Source of the DNA: an uncultured virus (IMG/VR IMGVR_UViG_3300032069_000001)
Taxonomy: Duplodnaviria > Heunggongvirae > Uroviricota > Caudoviricetes
DNA: 64,000 bases
Direction: 5' to 3' (one strand)
IMG/VR virus record: IMGVR_UViG_3300032069_000001
Coordinates: 33,214 to 97,213 of that record
Numbering within the stretch: the stretch's first letter is position 1; each line of letters starts with the position of its first letter. Made by a program: the position numbers and the translations under genes. The notes under the pieces were generated by a model, which saw nothing but the letters and a program-made list of their open reading frames with translations, was not told where the DNA came from and did no database searches. This document shows positions 1 to 64,000 of this stretch, piece after piece.

Positions 1-570
1 GCTTGTAACAGGATTATCCAAAAGAAAAATCGGAGTATAAACCCCTGCGGTTGGTAAGTTTACATCTTCTATAATACTGCCAAACATTTTTGCGTCATCT
101 GTAAATTTTGCTACTTTGCTTAAAACGAGAACTTCTAATCTGTTTACACCAAAATTCACAGCAGAACCGATAGCAACGCCAGCACCATCAAATAATCCAA
201 GAACCTTTGTAGTCAACTGTGTTGTTATATCTTTTAATCTTTTCAATAAAGTATAATCCGCTGGAACATCTACAACTTCTCCAACTCTTTGAGTAAGGGC
301 GGTTTCAGACAATCTGGTTGCTAAAGTCGCTTGAGTTGCGACCAAACCTATTTTTGTATCAAAATCTGTCTGCGTAAGAAGTGTCAACAATGTCGTTTCT
401 TTCGCAACCAAATCTATTTTTGTATTAAAACCCGAATTAGTCAATATACCGCTTAAAATGTTTTCCTGTTCTGTAGATATAACAACAGCTATTGACCCAG
501 CAGTATTTCTTTGACCTAAAGTCCCGTCAGCGTTATAATTTCTTACTTCCGATAATTGTCCTTCAAACAT
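1..570 (-). CDS. hypothetical virion-region protein (partial, runs off the window)
   Basis: ATG at 570 after a GGAGGT RBS; open frame MFEGQLSEVRNYNADGTLGQ... to the window edge; not in the ORF track. Confidence 0.7.
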   Translation of the reverse strand, partial: MFEGQLSEVRNYNADGTLGQRNTAGSIAVVISTEQENILSGILTNSGFNTKIDLVAKETTLLTLLTQTDFDTKIGLVATQATLATRLSETALTQRVGEVVDVPADYTLLKRLKDITTQLTTKVLGLFDGAGVAIGSAVNFGVNRLEVLVLSKVAKFTDDAKMFGSIIEDVNLPTAGVYTPIFLLDNPVTS

Positions 571-580
571 AAATTACCTC

Positions 581-970
581 CTATCCGTTTGCATAAATAC
601 CTATTTTTGTATTTGCCAACGTTGTTGTAATATAGATTTTATTTGCAAATTGTTTTTCAAAATTAAAATAACCATTGGGTAAAACAACAGAAGGCGAACT
701 GGTTGAATTAAATTTAACAGAAATCTTTTTATTTGTTTGTATGTGAATATCTCTGATTACAGCACCCAAAAGATATTCTTTGTCATTTTCAACACTAACC
801 ACAGTTTCCTCAACACTAAAATAAGGTTTTGGAACTAAAACTTGTTCATTTTCTATTTCAACAAGCAATGTCCCATCAGTTTTTGTCTTAATCTTCTTAT
901 CAGTTGTTCCGTCATTACCGAACAGTATTGACTTAACCTTACCTTCTATTAAAGCAAATAAATTAGGCAA
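581..970 (-). CDS. hypothetical beta-rich virion protein
   Basis: 129-aa ORF, tightly packed with its neighbours. Confidence 0.65.
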   Translation of the reverse strand: MPNLFALIEGKVKSILFGNDGTTDKKIKTKTDGTLLVEIENEQVLVPKPYFSVEETVVSVENDKEYLLGAVIRDIHIQTNKKISVKFNSTSSPSVVLPNGYFNFEKQFANKIYITTTLANTKIGIYANG

Positions 971-1292
971 CTGTCACCACCAGGCTTGAGACATCTCCAT
1001 TCACGTCTCTTATAAAATTAGTTGTAATCGTTTTACCTTTTACGGTTTCAATGGTCTTATTGACATCTCCATTACCGTCTCTTGTAATAGTTAAAGTTCC
1101 TGGCATTGCAACTTCTATAATGGGAACGGGGTCACCAATATCATTAGTGACTTCCACTTCAGGAGGCATTATAATCCCTTCAACCTTTGTCTGAATAGCC
1201 CAAGTTCCATCTGACAGTTTTACCACTACTGCCTGCCAGATTTCATCTCCCGTAAAACGCCTGCCCTCTAATGGAATTCCTCCTGGTGGCAT
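963..1292 (-). CDS. hypothetical virion protein
   Basis: 109-aa ORF, GAGGT RBS, internal RDxNGDV repeat. Confidence 0.65.
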   Translation of the reverse strand: MPPGGIPLEGRRFTGDEIWQAVVVKLSDGTWAIQTKVEGIIMPPEVEVTNDIGDPVPIIEVAMPGTLTITRDGNGDVNKTIETVKGKTITTNFIRDVNGDVSSLVVTVA

Positions 1293-1295
1293 AGA

Positions 1296-2591
1296 TTACC
1301 TCAACCCCTTTTTATACATATTCGTTAAATATTCACGTGCGAGTTCTTTTAGCTTATCTTCCGCAAGTGCAGGATAAGACATTCTCAACTGACCAACAAC
1401 ATTAACTTCCCTTGATTTAACCCAGTCTTCCATTCCCTCATCATTTCCGAAGGATTTTTTAACAGATGCTTCCGCTTCTTTTTCCATCTTTGTAAGCCTT
1501 GTGTAATAATCGCTAAATTCCTTTAAATGGTCTTTTGCAATTCCCTTTACATAATGTTCAAGCGGTTTAAGTTTGCCAGCATCACAATCCTTTTTCATAT
1601 CTTTCAATGTGGGTAAATGTTCTTTTTCAACTTCTTTACCCATCTTTATTTGTTCTTTCTGCGATTTTTCCACAGGCGGTTGTGCTGACGGCGTGTAATC
1701 TTCCTTCACGCCTGGAAGTGCTCCGAGAGCTCCGCTGGCTATCCTTTCGGCTATCTGTTCATCTTCGGATTTCTCAAGAGACTGATTTACGGAAACATCA
1801 AGGGATTTATTCACATCAGGGCTTGTCCTTATCTGCGACCTTATCTTGCCCGCAATTTCAGTCGGCAGTTTTGACAAGAATATTTCCTGTTCTTTAATCG
1901 TTTTTTTCTTAAGATTTTCAATAATCTTAATAATATTTATACTCTTTGGTATCTTTGCCGTAGGCTTCAACTGTGCGGGTGTCGGTGCTTTTTCGCCTGG
2001 TTTTTTCTGTTCCTGCATCTTTGCTTCAGTTTTAACTCCTGGTCTTTTATAAACATATCTCCAATGACCCGCTTTTGTTTTCACCCTGTCAAGATACCTG
2101 TGAGGCATTTTCATAATACCTGGCATAACCGCCTTCAGCATATCAGATATGGGATTAAATTTGTTATCAGCAAAAGAACTGGCAATATTGGATTTTGTAA
2201 TTTCATCGTGAGACATTAAACCCTCTGTATTCATATCTTCTTCGGATTTTTGGATATAATGACCACCAGAAATAGCATAATTTATGGTATGAAGCAACAT
2301 ACCATTGGGACTATTTACGTCCACACCGAGTTCTTGAATATCTTTACTGATTTCCTGCCAGAGAGACTTGTCCATAATAACTGACGGCGTGGACTTCTCA
2401 AGCTGTTCACACTTGGCAATAATATCCGCTATGGACTTTTCCGCCTTTTTTGAAAATGCTCCGCCCATTTTTTGATAAATGGAAGAAACAACCTTCCAGT
2501 ATCTTGGATTTTCCCTTCCAAATTCTGGATACTGTTTTCTTGCTTGTTTTTTTGCTCTTTCCCATATACTCTCATTCACTTTACCAGGCAT
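1296..2591 (-). CDS. mosaic internal virion protein with many xxKS motifs and a DUF5661-like segment
   Basis: 431 aa; motifs WERAK..QY..YW..IYQKMGG, HRYLDRV..GHWRYVY and MGKEVEKEH...IAKDHLKE..DYYTRL..ME. Confidence 0.6.
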   Translation of the reverse strand: MPGKVNESIWERAKKQARKQYPEFGRENPRYWKVVSSIYQKMGGAFSKKAEKSIADIIAKCEQLEKSTPSVIMDKSLWQEISKDIQELGVDVNSPNGMLLHTINYAISGGHYIQKSEEDMNTEGLMSHDEITKSNIASSFADNKFNPISDMLKAVMPGIMKMPHRYLDRVKTKAGHWRYVYKRPGVKTEAKMQEQKKPGEKAPTPAQLKPTAKIPKSINIIKIIENLKKKTIKEQEIFLSKLPTEIAGKIRSQIRTSPDVNKSLDVSVNQSLEKSEDEQIAERIASGALGALPGVKEDYTPSAQPPVEKSQKEQIKMGKEVEKEHLPTLKDMKKDCDAGKLKPLEHYVKGIAKDHLKEFSDYYTRLTKMEKEAEASVKKSFGNDEGMEDWVKSREVNVVGQLRMSYPALAEDKLKELAREYLTNMYKKGLR

Positions 2592-2603
2592 AATAAACCT
2601 CCT

Positions 2604-2939
2604 TTAAATAACTTGTTCACGTGTGTCCTTGTATCTAACAATTCCTTCCTTATCAATAATTATCTCCCTGCCAATATCAATCCCCATAGATTTCTTTTTC
2701 TGTGGCGGATTTTTTATCTGAACCTTGCCTTCATCAGCTATAATCTTGCCGTTTACTTTCATTTTAATTCCGTTATCAACCAGCCATTCTATTACATCAG
2801 CATCTTTAATGTCCTGGACAACAACCTGATTAAGCAGGACGAATTGAATAATTAGGTTGCCGTTCAAATCCCTTCCGATAATCTGGGGGTGAACTTCAAC
2901 AACCTTTCCGACTATTTTTGGTTGTTTTTGTTCGTTCAT
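2604..2939 (-). CDS. hypothetical protein
   Basis: start moved to MNEQK, which overlaps the TerL stop and follows a GGAGG RBS. Confidence 0.6.
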   Translation of the reverse strand: MNEQKQPKIVGKVVEVHPQIIGRDLNGNLIIQFVLLNQVVVQDIKDADVIEWLVDNGIKMKVNGKIIADEGKVQIKNPPQKKKSMGIDIGREIIIDKEGIVRYKDTREQVI

Positions 2940-4951
2940 AAAATACCGCCTCCGCCACCGCAAATATCTCTGCAACTTTTACCCTGGCTACAGTTATAAC
3001 AAAGTTCGCTTGTCTCGTCATATTTCAAACCATAACACTCGCCCTTCAGAATTCCTTTAATAACGCTTCTTTGTATCAATTCTTCCGAACCACGAAAACC
3101 TGGAACCTCGGGAGCTGATGTTGCAGTTGTTCTCCTTTTTTCTTTAATCGCCTGTGCTATTTCTTTTTCACCGTCCCAATATTCAGACTTGGGAAGTTTG
3201 TCAAACTTGCTTATTCCCGTAACCATATAGTTATAAGCGTGACCAAAGTGGTCTTGTCCCATATTCGCTATCCATTCTTCTATCGTGCCGTCTTTTTCAT
3301 CAATATCTTTTACCAACACAAGATTTGTAAGATGCCTTACAAACTGCTGGAATAATTTCTGGTCAAGATTTCTCGCTACAAGTATTTCCTGTTGCCTGAA
3401 ATATCCAAGACCGACCTTTAAGCTGGTTGTCCTGTCCACGTTGACTTTTGACTGGTCGTCCTGCCATTGCGGTTCAAATATTTTTGAACCTCTCTCTGTG
3501 CTCGGATAAAAGCAGGAGAAAATCTTTTCGGGGAACGCTTTCAATAATTTTGAATTCCTGTCCTTGCCATATCCAGCGTCGCATACCGCTATATCCGCAT
3601 CATACCTGGAAATAATCTGTGCAACTTGTTTTGGGTGCTCATCTGGGTCATCGTGCACTATTTTATAAAGCCCTATGATAAGCGGTTTATTCTTGTGGGT
3701 TGTGCCCACAACAACATACGACGTATCGCCCCAGTCAACTCCCACGCTCACACGCCCGATATAACTGTCATCAACAGGATAAGAAAGCCTTGCGTCCTTT
3801 GACAGACAGTTCATTATATTCGCTTCCGTTACAAGAACGTTATCTCCGAGATACGGAACTCCAAGACAGTAATTAAAGAACAACTGCTTGAACGGATAAT
3901 CTTCCTGCTTGTCCCAAAGGTTCTGTGCCGAAATCCAGGGAGCCATAAGTTGCGTAAGCTGGTAGAATGAAGGTTCTCTATTGGGAAATTTTGCAACCCA
4001 CTCCCCAGACAACCTGTCATCTATGGTCAATTCCTTATCGCAATATTTACACACGTAAATATGCTGACCAAGAAGGTTCTGTGCTAATGAAGTCTTTCCG
4101 TTGCACTCATCATCAGGCAACCAAGTCAACTGTTGCCTTTTCCCGCACCTTCCACATTTAATATACCAGAAATACTGCTTTGATTTCTCCCAGCCTACGT
4201 CCACCCCGTAATTCGGCACAGAAGGGGTTGAAATATCCCTTACCCAACCCCACCTTGAAGATTGTAAACTTTCTTCAAACGCTATTTTTATCCTGGGCGA
4301 CATTCTATCCAGCTCATCAAAGAACGTTATGTCGCTGTCTATGCCTTCACCCAATCTCTCCAACGCACCGCTTCTTAAAAATATGAAACTGTCTCCAATC
4401 TGTTTAAGGTTGACGTTTTGAATATCACCTTTCTTACCCTGGAGATATAAACTCTCGTCAATAGCTGGAGCGATACGTGTATTTGAAAAGTCCTGAACCT
4501 GGCGACCAGAGGGAAGCGTATAGCAGGCTTTAGTATGATTGTGAACATCAAGAAACCACAAAACTTCCGTAATGCAATTTTCAGATAACCCGAGCTGACG
4601 TGCTTTACGGAAGCCTTTGTAAGGAGACATATCCTCCAGCGGTTGAATAAGGAAAGGGCGTTTTTGGTTAAGATGTTCTCCATCAAAATCAAAGGGACGC
4701 CCCTTTAAACTTCTCTTATCAAGAGCCCAAACATAAGGGCTCTCGTTTTGAATTTCCTGTATGAGGACATCTTCGCTTACATCAAGCCTTTCTTTCTCCT
4801 CAAAAACTTTTTCATTGTTCTGTCGGAGATTGGCGAGCCTTTTGTCCGCAGGAGTATTGACAGGAATTCTTGGTTCCTTCTTCTCCGTAAAATTGTCCTC
4901 AATATGTTCATTGATGATTTGCAAATCATCAAGGATTTCGTTTTCCGCCAT
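2936..4951 (-). CDS. terL: terminase large subunit (GpA/Herelleviridae type)
   Basis: KARQLGLSE Walker A variant, FFDELD Walker B, ISTPS, CxxC pairs, GVDWG and DHFGHA nuclease motifs. Confidence 0.95.
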   Translation of the reverse strand: MAENEILDDLQIINEHIEDNFTEKKEPRIPVNTPADKRLANLRQNNEKVFEEKERLDVSEDVLIQEIQNESPYVWALDKRSLKGRPFDFDGEHLNQKRPFLIQPLEDMSPYKGFRKARQLGLSENCITEVLWFLDVHNHTKACYTLPSGRQVQDFSNTRIAPAIDESLYLQGKKGDIQNVNLKQIGDSFIFLRSGALERLGEGIDSDITFFDELDRMSPRIKIAFEESLQSSRWGWVRDISTPSVPNYGVDVGWEKSKQYFWYIKCGRCGKRQQLTWLPDDECNGKTSLAQNLLGQHIYVCKYCDKELTIDDRLSGEWVAKFPNREPSFYQLTQLMAPWISAQNLWDKQEDYPFKQLFFNYCLGVPYLGDNVLVTEANIMNCLSKDARLSYPVDDSYIGRVSVGVDWGDTSYVVVGTTHKNKPLIIGLYKIVHDDPDEHPKQVAQIISRYDADIAVCDAGYGKDRNSKLLKAFPEKIFSCFYPSTERGSKIFEPQWQDDQSKVNVDRTTSLKVGLGYFRQQEILVARNLDQKLFQQFVRHLTNLVLVKDIDEKDGTIEEWIANMGQDHFGHAYNYMVTGISKFDKLPKSEYWDGEKEIAQAIKEKRRTTATSAPEVPGFRGSEELIQRSVIKGILKGECYGLKYDETSELCYNCSQGKSCRDICGGGGGIL

Positions 4952-5171
4952 TATCTTTTCTCTCCACGACCGTCTGCGTGTAGGTTATATCTTTCCCAGA
5001 AATCACGTGAAGTTCCTTTATCGGAAAATTCGTGTGTCGGAAGATATAAGCCAGTTCACGTATTATCTCGTCCGTGTTGTGAATTTTTAAAGCCGTTCCC
5101 GTTCTCTCATAAGTCACAAGCTTGACAACTTTCTCGTTATCTTCAGCTATGACTTCTTCCTTCACTTTCAT
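4929..5171 (-). CDS. hypothetical protein
   Basis: 80-aa ORF overlapping both neighbours. Confidence 0.55.
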   Translation of the reverse strand: MKVKEEVIAEDNEKVVKLVTYERTGTALKIHNTDEIIRELAYIFRHTNFPIKELHVISGKDITYTQTVVERKDNGGKRNP

Positions 5172-5611
5172 TTAAGCCTTTCGTCAATATGTTTTATATT
5201 TTTTTTAGCCAATTCAATAGTTTTTTCTTTAACGCCTTTCACAGCCAGACATTGTTCTAATAGTTTTTTAGCGTTTTCATAGTCGGCTTTAAACAAGTCT
5301 TTTGCGTCCCACTTATCCAATGCGTGCTTTTTGATTAGCATATAGCCAGCATTGTTAAGTCCCCACGCTTTTAAATCCATTCTGTTCAACTGTTCGCCAA
5401 TACTGGAATATTTCAAATAAAGCTCGGAAGCCTTATCATAATCATAAATCGCACACGCTTGTTCGGCTTCTTTACAGACCTTATTCCAGTCCGCATACAA
5501 TTTTGCTTCGGTCGTGGTCAACTCTTTCGGGGCGACGAGTTTATCCTCCGCAAAACTTATCCCGCAGAACAGAAGAACCAAAATCAAAAACATCTCTACG
5601 CACTTTTTCAT
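5168..5611 (-). CDS. secreted helical (TPR-like) protein
   Basis: N-terminal signal peptide ending SFA; AWGLNNAGY TPR-like helix. Confidence 0.6.
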   Translation of the reverse strand: MKKCVEMFLILVLLFCGISFAEDKLVAPKELTTTEAKLYADWNKVCKEAEQACAIYDYDKASELYLKYSSIGEQLNRMDLKAWGLNNAGYMLIKKHALDKWDAKDLFKADYENAKKLLEQCLAVKGVKEKTIELAKKNIKHIDERLK

Positions 5612-5844
5612 TTCTTTACCTCCTTTTTAACTTCTTTTTTGGCGTCAGCTTTCGCATCTGCCTTTACATCTTTCTTCGCTTCAACTGCGACCGAGACGGG
5701 CTGGAGGGTCAGGGATTTCTTGCACGATTTTATTACAATCCCCGCAACCAGACCGACAACAATCACGATGAGAACCCCGATTAACCAGGGCTTCATTATC
5801 TTCTTTGCCACTTTCTTAACTTCTACCTTCGCTTGTGCTACCAT
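5608..5844 (-). CDS. small membrane protein
   Basis: single TM helix, Lys-rich tails, AGGAGG RBS. Confidence 0.6.
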   Translation of the reverse strand: MVAQAKVEVKKVAKKIMKPWLIGVLIVIVVGLVAGIVIKSCKKSLTLQPVSVAVEAKKDVKADAKADAKKEVKKEVKK

Positions 5845-6013
5845 ACTTTAAGTCCTCCTTTAATAGAGGGAGCGGGAACATAGGCTAACGCCCGCCCAGA
5901 CCTCCCTTGAGATTTAATATCGGGAATGGAGCAGGGGTTTTTATCTCTCTTTTGTATAAGTAATTATTTACTTAACTGTTTTGCAAGAAACAACCTTTTC
6001 CTGCTCCATCTCG

Positions 6014-6400
6014 TTATTCAATATAAGTTGCTGTTCTCAAGGCGTCAAAAATCGCTTCGGCGGTCTTTGCTTCCAGGACGAACGCTTTATCGTCCATCTT
6101 TTCCGTGCCCGAAGCAACCTGAACGCATTGCTGGTCGCCCACCATCTTTACCTGCTCCCCGAAATCAGGAAGGGTAAATGCAATGGATTTTGCAATCAGG
6201 ACAGCGATAAGAGCCTGGTTGGTTTTATGCAACTGGTCTATCGGGGTATCCCCTACTGCAACTGCTGGAAGAACAACTGGAACTGCGTTTGCCTCCAGAG
6301 CTTCAATACATTGCTTCTGTATTGATTTTGTTTTTGTGAAATCGTCTGCGATTTCATTGCCGAACAATGCTTCGCTTGGTTTCTGTGGAACTATAGCCAT
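6014..6400 (-). CDS. hypothetical protein
   Basis: 128 aa, AAGGAGG RBS. Confidence 0.65.
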   Translation of the reverse strand: MAIVPQKPSEALFGNEIADDFTKTKSIQKQCIEALEANAVPVVLPAVAVGDTPIDQLHKTNQALIAVLIAKSIAFTLPDFGEQVKMVGDQQCVQVASGTEKMDDKAFVLEAKTAEAIFDALRTATYIE

Positions 6401-6418
6401 AAAATTTTCCTCCTTTTA

Positions 6419-6598
6419 TTAAATTCGCTCTACGCTTGGGTTAATTTTTTTATTTTCTCTCTCCTCTGCCCTCCTTTTTCTCTCACGTTTATCTTTCAAT
6501 GCCTGTAAATGACGCTGGAACCAGTTTTCGCCCTCTGGTTTTACGGGCTTCGGCTCCTCTTTTATTTTTTCCTCCAAAACAAAGGCGTCGTTCAACAT
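6419..6598 (-). CDS. small hypothetical protein
   Basis: MLNDAFVLEEK... 59 aa, GAGG RBS; below the track cutoff. Confidence 0.45.
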   Translation of the reverse strand: MLNDAFVLEEKIKEEPKPVKPEGENWFQRHLQALKDKRERKRRAEERENKKINPSVERI

Positions 6599-6897
6599 AT
6601 CGCTATCCTCACATATCGTTTATTTTCAAATCTGCACAAAATATGCAACTTTTTGTCCTTAAAGTCGTATAAGTAATCAAGTATCTCCCCGTGATGCTTG
6701 GCTGTGATGATGAATTGGACTTTATCCCAGGGGTCAAGGTCGTCTCCAATATATCTTTCAACAACATAAGAATTAACAAACCTTCCAATATTGTCTGCAT
6801 TTCCCCAATCGTCCTCATCTGTTTCAGATATGTCGCTGTAACGCTCGCCATATTTGGATTTAAAGCTTGCGATAAAGGCTTCTGGTGTCTTCTGCAT
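6592..6897 (-). CDS. hypothetical protein
   Basis: 101-aa ORF. Confidence 0.5.
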   Translation of the reverse strand: MQKTPEAFIASFKSKYGERYSDISETDEDDWGNADNIGRFVNSYVVERYIGDDLDPWDKVQFIITAKHHGEILDYLYDFKDKKLHILCRFENKRYVRIAIC

Positions 6898-6949
6898 ACG
6901 TTATACCCCGAATTATCTCCTACGCCCTCCACAAAAGCTCCTTTTTCCG

Positions 6950-7330
6950 TTAATTTGTTTTAAACGGTTCTTTTTTCTCTCCAAAATAGGGTTTTGCATA
7001 ACCCTTATCAACCAATTCCTTATTCAACCATCTTTCAACGGCTTTTTCGTCCTTAAAATACACGTCTGCAAGGTATCTTCCGAATTTCTCCTGTTTATCC
7101 GACTTCGTAACGACCCTGATACGCTTGTTTAATATGCAATTCTCCACATATTTCTTGGCATTTGTGCCCGCTAACAGCTCCTCATCGCTCACTTTGCCGT
7201 GTATTTCAGGAGTATCTACGCCCAATAAACGCACTCTTTGCTCTATCCCAATGCGAAATCCGAGGTCAATAATCACATCAATCGTATCCCCATCTTTTAC
7301 CGCCTTGACTATTGCCTCGTATTCATACAT
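6950..7330 (-). CDS. thermonuclease (SNase) family protein
   Basis: VKDGDTI, RVRLLGVDTPE, KFGRYLA, LNKELVDKGYA; start moved to MYEYEA. Confidence 0.9.
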   Translation of the reverse strand: MYEYEAIVKAVKDGDTIDVIIDLGFRIGIEQRVRLLGVDTPEIHGKVSDEELLAGTNAKKYVENCILNKRIRVVTKSDKQEKFGRYLADVYFKDEKAVERWLNKELVDKGYAKPYFGEKKEPFKTN

Positions 7331-7892
7331 CTTTAGACCCCCTTCTATTCCCCCTCTTAAATTTCTTAACCAACTCGTCCATAGTTTCGCCCTTTTCGGA
7401 GCCAGTTTCAACCGCATCTATTGACAACCCCGACCGCAGAGCAGTCACATCTTGAACCTCATAGTGCCTTGTAACCGCCGTTTTCGGGTCAACGATGCTG
7501 AACTTGTGCCCCTTTTTGAACCGTAGCACCTTGCTATTGTCGGGGAGCTCCGTCAACTCCCGTATCTTGGACGCATCACGAACACCTACCATTCCAGCGA
7601 CTTGCAGAAACTTGGAACACGCCTCATTGTAGCCCTTTGCATACCACTCCAGCTCCACCTTGCGTATATCAGCTCTTGCTTCCTCAACCTTCTTCATTGC
7701 CCGCAGTTCCCAGTCAGCTGGAACATAATCAACAAGCCAATGCCACAGAGCCCGAGCCCAACGAACGACTAAATTTATCCCTACAGGATAACAGACCATT
7801 CCATCAAACGTGTCCGCTACATACGCTACCCCGTAGAACCTCGGTCGCCTTCCTCCTTCCACAACCTCTCTCCTCATAAGTAAGAACCTCAT
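7323..7892 (-). CDS. hypothetical protein
   Basis: 189 aa, GGAGG RBS. Confidence 0.6.
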   Translation of the reverse strand: MRFLLMRREVVEGGRRPRFYGVAYVADTFDGMVCYPVGINLVVRWARALWHWLVDYVPADWELRAMKKVEEARADIRKVELEWYAKGYNEACSKFLQVAGMVGVRDASKIRELTELPDNSKVLRFKKGHKFSIVDPKTAVTRHYEVQDVTALRSGLSIDAVETGSEKGETMDELVKKFKRGNRRGSKDV

Positions 7893-8081
7893 ACTCTACG
7901 CCTCCCCTCCCCTACTACTACCCGACTACTACCTTACTACTCCCGTATTAGTAGAGAACTTTTAACGCTAACTGCCACACCCATAAACTACCTTCCGTAA
8001 ATAGAAAACTTTCAATACCTATAAGCATAATTATAATCAGCCCTTCTGAACTTACATAACCCTTATCACTATCGCATCTTC

Positions 8082-8384
8082 TCATTTTTCCTCCTTTAAA
8101 ACACAGGGCAGGATAGTGAGAGATTTGTCTTTGGCAAAGACAGATATAGTAGAATTTTCCTGCTCAAATTGAAGTGGAGCAACTTCAACCTTTAACTCCT
8201 GCCCTGTTTTGGTAAAACCTGAATAATTCCCGAATGTATAATAAACATTTATAATTCCGCTGATTACATTACCATAACAGTCATAATGCTTCCCGCATTT
8301 TGGACAGTAATATCCACCTGTATAAGCAATCAATTTTTCCCCACAAGAAAAACAATTTACTATAATCATTTTAAGCCACCTCAA
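8082..8384 (-). CDS. zinc-ribbon protein
   Basis: CFSC...CPKC. Confidence 0.55.
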   Translation of the reverse strand: MRWLKMIIVNCFSCGEKLIAYTGGYYCPKCGKHYDCYGNVISGIINVYYTFGNYSGFTKTGQELKVEVAPLQFEQENSTISVFAKDKSLTILPCVLKEEK

Positions 8385-9254
8385 AACCTTTATAAAATCT
8401 ACAGAATAAATGACTGGAAGTGCTGATATTTACTGGGGTTCGGAGAAGCCTCCAGAAATGTAAAAATGAGGCGGATTTCCGATAGTCCCCACCCCCCAAC
8501 GAGCCGTTCCGCCGTAGTGTTCCGCCCGTTTTACGCAAGCCCCGCCCCGACCAGACCGACCCGAGCCTCTGAAAGCCCTGTTGCTGTATGACGTATTGAA
8601 GCCCTGCCCTGTTGACCCTTAAGCCCGCCGTATTATAGCAGTAATAAGCCCCATCAATAGCATCAGCCCGAGAAAAGCCCTGATAAAATAAGGACTTCTG
8701 AACGTCTCCGCCCGCCCGCTGTTGTTTTTCCCCTTGTTTTTCCTTGCTTATTCTTAAGAATTTCTTAAGAATATTAAGAATACTTAAGCCCCTATATAGC
8801 ATATTAAGAAGCCAGCACGCCCCGCTTTCACCTGTTGCCCATTGCCCACCGTTGCCCGTTTGCGACGCCCGCCCGCTATTATTAAGAATATTAAGAGCAC
8901 GCCCGCCCCTGTTGCCTGCTATTGTTTGAGCTGTTGCCGTTGCCGTTGTTGTTGCCTGCTGTTGCCTGTAATAAGCCCCGCCCGCTGTTGCTTGTTTGTT
9001 AGTGTTTGATATTCTTATTATTCTTAAGAGCACGCCGACCCCGCCCGCCCCTGCTTTAGACCCGCCCGCCCCGCTTTTAGCTGTTTTAATATTCTTAAGA
9101 AGCTTTAGGACGCCCGCCGTTGCTATTCTTAAGAAGCCCGCCCCTGTATTAAGACCCTTAAGAAGCCCCGCCAAGAGCCAAGAGCTACAAGAGCCAAGAG
9201 CTAAAAGCTTCCTTGTATTCTTTACCTTGTTATATTTGCCCGCTTGTTTTACTT

Positions 9255-10073
9255 TCATATTTGCCCCGCTTCTGTATTTGCCCCGCCGACGTTGCCCGCT
9301 TCTATTACATCATCAAGCGACAAGCCCGAGACGTTGCCCGCTTCATTATTGCCCGCCCCGCTTGCGACCGCTTTTTTTTCTTTTTGCCCGCCGTTGCCGT
9401 TGCCCGCTTCTGTATTGCTTGCGACGCTTGCGACCGCTTCAATTATATTTTCATTATTTATACCGAGCACGCCCCGCTTTCGCTTTATTGCTTCAATTAC
9501 TGCTTCTTTTAGATTTTTTTTCAATTCAGCTTTATTCCCTGATTGCATATTATTTATTATTGCAATTAAATTTATTGAACGCCCGCCCGAGCTTCCGACC
9601 CCGCCCGCCCCTGCTTCCGTATCTTTTCTTAATTCTTGTATTCCCTGATAATACTTGCTTAATAATGGAGTAGGTTTAATAAACCTTAATTCAGCTGTAT
9701 TATTAAGCTTGTCAAGTAATATCGTTTCAATTTTTTCTAAAATATTCTTTTGACCCGAGACCCTGCGGACTTTATCCGACAAGCCCGTTGTTAAAATAAA
9801 TTCATTTACTTTTTTAATAAATTCAGCTTGTTTTTTCCACTTTGCCAGAGTTTGCGGGGCAATATGCAGAGCTTTTGAAATATCAGAATTATTGTATTTG
9901 TCAAGAGACAAGAGAAAAGCAGATTGAAGCTTTTTAGTATTCCATTTGAAAATTTTTTCCGAGCCAGACGCCGACGCTTCTAAATAATTTTGACCTAATT
10001 CAAGAGCCGAGTTTATCCCCGCCCCTGTATCAGCGACTACGCCCGCCGTGTTTTCCGTTTTTGGTTTTACCAT
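9255..10073 (-). CDS. probable terminase small subunit (HTH protein)
   Basis: HTH NSDISKALHIAPQTLAKWKK followed by a helical core and a low-complexity tail; upstream of terL on the same strand. Confidence 0.6.
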   Translation of the reverse strand: MVKPKTENTAGVVADTGAGINSALELGQNYLEASASGSEKIFKWNTKKLQSAFLLSLDKYNNSDISKALHIAPQTLAKWKKQAEFIKKVNEFILTTGLSDKVRRVSGQKNILEKIETILLDKLNNTAELRFIKPTPLLSKYYQGIQELRKDTEAGAGGVGSSGGRSINLIAIINNMQSGNKAELKKNLKEAVIEAIKRKRGVLGINNENIIEAVASVASNTEAGNGNGGQKEKKAVASGAGNNEAGNVSGLSLDDVIEAGNVGGANTEAGQI

Positions 10074-10222
10074 AATAAATAAGCCCGCCCCTGTTTAAAT
10101 TATTTTTATTGTTTTGGTTTTTGGTTTTATTATGGTTTTGGTTTTGACCCCGAGACCGTGAAGCCCCGAGCACGCCCCGCTTGTCTATCCGATAGACAAG
10201 CCCGAGCCGTTTAATATGTTTT

Positions 10223-10251
10223 ATTATACAGTATTTAATTGAGCTTGTCAA
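10223..10251 (-). promoter_or_regulatory. sigma70/sigmaA consensus promoter (leftward)
   Basis: TTGACA-17nt-TATAAT. Confidence 0.85.
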
Positions 10252-10513
10252 TAGTAAAACGCTTTATTTTATCTTATCTTATAAGAGATAATACGCCTGC
10301 TACCGTATAGCATTTAAGCAAGCGAAAACCCTTATAGTATATAGCGTTTTAAGCATATTCTTAATAGTTATTATTCTTAATTACTAATAACTAATAAGCT
10401 ATATAAATTAAGACGTTTTAAGCATATTAAGAATAAGCTATATACTATATAGCATATTACATTTTTAGCATATTAAGAAAATAAATTTATTTTTGAAAAA
10501 ATACGATTTACTA

Positions 10514-10541
10514 TTGACAATTAGGAAATAAGTGTTATAAT
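10514..10541 (+). promoter_or_regulatory. sigma70/sigmaA consensus early promoter (rightward)
   Basis: TTGACA-16nt-TATAAT with extended TG and an AT-rich upstream tract. Confidence 0.85.
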
Positions 10542-10643
10542 ATATTATGAGAAGGGATAAGAAAAGATGAGAAAAGAAAAAAAAGAAAATAAAAAAATCA
10601 AAGAGCCCGAGAAAATAAAAACAGCGGGCAAAGGAGCGGAAAA

Positions 10644-11735
10644 ATGAAAACGGAAATAAAAGCAGTAGCCGACAAGTTTAAAGAATTGCAGGACATAAAC
10701 AAAGTAGCAAAGGCATTGAGCATACATATAAGCAATGCTTACAGACGTTTAGCCCAAGCCCGAGCATTAGGACTGCTTGACGATAAGAAGCCCGCCGACG
10801 CTTCCGAGCTTACCGACAATAACCCTATTACAAGCGAGGACGCCGTTTTTTATCCCGCCGATTTTATCCCGAAAACAGACGACCCCGATATTTTAAACTA
10901 TAAGCCCCGCCCCGAGTATAAAATTATGGTTGACGCTTTAGAGCACGGCGAAAATGTTATGTTGATAGGCGAAGCGGGCACGGGCAAAACAAGCGGAGTT
11001 AAATTTTACGCAAGCCAAGCGAAGCTTCCTTTTTTACATATCTCTTGTGATAATCTTTTAGAGTTTGGCGAGGTTTTAGGTTATCAAGGATTGAAAAACG
11101 GCAATACTCATTTTACGGAAGGGGCATTGATAAAGCTTGCTTGCGAAAATCCTGCAATAGTTTTATTTGATGAAATTACAATGATTGACGCAGGCAAAAA
11201 CGGACGCCTGAACGTGTTTGCAGAAAATAGGAAATTTTTTGTAAAAGAAGCGAACGGCGGGGCAGGGCGATATTACACGCTACACCCGAAAACAAAAATA
11301 GTATTTGCAGGCAACCCGCCGACAGCTTTATATGTAGGGGCGGGCAAGCTTAACATTGCTTTAATATCCCGAACACGTGTAATATGGACGCCGACCTTTA
11401 CGCCCGCCGAATTGAAAAGAATTTTTAACGGCGAGCCGAGAAGCGACGAGGTAATTAAATTTTACACGGAAGCAAAGGAAGCCATTGAAACGCAAAAATT
11501 AAGGACGACATTTTCAATAAGAGACGTTAAAAAAATATTTGACGCCTTAAAGCGAGGTTATAGCATTAAGGACGCCTTAACGACAAGCTACCTTAACGCC
11601 GTGAAAATGACCGCAGGGCAGGAAGTTTATGACAGCTTTTTAAAATTATCTTTAATGATATTTAAGCAAGCAGACGAAAAAAATAAAACGCCCGCAGACC
11701 CGAACGCAGAAGCGGACAAGGGAGCGACGAAATGA
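10644..11735 (+). CDS. CobS/MoxR-like AAA+ ATPase with N-terminal HTH
   Basis: GEAGTGKT Walker A, VLFDEI Walker B, FAGNP sensor 1, ALISR arginine finger. Confidence 0.85.
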   Translation: MKTEIKAVADKFKELQDINKVAKALSIHISNAYRRLAQARALGLLDDKKPADASELTDNNPITSEDAVFYPADFIPKTDDPDILNYKPRPEYKIMVDALEHGENVMLIGEAGTGKTSGVKFYASQAKLPFLHISCDNLLEFGEVLGYQGLKNGNTHFTEGALIKLACENPAIVLFDEITMIDAGKNGRLNVFAENRKFFVKEANGGAGRYYTLHPKTKIVFAGNPPTALYVGAGKLNIALISRTRVIWTPTFTPAELKRIFNGEPRSDEVIKFYTEAKEAIETQKLRTTFSIRDVKKIFDALKRGYSIKDALTTSYLNAVKMTAGQEVYDSFLKLSLMIFKQADEKNKTPADPNAEADKGATK

Positions 11736-13531
11736 AAAACAGAGACCTTGAAATTTTAGCCAGAGCATTAAGCAAAAATACTGGTATAAATATTTTTTTC
11801 AAAGGCGAGGGAGCTTACACGGACGGCAATAATATTTATTTACCCGAGAATATTAACCCCGATATTATTGAGCCCTTACTTGCGACGCTATTGCACGAAG
11901 CATACCACATTAAGCATACGCAGTTTACCATTGAAATACACCCCGAGACATTAAAATTTATTGCTAACGCATTAGAGGATATAAGAATTGACGCCCGAGC
12001 CATTGGCGATTATAACGGGGCACGTGATTTATACAAAAAACTAATTGACTACTACAGCCGAACATTGCACAGCCCCGAAGCCGTAGCAAAGGCAGACAAG
12101 GGAATTTTAGCCCTTAAGGATTTAATATTGAAAGGTTATGGAGCGGACTTTTACGACGCTTACAAGGCGACACGTCCCGACGTTTTAGAGCTTCACGCCA
12201 AGCACGCCGAGCTTTTTGACTACATCATTAAGAAAGTAAAAGAAGCAAAGAACACGGACGACCTTAAACAATACGCTTTAAAAATACACGACGTAATTTT
12301 TGGACATTTAAAAGAGCAAGCGGAAAAAGAAAAGCAGGAAGCTAAAGAACAGGCAAAGCAGGCGAGACAGGGAGCAGGACAAGCAGGCAAAGACGCCGAC
12401 GCCAAGCAGGACGCCGTAAACGAGCTTTACGAAAAAGCCGACGACGTTAAAAGGGAGCATAACAAAAAAGCGGGAGCGTATAAGCGAGCGAAAGACCCCG
12501 AGAAGCAAAAAGAGCTTGAAAAGGAAATGAACGAGCTTAAAAAAGATTTTGAACAAAAGAAAAAAGAGCTTGACAAGGCGAACAAAGAAAGAGACAACGC
12601 CCGAGAAAATGCACGCCGAGCCCAAAACAACGCCGACGAAAAAGAAAGGCGAGCCGATAATAATAATCTTGACAGGGAGCTTGATAATATTATTGACGAA
12701 ATAGCGGGAGCGGATATTGAGTATAAGAACGAAAAGGGGCAAAACGTGAAAGCGACGGCGGGCGACCTTGCGGGATACGGTTTAAACGGTTTAAATAACG
12801 GCGACCTTGTAGCCCCGCCAGACGCTAAATTATGGACGGAAATAAGCTTTAGCGTAAAAGAATTATTTTTACAATTCTTAAAAAATCACAAAGCACAGCC
12901 CCGAATACATCAGCAGGGAAAAATTAACGCTAAAAGAATACATCAATATTTTGACCTTGACCATTTATTTAAACAATACAAAAAAGACGCTATAAAGCCG
13001 ACCGAGCTAATTTTTGTTTTAGATAATAGCGGGAGTATGAAAGGCAATAATAAAAGAGAAACGACAATAAACGCATTTTTGGAGCTTCACAAAGCCATTG
13101 ACGAAGCAATTTACAACGGCGATATAAACGCCGATACGTTTAAATATTCTGTTATGCTTTTTGGACGTGAAGCGGAATATTTTAAAACATTTGACGAGGA
13201 ATTTAACGAAAATAACTTTAGGAAAAATTATACTTGCGAGGAAGGAAGCACGAACATTGAGCCCGCTATAAATTTAATTGAAAAAGACGAGCCAGACACG
13301 AACACAAAAAGAATTGTTATTATTTTAACCGACGGCGAATTACAATTTGATAATTATGAAAAGCTTTATAAAACTATTGACGACAGCCCCGCAAAGTATA
13401 TTTTAATTGGAATAATGCACAGCGGACACGACAGAGACGGCGACCTTGCGAAAAGGTTTGAAAGCTATAATATAAGAGATATTAAAGAGCTTGACGACGT
13501 ATTTTTAAAAGCTATTGAGGAAAACATTTAA
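11732..13531 (+). CDS. CobT-like protein: HExxH metallopeptidase-like N-domain, coiled coil, vWA domain
   Basis: AYTDG, LLHEAYH, NALEDIRI; MIDAS DNSGSM, GST, LTDG. Confidence 0.85.
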   Translation: MKNRDLEILARALSKNTGINIFFKGEGAYTDGNNIYLPENINPDIIEPLLATLLHEAYHIKHTQFTIEIHPETLKFIANALEDIRIDARAIGDYNGARDLYKKLIDYYSRTLHSPEAVAKADKGILALKDLILKGYGADFYDAYKATRPDVLELHAKHAELFDYIIKKVKEAKNTDDLKQYALKIHDVIFGHLKEQAEKEKQEAKEQAKQARQGAGQAGKDADAKQDAVNELYEKADDVKREHNKKAGAYKRAKDPEKQKELEKEMNELKKDFEQKKKELDKANKERDNARENARRAQNNADEKERRADNNNLDRELDNIIDEIAGADIEYKNEKGQNVKATAGDLAGYGLNGLNNGDLVAPPDAKLWTEISFSVKELFLQFLKNHKAQPRIHQQGKINAKRIHQYFDLDHLFKQYKKDAIKPTELIFVLDNSGSMKGNNKRETTINAFLELHKAIDEAIYNGDINADTFKYSVMLFGREAEYFKTFDEEFNENNFRKNYTCEEGSTNIEPAINLIEKDEPDTNTKRIVIILTDGELQFDNYEKLYKTIDDSPAKYILIGIMHSGHDRDGDLAKRFESYNIRDIKELDDVFLKAIEENI

Positions 13532-13624
13532 CGGACAAAGCGGGGAGCACAGGGCGGGCACGGACGGACACAGCCCCCGCCCAAGCCCCGCAAAGCCCGC
13601 CAGAGCGGGCAAAGGAGCGAAAAA

Positions 13625-14101
13625 ATGAGCAATCTAACAGAGCAAGCCAAAAGATTTACGGAAAAGAAAAGCATTAACGCCTTAATTGGCGGGAGCTTGA
13701 CCGTAAAAGAAGCGGACACGGACACCGAGACCGCAAGCAAGCCCGAGACAGCAGGCAAGGGAGCGAGCCGATACTTTAGGTACGCCCGCAAAGACGAGCC
13801 CGCACAGGACACAGCGGAAACCAGCAGAGGCGACGACAGCGAGATAAAAGGCACGGCGAAAAATAAGAATATTAAGAAAAATAAGAACGCCGAGCCCGAT
13901 TTTAGTAATGTTGACCCGATATTTTTTGTTGAGCCGTTTAATAAGTGTTGTTTTTGCGACGAACGAGACCCGAGAAATTTAACAGCAGTAATAAGCGAAC
14001 TTGCGAGCTACTGCGATAAACATTGGGAAAGCCGTTATTTAATTAAGCAAGGTTTGCTTTTAACAACGGGCAAGCCCGAGACAAAGGGAGCGACGAAATG
14101 A
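13625..14101 (+). CDS. hypothetical early protein (Cys motif)
   Basis: AAGGAG RBS; CCFC...YCDKH. Confidence 0.6.
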   Translation: MSNLTEQAKRFTEKKSINALIGGSLTVKEADTDTETASKPETAGKGASRYFRYARKDEPAQDTAETSRGDDSEIKGTAKNKNIKKNKNAEPDFSNVDPIFFVEPFNKCCFCDERDPRNLTAVISELASYCDKHWESRYLIKQGLLLTTGKPETKGATK

Positions 14102-14283
14102 AAACAGCGACGGCAGGACATAAGCCGAGCATTTACGCCGAGAAGCCAGACGGCGAGCTTTACGGACTTTTGACAAAGTATTTTAACGAAGCCCGAGAAA
14201 AGCCGAGCCGTGTTTTTTATTACTTAAAGCAATGTTATTTAATAGAGCGGGAATTTAAAGCCCGCAAGGGAGCGAGAAAATGA
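14098..14283 (+). CDS. hypothetical early protein
   Basis: ATGA-coupled, shared RBS cassette. Confidence 0.55.
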   Translation: MKTATAGHKPSIYAEKPDGELYGLLTKYFNEAREKPSRVFYYLKQCYLIEREFKARKGARK

Positions 14284-14417
14284 CCTTTTCACTTTTAGCA
14301 TTACTTACAGCGATTTTAATTGCAATAGGTTTGCTTAAATGCACGGACGCCGAAACCGTAAAAGCCGACGAGCCAAGACACCAAGAGACCGACGAAAACC
14401 CGTTAAAACGAATTTAA
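14280..14417 (+). CDS. small membrane or lipoprotein-like peptide
   Basis: MTFSLLALLTAILIAIGLLKC..., 45 aa, ATGA-coupled; not in the track. Confidence 0.5.
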   Translation: MTFSLLALLTAILIAIGLLKCTDAETVKADEPRHQETDENPLKRI

Positions 14418-14458
14418 GAAAGGTTTTTAAGCCGAGAAAACGGCAAAGGAGCGATAAA

Positions 14459-14908
14459 ATGAAAAACGAAGCGAAAGACGAGAAGCTTAAAAAGTATAAC
14501 GACCCGCTTGTTTACAGTAGCACAGAATTATTTGAAGCTATTGACACGATACCGATACCGCACCCATATTGCATAACGCCCCGCCATATTGCAACGGCGA
14601 GCGATAAGCACAGCGGAATTTTAGACGCCGACGCCATAAGAGACGCCGAGAAAACTAACAAAGCCGTTTGTGATATTTGCAAGCATATAAATAAAAAAGA
14701 CCCGAGTAAACCGATTTTATCTTATGACGAGCACGGGCAAGCTTTACTTTTAGCAGTTAAAAGCGACAAAGAGCTTAAAGACATACCCGAGTTAAAAGAT
14801 TATTTGCTTGAAATTAAGCCCTTACTTATTACCGATAATTTTCAGGGCATAGCATTTAAACAGATTAAGCCCGCCGAAGCCGAAGCGAGCAAGGGAGCGG
14901 AAAAATGA
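14459..14908 (+). CDS. hypothetical early protein
   Basis: start moved to MKNEAK after AAGGAG; PHPYCI...CDIC..H possible metal ligands. Confidence 0.65.
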   Translation: MKNEAKDEKLKKYNDPLVYSSTELFEAIDTIPIPHPYCITPRHIATASDKHSGILDADAIRDAEKTNKAVCDICKHINKKDPSKPILSYDEHGQALLLAVKSDKELKDIPELKDYLLEIKPLLITDNFQGIAFKQIKPAEAEASKGAEK

Positions 14909-15108
14909 AAAAAGATATTTTAGAGCTTAATAAACTGATAGCAGACCTAAAAATTGAGCTTTACCATTTATTATTAGTAAAAGCGGAAAAAACAAAAAAC
15001 AATCTTACGAATAACGAAATTGATATTGCTTTTAAATTGGCGGGCGATAAAGATATTCAAAATCTTTTAAAAGCAAAAATGCAAGCCAAAAAAAAGGGAG
15101 CTGATTAA
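14905..15108 (+). CDS. hypothetical early protein
   Basis: ATGA-coupled ORF. Confidence 0.55.
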   Translation: MKKDILELNKLIADLKIELYHLLLVKAEKTKNNLTNNEIDIAFKLAGDKDIQNLLKAKMQAKKKGAD

Positions 15109-15109
15109 A

Positions 15110-16072
15110 ATGGAAAACGCCGAGATTTTAAGACCAAAAAAATTGAGCGACTTTATAGGCAAGCCAAAACTTAAGCTTGTTTTAAATGCAATGATTGAAG
15201 CGACAAAGAGCCGAGCCGAGCCCATAGACCATATTTTATTTACAGGCAACGCAGGATTAGGAAAAACAACGCTTGCGAAAATCATTGCTAATGAGCTTCA
15301 CAAAGACATTAAAGCAATGATAGGCAATAACATCAATGAAAGCATTGCCCGAGAACTTACAACGCTTAAGGACGGCGATATTTTATTCATTGACGAAATA
15401 CACAGAATACCGACGAAATGGCAAGAGCTTCTTTATCCTGCAATGGAAAGCTTTAAAACGTTTTACAACGTAGGAAATAGACGCTTTAGCACAAACATTG
15501 AAATTGACACGCCCCGCTTTACTTTAATTGGAGCGACAACGGACATAGGACTTTTAACAAAGCCCTTGCGAGACCGTTTTGGAATTGTTTTTGAGCTTGA
15601 CCCTTACACGATAGACGAGCTTAAAAAGATTATTGAAAATAATATTTTGACGCTTGACTTAAAGCTTAAGCCCCTGCAATTTGACGACATAAGCACAGCG
15701 ATAGCACAGCGGGCACGCTTTACGCCGAGAATTGCTAACAATCTTTTAAAACGTATAAGAGATTTTACAGCGGGCGACGTCAACGACATCACGCTTGACC
15801 GTGTTTTAAGAGTTTTTGAAATACTTGAAATCAACGAAAACGGAATTGACAGCAACGACATTAAATATTTAACGCTACTTGAAAAATACGGGATACCTTT
15901 AGGCATTACTAATTTATCAGCGAGCACGGGCATTGACAGAACGACTGTTGAAAGAGTTATTGAGCCGTATTTATTGCAAAACGAATATATCTTAAGAACG
16001 GGCAGGGGGCGAATTATAACACAAAAAGGAAAAGACGTTATTAAGAATATTAAGAAAGGGGGCAAGGTATGA
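15110..16072 (+). CDS. ruvB: Holliday junction branch-migration helicase RuvB homolog
   Basis: LRP...FIG, GNAGLGKTT, DILFIDEIHR, LYPAME, FTLIGATT, PLRDRFG, TPRIAN.LL.R.RDF, EPYLLQ, RTGRGR. Confidence 0.93.
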   Translation: MENAEILRPKKLSDFIGKPKLKLVLNAMIEATKSRAEPIDHILFTGNAGLGKTTLAKIIANELHKDIKAMIGNNINESIARELTTLKDGDILFIDEIHRIPTKWQELLYPAMESFKTFYNVGNRRFSTNIEIDTPRFTLIGATTDIGLLTKPLRDRFGIVFELDPYTIDELKKIIENNILTLDLKLKPLQFDDISTAIAQRARFTPRIANNLLKRIRDFTAGDVNDITLDRVLRVFEILEINENGIDSNDIKYLTLLEKYGIPLGITNLSASTGIDRTTVERVIEPYLLQNEYILRTGRGRIITQKGKDVIKNIKKGGKV

Positions 16073-16641
16073 ACTATCAAGACCGTTTTAAAAATGTAAA
16101 TTCTTTTCAAGGGGGGCGAAATATGAGCAAAGCAGGGAGCACGGAAATTGAAGCAGTAAAGGAATTGGCATTGATACAAAAACAAAAAGCTATTGAGCTT
16201 TTTAATAACATTGGCGAGGTTAAAGCCGTAATTTATTTTGTTGACAGGCAAAAACGGCAGGGGATTATCCCTGTTTTTCAGCTTAACGCCCCAAAAGAAA
16301 TACAGCGGGCAATAGTCAACGACATTTTAAACGACGTTAAGCCCGCCGTAGTTATTTTTATATCCGAAGCATACGCCTTAAGTGGCGACAAAGAGCACCC
16401 CTTGACGCCCGAGCAGTTAGCCGAAGCCGAAAAAAACGGACTTAAGGACATAACAGGGCGAAAGGAAATACTTATTATAAACGCCGAAAGCAAAAATTGC
16501 AGTTATACCGTGAGTATTGAAATAAACAGAGACCCGACAGGCAAGGGAACTTTAGGACAAGAGCATTATTTAATTAAAAACGGCAAAGCTACCGACAGCA
16601 GAGATATAAATAAATTTATTAACCCTGCTATTTTTGAGTAA
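16069..16641 (+). CDS. hypothetical early protein
   Basis: 190 aa; alternative start at 16123. Confidence 0.6.
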   Translation: MNYQDRFKNVNSFQGGRNMSKAGSTEIEAVKELALIQKQKAIELFNNIGEVKAVIYFVDRQKRQGIIPVFQLNAPKEIQRAIVNDILNDVKPAVVIFISEAYALSGDKEHPLTPEQLAEAEKNGLKDITGRKEILIINAESKNCSYTVSIEINRDPTGKGTLGQEHYLIKNGKATDSRDINKFINPAIFE

Positions 16642-16719
16642 TGGGGGCATTTATGAGTAATAGGAGCACTTTAAGAATAAGAAACAATATGAAAAATACT
16701 TTAAAATAAGGGGGGCAAA

Positions 16720-16935
16720 ATGTTTAATATTTATTCTGATTGGGAAAAATATCACAATGTTGAAATATCAACGCCATTATCACAAGAGACAATTATAATT
16801 ATAAGACCTTTTGACAAAAGTAAAAAAGTAATAACTTTTAGCGTCAATACAAGGGAAATAATGAAAAGGGGATTAAAAAGAACTGTAAATAAATTATTAA
16901 AAGGGGGGAGCTATGAAAATAAGAGCACAGTATAA
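16720..16935 (+). CDS. hypothetical early protein
   Basis: G-rich RBS. Confidence 0.5.
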   Translation: MFNIYSDWEKYHNVEISTPLSQETIIIIRPFDKSKKVITFSVNTREIMKRGLKRTVNKLLKGGSYENKSTV

Positions 16936-17323
16936 AGGAAAAAAAGAAAGCTACAAAATGGATAAGCTTACTTTTGCCGAGTTTATGCGAATATACCGAC
17001 CGAACGGCACAGGGAGCATTGGAATAATGGTTGACGGAAAAATGGACTTGATTGACGAAATAACCGAAGTAGTTTGCGACTTTTGCAACGACGAAATCCC
17101 GCCGAGCACTTGCGAAGCGGACAAATGCAACGGCAAAACCAGAACAGCGGGCACAGCTTGCGACCTGCAAGAAAATTGTCAGCACAAAAAGCAAAGCACT
17201 ATTTACATCACAGGCACTTATGCTTTTTGTCAAAAATGTTTTGACGAAAGCTATGAAATTGTTGAACGAGACCCGAACGACTTGAAGCTTAAGACGATAA
17301 AGACAGAAGGAGGAAAACAATGA
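16913..17323 (+). CDS. Cys-rich zinc-binding protein
   Basis: CDFC...CQKC plus four further Cys. Confidence 0.6.
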   Translation: MKIRAQYKGKKESYKMDKLTFAEFMRIYRPNGTGSIGIMVDGKMDLIDEITEVVCDFCNDEIPPSTCEADKCNGKTRTAGTACDLQENCQHKKQSTIYITGTYAFCQKCFDESYEIVERDPNDLKLKTIKTEGGKQ

Positions 17324-17628
17324 AAACAAAAGAAAAGAAAGCCGAACAGTTAAGTTTTCTTGATAATTTTAAGAATATCAAGAAAACCGAGAAAGCCAAG
17401 CCCGCAGGAGCGAGCGACGAGAAAAAGGGAGCTTGTCAACGGTGTGGACGAACATTGACGAGACCCGAGAGCATACAGGCGGGATATGGCGAGACGTGTT
17501 ATAAAAAGATACACGGCACAGGATTTACAACGTCAACGAGACGAGCGAGAAAGCCCGAGCCCATTGACGAGAGACAAGGAAAGCTTTTTGACGACAAAGG
17601 GGGCGAGAACAATGGCAATAAAAAGTAA
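17320..17628 (+). CDS. DUF6011-like zinc-binding protein
   Basis: CQRCGRTLTRPESIQAGYGETC. Confidence 0.7.
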   Translation: MKTKEKKAEQLSFLDNFKNIKKTEKAKPAGASDEKKGACQRCGRTLTRPESIQAGYGETCYKKIHGTGFTTSTRRARKPEPIDERQGKLFDDKGGENNGNKK

Positions 17629-17791
17629 AGTTATCAATCAAAGTGAAATGACGGGCGAGTGTTGGAATATTCAATTTTGGGGAAAAGAAGCTTGCGAAAA
17701 ATGCGAATACAAAAACACGAAACAATGCGGGGGCAAGGCAATAAGAAAAACAGGCAAAAATGCGAACGGTTTTAAAATACCGCTTAATTAA
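17612..17791 (+). CDS. small Cys-rich protein
   Basis: start moved to MAIKSK; C..CEKC..C. Confidence 0.55.
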   Translation: MAIKSKVINQSEMTGECWNIQFWGKEACEKCEYKNTKQCGGKAIRKTGKNANGFKIPLN

Positions 17792-17805
17792 AGGGGGTGT
17801 TTAAT

Positions 17806-18084
17806 ATGCACTTTACGATTGAACTACCGAGAACTGTAAAAGGTTTGAAATGTGGCAGATGTAGCGAACAAAAACACGAGCCCGTTATTAACGCACACGA
17901 CGGTTTTACGGGTGTTAGCGGGAACTGTTGCTTGACCTGTATAAAAGAGCTTCTTATTGTTGCGAACACGACAAAAGAAAATCCTGCATTTATGGAGCTT
18001 CAAAAGAGACGAAAAGAAGCCGAGCAAAAGAAAAAGGAAATTAAAAAAGCAGGAAAATTCAAAGTGGAGCTGTTAAAACTATGA
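17806..18084 (+). CDS. zinc-binding hypothetical protein
   Basis: CGRC...CLTC; GGGGGTG RBS. Confidence 0.55.
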   Translation: MHFTIELPRTVKGLKCGRCSEQKHEPVINAHDGFTGVSGNCCLTCIKELLIVANTTKENPAFMELQKRRKEAEQKKKEIKKAGKFKVELLKL

Positions 18085-18255
18085 TTTATAAAGTGATTGT
18101 AAAGAAAGAAAAGAGAAACGTGATTTTTGCGATTATTAGGGAGCTTAACATTGCCCTTGAAATAATCAAGTATTGGAAAAAGAAAGGTTTTACTGCCGAG
18201 CTTTTAGGCGGGAAGCCGAAAAGACGGCAATAATTTATCACGGGGGGTGGAGAAA

Positions 18256-18627
18256 ATGTTATATAAAGCGATTTGCGACGGGGATATTGGAATTAAGGGA
18301 ACGCCGAAAATAAAAAGCGACAAGCAAAACGGATATAAACAGACAGCTTGCTATTTTGTTGACAGTAGCGGTTTTGGACGTGATGACGAGCTTGCTTTAC
18401 CGTTTGCAAAGTTTTTAAAACAAGTTAAAAAGGGATATTATTACGGGATTGCGAAAGCGGGGCAATTTCAAGTTTATATTAACGAATACAAAAAAATTGA
18501 AGCTGATGATACGTCTTTGCTTAAGCTTGACAATAAAGAATACAAAATAAAAAAGAAAAAAAGAATAAGGTGCAAGATATGCGGGAACTTTCACGGCGAC
18601 GGCACTTATGGAAATTGCGGAAATTAA
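18256..18627 (+). CDS. hypothetical early protein
   Basis: FVDSSGFG..DE.AL and GQFQVYI segments. Confidence 0.6.
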   Translation: MLYKAICDGDIGIKGTPKIKSDKQNGYKQTACYFVDSSGFGRDDELALPFAKFLKQVKKGYYYGIAKAGQFQVYINEYKKIEADDTSLLKLDNKEYKIKKKKRIRCKICGNFHGDGTYGNCGN

Positions 18628-18644
18628 AAAGGGGGTGGTAAAAA

Positions 18645-19082
18645 ATGAATACTTTATACTTTGACCTTGAAACGTTTGGAATAACACAAAAGAGCTTAAA
18701 GCTTTTTCGTGATGAGATTTGCAAAAGAATTGAACACGAAATTGCAATATTCTGCGTGCCGACAGCGGATATTGTTTGCGGATTTTTGATTGTAGATAAA
18801 ACGACCAATGACTTGACTTGGACTGGAGACGGCTTCCGAAGTGATGAAGGGGGAGAAGGCGGGGCGGGATACCGAACGGCGAGAGAATTATTAAGAATTT
18901 TAGGAATACAGACGTTTGACTTAATGCTTGATGATATGCCGAAGCCGTTAGTAGAAAACGGAATTAGCAATGAAACGGAGCTTAAAAAACTTGTTAAGTA
19001 TGTTATGGATACTTACAAAGACGAGATACTTTATAATAAGCCCGCAAGCCATAACATAAGATATATAAGGTTAGACAAATAA
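18645..19082 (+). CDS. hypothetical early protein
   Basis: GDGFRSDEGGEGGAGY; cassette RBS. Confidence 0.65.
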   Translation: MNTLYFDLETFGITQKSLKLFRDEICKRIEHEIAIFCVPTADIVCGFLIVDKTTNDLTWTGDGFRSDEGGEGGAGYRTARELLRILGIQTFDLMLDDMPKPLVENGISNETELKKLVKYVMDTYKDEILYNKPASHNIRYIRLDK

Positions 19083-19103
19083 AATTAAAAGGGGGTGGTT
19101 TAA

Positions 19104-19514
19104 ATGACAAGGAAACAGGAAAGGAAAAAAGCAAAAGAAGTTTTAAAGGAGCTTAACGAATTAAAAAAGCTTTACGAAAAGGAAAAAGAGCAAAAGGACG
19201 TGTTAGTCAATCTTAAGACGCTAATATTGGACGGAAGCGACGACAAGCTTGGAGCTGAACTTGCGAAGCTTGACGGCGAGGTGCTTGCTGATTTGATAGG
19301 AGAAATTGCCCGAACAAAAAAGGTGTGGGTTGCGAACTGGTTTAATAAAGGACACGTTGAGGACTTGACGGGCGAAACCTTGACCGACGAACAAATGGCT
19401 GACTTTGTGAACTATGCAGAGGACGACACGGGGGAAATGGACGACATAAGCGAACACGTGAGCGAGATTTTTCAAAATGCCGTTGACGACGGAAGCATAA
19501 CGGGCAAAAAATAA
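19104..19514 (+). CDS. acidic hypothetical early protein
   Basis: cassette RBS; acidic C-terminal half. Confidence 0.6.
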   Translation: MTRKQERKKAKEVLKELNELKKLYEKEKEQKDVLVNLKTLILDGSDDKLGAELAKLDGEVLADLIGEIARTKKVWVANWFNKGHVEDLTGETLTDEQMADFVNYAEDDTGEMDDISEHVSEIFQNAVDDGSITGKK

Positions 19515-19643
19515 AAGGGGGTATTGTGAAAAATTATACAGGTGGCAAAACAAAATGTAAATATTATGATACTTGCGGAACTAAAGAAAATTGTGCAAGA
19601 TGTAAAGGATATGAAATAAAAGAACAAAAAGGGGGTGGTAAAA

Positions 19644-19856
19644 ATGACCTTAAAAGAAAAAATTAAGGAATTTTCACGGGAAATTGACCTATACGAGCTT
19701 GATAAAAATGATAAGCAAAAAATAAAGGACACGGGAAGCAGGGCAGACGTTTACATAAGCGGTATGGAGCGAGCATTTGAACTTGTTGCCGACTTAATAG
19801 AGGAATTTAAGGTTGATATTGACCTTGATACAAAAAGGAAAGTAAGAAAACAATAA
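19644..19856 (+). CDS. hypothetical early protein
   Basis: ATG after the GGGGGTGGTAAAA cassette. Confidence 0.55.
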   Translation: MTLKEKIKEFSREIDLYELDKNDKQKIKDTGSRADVYISGMERAFELVADLIEEFKVDIDLDTKRKVRKQ

Positions 19857-19872
19857 AAAGGGGGTGGTTAAA

Positions 19873-20082
19873 ATGGTTATGGCAATAGCTTATGGCAAAA
19901 AGAAAAAGAATTACAGGGTTGCTTTTACCGTTTATGCAACGGTTGAACTTGAAGCAAAAAACAAAGATGAAGCGGAAACAAAAGCAAAAGAGTATATGAA
20001 CGGCAAAGCTAATTTTGTTGACCATAAAGATTTTTACACGACAATAAAAGAAACAGAGTGTAATGACGTATTTAAAATTTAA
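19873..20082 (+). CDS. hypothetical early protein
   Basis: cassette RBS; VELEAKNKDEAE motif. Confidence 0.55.
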   Translation: MVMAIAYGKKKKNYRVAFTVYATVELEAKNKDEAETKAKEYMNGKANFVDHKDFYTTIKETECNDVFKI

Positions 20083-20097
20083 AAGGGGGTGGTTAAA

Positions 20098-20376
20098 ATG
20101 ATTAAAATAGCGAACAGCAATAAGAAAATAATTGCGACGGGTAATATGAAAATAAAGAACTCAATGATTGGCGGGATTGATGAAACGAAACAGCTTGCTA
20201 TTGACATAATTGACGAATTTGAGAACTTGCTTGACGAAAAGAATATTACGATACCGAGCCGAGACCGTGAAGGCGGGAAAGACGAAGCCAGAATATACGG
20301 CGAGGAGTATTACAATCTTGAGGATAGCATTACTAATATTCTTAAGAAAAATCTTAAAAGGGGGGCAATAAAATGA
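20098..20376 (+). CDS. hypothetical early protein
   Basis: cassette RBS. Confidence 0.6.
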   Translation: MIKIANSNKKIIATGNMKIKNSMIGGIDETKQLAIDIIDEFENLLDEKNITIPSRDREGGKDEARIYGEEYYNLEDSITNILKKNLKRGAIK

Positions 20377-20711
20377 AAAATGAAAAGTGGGTAAAAATTG
20401 GGGAGTGCGGTGTTGACAGCGGGCAACTAATGATTGTTGACCCTTGCTATGTAAAAGATTTTAGAAATGACAGCTACACAGGGAAAAAAGACCGAGACGG
20501 TATGGCAGGGGAATTTTCTTACAGCGGTATTTGCGGGCTAACGATAGGCAAAGAAATGGGCGGGCAGATTAAGAATAAGATTGGAGCAGAGATTGCCGTT
20601 GCCTTTAGTAGCGGTTGGGGCGACGGTGTTTATCCTGTTTATGCGAGGATAAAAGATTTTGGAAAAGACGGCGGGAAAAGAGTAATAGAAGTAAAAATTG
20701 TAATGGAATAA
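20373..20711 (+). CDS. DUF4241-like protein
   Basis: GVDSGQLMIVDPCY and FSSGWGDGVYPVY. Confidence 0.7.
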   Translation: MKNEKWVKIGECGVDSGQLMIVDPCYVKDFRNDSYTGKKDRDGMAGEFSYSGICGLTIGKEMGGQIKNKIGAEIAVAFSSGWGDGVYPVYARIKDFGKDGGKRVIEVKIVME

Positions 20712-20724
20712 GGGGGTGGTTAAA

Positions 20725-21051
20725 ATGGAGCATACAGACGCAGTATATACGTATGAAGCCATTGCTAAAAAGGTTGGGCTTGACGAACTGACTACCTTGC
20801 GATACCTTAAGTTTATGAAAACAAGGTGGGCAGACCAAGAGGAACAGCATTGTAAATGCAGTTATGCGACCGAGTGGGCAAAAAGATTTAAGAGGAAAAG
20901 CGAATTTTCTGATGCCGACACAAGCGGACAGCAGACGTTGCTTGCGATTGACGCCGAGATAACGAAAGAAAGGTGTAAAGGATTGAAAGTTATTAAAACA
21001 AAGAAAGAAAATAAGAAACAAAAAGGGGGTGGGTGCAATGAAAAAAATTGA
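20725..21051 (+). CDS. hypothetical early protein
   Basis: cassette RBS. Confidence 0.55.
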   Translation: MEHTDAVYTYEAIAKKVGLDELTTLRYLKFMKTRWADQEEQHCKCSYATEWAKRFKRKSEFSDADTSGQQTLLAIDAEITKERCKGLKVIKTKKENKKQKGGGCNEKN

Positions 21052-21313
21052 TGGATATAGTTTTACTCTCTTTTCAATTATTTTCTTTTACATAAGCTAT
21101 CGGGGTGTTGGCATTGCCTTAACGATATTTGATTTTACCTTAAGTATTGGCTATGACAAATACGAGGGCTTGCTATTTAACACTACGGCACAAGAAAATC
21201 AAATGCGAAAATGGAAAGAGCAGGAAAGAAAGGAGCGAGCGGAAAGAGACAAGAAGCTTTATGGAAATACCGAGTGGAAGCCCGAGCCGTTTGACCCTAA
21301 AAAAAGGAGATGA
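21038..21313 (+). CDS. hypothetical early protein
   Basis: cassette-like RBS; hydrophobic N-half. Confidence 0.5.
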   Translation: MKKIDGYSFTLFSIIFFYISYRGVGIALTIFDFTLSIGYDKYEGLLFNTTAQENQMRKWKEQERKERAERDKKLYGNTEWKPEPFDPKKRR

Positions 21314-22059
21314 TTGGTATGGATAAACTTATAACGCTTAAGAACGACATAAGAACTGTTTTTGTTGGAGACATACACGGAGACCTGATAACGTTAAACA
21401 AGGTTTTTAATCGTTATAACGTAGGAGATACCCGCTTTGTCTTTTTGGGCGACTACATTGACAGGGGAGAATATTCAAATGACGTTGTTGCTACGTTGCT
21501 TCAAGGTAAACAGATATTCCCCGACAGAATAATAATGCTACTTGGTAATCACGAACTTGGCGACTGCGGGGATTTTTGGTTTGATGAACGTTGCAATAAA
21601 TACAAGGAACTATTTAAAAGCTTGCCGTTAGCGGTTGAACTTGGAAACATTGTTGCAACGCACGGAGCTATCCCTATTCTTAATAATATTAAGAATTTTA
21701 ACGATATAGGTGTTAATATTGGCTTTGACCCATTACTTCAGATTATTGTTTGGGGAGACCTTGACCATTACGGCTTTGTCCAAAGTGGCATTGATAATAC
21801 GAACGGTTTAAGACCTTGCCTATCAAAGAAATACATTGATGAAGCTTTGGCAAGCATAAATAAGAAAATTCTAATACGAGGGCACGACCCTAAAAATCCT
21901 ACCGTCTCTATTGGTGGGAAATGTTTAACTCTTATGACTAACGACATTTGGGCAGAATATTACAAAGACGCTACGCCTAAAATTGCGGTGGTGGAAGCGG
22001 GGGAAAATCCCGAACAAGCAAGCGACATTAAAATTATTGATTTACAGGGGGCATTATGA
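21310..22059 (+). CDS. PPP-family Ser/Thr phosphatase (metallophosphoesterase)
   Basis: GDIHG, GDYIDRG, GNHE, THG, RGH. Confidence 0.9.
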   Translation: MIGMDKLITLKNDIRTVFVGDIHGDLITLNKVFNRYNVGDTRFVFLGDYIDRGEYSNDVVATLLQGKQIFPDRIIMLLGNHELGDCGDFWFDERCNKYKELFKSLPLAVELGNIVATHGAIPILNNIKNFNDIGVNIGFDPLLQIIVWGDLDHYGFVQSGIDNTNGLRPCLSKKYIDEALASINKKILIRGHDPKNPTVSIGGKCLTLMTNDIWAEYYKDATPKIAVVEAGENPEQASDIKIIDLQGAL

Positions 22060-22063
22060 AACG

Positions 22064-22399
22064 TTAATCAACGACATTAAAATCGTCCAATGGCTCTAAC
22101 CACTTAATAAAAAAATATTCATTTGATTTAATTTTTGATTTTCTATCGTGGTTTTTTATCTTATGGCACATACCATTTGTTTCGCCTTTACGAATTGCCC
22201 ATACATCAAGGCATAATTTTTTACCGTCCAGAACCAACTCAATAAAGTTAATATTCTCTCTTATAAAAAGGGCTAAATCATCTAAAAGTAATCCGACAGT
22301 ATCATCATCTCTTTTGCTTTTAAGAATAAAAGTAGGATTATAAATAGCAACTCCGTCTTTTATTTTGTATCTTTCTTTGTCTCCAAATATTTCTCCCAC
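22064..22399 (-). CDS. hypothetical protein
   Basis: 111 aa; converges on the plus-strand module. Confidence 0.5.
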   Translation of the reverse strand: MGEIFGDKERYKIKDGVAIYNPTFILKSKRDDDTVGLLLDDLALFIRENINFIELVLDGKKLCLDVWAIRKGETNGMCHKIKNHDRKSKIKSNEYFFIKWLEPLDDFNVVD

Positions 22400-22695
22400 T
22401 CTAACCTCAACTTTTCTATTGCGTCTTTTTGCAATATCATATTGTCAACTATTTTTTTAAATAAATCCTTTGACATTTTAAAGTGCTCCCGAAGTATAGG
22501 ATTAAATTTCTTGGGTGGCAATTTATTAGAATACTCCTCAAGAATATTCAACGTCTTGCAATATTCAACCAGATAAAGAGTAGTAATTTGATAATCCTTT
22601 AAGAACACAGTAAAAAAATTGTTTCTTGCTTTAGGAATTTCCACTATCTTGCCTCCGCCATCACCAGAAGATTTTCCAGCATCTTCGTTCTCCAT
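22360..22695 (-). CDS. hypothetical protein
   Basis: AGGAGG RBS. Confidence 0.6.
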   Translation of the reverse strand: MENEDAGKSSGDGGGKIVEIPKARNNFFTVFLKDYQITTLYLVEYCKTLNILEEYSNKLPPKKFNPILREHFKMSKDLFKKIVDNMILQKDAIEKLRLEWEKYLETKKDTK

Positions 22696-22771
22696 TTTGC
22701 CTCCTTTCTTAATTTTATTCTTAATAATTCTTAAAATTTTTTAGGAATTCGTAGGAATTCTGCCCTAATTT

Positions 22772-23149
22772 TTACCCAGTCTTCCTCTCATCACCTTCTC
22801 CGCCCAGATGAAACAACTTCTTAAAAAATCCCTTTTTCGTTTCTACCTTTTCGCCAACAACTGTTCCATCTTTTTTCAAGGAGAGCAAATGAACTGCATT
22901 GTTCTTAAGAGCATTGAGACAGGAATTAGCAACAATGTTCCAAAAGGCATTAGTTAAAAGTAGGTTTTTATCTTTATCAAACTTCATCAAATAGGGATTA
23001 TCTTTCCCCTGCCTTTCCTTGATTAACTGGGAGCACTCAACATCAATCACTTCCGCAAATGGACTTAACACTTCATCAGGTTTTTCTATCACAGGGTTCT
23101 GCACATTTTTTTTCACCTGCGGTATTACTTTTTTATTTGTTCTTGGCAT
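22772..23149 (-). CDS. hypothetical protein
   Basis: 125 aa with RBS. Confidence 0.55.
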   Translation of the reverse strand: MPRTNKKVIPQVKKNVQNPVIEKPDEVLSPFAEVIDVECSQLIKERQGKDNPYLMKFDKDKNLLLTNAFWNIVANSCLNALKNNAVHLLSLKKDGTVVGEKVETKKGFFKKLFHLGGEGDERKTG

Positions 23150-23189
23150 ATTTCCCCCTTTTTTTCTTAAATTTCTTAATAATTCTTAA

Positions 23190-23507
23190 TCACACTACAT
23201 TAAAATCATCTAAATTTTCTACGACCAATGACCCACCAACGTCTTGTGGCGTTCCATCAGAATTTCCCTTTTTGACTACCGAATTATTAGGAATATTAGG
23301 AGCTGAACTCTTTAAAGCTTCAACAATCCTGTCTATTGTTTCCAACACAACATTATGAATTGCTATCGTAGCTTTATGAATATCAACTTTACGGCTTGCA
23401 ACATCATCAAGAGTATTAAGAATAAAAGTTTTTTGCATTGCCATTTCTTTATCCGAATGATAATGAACTTGTCCAACTGCGTCGTCTATCGCTTCTTTTA
23501 AATCCAT
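23190..23507 (-). CDS. hypothetical protein
   Basis: 105 aa with RBS. Confidence 0.55.
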   Translation of the reverse strand: MDLKEAIDDAVGQVHYHSDKEMAMQKTFILNTLDDVASRKVDIHKATIAIHNVVLETIDRIVEALKSSAPNIPNNSVVKKGNSDGTPQDVGGSLVVENLDDFNVV

Positions 23508-23517
23508 AAAAGCCCCC

Positions 23518-23784
23518 TTATTCTACAAACGTTTTATCATCAGTAGTATCACCAAAATATTTACTTCTGACATTGTTTTTCATCTCTTTGTCTTTCTTTA
23601 ACAAAACACCGTGAGACATAAAACCCGTTTGAATTGCCATTCTAACAACACTTGTGCCATAGTATCCTTTTTCTTTTGTGCCACCGCATTTGCACTTCAT
23701 CTTGGACTTGCTATCCGAACTTGAGTGGAAGAACTCGTCCGTAATCTTCCCACACTTTTTGCATTTATACGTGTAAATAGGCAT
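23518..23784 (-). CDS. FmdB-family zinc-ribbon protein
   Basis: MPIYTYKCKKCG...CKCG. Confidence 0.75.
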   Translation of the reverse strand: MPIYTYKCKKCGKITDEFFHSSSDSKSKMKCKCGGTKEKGYYGTSVVRMAIQTGFMSHGVLLKKDKEMKNNVRSKYFGDTTDDKTFVE

Positions 23785-24629
23785 TATCCTCTCCTAATTT
23801 TCTTACAATTATTAAGAATAAGCTTCCTGTGCTTCAAATACCAATGCTTCTGCGTCGCCTTCAATCTTTCCCTCCTGCAATAAAAACAGTATCTTGGTCT
23901 CATTGTGTTATAATCTATTGTCTGACCACACTTTTTACACACCGTAATCTTTACAGTAGGTATCGGTTCTCTCCTTCTTTCACCAACCAAACGTAAATCT
24001 AAATCTGGATTATACCAACAGTCATACTTGGAATGATTGTTTCTATAAATGCTAATAGCATTAACTTCTGGAATACGTTTAGACGGAATAACATAAAAGA
24101 ACTCTATTTCATTATTCTCATCTATTGCCACACAAATAAGAAAATCGCATATCTTTGGGTAATCTCTCCTGACTGTCGTCGTGTTTCCTAATCTTCTTTT
24201 GTATCCAACAAGACTATTCAAACTCTTTGTGCCGTCATCTGCAAGAGCAAAACAAAAGAAAGGATAATCTCTTTGGGCATACTTCCCTCCTTTTTTCATC
24301 ATTACCTTACTTCCCTTGACTTCTATTCTTAATTTTCCTAATAATACGTCGCAGGTTGAGTGAGGGTCTATCTTGTTTAAGTCAACTATTTTTTCGTTTG
24401 GGTATTTATCTTTCAAATACCTAATAGCTATTTTTTCCGCTTGTCTGCCAACACCTTTTAAGATAGTTTTAATATTGTTATCCTTCCGCTTTTGCTGAAC
24501 ATAAGCTTCAGAACAACTATATTTCTCCGCAATTAAAGCGTCTGACAATCCAGCTTTATACTCCTTCTCCAAAACAGAAGGAATAAGCGTCTTTGCTTTA
24601 TCTGATAAATTAACTCCCTTTTTAGCCAT
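23784..24629 (-). CDS. HTH + PD-(D/E)XK endonuclease-like protein with C-terminal zinc finger
   Basis: GLSDALIAEKY HTH; GRQAE..DVLL..IEVK; CKKC..CFYC. Confidence 0.65.
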   Translation of the reverse strand: MAKKGVNLSDKAKTLIPSVLEKEYKAGLSDALIAEKYSCSEAYVQQKRKDNNIKTILKGVGRQAEKIAIRYLKDKYPNEKIVDLNKIDPHSTCDVLLGKLRIEVKGSKVMMKKGGKYAQRDYPFFCFALADDGTKSLNSLVGYKRRLGNTTTVRRDYPKICDFLICVAIDENNEIEFFYVIPSKRIPEVNAISIYRNNHSKYDCWYNPDLDLRLVGERRREPIPTVKITVCKKCGQTIDYNTMRPRYCFYCRRERLKATQKHWYLKHRKLILNNCKKIRRG

Positions 24630-24864
24630 CAACTTTCCCTTGAATATTATTGCACTCATTGTATCTGCCACATTGTATCCCAAGACAATTTACGGCAAAC
24701 ACAACCATCTGCGGAGTATTAAATCCCCCCGCCTTAATGGTGAACTGCATCATAGCTGGGCATACCTTCTTGCCAATCGGAATACGAATATCTACAATGT
24801 TAAATCCACCCGTATCTTCTGGCGGAGGAAGTCCCTTCTCTTTTTCATCATTTTTTCCCACCAT
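24622..24864 (-). CDS. small Cys-containing protein
   Basis: start MVGKN after GGAGG. Confidence 0.55.
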   Translation of the reverse strand: MVGKNDEKEKGLPPPEDTGGFNIVDIRIPIGKKVCPAMMQFTIKAGGFNTPQMVVFAVNCLGIQCGRYNECNNIQGKVDG

Positions 24865-25141
24865 CTTGCCCTCCTTTCTTATTTTTATTAGGAATATTAA
24901 GAACTCTTGAAACATTTTTAGGTAATCCTACCTTCATTAAATAATCTATATGCTCTGCCAAATCATCAACCATTAAAAGCAATTCCTCTACAACAATAGC
25001 TATCATTGCCAAATCAATCACACCTGTCTCGTGTTTCTTATCCAACTGCGTGTAAAGCTGTTTGGCTTTCTCTCTTATATCTTTTAATGTTTTCTTCCCT
25101 TCAAATAATTCCTGTATCTCTTTCAGTTTATTTACGTCCAC
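24848..25141 (-). CDS. hypothetical protein
   Basis: GTG start with GGAGG. Confidence 0.55.
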   Translation of the reverse strand: MDVNKLKEIQELFEGKKTLKDIREKAKQLYTQLDKKHETGVIDLAMIAIVVEELLLMVDDLAEHIDYLMKVGLPKNVSRVLNIPNKNKKGGQDGGKK

Positions 25142-25514
25142 AACTCGCCTCCTCTACGGTCTCCAATGTTCCGTAATTCAACTTCCAGTCATCAGGGTCA
25201 ACAATATTTAAAACTTTAATTACCCTTAAAACAAAGCTATCATTAAATTTTCTTAATACGTAAGTTTCTTTTCTCTCCGCAATGGCGTGGTGCAACTCAT
25301 CATAAACACCCTTGCCAATGTGTTTCTTGTGTTCCATTGCAACAACAACAGAACACGTATCTATTTTTTCCAAATAAGGTTGTATTGAACCAAGCTCACC
25401 CAAATCTCTGTTCGGGCATATTACCTTAAACTTCCCTTCAAGATATTTACGGGCTTCCTTTTCGGTCTGACTTCCATACGAAAGCTTGCTATGTGCAAAA
25501 TAAGCTCTTTTCAT
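25128..25514 (-). CDS. nucleoside 2-deoxyribosyltransferase-like protein
   Basis: YFAHS..VICPN..CSVVV..GKGVYDE pattern. Confidence 0.6.
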   Translation of the reverse strand: MKRAYFAHSKLSYGSQTEKEARKYLEGKFKVICPNRDLGELGSIQPYLEKIDTCSVVVAMEHKKHIGKGVYDELHHAIAERKETYVLRKFNDSFVLRVIKVLNIVDPDDWKLNYGTLETVEEASCGRK

Positions 25515-25693
25515 TTAATCCCCTTATAAATCCGATAGTCGTATCCTTCTCTCAAAAGCACACCATTAAGCATTATAAAATCTCTTTTCTCTATCCTCAT
25601 ATTATTAAACACAACTACTGTTTCATCTGGCTTTGCTTTTTCATCTTTCTTTTTTCTTTCCTTGCTCCCCATAAACCATTTTTTATTCAGCAT
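25511..25693 (-). CDS. hypothetical protein
   Basis: start MLNKK after GGAGG. Confidence 0.45.
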   Translation of the reverse strand: MLNKKWFMGSKERKKKDEKAKPDETVVVFNNMRIEKRDFIMLNGVLLREGYDYRIYKGIK

Positions 25694-26750
25694 AAATTCC
25701 CTCCCACCCACTTACTCTTTCAAGCATAAAAACAACATTCTTATCCCAACGTCCATCGTCCTTTTTATCCATTTTGTCAATAACTCTTTTTTCGTCAACC
25801 AATAATCTCATCATTGCACAAATTTCAGGGTCTAACAACCACCTGTTCCATTTGTCGCTCCACAAACCAAGCTGTGTAAGTCTGGCGAGCGTCCAATTAA
25901 CATTACAATCATTTACTTGTAGCCAGCCATAATCTTTTGTAGTCTTAATAAGATGTTTCTTTAGTTCCTCAAAAGATATTACTACAACCCTTTCCTTTTC
26001 GTCTCCTTTTTCTCTGTAATACAATGTCCAAGTTCCGTCCTTATTCCTAATAGCCCTTTTCCCTGACTTAACAACATATTCGTATGATATTGTTTTCTTT
26101 CCACCCTCAACGACATACCAATCATAATAATCGCTTCCAGTTTTTACCTTCTCTATTTTTCTATTCTCGTCCTCCATTATGTAATTTCCGTATTTATCCT
26201 TAAGATAATTCTGGCAAATAAGTTGAAATGTATAATCGCTTTCTGATTTACCTTCTCCCAACAAACGCAATGCTGTTTGTCTCGGACTTTTAGCATAATA
26301 TTTTATTTCTCCCTTTTCCCATAGTTTCATTGAAGCACTAAAAGCAACGTCAACTGCTGTTTCAAGGTCTTTCTCTTTGCGGTGCATACCCCAAGCCCCA
26401 TACAAACCAATCAAGCGGTCTCTTAAACCAAAACAATAGTTTTTTTTCTTTTCTATCTTTTTATCTTCCTCTTGTTTTTTTATCATATCAATTATATCTG
26501 ATTGCAATTTTATTTTATCATCTTGAACTTTTGAAAGCTTTGCTTCCGTATCATCAATAACAGTAATGGAATTACCATACTTCTTAATTAAATCTGAAAG
26601 GTCTTTACGTATTTTATTAAGCTGTCCCCATTCAAGAACAATAACAACGCAAAGAGCCAAGATAATACCAACCAAAACCAAGCTAACCAAAACCTTAACT
26701 CTTATTAAAGTCTGGACGGCTTTAATGACGGCTCTTATATCAAACATCAA
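25683..26750 (-). CDS. membrane-anchored coiled-coil protein with an interrupted lytic-transglycosylase-like domain
   Basis: N-terminal TM helix; ES, DYGWLQVN and LLDP motifs. Confidence 0.5.
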   Translation of the reverse strand: MMFDIRAVIKAVQTLIRVKVLVSLVLVGIILALCVVIVLEWGQLNKIRKDLSDLIKKYGNSITVIDDTEAKLSKVQDDKIKLQSDIIDMIKKQEEDKKIEKKKNYCFGLRDRLIGLYGAWGMHRKEKDLETAVDVAFSASMKLWEKGEIKYYAKSPRQTALRLLGEGKSESDYTFQLICQNYLKDKYGNYIMEDENRKIEKVKTGSDYYDWYVVEGGKKTISYEYVVKSGKRAIRNKDGTWTLYYREKGDEKERVVVISFEELKKHLIKTTKDYGWLQVNDCNVNWTLARLTQLGLWSDKWNRWLLDPEICAMMRLLVDEKRVIDKMDKKDDGRWDKNVVFMLERVSGWEGIYAE

Positions 26751-27037
26751 ATCTCCTTTTTGCCGTCCTGTTCCTTAAGGAACTTCGCTATGTCTCCCTT
26801 CAACTGCTGAATATATGTTGAGTATTTAATAGCGTTGACTATCGGCTTCCCGCCCTTCCATTCTGAAAGCAAATCCCCAAGATTTTCTCCTTCAAAAATA
26901 AATATAATCTTACGACCGCCGACAACTTCCTTGCCTAAAAGTCTGCACTCCCGAGCCATAAAATAAGCCCCTTCGTAAATGCTGTCGGTGCGATACTTCC
27001 CCGTTTTTCTTACGTCATCAATTTCTTTATCTTGCAT
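26747..27037 (-). CDS. DUF5659-like protein
   Basis: YRTDSIYEGAYF...IFIF pattern. Confidence 0.55.
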   Translation of the reverse strand: MQDKEIDDVRKTGKYRTDSIYEGAYFMARECRLLGKEVVGGRKIIFIFEGENLGDLLSEWKGGKPIVNAIKYSTYIQQLKGDIAKFLKEQDGKKEI

Positions 27038-27061
27038 TTAATCCTCCCGTCTATAATGATT

Positions 27062-27367
27062 TTATTTTTTCTTTTTCAAATCATCTTTTTGTTGCTTATC
27101 CCAACCACCAACGACCCTTATCAAGCCAACCAAACCGACGACTACCATACCGACCGAAGCGTATTGGTTAATATTGCTCTCAAACTTTATGTTGCCTTCC
27201 TGTTGCCAAAAAGATATTCTTGGCGTGGGTATTTGTGCATCAAGTTTTGCCTTCTCTGCGTCTAAAAATACCTTCTTTTCCTCAATCGTCATATCCTCAA
27301 ACTTTTTTAACGGAACATCTTTCTCTGCCATATTGTCCTCCTTCTTCTTAAATATTTTATTGAACAT
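27062..27367 (-). CDS. hypothetical protein
   Basis: 101 aa; alternative start at 27331. Confidence 0.55.
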   Translation of the reverse strand: MFNKIFKKKEDNMAEKDVPLKKFEDMTIEEKKVFLDAEKAKLDAQIPTPRISFWQQEGNIKFESNINQYASVGMVVVGLVGLIRVVGGWDKQQKDDLKKKK

Positions 27368-27495
27368 TGTCCTTACCCCCTTTTTGAACTTTTTTTATTT
27401 CGCATTTCTCGTCTCTATCTGGACAATCCTTACATCTCTTTTTATTCGTCTTAATACCTTTCTTAACGCAAATCGCCTTTTCTTCGGGCATCTCC

Positions 27496-27756
27496 TTACT
27501 CACCCCCTTCTTGAATTTTCATACTCTTAATTTCCTCTGGACTTACATCAGTTAGTTTTAGCTCTTTCGGTTTATCCTGTATTGCGTCCATATCTGCATC
27601 TTTTTTCCCTTCAACCACTCCATTATGAACCATAATCATTACAATCTGCTTGATAAATTCCGCATCTGTTATTATATCTCTTTTTGTTTTTTGTTTCTTT
27701 ATCCAATCATAATCCTCTTGCTGTATCAAAACTTCGTGAAGCGTTATGTAATTCAT
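27496..27756 (-). CDS. hypothetical protein
   Basis: coupled ORF. Confidence 0.55.
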   Translation of the reverse strand: MNYITLHEVLIQQEDYDWIKKQKTKRDIITDAEFIKQIVMIMVHNGVVEGKKDADMDAIQDKPKELKLTDVSPEEIKSMKIQEGGE

Positions 27757-28112
27757 TTCTCCTCCTTTGCTATTTTATCAAAATAATCCTCTGGCTTCAT
27801 ATCCAATACTTTTTCCGCAAACAATCTTAACCCCTTTTTCAATTCTTCAGTAGGTTTTGTATGAACTATATATTGCTTGCTGTCCTCGTAGGTCAATCCC
27901 CATTTTTTTACTAATTCTTTTATCTTGTTTAAATCTGCTCCCAACATTAACGCCTCTAAAACCAAAGTCCAGGCGTCTGCTCTATCATCTGTCTCTATTA
28001 ACCAAACCTTTTTTACAAAAGGACTACTAAAATATTCATCATCACTATCCACAACAACTGGATTTTTACCGATTAAATCTCCGTTAGTATGTAAATAATA
28101 ATACCATTTCAT
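27753..28112 (-). CDS. hypothetical protein
   Basis: WYYYLHTNGDLI; strong RBS. Confidence 0.65.
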   Translation of the reverse strand: MKWYYYLHTNGDLIGKNPVVVDSDDEYFSSPFVKKVWLIETDDRADAWTLVLEALMLGADLNKIKELVKKWGLTYEDSKQYIVHTKPTEELKKGLRLFAEKVLDMKPEDYFDKIAKEEK

Positions 28113-28197
28113 TTTATTCTCCTCCCTATTCTAACGTGTAAAAAAGGAAATTTTAAATCCCACCAACACATTACTTTCCCACCAAATAAAAATTTCA

Positions 28198-28638
28198 TTA
28201 GTTTTCCTTTGCCATTTCCGACAAAATGTATCCCTCTAAATCCTTTTCCTTTTTCTCAAATTTATCTTTATACAATACCCACAAATCAGCACCCACGATT
28301 TTGTTTTTCTTAAGCCACATCAACATATCCTTCCACTTTGGATTACCCCTAAACATCATCATCACGCCTATCGCACCAGGATTGCCATTTGATATTTCTA
28401 CAACAAGTTCCTTTATTTCGTGTATCTCTCTTGAGTTTTCATTGAAGTCATTAACACCCATTTCCTTGCCTTCCTCAAAGACCCAATTCGGTTCTATGTC
28501 TGCCCAAGACCAGCCTTCTTTACCGTCAATATGAATTTTAAAATACGGTTTCTCTGTCGGCATCTCGGGGTGCTTCAACTCCAAAAGCAATTCCTCAATC
28601 TTTTTTGCTATAAGTTTTTTCTCCTCTACGCTGAACAT
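28198..28638 (-). CDS. two-domain hypothetical protein
   Basis: HPEMP..WSWADI followed by a GNPGA..GADLWVLYKD domain. Confidence 0.65.
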   Translation of the reverse strand: MFSVEEKKLIAKKIEELLLELKHPEMPTEKPYFKIHIDGKEGWSWADIEPNWVFEEGKEMGVNDFNENSREIHEIKELVVEISNGNPGAIGVMMMFRGNPKWKDMLMWLKKNKIVGADLWVLYKDKFEKKEKDLEGYILSEMAKEN

Positions 28639-28639
28639 T

Positions 28640-29044
28640 CTACGCCTCCTTTAATGCAAATATTTCTATTTCCAATCTCGGATTTTTCTTATCAATGCTA
28701 AAGTCTATAAATCTCGGCAAGCAATCCTTGTCGTCGTGAAATACCCACTTCTTCATACTATCCTCTGTAAGCTTAAGTAAGTTAGAACAATCTCCGTGCC
28801 TGCCATTCTCCCAATAGACTATAATATTCATTACAAACTTCGTGCCTTTAGGTATCATCATAAAGTCCTGCTTCTGCATTTCGCTAAAGGCATAAATCCC
28901 CATACCCTCTTTCCAGTCTTTTGCTTCCTCTGTTAGCACTCTCCCTGTATAACTCCTACCGTAAGCACTATAACGTGTAGCGTTCTTGTAGCAATGATTA
29001 ACGCTCTCTGGTAAAGGCATTGACAACTTCAATACATCGCCCAT
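28640..29044 (-). CDS. rusA: RusA-family Holliday junction resolvase
   Basis: P.SVN, DCSNLLK..ED, DD, NPRLEI. Confidence 0.85.
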   Translation of the reverse strand: MGDVLKLSMPLPESVNHCYKNATRYSAYGRSYTGRVLTEEAKDWKEGMGIYAFSEMQKQDFMMIPKGTKFVMNIIVYWENGRHGDCSNLLKLTEDSMKKWVFHDDKDCLPRFIDFSIDKKNPRLEIEIFALKEA

Positions 29045-29416
29045 TTACTTAACCACCCACATTATAGGATATTTTTCCTCTTTCTTTTTAATAAGCCACC
29101 CTAAAAAATATACGTGAACATTGATATATATGTTTTCTTTACCGCTACTAACCGTTACGTTTATCGTTATTAAATTCATCTGCTCTCCTTTTTAAAGAGG
29201 AGGCGGGACTTTTAACCGAACCGCCATCAGCTTTTTCCGAAAAGACAAGACGCAAAGTTCAGCTACGCCCGCTTCTCCCCCGTTTCAACATCAACAACAG
29301 CCTTCAAAGAATGAAGTTTGTGATTGCAAACAAAACGAACTTTCTTAATAATCTTAATATTCTTAAGAACATTGTCGTTTAAATGCTTCTTGATTATCCC
29401 TTCCAGGTTCTCCTGG

Positions 29417-30025
29417 CTAATTTCTATTTTTGCGTCCACTTTTTACCTCCTTTTCTTTTGCCACTTTTACAGCTTGCTCTTTTAATATATCGTGCTTATA
29501 CTTTTTAAAGAACGGACAAATATTTCCCCTGTGTATCGGGCAACCCATCTTGAGCCCATCAAGAACCAAGTCTTCGTCGTTGAACAATGTTCCAGTATAG
29601 TTTGGGTTAGACTTCATCTGGTCAACTTCTTTCCTTAAATCACTCCTGCTTAAATCCCTCGCCTTGTCCAACATTTCTTTATAGTTCTTGTCCGTCACAA
29701 CAGGAGCAATCATATTCAACTTCGTCCAATGAATATCCGCCAGCTCTGCCTGCGGAACCTTGTAGGTCTGGATATACATTCTGTAAATTTTCATTAACGC
29801 ATAAACCGTGCTTCTATCAAAACCAATCTCGGGCATACCCAAATATTCCTCAAAGGTGTCTGCCATACTTTCATACAGCTTGCCATCAAATATTTTCACA
29901 AAGGTTTTCCCAAACTCAATAAAGCTTATAACAACAACACGCTTCAACTCCAAAATATGATTATGGAGTTCGTGCATTTCCTCCGCCCGCTTTTGTTTCT
30001 CCGTCTTGTCCAGCTCTTTACCCAT
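29417..30025 (-). CDS. hypothetical phage protein (possibly DNA-binding)
   Basis: TFEEYL..GFDRSTVYALM HTH-like segment. Confidence 0.65.
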   Translation of the reverse strand: MGKELDKTEKQKRAEEMHELHNHILELKRVVVISFIEFGKTFVKIFDGKLYESMADTFEEYLGMPEIGFDRSTVYALMKIYRMYIQTYKVPQAELADIHWTKLNMIAPVVTDKNYKEMLDKARDLSRSDLRKEVDQMKSNPNYTGTLFNDEDLVLDGLKMGCPIHRGNICPFFKKYKHDILKEQAVKVAKEKEVKSGRKNRN

Positions 30026-30034
30026 CTACGCCTC

Positions 30035-30310
30035 CTATTTCATATCTGATAAATATTCAATTTTTCCATCACGAACAAAAATATGCAACCCACAACCATT
30101 CTCAAATCCATTAACAGTCTTTGGGTGTCCAATGCTCGGGCTTATCGTGACCTCTTTTTTATCGTTTATTGTGACAGTATGTTCCAATCGTAAAGCCATA
30201 CCGCACCTCGGACAAGCCAAATAATACCAATCTCCCCATTTTTGTATTTCTCCCTTCTTGAGTTCGTCTATTTTAAATACGCCTTCTTTTAATACAACAT
30301 TTCCAACCAT
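30035..30310 (-). CDS. DUF6527-like zinc protein
   Basis: CPRCG..TISPSI..CGLHIFVRDGKI. Confidence 0.65.
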   Translation of the reverse strand: MVGNVVLKEGVFKIDELKKGEIQKWGDWYYLACPRCGMALRLEHTVTINDKKEVTISPSIGHPKTVNGFENGCGLHIFVRDGKIEYLSDMK

Positions 30311-30317
30311 ATTCCCC

Positions 30318-30581
30318 CTATTTTATGATAACAACCCTGCACTCAACTTTATATTCGCAGGAGTGTAAAAAACTCGTAATCTTCTGCGACCGCAACTCAA
30401 CGAGACCGTCCTGTGCCATTCTCTCAACAACCTCTTTTATTATGTCTTTTTTTACGGTGTCGTAATGTTCAAGTTGAATTGCGTTCACTATTTTAGAGCA
30501 ACCATAAATCCTTACCCTATCCCTGAAAGCCCACAACAGCACTCTCTTTACAATCCCATTGAAGTATTTTTTCATTTTCAC
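30318..30581 (-). CDS. hypothetical protein
   Basis: 87-aa ORF. Confidence 0.5.
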   Translation of the reverse strand: MKMKKYFNGIVKRVLLWAFRDRVRIYGCSKIVNAIQLEHYDTVKKDIIKEVVERMAQDGLVELRSQKITSFLHSCEYKVECRVVIIK

Positions 30582-30583
30582 TC

Positions 30584-32614
30584 CTAATAATCCGTTATTC
30601 TTAATATCGGTTTCTCAAAATTAAGCTTAAATATCGCCCCGCCTGCTCCTGCTCTATTCTTAAGTATCCCGACATACATCTGACACACCTTGTCAAGTAT
30701 AAGCTTCTTCGCTTCGTCCAATCCTTCCACCAAATCATTTCTCCAAAGCCCAAGCACTATATCCCCGCTTTCCTCTACTACCCCACTATCACGTGCCATT
30801 CTAATCGTTACAGGCGTGCCACCTGTGCCTCCTTCTCTGTTCAACTGGAGCAAGACTATCAAAGCCACTCTTAATCGCTTTGCGAGGGCTTTAAGCTCCT
30901 TTGCGATGATGCTGGTGCTGACATACGGGTCTCCAAGATACTTGTGCTTGATATACCCCATATAATCAATCGCAACAACCTGAACTGGCTGTTTAACCAT
31001 ATTTGTTTGGATAATCAGTTTCTCAATCTGCTCTATCGTTAAGCTGTCTTTATCTATCGTATAAATCTTTCCAAAATCGCTCTGTAAAGTCCTTAATATT
31101 GCAGGCAAACCTTCTGACCCATTCAAGAACATTTGCTCAATCTCATACGCTTCCAAACCGCTTGAGATTGAAAGAGAACGCTCAAATATCTGTTCTCCTT
31201 GCTGTTCCAATGAAAACAACAAAGCATTAACGTCCTGATGTTTCGTAATATTCTTAAGAAGATTAAGAACAAAAGCCGTCTTTCCTACTCCTGACCTCGC
31301 CATCACAAACATCAGTTCTCCAGGGTTAAGTCCCCGTATGTCTTTATCTAATCCCCTGTAACTAAAATGTATCCTAATTTTAGACGAATTCTTAATAAAT
31401 ATTTCATACTTGTCAGACAAATCCAAGATACCATAGATGCCAACAGTATTAACATCGTCTATATTGGTCTTAAAATAATTCTCAATTACTTCGGTTGGCT
31501 TACCCCAAATATCAGCCAACTCGTCCATCACTTCCGCTTTGATAATCGGACTGTGTATTGTTTCCAAGAATTTCTTAATCTGCAAAAACTGTTTCTGTTT
31601 ATCTGTTTCTGCTTCGGCTATCTGACGAACCAAATACGTTTCTACGTGCTTTGTTTTGGTCATAAAATTAAAATCTGAACCATTGTTTATGTAATCGTTA
31701 AAGTCCTTACACGCAACATCGCCAGCTAAATCAGGGAACAAAGCAATATGTATTGGATTATTCGGTAAGAACATTCTTAAAAGCTGATAGTTCCGCATTA
31801 AGTTTTCTCTGCCCGCTTTATCTATTTTGGGATTATCTGGAACCAACACTATGCTTATTTCATTACTTATCGTTTCGCTTAAAATAGTTACTTGGTCTTT
31901 TGTAAATATACTCCCAAGTATCCCGACAGTAGTTTCAAATCCCGCTTGCCACGCTGACATTACGTCAAAATATCCCTCAACAATATACAATCTGTCTTTT
32001 ATTTTATTCCTAATCGCTGGAAGTCCATAAAGTATTTCCCGCTTCTTAAAGAAATCGTATTTGTCTGAACTTGCGTTCTTATACTTCGGGTCTGCGTCTG
32101 GTGCTAAAAATCTCAAACTTCCTCCGACAGTCTTACCGAACTTTTCTTTAATGGGTATATAAATAGCATCTATGTTATTTCCAAAATACCCTATTTCAAA
32201 GAACTCTATTGTGCGTTGCTCTATGCCACGCTCTTTTAAATAAGTCATCGCCCTTTCATTAAGCTGGCTCTTTGCGTTCTCTACAATCCTCTTATTCTTT
32301 TCCTGTAACTCCTGAACTGCCTTTGCTGTCTTGCTATCTTCCTCGGACAGCTTCACACCAAATTCCTGTGCCAAAGACTTCATTGCATCTGTTTTGCTGT
32401 AGTTATGATAACGCTCTACGAAATCAAAAATATCCCCGCCTGCACCACACCCAAAACAATACCACTTATCATCTTGCTCGTCCTTAACATAAAAACTTCT
32501 GGTCTTAACGTCTCCGTGAAAAGGACAAAGAGCGTGACCTGTGTTATCAAACTCCATATACTTCTTTAAATAAGTCAGCAAATTTACTTTTTGTTTTATT
32601 GCTTGGAATATCAT
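30584..32614 (-). CDS. DnaG primase / DnaB helicase fusion
   Basis: CPFH..CFGC zinc finger, KYKN, VEGYFD TOPRIM, ARSGVGKT, FSLE, IDY, QLNR, KNR. Confidence 0.95.
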   Translation of the reverse strand: MIFQAIKQKVNLLTYLKKYMEFDNTGHALCPFHGDVKTRSFYVKDEQDDKWYCFGCGAGGDIFDFVERYHNYSKTDAMKSLAQEFGVKLSEEDSKTAKAVQELQEKNKRIVENAKSQLNERAMTYLKERGIEQRTIEFFEIGYFGNNIDAIYIPIKEKFGKTVGGSLRFLAPDADPKYKNASSDKYDFFKKREILYGLPAIRNKIKDRLYIVEGYFDVMSAWQAGFETTVGILGSIFTKDQVTILSETISNEISIVLVPDNPKIDKAGRENLMRNYQLLRMFLPNNPIHIALFPDLAGDVACKDFNDYINNGSDFNFMTKTKHVETYLVRQIAEAETDKQKQFLQIKKFLETIHSPIIKAEVMDELADIWGKPTEVIENYFKTNIDDVNTVGIYGILDLSDKYEIFIKNSSKIRIHFSYRGLDKDIRGLNPGELMFVMARSGVGKTAFVLNLLKNITKHQDVNALLFSLEQQGEQIFERSLSISSGLEAYEIEQMFLNGSEGLPAILRTLQSDFGKIYTIDKDSLTIEQIEKLIIQTNMVKQPVQVVAIDYMGYIKHKYLGDPYVSTSIIAKELKALAKRLRVALIVLLQLNREGGTGGTPVTIRMARDSGVVEESGDIVLGLWRNDLVEGLDEAKKLILDKVCQMYVGILKNRAGAGGAIFKLNFEKPILRITDY

Positions 32615-32624
32615 ATTCGTCTCC

Positions 32625-34410
32625 TTATGGTTGTAATGCCCCTATCATAAACGCTTTAAACAATTCCCAAATCTGACCGAGTATCCCGCTTCTCCAAAGT
32701 GCCATAATCAAATTTACCCCCAACGCAACAAGACACCCCATTGTTAAATACATTATAGCCATTAGTATCTTTGCGACTATCCCAATATCCTCGTTATTTT
32801 TTTGTTTCCTTTTGCGTTTCAATTTACACCTTTCCAAAAGTTTCGTCTTGACACTTCTGGCATAATCCAGAAATTTTAAATTCTTTTTTGCTGGTTTCGT
32901 CTCTGAATTTATCTACATCAACCTTCTCCCTGCAAAAAGGGCAAAACCCTTGCTCAATCGCCTTAACCTCTTTCTCAAAACCAGCTTTTTTCATAATATC
33001 TTTATTCATTGAGTTTCCTTAAGGCATCTATTATACCTTTGTGTATTGCACCTACTTCTTGGATTTTCTCATTCTCGTCCTCAATGACCCATCTCAAATA
33101 TTGTTCGTCCAGTTTCAACTCTACGGCTTTCTTAACAAGTTCCTCAACTGTATCAGCTTCGGCTTTTACATCGTATCTTATTCCGCAATCATAACTGACC
33201 AAAAGTTTGTATTTCATTTCTTATCCTCTTTCGGTTTCTGCTTTCTTAATCCAGTTTTAAAGTTCTTTCTGCAATATCTGCAATACTTTGGGCTCGGTCG
33301 TCCCTTATGAAAATATGTTTTCTTTCCACACTTCTTATTCCTACAGGTCATATATCTCATTGCTTCTCCTTTGCCTTGAGAATTTTTCTTTCCTCCATTA
33401 ACCAATCTAAAAAATTACAAATATCAGTAAGGCAGGTTTTCTCAAATATAGTGCCTGCTTCAGGGAAAAAAGAATATTTTCTAAACTTTGAAAACCATTT
33501 AATCACACCCAATCTTTCTCTGTTGCCAGTATAAACATCTGCTTTTGTTACTACCTGATAAACTTTAGTTTTAGACTTCCACTCAATAAATTCAAACTCT
33601 ATCCACTTCCCCTTTGGTGGTATATCGCTCATCTATTCCTCCAACACCTTCAACATTTTGTCACACTTCTCTTTCGTGATTTCCGTGTCAGTAAAGTGGC
33701 AACACGAACCAGGAGCGTGAGCCACCAAGCACTCCCTACCCTGATTTCTTGTGTTTACTGCATAATACTTGTCACAAATCGGACAATGTATCACAATCAA
33801 CAATGCTTCCTCTTTCTTTGGTATTATCATATTAGCTCCCCTTTAACAATCTCTTGCTCAACTCTCTGCGGGTTATCAAATTACCAATAGCCATCTTTCT
33901 CGCCTTGTCACTCTTTTTACCAAAAACTACCGTAAAAACTTCCAGCTCTGGATACTTTTCCATAAGTTTTGTATTGAACTTTCTTATGGTCTCTGATATT
34001 ACGCATAGTTCATTTTGGCTTATCATTTTTTATCGCCTCTTGTTCTTGCTTCTGCTTAAGCCCAAGAGAAGCCTTGTAAGCCTTCCCTTTCTTAAGTTTG
34101 AATTTTGAATACTGTCTGCGTGTCGGCTCTACCTTGCCTGCCTGACAACACTCGTTAAAGAATTTATCTGCCTGTGCCAGCTCCCTATAAGTCTGTCTCC
34201 TAAAGGTTTCTTTTTTTTCGGTTTCCTTCATTTCCCCTCCCACTTAATAGCCTTACCACATCTCGGACATACCTCATTTTTCCTTGCCGTCATAATAGGA
34301 ACTTTTATGTCTTGACCAGTCAACCTACTGGTAATAACAGCAGTTTTTCCAGAATAAATATTCGTCCACAATTTATGCCCGAGTAAAAAACAAATTATAT
34401 CTTTCAGCAT
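32625..34410 (-). other. cluster of nine small coupled hypothetical CDSs (32625-32837, 32824-33009, 33002-33217, 33214-33360, 33357-33632, 33633-33830, 33832-34026, 34010-34231, 34228-34410)
   Basis: overlapping start/stop codons and RBSs; several CxxC motifs; one TM protein. Confidence 0.6.
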
Positions 34411-34440
34411 ATCTCCCCCTTAAGTCTATCCAGATAGACA

Positions 34441-35418
34441 TTAAGTTACTGTCCGCCATTGACCGTCAACCAATACCTGCTCCTTTCCATCAACTACCCT
34501 TATTTCCCCTTCCTTCACAATATTATTTCTCTTTTCATCTGCTTCCTCTTTAAACTCCTCGCCCTTCTGAAACCAATTCTTAATCTGTGCTCTCGGGTGA
34601 CTTACCAAATGCCCTTTATTATCTATCTTAAGCGGACTACCCATTAAGTAATATTTCCATTTATCAAGCTGTTTAAATAGGTTTAAGGTTGGGTGGTCTG
34701 CTTTTAGACCTTCAAGCATTGGGACATCTATTTCCTCGTCATAAGGATAGTTACTTACTCCCTGCAATAAAGTGAGCTCTCTAATAAGTGGTTGCCTTCT
34801 TTCTTCTGTTATTGTAGGTTTAATATCATCTGTGGTAATGACGGTATCGTTGCCTTTACTTACCTTCTCTTTACTTAACTTAACTTTACTTAACTTAACT
34901 TTAGCTGGAGTGCTCTCCGACTGGTCTCCTACTACTCCCCCACTACTCCCCGATTGTGTAGAGTTTTCCTTACCTAAATCAATATTTATCAGAGGTATAT
35001 CTGTGTCTCCACTACTCCTCCCCGACTGCTCCCCGACTGGTAGCTTACCACTCGCCAACTCCTCTCCGACTATTACCCTACTCTTATCAGTATAGTTGGG
35101 GTATTTCTGCTTTGATGGCTTCTCTATGCGTTGGTGTTTGTGAAAGTTTTTGACATAGATGTAATTCCTATTGTCACTTTCGCTTATAAACACAATATAC
35201 TTTTTCGCATCAGAGAGCTCTTTAATCAAAGCCACAACATTTACCGTTTCGTAGGGAAATAGCTGTGCCTTAATCCATTCTGGTCTATAGGGGAAGGTGT
35301 GAGCGTGGTCATCAGCTATACACCAACTACCGATATAAAGCAGTCTGGCGTAAGGAGATAGTTTAGCGATGCCCTCGTCAAGCCAAAACTCGGGGTCTAT
35401 CATTCTCCTTCGTGCCAT
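34441..35418 (-). CDS. phage replication initiator (replisome organizer)
   Basis: MARRRMIDPEFW...ARLLYIG...ADD N-domain, F.KHQ, central repeats, KVKLSK linker. Confidence 0.85.
   Translation of the reverse strand: MARRRMIDPEFWLDEGIAKLSPYARLLYIGSWCIADDHAHTFPYRPEWIKAQLFPYETVNVVALIKELSDAKKYIVFISESDNRNYIYVKNFHKHQRIEKPSKQKYPNYTDKSRVIVGEELASGKLPVGEQSGRSSGDTDIPLINIDLGKENSTQSGSSGGVVGDQSESTPAKVKLSKVKLSKEKVSKGNDTVITTDDIKPTITEERRQPLIRELTLLQGVSNYPYDEEIDVPMLEGLKADHPTLNLFKQLDKWKYYLMGSPLKIDNKGHLVSHPRAQIKNWFQKGEEFKEEADEKRNNIVKEGEIRVVDGKEQVLVDGQWRTVT
34855..35085. repeat. probable replication origin: iteron-like ACTRCTCCCC(GA) repeats next to an AT-rich TTAAC/TTACT tract
   Basis: copies at about 34931, 34942, 35011 and 35025; AT-rich repeats at 34871-34903; lambda-O-like position inside the initiator gene. 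Confidence 0.6.
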
Positions 35419-35430
35419 TTTAATCCCCCC

Positions 35431-36522
35431 TTATTCTGTAAGTTGATAGGTTTTGCAAGTTACGCAACCCCACCCCTTTACAAAGCCGTAAGGCTTTCCA
35501 GTTTTTGGATTTGTTTTATTTATTACCCCATCTTTCTTAATCATAGGTTGTTTGCACTTTGGACAAATAGGTATTGTGGGTTTCGGTGGCAACTGTTCCT
35601 GTGGTTTATCAAGGTCGTCCAAAGATATTTCTGTCTGTTGGGAAGCTGGTTTCTGTGCTGGCGGTGGCGTTTTATTCTGTGCCGTTTGTGCTGGCGGTGG
35701 CGTTCTTGGTGCTGAAGCAGGTATTTCTGGTTCTTGTTCTGCGTCTGCGGGAAGGTGCTCTGTTTCGGTTTGCTCGGCTTCTTCCTCGCCGTTAGGGAAC
35801 AAGTCCTCTGGTCTCTCATCAGCTTTAGGAAGCAATCCTACGTCTCCTGGCTGTTGTTTTTTTTGTCTCTCCAGCAAAGAAATCATACTTTCATTCAGCT
35901 TCAAATTAAGAACATATATGATTTTTTTTGCTCCTGCGACTTGTGCTTCCTGCGGTTGAATGACAAGGCTTAAAGGAACGCCTGATACTTTTCCGCAGAG
36001 AGCTTTAACCATTGAGATTGACGAGTTGATATTCACTATGGAGTTGTAGCTTGACGTGTCTATTTGCCAGACACCTACACCTTTTACTTCTGGCAATAAG
36101 AACTGGAGATTGGCAACCATACGGCAGGTTTTCTTTACATTCTTTTCAGGGTCGCCGTGCAAATGAACACACGGGCATTTTTTCTCAACCATTTCCCCGC
36201 CCTGCTGAACTTCCATTGCAGTATCTCCGTCTCCCTTGCAAAGAAGTCCTTTGGTCTGACCATATCTTTTATACCATTGCTGAAAGAACTGTGCTTCGTC
36301 CTCTGTTGGAAACATCACGTTCAAAGCTTTTGGTTGCTCCCCAAAAACTTTTTTAAACGCTTCTACCATATTCGCAGGGGTGTTTCCGTCCTCTGCTACT
36401 ACAAAATAGTCAACAGCTTTCGGGTAAGTTACCCCCGACTTCTGCGACAATGCCTTGATGCCGAGATGTATTTTGCCCAATCTCGGCAGTCTCCTTCTCT
36501 CACTTACTCCTTTTATTGGCAT
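35431..36522 (-). CDS. Gp3-like (recombination directionality factor-like) putative strand-annealing protein
   Basis: RLPRLGKIHLG, YPKAVDYF, CKGDG, CPC..C, GVWQIDTSSYNS. Confidence 0.75.
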   Translation of the reverse strand: MPIKGVSERRRLPRLGKIHLGIKALSQKSGVTYPKAVDYFVVAEDGNTPANMVEAFKKVFGEQPKALNVMFPTEDEAQFFQQWYKRYGQTKGLLCKGDGDTAMEVQQGGEMVEKKCPCVHLHGDPEKNVKKTCRMVANLQFLLPEVKGVGVWQIDTSSYNSIVNINSSISMVKALCGKVSGVPLSLVIQPQEAQVAGAKKIIYVLNLKLNESMISLLERQKKQQPGDVGLLPKADERPEDLFPNGEEEAEQTETEHLPADAEQEPEIPASAPRTPPPAQTAQNKTPPPAQKPASQQTEISLDDLDKPQEQLPPKPTIPICPKCKQPMIKKDGVINKTNPKTGKPYGFVKGWGCVTCKTYQLTE

Positions 36523-36688
36523 AGCTTTTCCCCTCCTTTTTTGATTTTGTTGCTTTTAATGCTATAACTATTTTTTCGTATGTTTCTTTTTGCTTTCTTG
36601 TCATTTGTCTCTTATCATTGCCATAGTAAATAGAAAAAGAACCATCTTCGTAATCTATTATTTCTGGCATACGTTCTCCTTTAAAGAT

Positions 36689-36907
36689 TTATTCATTGTA
36701 ATATTTGTCTTGTTCAGCATCTTGCCAACCCAATATATTTACATAGTAAAATTTTTCTATTCTATCTACAACTTTTTCTCCTGCAACATACGACCAGATT
36801 ATAGGTTGAACTAATATTCCAGATAAAAACGCTATGATTAGGATTGAAATATAGATGATTATTAAGCAGAGAAATGTTTTTCCGATTTGTTTGATTATTG
36901 ATTTCAT
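36689..36907 (-). CDS. small membrane protein
   Basis: hydrophobic N-half, AGGAG RBS. Confidence 0.55.
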   Translation of the reverse strand: MKSIIKQIGKTFLCLIIIYISILIIAFLSGILVQPIIWSYVAGEKVVDRIEKFYYVNILGWQDAEQDKYYNE

Positions 36908-37101
36908 TTCGTTCTCCTTGCTTTTTTATTGTATGGTCTTTTGAGTTTTTGTCCGTAATATGGACAGAATTTTAGAAATAGAACAAAAACAAAACATTTA
37001 AGATTGATATAATGAACTGCGATGAATGAGCGGAAGTTTTTAGACCATTGTATTCTTTTGAGTTTGATGTCTCGGATAAATTCTTTGCAACAGTAATTCA
37101 T
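36904..37101 (-). CDS. small hypothetical protein
   Basis: CC...FCPY.G motif. Confidence 0.45.
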   Translation of the reverse strand: MNYCCKEFIRDIKLKRIQWSKNFRSFIAVHYINLKCFVFVLFLKFCPYYGQKLKRPYNKKARRTK

Positions 37102-37130
37102 AAGTCCCCGTTTAGTAGTTAATTTTATTT

Positions 37131-37275
37131 AATCCTTACCTTACCGAACCTTACTTCACTCTGCATAACAAAACCCGACTTTGCAATACCGTAACGCACT
37201 TCACCTCACATCACAATACCAAACCGCACCTGACCTAACCTGACCTGACTTTGCTTCACAATACAACGCATAACC
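37131..37275 (-). ncRNA. phased pentamer array 2 (28 DGY-NN units plus terminal GGATT): putative gapped-code guide RNA
   Basis: minus strand GGTTA TGCGT TGTAT TGTGA AGCAA AGTCA GGTCA GGTTA GGTCA GGTGC GGTTT GGTAT...GGTAA GGTAA GGATT; 27 of 28 units fit DGY-NN; intergenic. Confidence 0.8.
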
Positions 37276-37295
37276 TTAAAATTTTTTATTAGTTC

Positions 37296-37360
37296 AATCC
37301 TTACCTTGCCAAACAATACATCACTTCACTTTACACGACACCACTCTACATCACATTATC
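37296..37360 (-). ncRNA. phased pentamer array 1 (11 DGY-NN units plus terminal GGATT): putative gapped-code guide RNA
   Basis: TGTGA TGTAG AGTGG TGTCG TGTAA AGTGA AGTGA TGTAT TGTTT GGCAA GGTAA GGATT, starting right after the RAMP gene stop codon. Confidence 0.75.
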
Positions 37361-37909
37361 TTAAGATTTAATTAGTTTGAATTGCGTTACTATGAATTTT
37401 CCAAAGCAACCCTTTTTATTGGGTCTCCAATCGCCTATACCTTGATATTTCCCTGCCCTATCCAACGCTTCTTTTAATACTTCCTCTGGTATTTCCTCGT
37501 CGCAAGAAATATTAAAGCTTAATTCCCATTCTTTAAACATAGGTCGGTATGTCATCATTCTCCCTTTTGTTACGGGATTAACCGCCAATATTTTATAAAT
37601 TTCATATTTTTGATTTTTGTGTATTATCGCATCAGGGCTGACCTGAACCATTGACCCCATCATACTTGAATAAGTTTTCTTACCCCTGCCTTTTATTTTT
37701 AAATCCGCACCCGCTCTTATCAGCGATTGCCAAATATGAGTTGACGGCTGATATATTTTTCCGTCTATGCTATACAATTTTTCTAAAGCTTTTTTCTCCT
37801 CATCGGAATTTGGATTTATTATTTTGAGTTTGCTGTCAAATCCGTATTCTGGCGGTTTGTTTTGCAGTAATGCAGTCACTCCTTTTATCGTTACATCGTA
37901 ATCTCTCAT
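37361..37909 (-). CDS. solitary Cas7/RAMP-like RNA-binding protein (Vipr-like)
   Basis: VTIKGVTALL first strand, IYQPSTHIWQSLIRAG, RPMFKEWELSFNI, Gly-rich loop AGKYQGIGDWRPNKKGCFGKF. Confidence 0.8.
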   Translation of the reverse strand: MRDYDVTIKGVTALLQNKPPEYGFDSKLKIINPNSDEEKKALEKLYSIDGKIYQPSTHIWQSLIRAGADLKIKGRGKKTYSSMMGSMVQVSPDAIIHKNQKYEIYKILAVNPVTKGRMMTYRPMFKEWELSFNISCDEEIPEEVLKEALDRAGKYQGIGDWRPNKKGCFGKFIVTQFKLIKS

Positions 37910-37933
37910 CTCCTTATCCTCCTTGTTATGGTT

Positions 37934-38755
37934 TTAGTAATTTACTTTTATTTTTCCACCTTCACAAAATTTCCAAAATCCGCACGACTTTTCCGAACAA
38001 AGATAATTATGCGGGTTCGGATAAAATATTCCCGCTTCAATAGCCCTTACAACTTGAACTAATGTAACTTTAAATGCTTCAATATGGGCTTCTGTTCTGG
38101 TAGTAGGATATTGCGGATATTGCGGTTTCTTGGTGCGAACTAAATAATCCATACGCAATCCTTTTGGTAGCTCTTTGTATTTTTCTTTGTAAGCCATTGA
38201 ATACATTGTGAGCTGTCCATCTTTATTGATTGTATCCTGCGTAGGGCTTTTCTTTGAAGTCTTGTGGTCAATAATAAAATCCTTGTCGTCTATCAAGTCT
38301 ATTCTCCCAACAATCGGTTTGCTTATTCCAGGAATGATTAAATTATCGGGAAACGGTTCCTCAACGACTAAAGGTTGAATTGTCGGTGCTACAAGTTCGT
38401 GGTAATTTGTGATGAGTTTTATGCCCTCATCAAGCATACTGTCTTTTGTTTCGTCCTCTGCGAATTCCATACCAACATTTTTCTTAAGGTTTAAATCCCA
38501 TTGATTTGCCCAAGCTCCCTGCACTTTAGAAAGCTCTACGTCTTGATGGCTCTCAATTTTCTGCTTAAAATTGTATTCAAGTGCTTCGTGAGTTGTGCTA
38601 CCGAAAACCAATGCGGAAGGCGGTGGTATTTTATACCCCAATATATACCTGAAAAGATATTGGTATGCACATCGGATAAAAGTATTTATTTGGGAGAAGC
38701 TGTAGTGGTCTCTTGCTTCAAACAAGTCGTCTAAACTTAACTCCTCGTCTGCCAT
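37934..38755 (-). CDS. Cas4/RecB-like PD-(D/E)XK exonuclease
   Basis: SFSQI..C, GSTTHEALE, GRID, IDHK, QLTMY, C-terminal Cys triad (Fe-S staple). Confidence 0.9.
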   Translation of the reverse strand: MADEELSLDDLFEARDHYSFSQINTFIRCAYQYLFRYILGYKIPPPSALVFGSTTHEALEYNFKQKIESHQDVELSKVQGAWANQWDLNLKKNVGMEFAEDETKDSMLDEGIKLITNYHELVAPTIQPLVVEEPFPDNLIIPGISKPIVGRIDLIDDKDFIIDHKTSKKSPTQDTINKDGQLTMYSMAYKEKYKELPKGLRMDYLVRTKKPQYPQYPTTRTEAHIEAFKVTLVQVVRAIEAGIFYPNPHNYLCSEKSCGFWKFCEGGKIKVNY

Positions 38756-38791
38756 ATTTAATTCTCCTTCTGGTTATAAATTGTAGTGTTC

Positions 38792-38820
38792 ATTCTATAC
38801 TTTTTGTTTTTTATTGTCAA
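38792..38820 (-). promoter_or_regulatory. promoter for the exonuclease / RAMP / array unit
   Basis: TTGACA-17nt-TAGAAT. Confidence 0.75.
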
Positions 38821-39002
38821 GCTTTTTTCTTGGCAACTTTTTGTTCTGCTTCATAGACCTTGAGATAAGTTTCCAATGCCATTCCTACAAGCTTTGACAT
38901 TGAGACGCCCTTCTCCTCTTTAATCGCTTCAAGCTTCTCCAACACGGGCAATGTATCCTCGTTGAAGTATATCGTGAGCGTTCCCCCTTTTTGAATTGCC
39001 AT
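38817..39002 (-). CDS. ribbon-helix-helix (CopG-like) regulator
   Basis: TLTIYF strand followed by two helices with GVSMSKLV. Confidence 0.75.
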   Translation of the reverse strand: MAIQKGGTLTIYFNEDTLPVLEKLEAIKEEKGVSMSKLVGMALETYLKVYEAEQKVAKKKA

Positions 39003-39043
39003 AATCAACACCCCCTTTCTTATACTATAATTTCATATAATAG

Positions 39044-39072
39044 ATTATAACACAATATCTTACGTTTGTCAA
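39044..39072 (-). promoter_or_regulatory. consensus promoter for the RHH gene
   Basis: TTGACA-17nt-TATAAT with extended TG. Confidence 0.85.
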
Positions 39073-39737
39073 GAGAATAATTCAAGCTGTGTTGCGTTTG
39101 GTTTTGGCTTGAAAATGCTTATAAAATCAGCGTATTCCAAGATGTCCCTGTAAGCAATAGAGTAATGAGTTTTTTTGCAAACATACTGGATTGCTCCTTG
39201 CCAGTTGTAAACAGGTTCTCCTTCCTTGTGTATCTTAACCGCAGGGTTTACTCCATAAACAAAGTCGCTCATCTTTATCCACCCTGCTATCCAAAGCTGT
39301 TCGGGGTGTCTATCATCATTAACCTTAAGATGAGTAAAAAGAATAATATCTATAGTGATTTTTTTCTTTTCATAGGTTATAGCATCATAGTTATTTTCCA
39401 TTGTGGCGGAAGGTGGATTTTTCCACGTATTGTTTTTAACATCAATATTCCTTCCATTTATTGATAAATCCACTTTAGACCGCTTTTCATACATTCTCCC
39501 CACTTTTAACTTTTCGTTCTTTTCTATGTAGTCTGCAACAAGCTTTTGAGCCAACCAACCGTTAATACCGTCTTTTCTGGCGTTTTCATCGTGCCATTTA
39601 TAATCTGTTGCCTTCTGCATAATCTCTGTAGCCTCTTTAATGGCTTCTGGTGTTATGTCTATCTTAACATAATGCCTATGTTTTTTTGGCGTATCTATTT
39701 CCTTTTCTGCTGATACGTCGTTCAACTTTTCGTCCAT
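39069..39737 (-). CDS. restriction-endonuclease-fold (PD-(D/E)XK-like) protein
   Basis: GWLAQ..VDL..IDVK..IAGW pattern. Confidence 0.55.
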   Translation of the reverse strand: MDEKLNDVSAEKEIDTPKKHRHYVKIDITPEAIKEATEIMQKATDYKWHDENARKDGINGWLAQKLVADYIEKNEKLKVGRMYEKRSKVDLSINGRNIDVKNNTWKNPPSATMENNYDAITYEKKKITIDIILFTHLKVNDDRHPEQLWIAGWIKMSDFVYGVNPAVKIHKEGEPVYNWQGAIQYVCKKTHYSIAYRDILEYADFISIFKPKPNATQLELFS

Positions 39738-41306
39738 ATCCTTCCCTCCACTCATAGAACTTCCTTTCCAGATGGAATTGAAGCCACGATAAGAAACCGA
39801 TTATTAAGAATATTGCGAGTAATGCGAAACTTCCTAAAATAAACCAACCAAGAACTTTCAATACTATCATTGCGTTACCTCCTTCAAGGTTTCATCAATC
39901 AGTCGTTTTAGGGTCTCCAAGTCCTTAATGCTTCCCAATTTCGCAACCACCTCTTTATCATCAGGAAATATAATAGATAAAGTAAAGGTGCTTAAGGAAA
40001 CTGTGTTATACAAAATCTTAAAAATAGTCCTGACTTTCCTGACGGAAACCTTTGTGAATAGTTTTTCGCTCATTTTGGGGTCTCCTTTTCGCTGTCTAAT
40101 TTACTTTGCCAAACAGCAACTCCATCGTGAACAATTTTTCTATGACAGTTACCATCTGGACAAACAAAGAATTTACCTCTATCCATATAACCATCAGTAA
40201 TGTCCATTTGCACAGCTCCCTTTTTTCCACACACAATACATATATTATCATCTTTTTTGCTCATTGACTTTCTCCTCGTGGCTCTCTATTATAGTGCCTG
40301 CTATTTGGAGCCCATCAGTCGTTACATCAACGCTGGCTATTTCTACTTTGTCTATTACAGTTATAACAGTTTGTTTTGGCAATACTAAAGTAACAGAGGA
40401 AAACTTTAAAAGACATTGATACAAATTCCATTGTATCTTTTCACAACATTTATCGCATATTATTCCGATTACACTATCCCCTACTTCTTGGTTTCTTTTG
40501 CATATCTTGCACTTTATTAACATCTTTCCTCCTACTCCTTTTTTAATAGTTTCACAATTTGTTCTAATTGTTCTACATACATCTTACTGCCATTGTTCAT
40601 TATCTTTTGTTTATCTGCACCCTCATTGAACCCATTTGCTTTACCAACATAAGCCTTGCGTTCTCCTGTGGGGTTCTCAATCACAACTATTCCGATTGTT
40701 TCCAGTCCACTAAACCAAAATGTATCTATTATCATACAACACCTCCCTTACTTCTTTTTCGTTTTTATTTTCTTTACAAACTTGCAAAGAATGGTTCTTA
40801 CACTTATCGTGTCTCCCTTAAAACCTCTATCAACATTTGCTATGCTAATGAAATTTGCCTTGCCTTCAACAATCTTAACGTCAACAAATTCATCTTTGCT
40901 TGTATCAACATTGCCAAGTAACTTTGCTGTGAACTTACCCTTTCTGCTATCGTTTATTTTCCACACCTCGCCCTTTTTTAGTTTCATCTGTCCCTCCTTC
41001 TATCTTAAAATTTTTTACATTCATCTTAAAATAATAATGACCGCCAACATAGGTTTTACGCCAGAACAAAGCAACAAACAAAGGATTTTTCCAAAGAGCA
41101 CGAATAACATCTTCGTTCCCGCTCCACCCGCCTGTATGAAGTTCAAGCCAGAATACGTTCTTTTTGCCTTTGAGTTTAAATCCCCACTCTGGCGTCCACC
41201 AATGATTTTCTATGTAATCAACAAGCTCCATAACGCCCTGTGTCATTATATCCCAATCAACTATTATTTGGAGCTGTTTCTCTGTCGGATACTCGTTCCC
41301 TATCAT
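39676..41306 (-). other. cluster of seven small hypothetical CDSs (39676-39870, 39867-40073, 40070-40264, 40248-40523, 40532-40735, 40748-40987, 40947-41306)
   Basis: coupled ORFs with GGAGG-type RBSs; the 40947 ORF contains ELHTGGWSGNE. Confidence 0.6.
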
Positions 41307-42309
41307 TGTGTTTCCTCCCACTTTCTTTATCCTTTTCTCTGTCTTTTTCTTTGTATTCATTACTTCTTAACTTACCATCATAGCCGAGATACATTCCTTC
41401 GGGTGCAAATAAAGGATTTTTGTCGGTTGCAGAATGTTTAAGCTTATCTGTAATATGCAAGTATCTTTGCGTTGTAATCAACGAACTATGTCCTGCCTGT
41501 TCCTTTATTTCCATCAGATTTGCTCCGTGCGTAAGTTCAAGCGTGAAGCACGTATGTCGTAACGTATGAACGGACAGTCTTTTCTTTTTCCTTTTTTTAA
41601 GATTTGCCAAGTCAAGATAATGGCTAACCATACGTTGAACAGCTTGCGAATTCATCGGTTTCTTATATTGCGTAAGAAAAATATGTTCGTCCACTATACT
41701 GCTTTTATAGCTTGGCTCTTTTCTAAATTCCGCTATGTATTCTCGTATCATTTTAGCAAGCTCTGATTGAACTTTGAGCACTCTCTCCTTATTGCCTTTG
41801 CCTAATACATATAGAACGTCCACACCTTGCTGTGTAGTAAAATCTTTTATTTTTAAATTCACTATTTCGCTTACCCTTAACCCGCACCCAAGTAGAATAT
41901 TTACCATAACCCAATCTCTTGTTTTTGCTTCTGGTTTCAACATTTTCCATTGCTCAACTACCCTTAAGAGTTCTTTTGCTTCATTCATACTTAATACAGC
42001 GGGTTCCTCCTCTTGTTGTTTTGGTAACGCAAGAAACTCCGCAGGATTAGTTCCCAAATATTTCATTCTGTAGCAGAATGTCATAAAGGACTTTATGACA
42101 TTAAGCTTTGTCCTCTGTGATGAAATTTTATGTCTTGATATTGCCAACATTGCCTTAAACGTTACGAGGTCATCAAAAACAATAGAGCCAATGTCTTTGT
42201 TGCCAATATAATTTAAAAACAGTTTTATCTGGCTGACATAATATTTCTTTGTTGTGCCAGAGTTTAAATTCGCAATAAACTGATTGATTATGATGTCGTT
42301 TGTGTTCAC
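41257..42309 (-). CDS. XerC/D-like tyrosine recombinase
   Basis: GLRVSE, GKGNKER, HTLRH, GHSS, TQRY. Confidence 0.95.
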   Translation of the reverse strand: MNTNDIIINQFIANLNSGTTKKYYVSQIKLFLNYIGNKDIGSIVFDDLVTFKAMLAISRHKISSQRTKLNVIKSFMTFCYRMKYLGTNPAEFLALPKQQEEEPAVLSMNEAKELLRVVEQWKMLKPEAKTRDWVMVNILLGCGLRVSEIVNLKIKDFTTQQGVDVLYVLGKGNKERVLKVQSELAKMIREYIAEFRKEPSYKSSIVDEHIFLTQYKKPMNSQAVQRMVSHYLDLANLKKRKKKRLSVHTLRHTCFTLELTHGANLMEIKEQAGHSSLITTQRYLHITDKLKHSATDKNPLFAPEGMYLGYDGKLRSNEYKEKDREKDKESGRKHNDRERVSDRETAPNNS

Positions 42310-42533
42310 AGTTCCTTCCCTTTTATTATTTTGTATAGGTCTCCAAACCCTATGTCTCCGCCCAAATCTACTAACATTTCCGCTTCGTGGAGTATCCTTG
42401 CGTGCTCATATTCTTTGCAGAGAGCTTCAAGCTCACAAGCAAATTCCTTAATACTATCCCAAGATAAGCCAGACTTAACAACCAATTTTGCTCTTTCTGT
42501 CGCAAATTCCTCTTTAGTCATCAGTATCTCCAT
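42306..42533 (-). CDS. hypothetical protein
   Basis: 75 aa, coupled to the recombinase. Confidence 0.5.
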   Translation of the reverse strand: MEILMTKEEFATERAKLVVKSGLSWDSIKEFACELEALCKEYEHARILHEAEMLVDLGGDIGFGDLYKIIKGKEL

Positions 42534-42850
42534 ATTTCAGAATATTTTTTACATACCCAACAGTAAAATTGTTTTAAACACGCTACATAAAATATATTAT
42601 CGCTATCACAATAAGGACAAATCACTTTACCATCTTTAACCTTAACGTCACTCATTTCTTTCCCTTTAAGCAAGTGGAACATTTCAGAACACCAATCTTG
42701 TTTTGTCTCATACCACCAGCCATTGTCATTGTTTTAGGATATTTACCACACCAGTATCCATCACAATAGACTATATGGGGACATTCATTTTTTAGCGATA
42801 AGCACCACCCCTTTTGATGCTTTCCACAGTATTTTCCTTTTGGTATTGTT

Positions 42851-43762
42851 TTAATAATTATTCTCCTTACGAAACTCTTTTTGTTCTTTTAAAGCTTCGT
42901 CCCACTTAAATAATTTTTCCCATTTCTCTGTGCCGACGTGATAAAGAAAAATATTAAGAACAGCCGTGTCAATATCCTCGCTTTTTGTTTCTGGAAACGA
43001 AATAATGGTTTTACGTGCTTTATAGAAAGCATTTAAGGTCGGGTCATATTTATAATCTGTGTCTGACCTTCCCATCAATTTTTCCATCTGCGGACGATTA
43101 AGAACCGACATTCTAATCTGTCCTTGCATTTCCGTTTCAGCCCAACATTCAACATCTTTAAATCCGTATTTTTTGTGAATAAGCCTGCGAAGCGGAACTA
43201 TGTATTCAGACCACTCCATTTGTCCAGTCGGATACCAGATGTCAATATAAGCGAAATCAAATTTTGCCTTCCCGCTCGCAAGATATTTGAACAGGTCTGC
43301 GTGAACTACTTTAATGTTTTTTGGAAGATAAGGAGCCACAAGCTTAATAACCTTCTCGTCTATTTCAACTACAGTAATTGATTTCACTTTTTTATTCTTT
43401 CCGTTTATCATATCTTTTGCGATTACGCTCGGGTAATACCCAAGACCGAGACCGCCAACAAGAATATCTCCGTGTGCTTTCTCAACGGCTTGGCTCATCA
43501 TAAAAGTTTCCTGTGGACTGTCTGTCATCAGTATCCCGTGACCTTGTTTGCAGAGTTTATGTATTATTCTTTCTCTCGGCAAGTTTACCTTACAGGAAGG
43601 AATTCCATAAAATAAAGAGTTACGGAGACTAACTACCGTAACCTCTGCTCCCCTCTTTAAAACATCGTGTTTGATTTCATACTTCCCAATTTTCTTCTCT
43701 GGAATATCCAATGGTGAGTAGAGCAATTTCTCATTCACTTCCACTTCGTATTTTGTTTTCAT
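42851..43762 (-). CDS. spermidine-synthase-like class I SAM-binding protein / methyltransferase
   Basis: ILVGGLGLG, VVEID, DLF, FDFAYIDIW; start moved to MKTKY because the track start lies in the promoter. Confidence 0.8.
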   Translation of the reverse strand: MKTKYEVEVNEKLLYSPLDIPEKKIGKYEIKHDVLKRGAEVTVVSLRNSLFYGIPSCKVNLPRERIIHKLCKQGHGILMTDSPQETFMMSQAVEKAHGDILVGGLGLGYYPSVIAKDMINGKNKKVKSITVVEIDEKVIKLVAPYLPKNIKVVHADLFKYLASGKAKFDFAYIDIWYPTGQMEWSEYIVPLRRLIHKKYGFKDVECWAETEMQGQIRMSVLNRPQMEKLMGRSDTDYKYDPTLNAFYKARKTIISFPETKSEDIDTAVLNIFLYHVGTEKWEKLFKWDEALKEQKEFRKENNY

Positions 43763-43799
43763 TCTCATTCTCCTTTTGGGTTCTGTGTTCTTTACTTGT

Positions 43800-43828
43800 A
43801 GTATAACATAAGATATGTATTTTGTCAA
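43800..43828 (-). promoter_or_regulatory. promoter heading the leftward early/middle region
   Basis: TTGACA-17nt-TATACT with extended TG. Confidence 0.8.
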
Positions 43829-43840
43829 GTATTATTTTTA

Positions 43841-43872
43841 GAAAGGGGGGAGCAAGTTTTAGCCTGCTCCCC
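43841..43872 (-). terminator. possible intrinsic terminator after the lysis cassette
   Basis: 8-bp stem GGGGAGCA/TGCTCCCC, short U tract. Confidence 0.45.
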
Positions 43873-43926
43873 AAATATAGGTGGGTTGGGTTGGATAGCC
43901 CATCGGGAGGTGGATTAGTCCCCCCG

Positions 43927-44256
43927 TTAAAATTTTATACTTAAACCAACTGCTGGGTTGAAGACTGGCTTAAAACCAAACAAGTCGTTGTATTTAGTCA
44001 TCATATAAGCCCCAACATCTATCTTTATATTACCTTGTTCCAGAATATTCTTTGCTACTCCAAGACCAATCTTATCGTTTGTAAAACCGCTGTCAAGATA
44101 AAAACCGTTAGTAATATCGGTTATTTTCTTATACACGGCTCCTTGAACTCCGTCCTTATCTACGAGAATTCCTGCTCTTGCGTCGGATAAGGTCTCTACT
44201 ACTGCTTTAACGACGCCTCCTACACTTGTAAAGTCAGGGAGCCCCGTTATTTTGGG
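43927..44256 (-). CDS. beta-rich extension probably translated by -1 frameshift from the holin-like gene
   Basis: the open frame begins exactly at C CCA AAA; no well-placed start; ends VGLSIKF. Confidence 0.65.
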   Translation of the reverse strand, partial: PKITGLPDFTSVGGVVKAVVETLSDARAGILVDKDGVQGAVYKKITDITNGFYLDSGFTNDKIGLGVAKNILEQGNIKIDVGAYMMTKYNDLFGFKPVFNPAVGLSIKF

Positions 44257-44672
44257 TCAGGGTCAGCCTTACCTCCTCCAGTTCCCCCTGCGGGTTCATC
44301 AGCTTTATCTTTCGCAAGTGCCGTAGCCGAACTTATAGCTTCAGAACCCTTTGTATATATGAGGTTTACCGCAGATGCGATATTTTTGGCTTGCGTGACA
44401 TCGTTGTCGGTTACAACCCACCAGCCTGCTCTTTTCATAAACTCACGGAATTTCTGTGCAAACAGATTGATTTTATCATCTGTTTTAACCGTGTTTCCTT
44501 TTTCAGCGTCCACTCTGGCAAACTCCTCAACTGCCCTGAACGCCACTTCTGCCCACTTCTGGACAGCTCTGTTCTTGAGGTATTTCACACCCCCAACCAG
44601 AGAAATGATGAATATAACTATCTTTTGCACAAGTTCGTTGTTCAAAAGATTTACTACGGTATTCATATCCAT
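44247..44672 (-). CDS. LL-H-like holin
   Basis: N-terminal TM helix then AEVAFRAVEE..K helical pattern; next to the endolysin. Confidence 0.6.
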   Translation of the reverse strand: MDMNTVVNLLNNELVQKIVIFIISLVGGVKYLKNRAVQKWAEVAFRAVEEFARVDAEKGNTVKTDDKINLFAQKFREFMKRAGWWVVTDNDVTQAKNIASAVNLIYTKGSEAISSATALAKDKADEPAGGTGGGKADPDPK

Positions 44673-44735
44673 AGCTCTACCCCTCCTTTTTTAATTTGCT
44701 TTGGGCAAATACCCAAAAGCATTGTTTTTTATCGC

Positions 44736-44832
44736 AATTCCTAATTCTTAATATTCCTAATAGCATTTTCTCAACTCTCCTAATGTTGACCTATTCCTAA
44801 TTTTATTCCTAATTTTCCTAATATTCCTAATA
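44736..44832. repeat. array of eight TTCCTAAT-like (ATTAGGAA) direct repeats
   Basis: copies at 44738, 44745, 44754, 44777, 44794, 44806, 44815, 44824. Confidence 0.75.
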
Positions 44833-45309
44833 TTATTGCAACTTGTAATGCCATAAATCAATCACCCTATTTAACCACCCCAGAAGGTTATCTTCTATTT
44901 TCATAATCGTTGGGTCTTTAGCTCTTGCCTGTCTATTGTTGTTGCATATCTCTGCATATCTTGCCATACGTCTTAACAAAATATCTTTTGCAATAAAATT
45001 TGAACCCAGTTCCGCTAACCACTTTTGAACCTGGGGAACTCCATTATTAACTGCACTATCAAAGATTGCAAGAGCAAGATTGTCTTCGTATTGGTCGCAC
45101 TTCATTGGAACCCAATAATTTTTATAGTAAATATCCTTTGCTACTACCTTTGCATCATCAGCCGACATCTTATCCATTAACGCTACTTCGGTGGGATAAT
45201 AAAGAGAAGCAATGCCCCAGATTGTTAATTTGCCAGGGTCATTTTTGCTGTTGCTTTTATAACCTTCGTGTTCAAAAACAAACGGTAAACATTTATTAAA
45301 CTTCTCCAT
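44833..45309 (-). CDS. GH108 endolysin (N-acetylmuramidase)
   Basis: HEGY..NDPGKLTIWGI, IYYKNYW, FDSAVNNG, GWLNR; upstream alternative start at 45411. Confidence 0.88.
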   Translation of the reverse strand: MEKFNKCLPFVFEHEGYKSNSKNDPGKLTIWGIASLYYPTEVALMDKMSADDAKVVAKDIYYKNYWVPMKCDQYEDNLALAIFDSAVNNGVPQVQKWLAELGSNFIAKDILLRRMARYAEICNNNRQARAKDPTIMKIEDNLLGWLNRVIDLWHYKLQ

Positions 45310-45391
45310 TTTGTCCCTCCTTACTATCAGGTTTTGAACCGCAGTTGGTAAACTTGATTTCTTAATATTATTAAGAAAATTAAGAATTAAC

Positions 45392-45706
45392 TCAAACAGT
45401 TTTTTCAGCATCGTTACTCTCCCCAGAAGATTTCTGTTTGTTCAGCTCTTTCAAATAATCAGCTCCCGTAATAGTAATAATTTTGGTTTCTATTTTCAGA
45501 TTTTCAAAAGTCCTTATTAAGATTAACGAAAGAACGATGATGGTGAAATACAAATCCGAAAATGTTGGTTGAAAATATTTAAGCACTATCATTAGAATAC
45601 AGATGACAAATTTTCCTCCAAGCATCATTTTGGATACCCTGTCTTTGGTGACTTGGCTTAATGTCATTTTATTCATTAGTTGATTAACAAATTTAGGTGC
45701 TTCCAT
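45392..45706 (-). CDS. two-TM membrane protein (holin-like)
   Basis: two hydrophobic helices, in the lysis cassette. Confidence 0.55.
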   Translation of the reverse strand: MEAPKFVNQLMNKMTLSQVTKDRVSKMMLGGKFVICILMIVLKYFQPTFSDLYFTIIVLSLILIRTFENLKIETKIITITGADYLKELNKQKSSGESNDAEKTV

Positions 45707-45866
45707 CTTTTTCGTCCTCCTTTATTAACTCTGTTGTAACATTCCAATATCCGCACTTTGAACAACTATAAGCATAATTGATATAAAGTCCACCTTTACC
45801 CCAGAACTCTTTATCAAGATGCTCCTGATTACATTTTGGGCATAATTTGTTTGTCTTTTCTTTCAC
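45693..45866 (-). CDS. small zinc-ribbon protein
   Basis: GTG start; CPKC...CSKCGY, 57 aa; not in the track. Confidence 0.5.
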   Translation of the reverse strand: MKEKTNKLCPKCNQEHLDKEFWGKGGLYINYAYSCSKCGYWNVTTELIKEDEKDGST

Positions 45867-46038
45867 TTTTTATCTGTATTTTAAAATGATTTTTTTGCAA
45901 AGTTTCAAATAATTGTTGTGTCTGCCTTTTAGCCTCATATATATTGTTGTTATTTTTATGTCGTTTTTTGCAAAAAATTAGCTCACCAATTACAATCAAT
46001 AGAGCAAGTATTAAAATTACGATAATAGAGCAAACCAT
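45829..46038 (-). CDS. single-TM protein
   Basis: hydrophobic N-terminus. Confidence 0.55.
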   Translation of the reverse strand: MVCSIIVILILALLIVIGELIFCKKRHKNNNNIYEAKRQTQQLFETLQKNHFKIQIKSERKDKQIMPKM

Positions 46039-46039
46039 T

Positions 46040-46216
46040 TTAGTTGCTATCCTCCCTGCTCACATCAATTTTATCTTTAATAACTGCAAGCGTTTTGGAT
46101 ATTTCGCCAAGAACGTCTGTCATTTCTTTCATTCGCATTTCGTATCTCCATAACAAATAAATTGCAACGGCTATAGGAAAACCAACCTGTTGAATTATCG
46201 TTACCCACTCATTCAT
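46040..46216 (-). CDS. YvrJ/BhlA-like small holin
   Basis: IQQVGFPIAVAIYLLWRYE, 58 aa, AAGGAG RBS; not in the track. Confidence 0.7.
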   Translation of the reverse strand: MNEWVTIIQQVGFPIAVAIYLLWRYEMRMKEMTDVLGEISKTLAVIKDKIDVSREDSN

Positions 46217-46234
46217 ATATAAATTCTCCTTTTC

Positions 46235-47806
46235 TTAAGATACTGGGATATACTCACAAAACAATACTGAACCAACTGAAGGAGCAACCAGTATCGTTAT
46301 TTGTGTTCCTGAAACAATGTATTCTGTTGCAGGAACCAACCTCAACCCGTCCCTATACAGTTTAATTTTATTGTTTTGTGGTGCAAAAGATATTGTAAAT
46401 ATTTGATTTCCACCACCTACAGCTCCCCCTGGTGTTTCCTGAACTTCAGCAAGACTTCCGTCTGCGTTTAACGAATTGTTCAATCTTGCCCACAGAGAAG
46501 TTCTGTTTCCTCTTGCCGTCACTACTTCGTCCAGGTCAATAATAAATACTCTTTGGTCGGTTATGTTAGCCTGGATAATGGTAATCACGGCTTCACCAAC
46601 AAAAACATCTGCTAATTTGAAATTATCGCTGTCAACAGACGGAACAGCAGGAGTATGGTTTGCTATTCCTTTTTTTACGCTAATTAAAGAAGTGATATAG
46701 TTTACCTGAACTATATCGTATCTCGGAAGATAATACCTATAATCAACAAGCACAGCATCGGGAACATTAACAGTATCTATTCTTGTAATTTGTCCTGTTG
46801 CTGTAGTTATATTTATTTGCAATGCTGTCCCTGGATTATCGTAATCAACAGTATAATGAACTGTGCCAGTTACATCTGTTACATCAATACCGCTTCCCCT
46901 TACTTGATGAGGCGGGGTGCTATCTTCCTGTAGTTGTTGTGTATCACTTCCAGAAAAGTTAATCGGCTCATCAACAATATCCACAAAGGAAGCAACATCA
47001 ATCGCTAAAGTATTTGCAGTTATAAAGTTTGCAAGGTATCCATCTACTAAAAGACGACCGTCGGCTACAACCACACTCATATCTTGTGGAGTATTTTCCG
47101 TTACGTTCAATTCCCCGAGAAATCCTTTAAACACACCGTCAGAATGAAGTAAGTCTGTGCCCGCAGATATTGGAGCATTTGCTTTCATAAATTGGTCAAC
47201 ACGAGGAATATTGATTATTGTGTTGGGGCTTATTACACCAGGAGTAATTGTTGTCACTCCTGCACCCACATATATAGTAGCGAGTTTCATATAGCCAGAT
47301 GGAGTAGCGGGTTCTGCTGGAGTAGAAGAAGGCGTTCCGTGAACAACAGCTATTGTGTAATATCTTTCTATTCTGGTCTTAACAACCTGGTCATATTCAG
47401 TCGGAGGAATTGTTGTTGGATTTATAAAATGTTTCGTTTGAGAAGAACCTTCTTTATAGGCAAAATTTATACAGACAATATCTTTTCTTGGGTCTGTTGG
47501 GTGAGACGTCTGTCCGTTACCCCAAATATTCGCATCTTGGTCTTCTACGCCAGTCAAAATATTAAGAGTTGCTTCATTTGCTATCGTAAAGAATTTGCCG
47601 TCAAGTGCAACAAAATCTCCAACTTGTAATTTACAGAGACCGCTAACGGGATTGGTTGCTACAACATTTCCTCCGTTAATCCTGTAATTGCTTCCGTATA
47701 TCAACCGCTTTACCAAGTCAAAAGATGTATCCTCTGGTAAATCCGATAGTGCCTGCATTGTCTCCTGGTCTGCTTGCATTAAGTCTGTTATTTTTACTTT
47801 GCCCAT
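46235..47806 (-). CDS. baseplate / tail-fibre-associated protein
   Basis: two copies of an R.D.V...P..P....KLA.V.V module; follows the baseplate genes. Confidence 0.7.
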   Translation of the reverse strand: MGKVKITDLMQADQETMQALSDLPEDTSFDLVKRLIYGSNYRINGGNVVATNPVSGLCKLQVGDFVALDGKFFTIANEATLNILTGVEDQDANIWGNGQTSHPTDPRKDIVCINFAYKEGSSQTKHFINPTTIPPTEYDQVVKTRIERYYTIAVVHGTPSSTPAEPATPSGYMKLATIYVGAGVTTITPGVISPNTIINIPRVDQFMKANAPISAGTDLLHSDGVFKGFLGELNVTENTPQDMSVVVADGRLLVDGYLANFITANTLAIDVASFVDIVDEPINFSGSDTQQLQEDSTPPHQVRGSGIDVTDVTGTVHYTVDYDNPGTALQINITTATGQITRIDTVNVPDAVLVDYRYYLPRYDIVQVNYITSLISVKKGIANHTPAVPSVDSDNFKLADVFVGEAVITIIQANITDQRVFIIDLDEVVTARGNRTSLWARLNNSLNADGSLAEVQETPGGAVGGGNQIFTISFAPQNNKIKLYRDGLRLVPATEYIVSGTQITILVAPSVGSVLFCEYIPVS

Positions 47807-47815
47807 AAAATCCTC

Positions 47816-49342
47816 CTATTCTATTATTTGAACGCTGTATCGGACACCAGCACATTTCATATCATTGATTGCATCAAGAATTCTTTGTAACTGTGTCCCT
47901 TGTCTTATCTTTACTAAAACATTAAAAAAGAACGGCTGTTCTCCTGCCGAACTTACTATTATATCTGCTTTTGTTTCCCACCCTATTGCACCGATAAATC
48001 CTATGTAACTGTGTCCAACAAACATAGAACTTAATCCAGAGCCTTCTCTTAATTGAACATAAATCACGCCATCTACAAGTTGAATAGCTTGTTCAATACT
48101 GCTCTTAATAGTTTTTGGCTGGATAACTGTATTTAGCAATCTCTTTGACATTTGTGCATCAGTTTCATTTTCATATCTCTTTGTTCCAAACCAGCTTCCC
48201 CAAGCATCAAGAAATTCTGCTTCTGCTGTGTTAATATTAAATTGTTTAATTGCAGAAGCGTAATCAATAAGACCAAGAGCCGTTAAAGCTCTCGCAAGAG
48301 AGTAATAAAGAGCATAAGATATTGTTGGGTAAGCTCTTGAAAATCTTCTCGTTATATTATTAAATAACGAAAATAATATTGGCATAGTTGCATCTTGTCC
48401 AGCTATTGTATATTTATCTGGATACTTTGCATAACCAGCATAGTAAATTACACCTTTACCAATATATGTATCTTCCACTATTTCATCTACGGTATCAGCT
48501 ATTATAGTGCCATCGTTTTCATCTAAAGGATAAGAACCGAGTTTTTTAATAATTCTTGTTTCAATAAAATCAGGGTCAATCGGGTTTGTCCAAAGTATAG
48601 TGACCTTGCCTTCGTTGACGTGTTGTCTGACCTCAAAATTAGTGATTGCAGGATATTGAATAACGGTAATAAGTATATCTCCATTTACAATTTTAATATT
48701 TGTGCAAATAATTTCTATGTCTGCCTGGATAGACACGTCTTGTAAATTTCTTAAATGGAAGTAGTTAAATAATGTTGTGAACGCTATAGTTGTTTCCGCA
48801 CTTCCAAGAATACCGACATCAGCTTGGTCATACGGAGTAGCAGGTGTATAATCTGTTCCAAGCTGTTGATAAACTTCATCTTCCGCAGATTTATAAAGAA
48901 ATAACACTTTGCCGTTCAACCATTTTATCCTCAAAACAATATTGTTATCATCGGGGAATAATCCAGCAAATAATTGTGAAAGCGTTCCACTTACACACTC
49001 ATAAGCACTTATTTTGTTTACGCCTGCAATCCTTTCTTTTGCAAAAAAGATGTAATCGCTTGCTCCGATTTGCATAAATACACCAGCTAATTGTCCGTCG
49101 GCGGTTGGAGTAAATGTGTTGATTAAGATTTCCACAGCGAAATACTGGCTTTCGTTTGATTGAATAATATAAGGAACATTGTTAAGATTTGCACCAATAG
49201 ACGAAGTTGCCCCTACATTTAATTTGAAATTACCTGGAGCATCTATAAGACTATAACTGCAATCTGCTATAGTATCATTATGCCAAATCCACTTGGTATC
49301 TAATATACTGCTTGTAAATTCGTCATCTCTTGGTGTCGGCAT
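47816..49342 (-). CDS. baseplate wedge (gpI-like C-domain) with N-terminal ConA-like and FN3-like domains
   Basis: INTAEAEFLDAWGSWFGTKR..ETD; DDEF..LDTKWIW..AGVF lectin-like N-domain. Confidence 0.75.
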   Translation of the reverse strand: MPTPRDDEFTSSILDTKWIWHNDTIADCSYSLIDAPGNFKLNVGATSSIGANLNNVPYIIQSNESQYFAVEILINTFTPTADGQLAGVFMQIGASDYIFFAKERIAGVNKISAYECVSGTLSQLFAGLFPDDNNIVLRIKWLNGKVLFLYKSAEDEVYQQLGTDYTPATPYDQADVGILGSAETTIAFTTLFNYFHLRNLQDVSIQADIEIICTNIKIVNGDILITVIQYPAITNFEVRQHVNEGKVTILWTNPIDPDFIETRIIKKLGSYPLDENDGTIIADTVDEIVEDTYIGKGVIYYAGYAKYPDKYTIAGQDATMPILFSLFNNITRRFSRAYPTISYALYYSLARALTALGLIDYASAIKQFNINTAEAEFLDAWGSWFGTKRYENETDAQMSKRLLNTVIQPKTIKSSIEQAIQLVDGVIYVQLREGSGLSSMFVGHSYIGFIGAIGWETKADIIVSSAGEQPFFFNVLVKIRQGTQLQRILDAINDMKCAGVRYSVQIIE

Positions 49343-49352
49343 TTACTACTCC

Positions 49353-50816
49353 TTAATTAACTATTATTGTTCCAGCTCTTAAAACTTCATCGGAAGATGT
49401 AATGTAATTTTCCGTCGGAGAATTTATTATTACTTCCCAAATATTTGTATCTAAATTTTCAATATATTGAACCAGTTCTGACAAAATCAAATCTCTATCT
49501 AATGTAAATTCCGTTAGCCAGTCAGATATGCTTTGCTTGACCGTATCTTTAATTACTGTAATATTTGCATCTGGAGCAATAGTTAAAGTTATAGTAATGT
49601 TTAAATTCGTAACAACAGGTGGCTTAACTACAACTTTAATACCGCTTGCTCTGTAATTTTCAATAGCTTGCGTTATTTCGCTAATTAAAGCAGGCGAAGC
49701 TGTCATTGTGCTGTCATAAGCAATAATGTAAATAATCCCCTGGAATGGGGGTAATGTAATCATAAATATTTTTGGAACCTGCGATATTCCTGCCGAAGTC
49801 ACCCGTAACCTTATCCAGAACTTTTTTACTCCGTTAATTATTGTCATCTTCCAGTCAGTTGGCATAGTAAATGATACAATCCCGTCATTTGCAAGAAAGT
49901 TTGTATCATCTGTTGTTGCTAAAGATTGCCAAGCGGAACCATCAAAATACTCCCAAACTAATGCACTACCAACACGCACTACGGACATATCAAATCTTAT
50001 AGCGTCAAAATGACTATCTGCACCGATATACATACTGTCATCAATATTTGCAGGAACAGACAAAGCATAAAACGGAATACCTGTTGGCATATTTGCTTCA
50101 AAACTGTTATCAGTATAAATATCTGTGCTGTCATCATAAGCAAAGCACGAGCAATTCGGAGTTTCAACAGCTATCGCATCAATAACATCTGGGACTGTTT
50201 TTGCTCCATATTCAAGAGCTGGTAGCGTTGCTCTTGAAAGATTGTCAATATAATTCTGAAATCTTGTTTTTCTTGCATCTTCCGTCTCCTCATCTCTACC
50301 AGTAGAAAACTTATTAGAATTAGTTACATTTTCTATTCCAGCGGGAGCTGATGTCATAATTATTATTTTATTTGCTTCAACATTGCCTACTGCTCCTTCT
50401 ACTTCGCATATTACTTCCACATCAACAAAAGTATCTCCAGTCAGTAATGTTGCATCTTCAAGAGTATGGTAGCTAACCGATGATTGTAAATCTGTAGCTT
50501 CTGTTATCACAGTAGTTCCAGCAGGAATTGGATAATCAACGCCAGCAGGAGTTGAACGGGAAAATCTTACTATACCTGTAGCTTGTTTTGCTGGCAACAG
50601 CGGAAAGTTAAAGGAATTAAAAATAGCGTCCTTTATTCCATCATTGATACCTATATAGAGCTGATAATAAACTTGCTCTATTTCTATTGCAACAGCTTCA
50701 AATATCGTTCTTATTTTTGAACCGACATTAAAGTCTGTTACTTTCTGACTAACGCCAGAGAAATAATTTATAATAGATGCGGTAATAGTTTGGAAATGTT
50801 TGACCCCAAAGCTCAT
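49353..50816 (-). CDS. baseplate J-like wedge protein
   Basis: TDFNVGSKIRTIFEA, ATG.V.F, G..GNV, GRDEETED, YRASGI. Confidence 0.92.
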   Translation of the reverse strand: MSFGVKHFQTITASIINYFSGVSQKVTDFNVGSKIRTIFEAVAIEIEQVYYQLYIGINDGIKDAIFNSFNFPLLPAKQATGIVRFSRSTPAGVDYPIPAGTTVITEATDLQSSVSYHTLEDATLLTGDTFVDVEVICEVEGAVGNVEANKIIIMTSAPAGIENVTNSNKFSTGRDEETEDARKTRFQNYIDNLSRATLPALEYGAKTVPDVIDAIAVETPNCSCFAYDDSTDIYTDNSFEANMPTGIPFYALSVPANIDDSMYIGADSHFDAIRFDMSVVRVGSALVWEYFDGSAWQSLATTDDTNFLANDGIVSFTMPTDWKMTIINGVKKFWIRLRVTSAGISQVPKIFMITLPPFQGIIYIIAYDSTMTASPALISEITQAIENYRASGIKVVVKPPVVTNLNITITLTIAPDANITVIKDTVKQSISDWLTEFTLDRDLILSELVQYIENLDTNIWEVIINSPTENYITSSDEVLRAGTIIVN

Positions 50817-51439
50817 AATGTCCTCCTGTATTTTTTACCATATTTTTTGTGCCACTTGCCGTGACAATCGGAACAATGAGTTATGCCGTTTTTAATATTC
50901 CAAAATGGTTCATAAATCATAGCACCATCATACAGCGACAATAATGGCAGGTTAAATAAAACTTCATCAAGTAATTGAGAAAAAGATTTTTCTGAATGAT
51001 GAGCCGTCAAATATCCTCCTTTTTTACCGCATATTTGACAAGTAAATTCATCTCTTATAAATATTTTTTGTCTCCATTCCGAATACTTCGCAGAACTTCT
51101 TATTCTGTTGGTATCAGGAGTTCTTCCATCTTTCCAGGTTGAAGAACCATTGCCTTTCCGTGCTATACTTTTTTTAATTTTTACTATTACGCTATCCTTT
51201 TTACCCATCTCTTTTTCGCTTATTTTCCTTTTTATATTATCAGACCAATGCTTGCCATAATTCCAATGTTTATTGCCTTTACGTAAATTGCTTAATATCT
51301 TTTTTGTGGTTTCAGACGCACGTTTACCGTAATTATGATTTCTTTTACCCTTTTGACAACAAGATTTACATAAACCAGTTTTACTTCTATCTGGTCTTAT
51401 TATTTTTCGTCCACAGTCTATACAATATTTTTCTTTCAT
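50813..51439 (-). CDS. NUMOD3/HNH homing endonuclease
   Basis: NYGK..SE repeats; RDEFTCQICG..AHH..NGITHC..CH. Confidence 0.88.
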   Translation of the reverse strand: MKEKYCIDCGRKIIRPDRSKTGLCKSCCQKGKRNHNYGKRASETTKKILSNLRKGNKHWNYGKHWSDNIKRKISEKEMGKKDSVIVKIKKSIARKGNGSSTWKDGRTPDTNRIRSSAKYSEWRQKIFIRDEFTCQICGKKGGYLTAHHSEKSFSQLLDEVLFNLPLLSLYDGAMIYEPFWNIKNGITHCSDCHGKWHKKYGKKYRRTL

Positions 51440-51446
51440 AGCACCC

Positions 51447-53441
51447 TTATAAATTCATAATTATACTTCTTGAAACCTCATCAATTAAAGTTGAGTTTAT
51501 TTCAACATTTATAACATCATTTGATTTTTTAACATTAACCGCATCTATTGATTTTATTCTTTTGTCCAAAGATATGCTTCTTGCTATCTCAAGTTCTGCT
51601 ACAGTTACAGCGTTTTTGTCGCCAGGTCTTCCTATAATCCTATCAATAGGAATTCCATATTCAAGATGTTTTATAAGTTCACCTTGTTCTGCTCCAAGCC
51701 TGTCTTTCATTGCAGTTTCAACATTGATTAGTCCAGAAACAACAACAAAGTCTCCTGTTGTGTCAGCTTCAAAATCTCCAGAGTTATCTAAAGCTAAATC
51801 TATTCCAAATAAACTGATTTCTAACGCTTGTGTCTGTGAAACAAAAGTTTGGCTTGTTGTTTCAATAACCACAACGGGTATTTTGACCTTATCTCCTGGC
51901 TTTAATATTCTCCATATCTTGCCACCAGAAACAGCAAGTTTATTTGTAACTGCTTGCAGTCCAGATATAGCATTTACTATTTCAGTTATGGCATATTGTT
52001 CTACGTTGCCTATTTCTCCAGCTTTTGTGCATTGTGCATTAACAACAGCTTTACCATTTACAATCGTTACATCATTCATTGTGACAAACTGAACACTCTC
52101 CCTTATGTCAGTAGTCGGTGTCTCAAATAATGTCCCCTCTGATATTACCGTGCCATTTACGCCATATAAAGTCAAAGAAGCAATAGCATTTATATTCTTA
52201 ACAAAATTTGTATCCTGGGTAATGTAGGGATATTCAAGATTATTTATTGATACAATTTCCTGCCATATATTTACAACATCAGGGCTAACGCCTTCACGGT
52301 TCATAATCCCTTCTAACGTATCCCCTTCTGTTACTGTAACATCTTTTAATCTGTATTGTGTTGCTGGAGCTCTGCTTGATACTCCTGTAGCTCTATTAAC
52401 AGGAAGCGGTGTCACAGGTATAGTCATAGTTGAAGAACAATTTAAGTGTTTCCAGGGTGTTCCGTCAACAAGAGCTTCCCAAGCTTTTTGATAAATTGAA
52501 ACATTTAATAATCCCGAAATAGCACAATTTGTTTCGTGTAAAATATTTATTATTTCGTTTCTTATATTTATTGGTAAAGCAAGTGTATTTGCTATGATAT
52601 TATCAAGATTTTGTATTCTATCTACTATTTGCTGAACAGACCCAAGAGTTGTCCCTGTAAAATCAGCTCCATTTTGAATTATATTGTAAACCGACATTAC
52701 TGCATCATCTAACTCTTGCAACAGGTTTTTTGTCGGCGTTGATACGGAAGCCACCGTTTTTATTGCATCTTGTAGTGCATCGCTATTAGTTTTAAGGGCA
52801 TCTCCAATCTTTGTAAATCTATTTGTCAAATCAAAATTATCACTCTGCGGGTCGGGTGGTTGTGTAGCATTACCAATATGACCAATTACTGTCATTGTTA
52901 TTTGATAATCATACAATAAAGGTCTCTGTGCATTACGCTTTAAAATGAAATCGTCAATAAGAACAACAACGTAATCTCTTGTATCCCACGCATAAAATCT
53001 TAACTGAAGTTGATTTTGTATTCTCTGTTCAAAATTGTATTTATTTTTATCATTAAGCAATACGGCATATTTTCTGAATATTGTGTTTCTCAATCTTATA
53101 AATTCTGCCAAACCTGTTGGTTTTGTGTTCGTAGCTCTTTTTGCAAACGGGAACCAACCAGTTGTTCCTGACATAGTAATTCTGGGAAGTCCAAGACCAT
53201 AAAAATCAACCCACGCACCACCCAGGGTTTGTGTTGTTCCCTGCCTGGTTGGTTCGTGCATCTGATATTCCTGTGGGTTAATAGTGAAATCAAATAGTTC
53301 AATAGGATTAGCGTTCTCTTTTCTCGGTTTATTTGGTTCTAATATTTCAAACCTATAAGTCTTGAGATTTTCTGCCATCTCTATCTGGTCAGGTTCAAAA
53401 GCGTTTATTGGTGGCGTTATGTCAAAAAATTCTTCTGCCAT
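51447..53441 (-). CDS. multidomain baseplate protein: tube-initiator-like N-domain, LysM with a J-like insert, gp25-like C-domain
   Basis: FTINPQEY..GTTG; GDTL..W..I..IN.L..LKPGDKVKIP; GEL..H.EYG..D.RI. Confidence 0.8.
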   Translation of the reverse strand: MAEEFFDITPPINAFEPDQIEMAENLKTYRFEILEPNKPRKENANPIELFDFTINPQEYQMHEPTRQGTTQTLGGAWVDFYGLGLPRITMSGTTGWFPFAKRATNTKPTGLAEFIRLRNTIFRKYAVLLNDKNKYNFEQRIQNQLQLRFYAWDTRDYVVVLIDDFILKRNAQRPLLYDYQITMTVIGHIGNATQPPDPQSDNFDLTNRFTKIGDALKTNSDALQDAIKTVASVSTPTKNLLQELDDAVMSVYNIIQNGADFTGTTLGSVQQIVDRIQNLDNIIANTLALPINIRNEIINILHETNCAISGLLNVSIYQKAWEALVDGTPWKHLNCSSTMTIPVTPLPVNRATGVSSRAPATQYRLKDVTVTEGDTLEGIMNREGVSPDVVNIWQEIVSINNLEYPYITQDTNFVKNINAIASLTLYGVNGTVISEGTLFETPTTDIRESVQFVTMNDVTIVNGKAVVNAQCTKAGEIGNVEQYAITEIVNAISGLQAVTNKLAVSGGKIWRILKPGDKVKIPVVVIETTSQTFVSQTQALEISLFGIDLALDNSGDFEADTTGDFVVVSGLINVETAMKDRLGAEQGELIKHLEYGIPIDRIIGRPGDKNAVTVAELEIARSISLDKRIKSIDAVNVKKSNDVINVEINSTLIDEVSRSIIMNL

Positions 53442-53442
53442 A

Positions 53443-54285
53443 TCAATCTCCTGCCTTCACAGAACCACTTGCTCCGTTTATTTTACCAGTAGCAATATAC
53501 TGATTTGTATTTGCACCAGTAGGGGTTATTATTGCACCTATTGGTATTGTAACTTCAACCGCATCATCTTTCCTTGCCACGCCTTTAGAACCGTTGTTTA
53601 AATTAACTTCATCTGCGGTCACATTTGCATTTGTAGCATTAACATTCACATCACCTTCAATGTTCACGGTCACATCTTTTGCGTTGGTAATCGTTACGTT
53701 TCCTTCTGCATCAGCAGTCAATTCAACTGCTGGGGTTCCATCATCTTTAAACAGTTTAATATCAAGATTGCCAGCTTCGTCCAAATCAAACCATAAATTC
53801 GGTTTTGCTGGGTCTGTTTCCAGCGACGCTTTTCTTAAGAAATTTAAGAAAAACTTTCCTAATTTATTAAGAAAAACGGTTGTTCCAGTTTCGTGCTTCC
53901 AGTAAAATCTGTTTTTTAATTTATCTTTGATTTCCTGTAGCGTGCCTGTTTCTTTATTGTCATCACACGTAATCATATTTTGAGGATTTTCACTTTCTAC
54001 AAAACCGTGAATTACCCAGGTTTTTTCGTCCCCTTCAATAAAACTAATCAAACATAAATCTCCAACATTCGGCATATCATAAGACCCAGCTTTTTGACGA
54101 GAACATTTTGGTTTCATAAGCATAGCCCAATTACTGCCTCTGCCAGTTTGAACCTGAACCATCTGGGTTATATTATTAACATCTGTAACCAAGCCAAATG
54201 TCATACTTGAAGCAACATTCATATTTATCAGCCTTTTAGCTTCGCTACTTACCGCTATCCCACCTAAAGCATTTTGAAATCTCAT
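53443..54285 (-). CDS. baseplate spike / gpV-like protein
   Basis: OB-fold P.VGD.C.I.F; beta-helix repeats; VARKDD..SGSVKAG. Confidence 0.85.
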   Translation of the reverse strand: MRFQNALGGIAVSSEAKRLINMNVASSMTFGLVTDVNNITQMVQVQTGRGSNWAMLMKPKCSRQKAGSYDMPNVGDLCLISFIEGDEKTWVIHGFVESENPQNMITCDDNKETGTLQEIKDKLKNRFYWKHETGTTVFLNKLGKFFLNFLRKASLETDPAKPNLWFDLDEAGNLDIKLFKDDGTPAVELTADAEGNVTITNAKDVTVNIEGDVNVNATNANVTADEVNLNNGSKGVARKDDAVEVTIPIGAIITPTGANTNQYIATGKINGASGSVKAGD

Positions 54286-56129
54286 TATTTTGGCTCCGAA
54301 TATAGGTTTTCACCTTTTTGTATTGTCTGGTCAAGTTTAATATTTTCCAAATCTTGCAATACGTTTCCAAACTTAAATTGCCCTGGAGTATGTCCTCTTG
54401 TAACAAGGGCTGTTGTCTCCATTGGAAAGTATTGAGTATAAGTATTTGTAACGGCTTCTACATAATATTCCATATCTTCATCTTTATTATAAAGCATATC
54501 TCCCACGTGCAAATCAGGAGTGCCTTTTATTGTTAAACTTCCACTTACAAGATGTGCGTTCCATTTGTGCCAATTTACCAACGCAAGCAATAATCTATTA
54601 GCTACTCTTTTTACATCTGTATTCTGTTGCTTTAATGACCATCTCCAAACTCTTGTTTGAACCTCAAGTGGATTAAATCCATATTTTTCAACAGCACTCG
54701 GAACTTGTCTAATCCTGGGAACTCCTTGTCTAATAACGGGGTCTGGTTGTATTAGCTCATTTTTATTTTTATCGGCAGTATGCGATAACTCTGTTTTAAC
54801 ATCATTATCTCTTGATAATAATACAGGATTTATTCCAAGACCCTTTAGCGGTATTTCATTAGGAATAGCCAGCAAAGGATAGACCCAATAAAAATTAAAT
54901 ACTTCGTGGTCTTGCTTTCCCAAATCCTGTTCCTTTATATCATCATTCTTTATTTCGTATCTCCTGTAAGTCCTTAATAAATCCCATCTTCGGTCATCAA
55001 AAGGCGTCTGTCTGCAAAATACCATAATGCACGAATTGTCTATTCTTGGAGCTTCGTGAATTCTGACTGGAAATTGTTTCAGGTCTTGATTAAGATTTGT
55101 AACACCAAATTCATTCATTCTTTCTTTTAATAATTTTTCTTTTACGGGTGCTTGACCTGCTGGAGCTGTCTTCCAACCATTAAGAAGTTTTTCCCATTCT
55201 TGCTGACGTGAACGGCTTGCTTTATCCATCAATATTCCAGTTGTTTCAGCGTCTCCAGTATTTATAGGAGATGAATAATCTTCTCTGCAAATACCTTTTG
55301 TTTTTAGTTTTCCATTTTCATATACATCTCCAGGGATTACTCTATTGGGAGCTGTAATAGTATCAATCCATAACTCATTCCAGGGTGGATTTGAATAATT
55401 TTTAAGAATATCCCAAAGATGCCCCTCCTGACTTTGTAAAGGAATATTAAATGGAATATGTCCCATATCCTTGCTAAATCTGTAAGAAATAATTTTATTG
55501 AGCTGTAGGGTTAATCCGTTTACATTGAATTCCATATTAACTGCGTTCATCAATAATCTTAATAAATTGTTTCTCATCAAATAAGCTATATCTCCACCAG
55601 TAATCAAACCGCTACACAACCACGTAAGAAGTTTTTTTACTGCTGAAGATACTCTTTCTGTTCCCTCATTGCCTATTAGCCAGGGAATATATCTAATCTG
55701 ATGTTTAATAAATAGTTTTCCAAAGTCCCTTCCCCTTATTTCGCAATATACTTGAGGTTTACCGTTTTGGTCTATCGTTCTTTTCCTTTTTACGCTATCA
55801 ATCAATCCCACCATAGTTGCGTGAGTAAGTCCTTCGTGACGAGTATAATTGTTCACATTCGGATTGTAAGATATGTGATTTGACATTATTATAGAAACAA
55901 CGTCCATTGGTTCAACCATTTTATCGTATCTCTGATGGTCAACAAGATGAATGATAAACATACCAGCTGGTTGCGATAAATCTTTAAAAGTCTGGCAAGT
56001 AATAATATCATCTTCTACTCCAGATATTGTTTTTGTTCCAACAGTTAAAGCACCTTTTGCAGTATGAAAAGTTATTTTAACCTGTGGTCTAAAAACATCA
56101 ACAGTATTTATTCTGCGTATTTCAACCAT
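54285..56129 (-). CDS. baseplate hub protein
   Basis: MVGLID..GRDFGK, PWNELW, GSLTIKG...VGD; follows the tape measure gene. Confidence 0.8.
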   Translation of the reverse strand: MVEIRRINTVDVFRPQVKITFHTAKGALTVGTKTISGVEDDIITCQTFKDLSQPAGMFIIHLVDHQRYDKMVEPMDVVSIIMSNHISYNPNVNNYTRHEGLTHATMVGLIDSVKRKRTIDQNGKPQVYCEIRGRDFGKLFIKHQIRYIPWLIGNEGTERVSSAVKKLLTWLCSGLITGGDIAYLMRNNLLRLLMNAVNMEFNVNGLTLQLNKIISYRFSKDMGHIPFNIPLQSQEGHLWDILKNYSNPPWNELWIDTITAPNRVIPGDVYENGKLKTKGICREDYSSPINTGDAETTGILMDKASRSRQQEWEKLLNGWKTAPAGQAPVKEKLLKERMNEFGVTNLNQDLKQFPVRIHEAPRIDNSCIMVFCRQTPFDDRRWDLLRTYRRYEIKNDDIKEQDLGKQDHEVFNFYWVYPLLAIPNEIPLKGLGINPVLLSRDNDVKTELSHTADKNKNELIQPDPVIRQGVPRIRQVPSAVEKYGFNPLEVQTRVWRWSLKQQNTDVKRVANRLLLALVNWHKWNAHLVSGSLTIKGTPDLHVGDMLYNKDEDMEYYVEAVTNTYTQYFPMETTALVTRGHTPGQFKFGNVLQDLENIKLDQTIQKGENLYSEPK

Positions 56130-58690
56130 TATACACTTCCTTGTAATCCGTAGAAAGCACCTCTTGCTTGAATAGAGGAACTCATACCGCTTAATTCAAT
56201 GCTCTCTTTGTTTTCTGCTTTTCTTCTTTCTTCTTTCAGTCCGTCTTTAAGCCCTTGTGCTACTGCTTGCCCACCATCATAGCTTGCCTGTGCTCCGTTC
56301 ACATAAACATTTATTGTTCCTATATTTACACCGCCAGCAGAAGCTAAACCCCCATAGCCTTCATCTTCTCCACCTGCAAGCCTTCCAAATCTCTTTCTTT
56401 TTTCCATTGAGGAAAAACCTGCTTCAAGTGTTGATATAGGTTGCTCTCTTAAATATCTTTTAGTAGTTTCACCACCAAATTCTTCTAATGCTTGAGCTGA
56501 CCTGGTAAATGGACTTACACCCCATTCTTCCCCGCCAAAAAACATATTAACAGCTTCCCACCAACCAGGTTCCCGAAGTCCACCAAAAGCCTCGCTTCCC
56601 CACTTCTCTTTTCTGTATTTAGCACCCATTGTCTTTTGGTAATCTACTATTTGTTTTTTATAAGCAACAGTTTCTCCTCTTGCAATTCTGGCTCCTCTAC
56701 TTCTTTCTTCAAATGCAGAACCAATTATACCAACGCCAGTTCCTATAAGACCACCAATAACAGTTCCAATCCCAGGAGCAATCAATGTTCCAATGCCAGC
56801 ACCAACAAGCGGAGCCATTGCAGATAGAGTTGTGGCAGTTCTTTCTCCACCCGTTCTTTCTGGGTCGGTATAAGCTTTAGCTACATCTAAACCACCAGCC
56901 ACAATTTGACCGACTGTGTTATATCTGACAGCTTGTCTAATGCCAACATTAGCACCAGTCCTCATCATAGTTCTCATTAAATTTGCTCCAACAGCCATTC
57001 TGCCAGTTATGCCAACTTTCATACCTATTTGTCCAGCACCAAACATACCTTGAGCAAGACCCATTCCAGTCCCCATTGCCATTGCTTGAGTTCTTGTTTC
57101 GCTTAATGAGTTGACACCCCAAAGACCAGCACCCAAAATTTTTGCACCAAGCCCAACAAGGGGATAAAGCTTATTTGTCATTCCGCTTAATTGCTGTTGT
57201 AAAAATGTTATATCTTGTGTCATTCCATATCGCTGTCTTGTCATTCCTGCAACACCACCCATTTGTTGCATTTGTCGTATTGCTTCTTTATCGCTTACAT
57301 CGCCAGCAAGTAATCGTTTCATTAAGCCTGTATCATACATTCTTTCTATCATAGGTTGGGGCATACCCAAAATAGATGAAGCCATTACACGTGCTATTTC
57401 TTCTCCCTGATTTTCTGTTATAAACTTAAGAGTTTCTTTTGCTAACCTAAAACCATCATTAGTTGCCAATCCTTCTGATTTTAATATTTGAGCTAATCTG
57501 TATCGTCCAACACCAGTTTCTATATCAATCCCACGTCTTTTTGCAACATCTCCAAAACCCCTTCCAACTATTTCTGTCTGAATAGCAACCATTGCTTCAC
57601 TTTGGTCGCCCATCATCTTTTCAAATCCCTGGACTACTTGTGTTGCTCCAAGCCCTCTTAAAGCGGGTATTCCAGCTCTGTTTACTTCAGCCAGAATAGC
57701 AGTTATTGTATCTGGTTTTACTTCTGGTATTTTTGTGAAATAACTTTGCATTAACGTAGTAACGGATTGCATAAATTCATCTGAACGGCGGGTCATTCCG
57801 CCTTTTTCCATAGCACCAGCAAAAAGATTTGCCATTTCTTGTTGTGTTGCTCTGTCAAATTTTGTTCCACCCATACGAGCCATCATAGCAAATTGCTGTC
57901 CCATACGTTCAACAGGAATACCATATCCCCTGGCAAGACCCATTATTGCTCGTTCATTGGGTAACACATCAGATAATCTTGAAAACGCATCAACCAGTTG
58001 TAATCCTTGTTTACCCGTATAACCAAATTGAGCAGAAACATCAACAGTATGCCTTCTTAATGCCTCTATTCTTTCGCCCATTATTTCAAAAGATACGTTC
58101 GTATCTTCCAGTCTTGGTGCTAAACTTTGCAATATTTTCTGTTGTGCTGTCCATTCTCCAATGGTTCTGCGAGCCATATAATACATTGCTGGAATAGCAA
58201 CAGTCATACCCAATCTTCCAGCAGTATCAAATACCGCCTGTCTTTGTGCTCTTTTTTCTTCTATTTCCTGTTGAACTTTCTCTGGATAGGTTCTTGCACG
58301 GGAAATCTTTTCTTCTAATTGCGTTTTTCTCTTGAGAAAACCTTCATACTTTCTTAACAAATCCAAATCTACAGCTCGTTCAAGAATTTGTTGTTTTTGT
58401 TTTGGAGCTACTCCTTCCAATTCTTTATTCAGTTGCCTTAAAAGTTTTGTCTGTTCTTTATATTTTTCATTATTCTTTTTAAGAAAGCCGTCTATAGCAC
58501 CAAGCTTAATACCGAGGTCTTTTTGTGTCCTTACATAATTCTCATACACTCTCGGTTCGCCAAAAAACTTTTGCCTTACTTGTTGGGAGATTTTATCAAT
58601 CTGCCCACGCATACGGTCAAAAACATTTCCCAGTTCTTTAACCTGTTGTTGACCCCTGACATAAGCCTGTATTTCTATTCTTGTCGCCAT
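56129..58690 (-). CDS. tape measure protein
   Basis: 853 aa, helical, Gly/Ala/Met-rich with glycine zipper; follows the chaperones. Confidence 0.85.
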   Translation of the reverse strand: MATRIEIQAYVRGQQQVKELGNVFDRMRGQIDKISQQVRQKFFGEPRVYENYVRTQKDLGIKLGAIDGFLKKNNEKYKEQTKLLRQLNKELEGVAPKQKQQILERAVDLDLLRKYEGFLKRKTQLEEKISRARTYPEKVQQEIEEKRAQRQAVFDTAGRLGMTVAIPAMYYMARRTIGEWTAQQKILQSLAPRLEDTNVSFEIMGERIEALRRHTVDVSAQFGYTGKQGLQLVDAFSRLSDVLPNERAIMGLARGYGIPVERMGQQFAMMARMGGTKFDRATQQEMANLFAGAMEKGGMTRRSDEFMQSVTTLMQSYFTKIPEVKPDTITAILAEVNRAGIPALRGLGATQVVQGFEKMMGDQSEAMVAIQTEIVGRGFGDVAKRRGIDIETGVGRYRLAQILKSEGLATNDGFRLAKETLKFITENQGEEIARVMASSILGMPQPMIERMYDTGLMKRLLAGDVSDKEAIRQMQQMGGVAGMTRQRYGMTQDITFLQQQLSGMTNKLYPLVGLGAKILGAGLWGVNSLSETRTQAMAMGTGMGLAQGMFGAGQIGMKVGITGRMAVGANLMRTMMRTGANVGIRQAVRYNTVGQIVAGGLDVAKAYTDPERTGGERTATTLSAMAPLVGAGIGTLIAPGIGTVIGGLIGTGVGIIGSAFEERSRGARIARGETVAYKKQIVDYQKTMGAKYRKEKWGSEAFGGLREPGWWEAVNMFFGGEEWGVSPFTRSAQALEEFGGETTKRYLREQPISTLEAGFSSMEKRKRFGRLAGGEDEGYGGLASAGGVNIGTINVYVNGAQASYDGGQAVAQGLKDGLKEERRKAENKESIELSGMSSSIQARGAFYGLQGSV

Positions 58691-59037
58691 TTTACCTCTT
58701 TGTTTTCACTAATATCCCTAATATTGACTTGCTTAATTTCAAGGTCTATCTTTTTATCCAGGTAGTAATCCTTGCCCTTTATTACCTTACTTATATCAAT
58801 CTCAAGGTTCTTTTCCATCAAGTCATAAGACGTTGTTTCAAAATGCTCTTTTGAAGCCAAGTCAATCGCAGGATTATCAATTAACCAATGCTCATAAAGC
58901 AAATCAACCTGTTCTTCCGTCAAGTTTAAGTAATCTTTACTTGTTGGCAGAACTTTGAACTCTCTCTGTATCCACCAGAGCTTTCTCTGCTTCGGCAGTT
59001 TTGCTATCGTCCTTATGTCTTGGATTACGGAACCTAC
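58675..59037 (-). CDS. tail assembly chaperone, frameshifted C-terminal part
   Basis: +1 frame open from the TCC-TTT-CGT site; LWWIQREFKVLPT..LTEEQ. Confidence 0.7.
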   Translation of the reverse strand, partial: VGSVIQDIRTIAKLPKQRKLWWIQREFKVLPTSKDYLNLTEEQVDLLYEHWLIDNPAIDLASKEHFETTSYDLMEKNLEIDISKVIKGKDYYLDKKIDLEIKQVNIRDISENKEVKWRQE

Positions 59038-59449
59038 GAAAGGAGTTACGCCACTCGGCGTATTCCTCCCATACGAACTCTATGAGTTCGTAATCATAAA
59101 GTTCGTGCGGTTTCCACCAGTCAGGAGATACATCTATCACGACATCAAAGGTAGCCAAAAATAAACACACGTTGTCTGTGACAATATCAACCATTGTTTC
59201 CTGTTTGTATCTGTTATATCTAATGCCGATTTCCCGTTCCTCGCCAATAGTTGGACGATGAAACGTTATGTCTCCTTTAAAGTCCTCAAACTCCAGATGA
59301 ATGGTTTTTGTAAACCTTCCACCTTTGTTGACGTTATCGCCAACAGTTTTAAGAACTTTTTGCTTCTCTGCTTCTTTTTCTTCCTCTGTCATTTCTGACA
59401 CAGGTTTTTTCACTTCCTTTATGTTCTTCACTTCGTTTATTCCACCCAT
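58937..59449 (-). CDS. tail assembly chaperone
   Basis: between tube and tape measure genes; RPT, PDWW, W..SFR. Confidence 0.8.
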   Translation of the reverse strand: MGGINEVKNIKEVKKPVSEMTEEEKEAEKQKVLKTVGDNVNKGGRFTKTIHLEFEDFKGDITFHRPTIGEEREIGIRYNRYKQETMVDIVTDNVCLFLATFDVVIDVSPDWWKPHELYDYELIEFVWEEYAEWRNSFRRFRNPRHKDDSKTAEAEKALVDTERVQSSANK

Positions 59450-59473
59450 ATCTCTACGCCTCCTTTTTTATTT

Positions 59474-59968
59474 TTAGGCGAAACCAACTGGTCTCCCCGT
59501 TTGATACTTTACTGGTATTCCTTCTTCTCCTATTTTACAATCACGAAACAACCATACAGCATTTTCGCCTGATACAGCATTTGCTCTAACAGTCTCGGTA
59601 TATTCGTGAATTATACACCCGATATACAACCTTACCGTTTTTTCATATTTTTTGCCTTCCGCTATCACAGCCATCACATCATTGACTTCAATATTGATTA
59701 ACCCAAGCTTCAATACATCTTTACCGACACCAGCTAACCCAAGTTCTGCCAATCCCTTGTTGCGGATAAAAAACTTTGCAACAGTAAGCTGTCCCAAAAA
59801 TCTTTGTTGAAGTATTTCAGAGGGCGTAAAACTTCCAACACCGTATAAAGGCTCGGCGTGAAACATTTTACGCCCCTCTAAACTTTGGCATAAACCGACC
59901 GCTTGTCCGTTAATTATTATTTGGGCAACGGTTCCAGTAAAAACTTTTTGTTCTTGTAAATTAGCGAT
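59474..59968 (-). CDS. second tail-tube paralog, probable ATC start
   Basis: frame extends 34 codons upstream of the track start and aligns with tube 1 from residue 1. Confidence 0.75.
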   Translation of the reverse strand: MANLQEQKVFTGTVAQIIINGQAVGLCQSLEGRKMFHAEPLYGVGSFTPSEILQQRFLGQLTVAKFFIRNKGLAELGLAGVGKDVLKLGLINIEVNDVMAVIAEGKKYEKTVRLYIGCIIHEYTETVRANAVSGENAVWLFRDCKIGEEGIPVKYQTGRPVGFA

Positions 59969-59980
59969 AATACACCCCCG

Positions 59981-60403
59981 CTACACAGATGCCTTGCACT
60001 CAAGGTAATGCCAAGTGCCATTTTCGCCCGCTATTGCGTTAGCCCTGAATGTTTCGGTGTAATCCGAACAGGTGCAGTTTTTATACACCCTTATTGTTAC
60101 ATTCTTAACTACATCAAGAACCTGTATGTCAAGAACGCCGAGCTGGAGTATATCCTCTCCGAGCTTTGCTATGCCCAGTTTTTCCAAGTCCTTCGTTCTG
60201 ATGAAGAACCTGTCAACGGTGAACGTGCCATCGTATCTTAACTGGACGTGCTCTGTAGGCATAAAGTTGCCGATGCCATAGACGCCTTCTGTGCCGTAAG
60301 TTCTTCTTCCGTCACCCGTCTGGCACAAACCGACAACTACTCCTGCTATCAGAATATTGATAACGTTCCCAGTTATCACTTTTTGACTGTTAATGTCTGC
60401 CAT
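59981..60403 (-). other. major tail tube protein (Herelleviridae type)
   Basis: TGN.I.I..VG..Q..R.YGTEGVYGIG..MP.EHV.LRY.G. Confidence 0.9.
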
Positions 60404-60427
60404 TTTAAAATCCCCCCTTTTATTTAA

Positions 60428-61867
60428 TTAGGCAACAATGTTCGTTGCTCTGAAGTGTCCAGTAATAAGCACGTAGTTAATCGGCGTCACAGGGCTTGCC
60501 TCAAATTCAAAATACACAATTTGAGACGCACTATCAAACCTTACGATAAGGTTCCTGTAAGCAGGCTGGAAGTTTCCAGCATTATCAACTCCGTCGGTTA
60601 TCCAACCATTTAACTTGATTAAATCAAGTTTAGACGCAAGTCTTATCTTGATAGAACCAATCGTGGTTTTAGAACCTGGACGCCCAACAAATGCCAGAGC
60701 ATCACCTCTGACCTCTCCCATTATAGCATCAGCAATGCCTCTGACGCTTTCCTCTCTGAACAGGACGTTGGTATCCTGTAGATAGGTTGTTTGACCGTGA
60801 GCAATTCTATAACCTTTGTTTGGAACCGCTTCAACTGCACAAACACCTGCCTGGTCAAACTCATCAATCTGGTCGGGTGTGTAGTTTACTTCTAAACCGA
60901 CACCGTTTAGATATTTAAAGGTAATAGGTTCCTCTAAAGGCAACCCAGCCCTTAAACCCGCTATCATACAAGCGGTAAAAACAGCACCTTCGGTTGCTAA
61001 TACACCGTTATCGTCATACTGTTTTACGCCAGGAGTTGCTATTAAAACCCTGGAAGAACCGAAAGCAAGAGCTCTTGCTTTAATCTGGGCGACAGTTTCG
61101 CCAGCGGTGTATCCGACATACATTCTTGCTTCGTGCTGACCTGTTGTGCTCATATAGTTCACAACAGTCAGGAGCAACGCCTGTATTGAGGCGGTATCCG
61201 TTGTTGCGGTATAAAGGTCGGCTGGGTTGGTTTTTGCCAACTCAAAAGATGCCTGCCAATCCGCACTTACCGCTGTTCCGTCCAAGCCAAGTGTCAGCGG
61301 TGCATAAGAAGCGATTGCAAGCGTTCCCTCAAGAATAAGGGTTGCACTTACGAGCCCGCTCAATGCGTTAATTGCTGAAACAGCACTCGCTACGGTCGCA
61401 AGATTGTCATAAACCTCGTATGTGGTCAGATAGTTTACGGTAATCTTTAAACCTGACGTTGAGCCAGTCTCAACCTTAACCTGTATGGAATTCGTCCATA
61501 CGCCGTAATCCAGCGAGGTCAACTTAAGCAAGTCTGTGGGAACAGAACTCTTAAGAGTGATTTCTCCCTGGTGTATTCCTGTTGCTCCTATCCTGACCAT
61601 CTTAATTACAGATGCTCCAGAAAGGTTCGGGGACGGGTTCCACGCCCTTTGTGCCCCTTTCAGAAGGTCTCCGCTTCTGAATATTGCTTTTGCCTGTGCT
61701 GGGTCGGAAAGCGTATAAACGTGGTTAGGGATACCTCCACTCGCTATTCCGAAAATCATTAGCACATTTGCGGAGCCAAGAACTACAGGGGTCAACCCTG
61801 AAGCATCAACTTTGCTCCTCACTTGCGGTCTTACAACATTCTGTCCATCAAAGTATATTCCGCTCAT
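60428..61867 (-). CDS. tail sheath protein
   Basis: G.A.GG.P, IFRSGDLL..AWNP, DYG, EPITFK, PINY. Confidence 0.93.
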   Translation of the reverse strand: MSGIYFDGQNVVRPQVRSKVDASGLTPVVLGSANVLMIFGIASGGIPNHVYTLSDPAQAKAIFRSGDLLKGAQRAWNPSPNLSGASVIKMVRIGATGIHQGEITLKSSVPTDLLKLTSLDYGVWTNSIQVKVETGSTSGLKITVNYLTTYEVYDNLATVASAVSAINALSGLVSATLILEGTLAIASYAPLTLGLDGTAVSADWQASFELAKTNPADLYTATTDTASIQALLLTVVNYMSTTGQHEARMYVGYTAGETVAQIKARALAFGSSRVLIATPGVKQYDDNGVLATEGAVFTACMIAGLRAGLPLEEPITFKYLNGVGLEVNYTPDQIDEFDQAGVCAVEAVPNKGYRIAHGQTTYLQDTNVLFREESVRGIADAIMGEVRGDALAFVGRPGSKTTIGSIKIRLASKLDLIKLNGWITDGVDNAGNFQPAYRNLIVRFDSASQIVYFEFEASPVTPINYVLITGHFRATNIVA

Positions 61868-61888
61868 ATTAACTTACCTCCTTTTTGA

Positions 61889-62116
61889 TTAAGTTGTCGG
61901 CTTATTTTTAAAGTCCTCCAACACTCTTTTCCATTCAGAAAGAGTTTTTGGCTCTAATCCTGCGTGAGATTTCAAGCCATCAACCCACATTTTTTCCGAA
62001 GGAAAGTTTACCATAAATTCTTCAATGGTAATTTTGTTTTCCTTTGGTTTTTCAACCCTTGCTTCTTCCTTTATATCTTTTTCGTGCCTTTTTTCTACGC
62101 CCTCTCTTTTAACCAT
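61889..62116 (-). CDS. small pre-sheath protein
   Basis: 75 aa, strong RBS, position before the sheath gene. Confidence 0.6.
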   Translation of the reverse strand: MVKREGVEKRHEKDIKEEARVEKPKENKITIEEFMVNFPSEKMWVDGLKSHAGLEPKTLSEWKRVLEDFKNKPTT

Positions 62117-62134
62117 TTGGACACCTCCTTTGGC

Positions 62135-62710
62135 TTATGTGCCAGCCATATCTTCTTCTGTTTCCTCTATGCCATTCATAGCAAAACTTCCATCTACTCC
62201 CAGTATCGGCTTTACGCCAGTAGTAGGAACGGAAGGTTTAACTTCCAGAGGATTAAGAGCTATGAAGTTCAGGACACTCCAGTAAATAAAGTAGGGTTCA
62301 AACGTTTTGAAATCTTGCTCGTCCCGCCCTCCCGTTATTCTCATATTACCGAGCCCCTGACCTTTCTTAATCAACTCTTGTTTTGCCAGAATAGCAATTT
62401 CTTTCATAATAAAATAAATGTCATCTCTTTGGTTCGCATTTTCCGTCCAAAGCCTTAATTCTATAGTTTCCGTCATTAAAGCAAGATAAGCTGGACTTTC
62501 TTCTTCGGTTGCTTCATTAAATTCTTGTTCATAAATATTATTAAATCCTATTTGTCCTTCATCATCATTAACCCTATTTATTGCTAAACAAGGCAATTCC
62601 CCGTGCGTTCTCGGGTCAGCCGTTATTACCTTAATTTGTATTTTCCTTGCTATAAGTTCACGAGCAAATATTCTCACAAGTTCTTTTTTTAAATCAAGTC
62701 CGTCTATCAT
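62135..62710 (-). CDS. tail terminator / completion protein
   Basis: position; P.LAIN and W.EN...RD pattern. Confidence 0.65.
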   Translation of the reverse strand: MIDGLDLKKELVRIFARELIARKIQIKVITADPRTHGELPCLAINRVNDDEGQIGFNNIYEQEFNEATEEESPAYLALMTETIELRLWTENANQRDDIYFIMKEIAILAKQELIKKGQGLGNMRITGGRDEQDFKTFEPYFIYWSVLNFIALNPLEVKPSVPTTGVKPILGVDGSFAMNGIEETEEDMAGT

Positions 62711-63462
62711 ATTGACATATCCTTCTCATAACCAGCAACTATCATACCTTTTATCGTCGGTTCAAGATTTTCTTTTAATGCTTTTGATACAGGTTTTGCT
62801 GTAACGCCTGGGTGCACCCACGCATTATCGGGTGTCTTACTGCTTATTCTTCTGAACTTTATAACCCCGCCTCCGCCTCCTGCTTCCTGTGTTAATCCTG
62901 CATACTGTCCCGATTTCCAAGTATAAGCTGGCATACCAAATTCTTTCGGCAAAAGCTGGCTTCTCTTTCCTATATCATAGGTCTTAAGAGCTCCCTCCAC
63001 CCTTACATTTGCCAATCTTCCAGCAGTTATATTTGTTTTAACAACTGTTGGCATATCCGTTAATTTTTCATCATCAAAAGGAACATCAACATATCCTTTT
63101 GCCATAGCTACTTTTCCTGCAAGCATTTTATCTTTAAGTTCAAATGCCGAAAAACCACGCTCAAGTATATCAACATAATCAAGGTTTACCTCTACAGCTC
63201 CCTGAAGTTTATCGCTATGATATGGGTATTGTAAACCATTCGCAACTGCTTGAGCATACATACCCGAGCCTCTGTTTATCCTAAATTTCCCGCCAGAATA
63301 AACTACATCAACACCCGAAATATATTCAAGCCATTTCGCCTGAACAAGTTGTGTAGCTGACTTAACAGCCGAAGCGGTGTTTGTCAGGTCTTTCAAGTCT
63401 TTCTTTAAGACCTTCGTCACCTTCGCTAACGCTTCCACGTCAACTTTAATTGTTACTTCCAT
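62707..63462 (-). CDS. neck / tail completion protein
   Basis: LERG..F.LK, Y.DVPF, FRRIS...WVHPG. Confidence 0.65.
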   Translation of the reverse strand: MEVTIKVDVEALAKVTKVLKKDLKDLTNTASAVKSATQLVQAKWLEYISGVDVVYSGGKFRINRGSGMYAQAVANGLQYPYHSDKLQGAVEVNLDYVDILERGFSAFELKDKMLAGKVAMAKGYVDVPFDDEKLTDMPTVVKTNITAGRLANVRVEGALKTYDIGKRSQLLPKEFGMPAYTWKSGQYAGLTQEAGGGGGVIKFRRISSKTPDNAWVHPGVTAKPVSKALKENLEPTIKGMIVAGYEKDMSI

Positions 63463-64000
63463 AATTCCACCTTATTTGATTTTTCTATTATTTTAAGTTG
63501 TTTATGATATTCGTCGTGACAATCCTTGCAATAAGTTATGCCATTATTGGTATCCCAAAGCGGAGCATACAACATACAGGCATCATATAGGGATAAAAAA
63601 GAAAACATTTGTTGTGCCTCCTGTAATAATTTGCAAAATAATTTAATATGGTGTGCACGCAAAATCCCGCCTCTTTTACCACAATCCATACAAGTAAAAT
63701 TGTCTCGTTTAAATATTTCATCACGCCATTGCTTATATTCAAAGCTTTGTCTTATTTTTTTCTCTACGGGGGTTATTCCACCTTTCCAAGTATAGCTTTT
63801 CTCCCCTTTCAATGATAAGCTTATGTTTTTTCTTTGCTCAATGGTTCTTTTTGACCCAGTATTATATTTATTTTTCTGCATCAACTCACTAATTTTTTTT
63901 CTTGTTTCTGGAGAATTTATATAGCCCAACTGTATCTTTTTATTTATCCTTGCTATTCCTATTTTTTTCTTATGTTCTTCTTTTTGTGGGTGCTTACTGC
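63453..64000 (-). CDS. NUMOD3/HNH homing endonuclease (5'-partial)
   Basis: frame open to the window edge (EEHKKKIG); RDNFTC..C..AHH..NGITYC..CH. Confidence 0.88.
   Translation of the reverse strand, partial: SKHPQKEEHKKKIGIARINKKIQLGYINSPETRKKISELMQKNKYNTGSKRTIEQRKNISLSLKGEKSYTWKGGITPVEKKIRQSFEYKQWRDEIFKRDNFTCMDCGKRGGILRAHHIKLFCKLLQEAQQMFSFLSLYDACMLYAPLWDTNNGITYCKDCHDEYHKQLKIIEKSNKVELWK

Follow-up and report, generated by a model that had tools for sequence, protein, structure and literature searches.

A distant phage VIPR locus with a pentamer array that resembles the catalytic region of lexA

The DNA analysed here (64,000 bases, "the window" in what follows) corresponds to bases 33214-97213 of a virus record that is 97,213 bases long and has direct terminal repeats. 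Genes for a sheath, a baseplate and a large terminase identify a tailed phage; among the 15 best records listed, the large terminase shows at most 37% identity to terminases of Bacillota phages. Reading along the minus strand, we found a nuclease gene, a 182-aa ORF (vipr), a 259-base intergenic segment (37102-37360), some small ORFs, a Gp3-like gene and a replication initiator, so that vipr is surrounded by replication and recombination genes (Table 1). The intergenic segment holds, on the same strand, two period-5 arrays with the unit D-G-Y-N-N, the first of which starts 6 bases past the vipr stop. A blastn search of 35500-39500 against phage genomes returned no match, and scanning 36850-38000 for sigma-70 promoters and terminators turned up nothing better than in shuffles and no terminator-like site.

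Table 1. Position of the features discussed in the text (window coordinates unless a locus is named).
Feature	Position	Strand	Remarks
65-aa ORF	36904..37101	-	Directly 3' of the arrays; absent from relatives' loci
Array 2, 3' tail	37102..37135	-	Reaches the start codon of the next ORF
Array 2, whole	37136-37275	-	28 pentamers, read from 37275 downwards
Array 2, units 26-28	37136..37150	-	GGTTC GGTAA GGTAA; lexA match frequency 0.0 each in 29 independent genes
Array 2, units 10-25 (block B)	37151..37230	-	16-unit guide; lexA codons A-L-I-D/E-D/E-E-A-T-I-K-R-F-Y-x-E-K
Array 2, units 1-9 (block A)	37231..37275	-	Fits the YVIVKQQ-encoding lexA strand weakly and out of register
Array 1, 3' tail	37276..37300	-	GGATT, then AT-rich; start common to the array 2 tail
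Array 1 (vrRNA 1)	37301..37355	-	11 units; NN = GA AG GG CG AA GA GA AT TT AA AA
vipr gene, 182-aa RAMP-like (Cas7-like) protein	37361..37909	-	AlphaFold2, Foldseek, tblastn/BLASTP
PD-(D/E)XK nuclease gene	37934..38755	-	24 bases upstream of vipr; Pfam PF12705, 4.5e-27
15-base repeat, 3.3 copies	34855-34909	-	Inside the replication-initiator ORF 34441-35418
Tyrosine recombinase gene	41257-42309	-	PF00589, 110.6 bits, N-terminal SAM-like domain; 3.3 kb upstream of vipr
Type II hammerheads in relatives' loci	L011 1075-1132; L012 3147-3204; L015 479-536		Downstream of Vipr homologues, 36-41% identity
Array 1 candidate target, N-terminal sulfotransferase domain	L125-L133, e.g. L128 12-1805	-	

For the nuclease, as a neighbour of vipr, an accessory role is only possible. 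It is not a conserved vipr partner, because no homologue was detected at E ≤ 1e-3 in the 15 loci searched (those of the relatives, L003-L016, plus the SUSP1 locus, L017). Indeed, none of the six ORFs neighbouring vipr had a homologue in the relatives' loci, and no conserved accessory (vap) gene was found; the 65-aa ORF that follows the arrays belongs to no Pfam or PHROG family.

Two further elements of the region deserve mention. The tyrosine recombinase may mean that the phage is temperate, or the enzyme may resolve dimers; no serine recombinase was found in the record. The short repeat within the replication-initiator ORF reads as AGTTA/AGTAA pentamers on the strand of the vrRNA arrays and fits D-G-T-N-N, but it is coding, and it may represent iterons, a coding repeat or a decoy-like site.

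The AlphaFold2 model of the 182-aa protein had a pLDDT of 92, and a Foldseek comparison of this model with the PDB yielded 130 matches at E ≤ 1e-3. The best was a type VII Cas7 chain (8z4j_J, 1.7e-7), followed by Csm3 chains; with Cas7, Csm3 and Cmr4 chains as the top PDB matches, the predicted structure has the RAMP fold of a Vipr protein, built from an RRM core, a G-loop and a thumb. The sequence itself showed 39% identity, over residues 96-174, to the phiSUSP1 CDS ALH47069.1 (E 1e-15, tblastn/BLASTP). It falls into PHROG family phrog_4652, with some 40 clusters of homologues, and matches no Pfam family.

The accessible text of a cryo-EM preprint (10.64898/2026.04.26.720927) names the residues that contact the fixed bases of the RNA, namely a thumb Arg, a G-loop Asp-Trp-Arg and a His for G1, and ALH47069.1 has H17, R138, D177, W178 and R179 at the positions numbered there. 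In our alignment, R122, D160, W161 and R162 of the window protein correspond to SUSP1 R138 (thumb) and D177, W178 and R179 (G-loop). Among 40 family members these residues are conserved in 40, 38, 33 and 39 sequences, respectively. The equivalent of SUSP1 His17 is an asparagine (N17), as in 37 of the 40 members; the replacement of this residue, which reads the first G, may go together with the degenerate first base of the repeats described below.

VIPR systems were described in bioRxiv preprints of 2026. According to the available parts of the main preprint (10.64898/2026.04.26.720920), a phage RAMP-like protein, Vipr, binds vrRNAs made of alternating GGY and NN; the NN pair with double-stranded DNA, one base being skipped per pair, usually the codon wobble. 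Targets occur on either strand, binding represses transcription, and each vrRNA comprises 9-16 repeats followed by a conserved structured 3' tail. Because the window protein is predicted to fold like Cas7-type RAMPs and is homologous to SUSP1 Vipr, with the RNA-binding residues kept, the locus is, as judged from sequence and model, a VIPR system consisting of a Vipr protein and vrRNAs. It is a new, distant member of the family, and the new point is the predicted target.

The pentamers of array 2 are regular in composition. C never occurs as the first base, which may be G, T or A; a G occupies the second position in 27 of the 28 units, unit 17 (GTTAC) being the exception, and the third position holds T or C. 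The NN of units 27 and 28 are both AA, and GGYAA GGTAA GGATT ends both arrays. Units 26-28 of array 2 are probably a constant 3' end and not guide, and the last two units of array 1 probably belong to the same constant end. No tail occurs between units 9 and 10 of array 2. With its 28 units, array 2 stands against the 9-16 per vrRNA given in the available text of the preprint (10.64898/2026.04.26.720920), a range that accommodates array 1.

Folding of the two tails gave no significant structure (z of -0.41 for array 1 and 0.33 for array 2). Across the whole 97,213-base record, only these two long arrays were present, the other runs comprising 7-9 units with one bad unit allowed. In the window, Rfam assigned no family, and Tandem Repeats Finder reported no repeat of period 25 or more, the longest period being 23.

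Some other identities of the locus were considered and set aside. We saw no repeat-spacer array and no other cas genes of a CRISPR-Cas system, and the neighbours are replication and recombination genes. A TRAP-like site, in which a beta-sandwich ring protein binds triplet repeats spaced by 2-3 nt, would have a similar repeat anatomy; here, however, the gene next to the repeats encodes a RAMP, and the message held by the spacers is gene-specific. A G-quadruplex or R-loop element was dropped after the protein fold and the VIPR literature had been taken into account.

GGYNN arrays directly follow the vipr homologue in 10 of 14 viral loci, whose Vipr proteins share 33-61% identity with that of the window. 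The other four loci comprise one with a purine-rich variant, one with few units and two with none within 420 bases. In the variant (L009, 3040-3420, 3' of a homologue with 39% identity), GGA-rich, purine-rich modules replace the GGYNN arrays; each module ends in a hairpin and a T-run, and the whole is repeated about four times. The two loci without arrays (L013 and L014, 33% identity, on contigs of 4 kb and 188 kb) show only a hairpin in the 420 bases after the stop, and may lack arrays or carry them at another place.

In three loci a type II hammerhead (Rfam Hammerhead_II, RF02276; 40-42 bits against a threshold of 37) lies between arrays, and the arrays would therefore be RNA that gets cut apart. 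The L010 locus (2150-2440) has three GGTNN arrays, each preceded by the same hairpin of about 12 bp with a GAAA loop, which may be a processing signal that replaces the ribozyme. A third array is found upstream of vipr in the closest well-covered relative (L005, 2406-2470), and SUSP1 has one likewise (L017, 1484-1548).

A preliminary description of this DNA had listed the NN series of array 2 for units 1-26 (37146-37275) and proposed that units 10-25, taken as codon positions 1 and 2, spell the region around the catalytic lysine of LexA. A script parse returned exactly the same series, and the decoding proved correct (A-L/F-I/M-D/E-D/E-D/E-A-T-I/M-K/N-R-F/L-Y-R/S-D/E-K/N). The Escherichia coli segment quoted for comparison was also right: K-12 lexA (RefSeq) encodes an S at position 119 and a K at position 156, the latter within VTVKR. 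This K156, the catalytic Lys, aligns with the K encoded at unit 19.

We then carried out the pattern search that had been proposed together with that reading, using shuffled controls. The seed consisted of units 14-22 (9 units, 18 specified bases) and was scanned in 185,579 species genomes, one per species. It occurred exactly at 69 places, 57 of them in frame and on the sense strand in lexA genes; put differently, 57 of the 63 seed-match ORFs of at least 60 aa matched the TIGR00498 lexA model at E ≤ 1e-5. The matches unrelated to lexA or S24 numbered 11-12, and about 25 chance matches were expected from dinucleotide frequencies. One further LexA-like ORF (L067), truncated to 52 aa and too short for the model scan, brings the LexA-type matches to 58; by their genome records, 38 of these are Bacillota and the rest are spread over several phyla. 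In a Nitrospirales sequence (L052, 121-146), an S24-like frame has a stop codon right after the seed-matched motif, which may reflect a broken gene or a sequencing error. One matched protein (L091) was compared with structures and matched PDB LexA 3k2z at 2.5e-43.

Longer stretches of the guide matched as well. Units 10-22 were found exactly in two species genomes, with 6.7e-4 expected, and in three metagenome contigs, always within a full-length LexA. The best targets agreed with the guide in 15 of 16 units and 31 of 32 bases, in frame and on the sense strand (L044, from Thermohalobacter berrensis, L088 and L089); the number of chance matches to at least 15 of 16 units expected in the species-genome collection (596 billion bases, both strands) is 4.6e-5. 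At 94% of NN, the best match compares with the threshold of at least 80% that the available text of the preprint (10.64898/2026.04.26.720920) sets for a natural target. No perfect 16/16 target was found in the three collections scanned (viral, species-genome and metagenome contigs), unit 23 (AG) never being matched.

Since lexA genes are mutually homologous, the 57 matches do not represent 57 independent events, and the case rests on the expectation for the best match and on shuffles. The latter were run on an independent set of loci, chosen with no regard to the guide. A lexA model was searched in 201 genomes spread evenly over the phylum of T. berrensis, 166 of which scored above the cut-off; the 30 best-scoring loci were kept, and L091 was dropped as it came from the T. 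berrensis genome itself, leaving 29. On these 3.6-kb loci the best placement of the guide matched 9-13 of 16 units (mean 11.1), and in 29 of 29 it was the homologous motif in the open frame. In 300 shuffles of the unit order, the mean was 6.26 (standard deviation of the means 0.13) and no score exceeded 9.

The spacing of the guide was equally distinctive. A skip of one base gave the mean best score of 11.1/16, whereas skips of 0, 2 and 3 bases gave 6.2, 6.0 and 6.3, respectively. The idea of a gapped guide that pairs with DNA and not mRNA, with two bases paired and one skipped at the wobble, had been put forward from the letters of the array and coincides with the published VIPR rule; the one-base skip thus applies also to a Vipr only distantly related to that of SUSP1 and to repeats whose first base is degenerate. 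The vrRNAs of relatives (17, including the four of SUSP1) scored no better than their own shuffles on 95 loci that contain lexA. In all lexA matches the NN equal the sense strand; the pairing partner of the RNA would thus be the template strand, as had been anticipated. Overall, the resemblance of the guide to lexA is far beyond chance, and the proposed LexA target is supported by both the seed search and the independent set.

Matters are less simple for units 1-9. Contiguous extension of the lexA match into these units fails, with a mean of 0.14 matches at offset 0. When 165 offsets were compared, the highest mean in the independent set, 3.14 of 9 units, came from an offset that places the units 24 bases (8 codons) further upstream than the contiguous position, over the YVIVKQQ codons. 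The runner-up had a mean of 1.69, and 18 of 5000 shuffles reached 3.14. In the seed-selected set, this offset of 8 codons was the best in 30 of 57 loci, and single genes matched up to 6 of 9 units. The preliminary description had assigned units 1-7 to YVIVKQQ. The offset scan supports this only in part: it does single out that segment, but with a shift of 8 codons relative to units 10-25 and with no match at any time for units 4, 8 and 9. The match of units 1-9 to lexA is real but weak and out of register.

Units 1-9 might represent a further guide that abuts the first and addresses lexA 24 bp upstream, or they might be what remains after eight repeats were deleted from within a once contiguous guide. 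Staggered arrays, with one vrRNA ending where the next begins, are described in the available text of the VIPR preprint (10.64898/2026.04.26.720920), and a pair of such guides, with about 9-10 and 16 units, would fit its range of 9-16.

Array 1 did not match lexA beyond shuffles. Its nine-unit seed had 10 viral matches, eight in frame in one family of proteins of about 570 aa with a sulfotransferase domain and two unrelated. The eight, coming from related contigs, count as one independent event, and at a per-position probability of 2.5e-11 a few chance matches are to be expected in a collection of such size. In the stretches compared, the sulfotransferase contigs shared no gene with this phage. 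With support at the level of chance, the sulfotransferase protein is a lead and no more.

Our main reading, to which we give a probability of roughly 75%, is that this Vipr and vrRNA system carries in units 10-25 a guide that binds the lexA template strand and so blocks transcription of the gene. Family membership, repeat anatomy and the in-frame lexA match with a one-base skip were established here; filament formation, binding to double-stranded DNA and repression are taken from the VIPR preprints, the accessible text of which reports them only for the SUSP1 and Pseudomonas fulva systems. By this scheme, the Cas7-like protein would polymerise on the repeat RNA with one protomer per pentamer, holding the fixed D-G-Y bases and exposing each NN. 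The exposed NN would pair with one DNA strand, every third target base being skipped, and the complex formed on units 10-25 would sit on the lexA template strand within the coding region, at the catalytic-lysine codons. Synonymous changes in lexA could not escape such a guide, an argument about wobble positions that is already in print, as far as the accessible part of that preprint goes (10.64898/2026.10.15.759431).

By analogy with SUSP1, binding would block lexA transcription, and the full-length lexA mRNA would not be made. LexA lost to RecA-stimulated self-cleavage would then not be replaced, and the SOS genes would stay derepressed during infection. Both the choice of the host's own lexA as the target and the switching-on of SOS are our inference. 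Possible gains for the phage would include more recombination and repair, delayed division, and induction of LexA-dependent resident elements. The broader statement, that a phage VIPR silences the master SOS repressor gene of its host and that the 28-unit array may hold two abutting guides, stands in our opinion at even odds.

A direct regulation of the phage by LexA is unsupported, because SOS boxes were not significantly enriched in the window (2 against 0.85 expected, with a short Firmicute consensus). Some points speak against the main reading: the lack of a 16/16 target, the 28 units of array 2, the tails without predicted structure and the failure to find a conserved vap gene. Moreover, if the phage is temperate, as the tyrosine recombinase may indicate, constitutive silencing of lexA would be costly, which also counts against it.

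Besides host lexA, the preliminary description had considered a CI-like repressor of a competitor, so that the guide would be aimed at a LexA/CI-like S24 repressor of a competing prophage or mobile element in the same host. The accessible text of one preprint (10.64898/2026.04.26.720920) does report that vrRNAs of the P. fulva VIPR clade concentrate on prophage lysis-lysogeny regulators, and the sole seed match in viral contigs was a phage repressor with XRE-HTH and S24 domains; in addition, no perfect chromosomal lexA target was found. Yet that viral repressor matches only 10 of 28 units, and the 10-unit and 16-unit patterns each had 0 matches in 2.9 million viral contigs, as opposed to 57 lexA matches in bacteria. 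The units flanking the seed (A-L-I before it, E-K after it) fit canonical LexA, and the matched gene was the sole TIGR00498 gene above the cut-off in all five genomes checked. The phage itself offers neither a self-target nor an S24 gene, in keeping with the earlier statement that the window has no LexA-like gene. On balance, canonical chromosomal lexA is favoured and a mobile repressor seems unlikely.

A different arrangement, in which array 2 is one 26-unit guide to a contiguous 78-bp target in a putative LexA-like gene whose hairpin between the two matched strands is 8 codons shorter, would explain why blocks A and B fit one gene, and in the expected order, with no tail between them. We consider it quite improbable, given that the junction pattern (units 5-14) had 0 matches in viral contigs and that units 1-9 were rarely best contiguously in the 57 seed-selected and 29 independent loci, with units 8 and 9 never matching. 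A chance likeness to lexA noticed after the fact, or a decayed guide without a present target, is very improbable. In favour of such a view, the match had first been spotted by eye, one mismatch remains in the best target and block A is degenerate. Against it stand the 4.6e-5 expectation and the 94% NN agreement, and it was this guide that stood out in each of the controls, whether by shuffling, by skip length or with other guides.

Returning to the silencing of host lexA, its interest lies in the kind of gene concerned. In the available text of the preprints, VIPR has so far been tied to conflicts among phages, satellites and prophages and to decoy sites, the latter located in REP elements of host genomes. 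LexA and SOS are not mentioned in the available text of 10.64898/2026.04.26.720920, 10.64898/2026.04.26.720927, 10.64898/2026.10.15.759431 and 10.64898/2026.10.21.760802, supplementary target tables aside. A guide on the lexA catalytic region would add a new target class, a core host regulator, and, if true, would mean that a virus reprograms a regulatory network of its host by means of a guide RNA. It raises the question of a phage that locks SOS on by stopping LexA resynthesis, and of what it gains thereby. The match between guide and lexA is also a handle for finding the host.

The closest known counterpart is the type II VIPR of SUSP1. Both systems have a Cas7-like Vipr with the thumb Arg and the G-loop Asp-Trp-Arg, and pentamer RNAs on the same strand that adjoin the gene; in both, the NN match coding DNA with the wobble skipped, and the SUSP1 arrays too hold TGT and AGT units. 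The two differ in that the 39% identity covers only the C-terminal 80 residues, His17 is Asn here and the first repeat G is degenerate. Here, moreover, the arrays directly follow vipr with no vap gene between, array 2 has 28 units, and the tails are AT-rich without predicted structure, whereas the SUSP1 tail is structured according to the available text of the preprint. The predicted target is a cellular regulator gene in place of a satellite.

The accessible parts of the preprints also describe non-canonical arrays, YNNNG (10.64898/2026.04.26.720920, Methods) and WGT/NN (10.64898/2026.10.21.760802), which resemble ours in the degenerate first fixed base and the adjoining Vipr-like fold; for these, the accessible passages describe motifs and folds but give no targets. 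Hammerhead-interspersed VIPR systems (types I and V of the preprint, in its available text) are echoed by the three relatives with type II hammerheads (L011, L012 and L015), whereas the window has no Rfam match and its arrays are parted only by a 25-base AT-rich tail.

With the Cas7 filaments of class 1 CRISPR systems (type III Csm3/Cmr4, type VII Cas7), the locus shares the fold and, as far as the accessible preprint text on VIPR filaments goes, a guide-RNA filament with periodic unpaired positions. The window, in contrast, lacks a repeat-spacer array, further cas genes and an adaptation module, and the VIPR period is 5 nt with 2 paired, as against 6 with 5 paired. Finally, gp7 of the tectivirus GIL01 is an example of a phage protein that manipulates LexA. 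Phages of the GIL01 type and the one described here would both use the SOS repressor as a lever, but in the former the LexA protein is acted on, whereas here the gene is predicted to be silenced.
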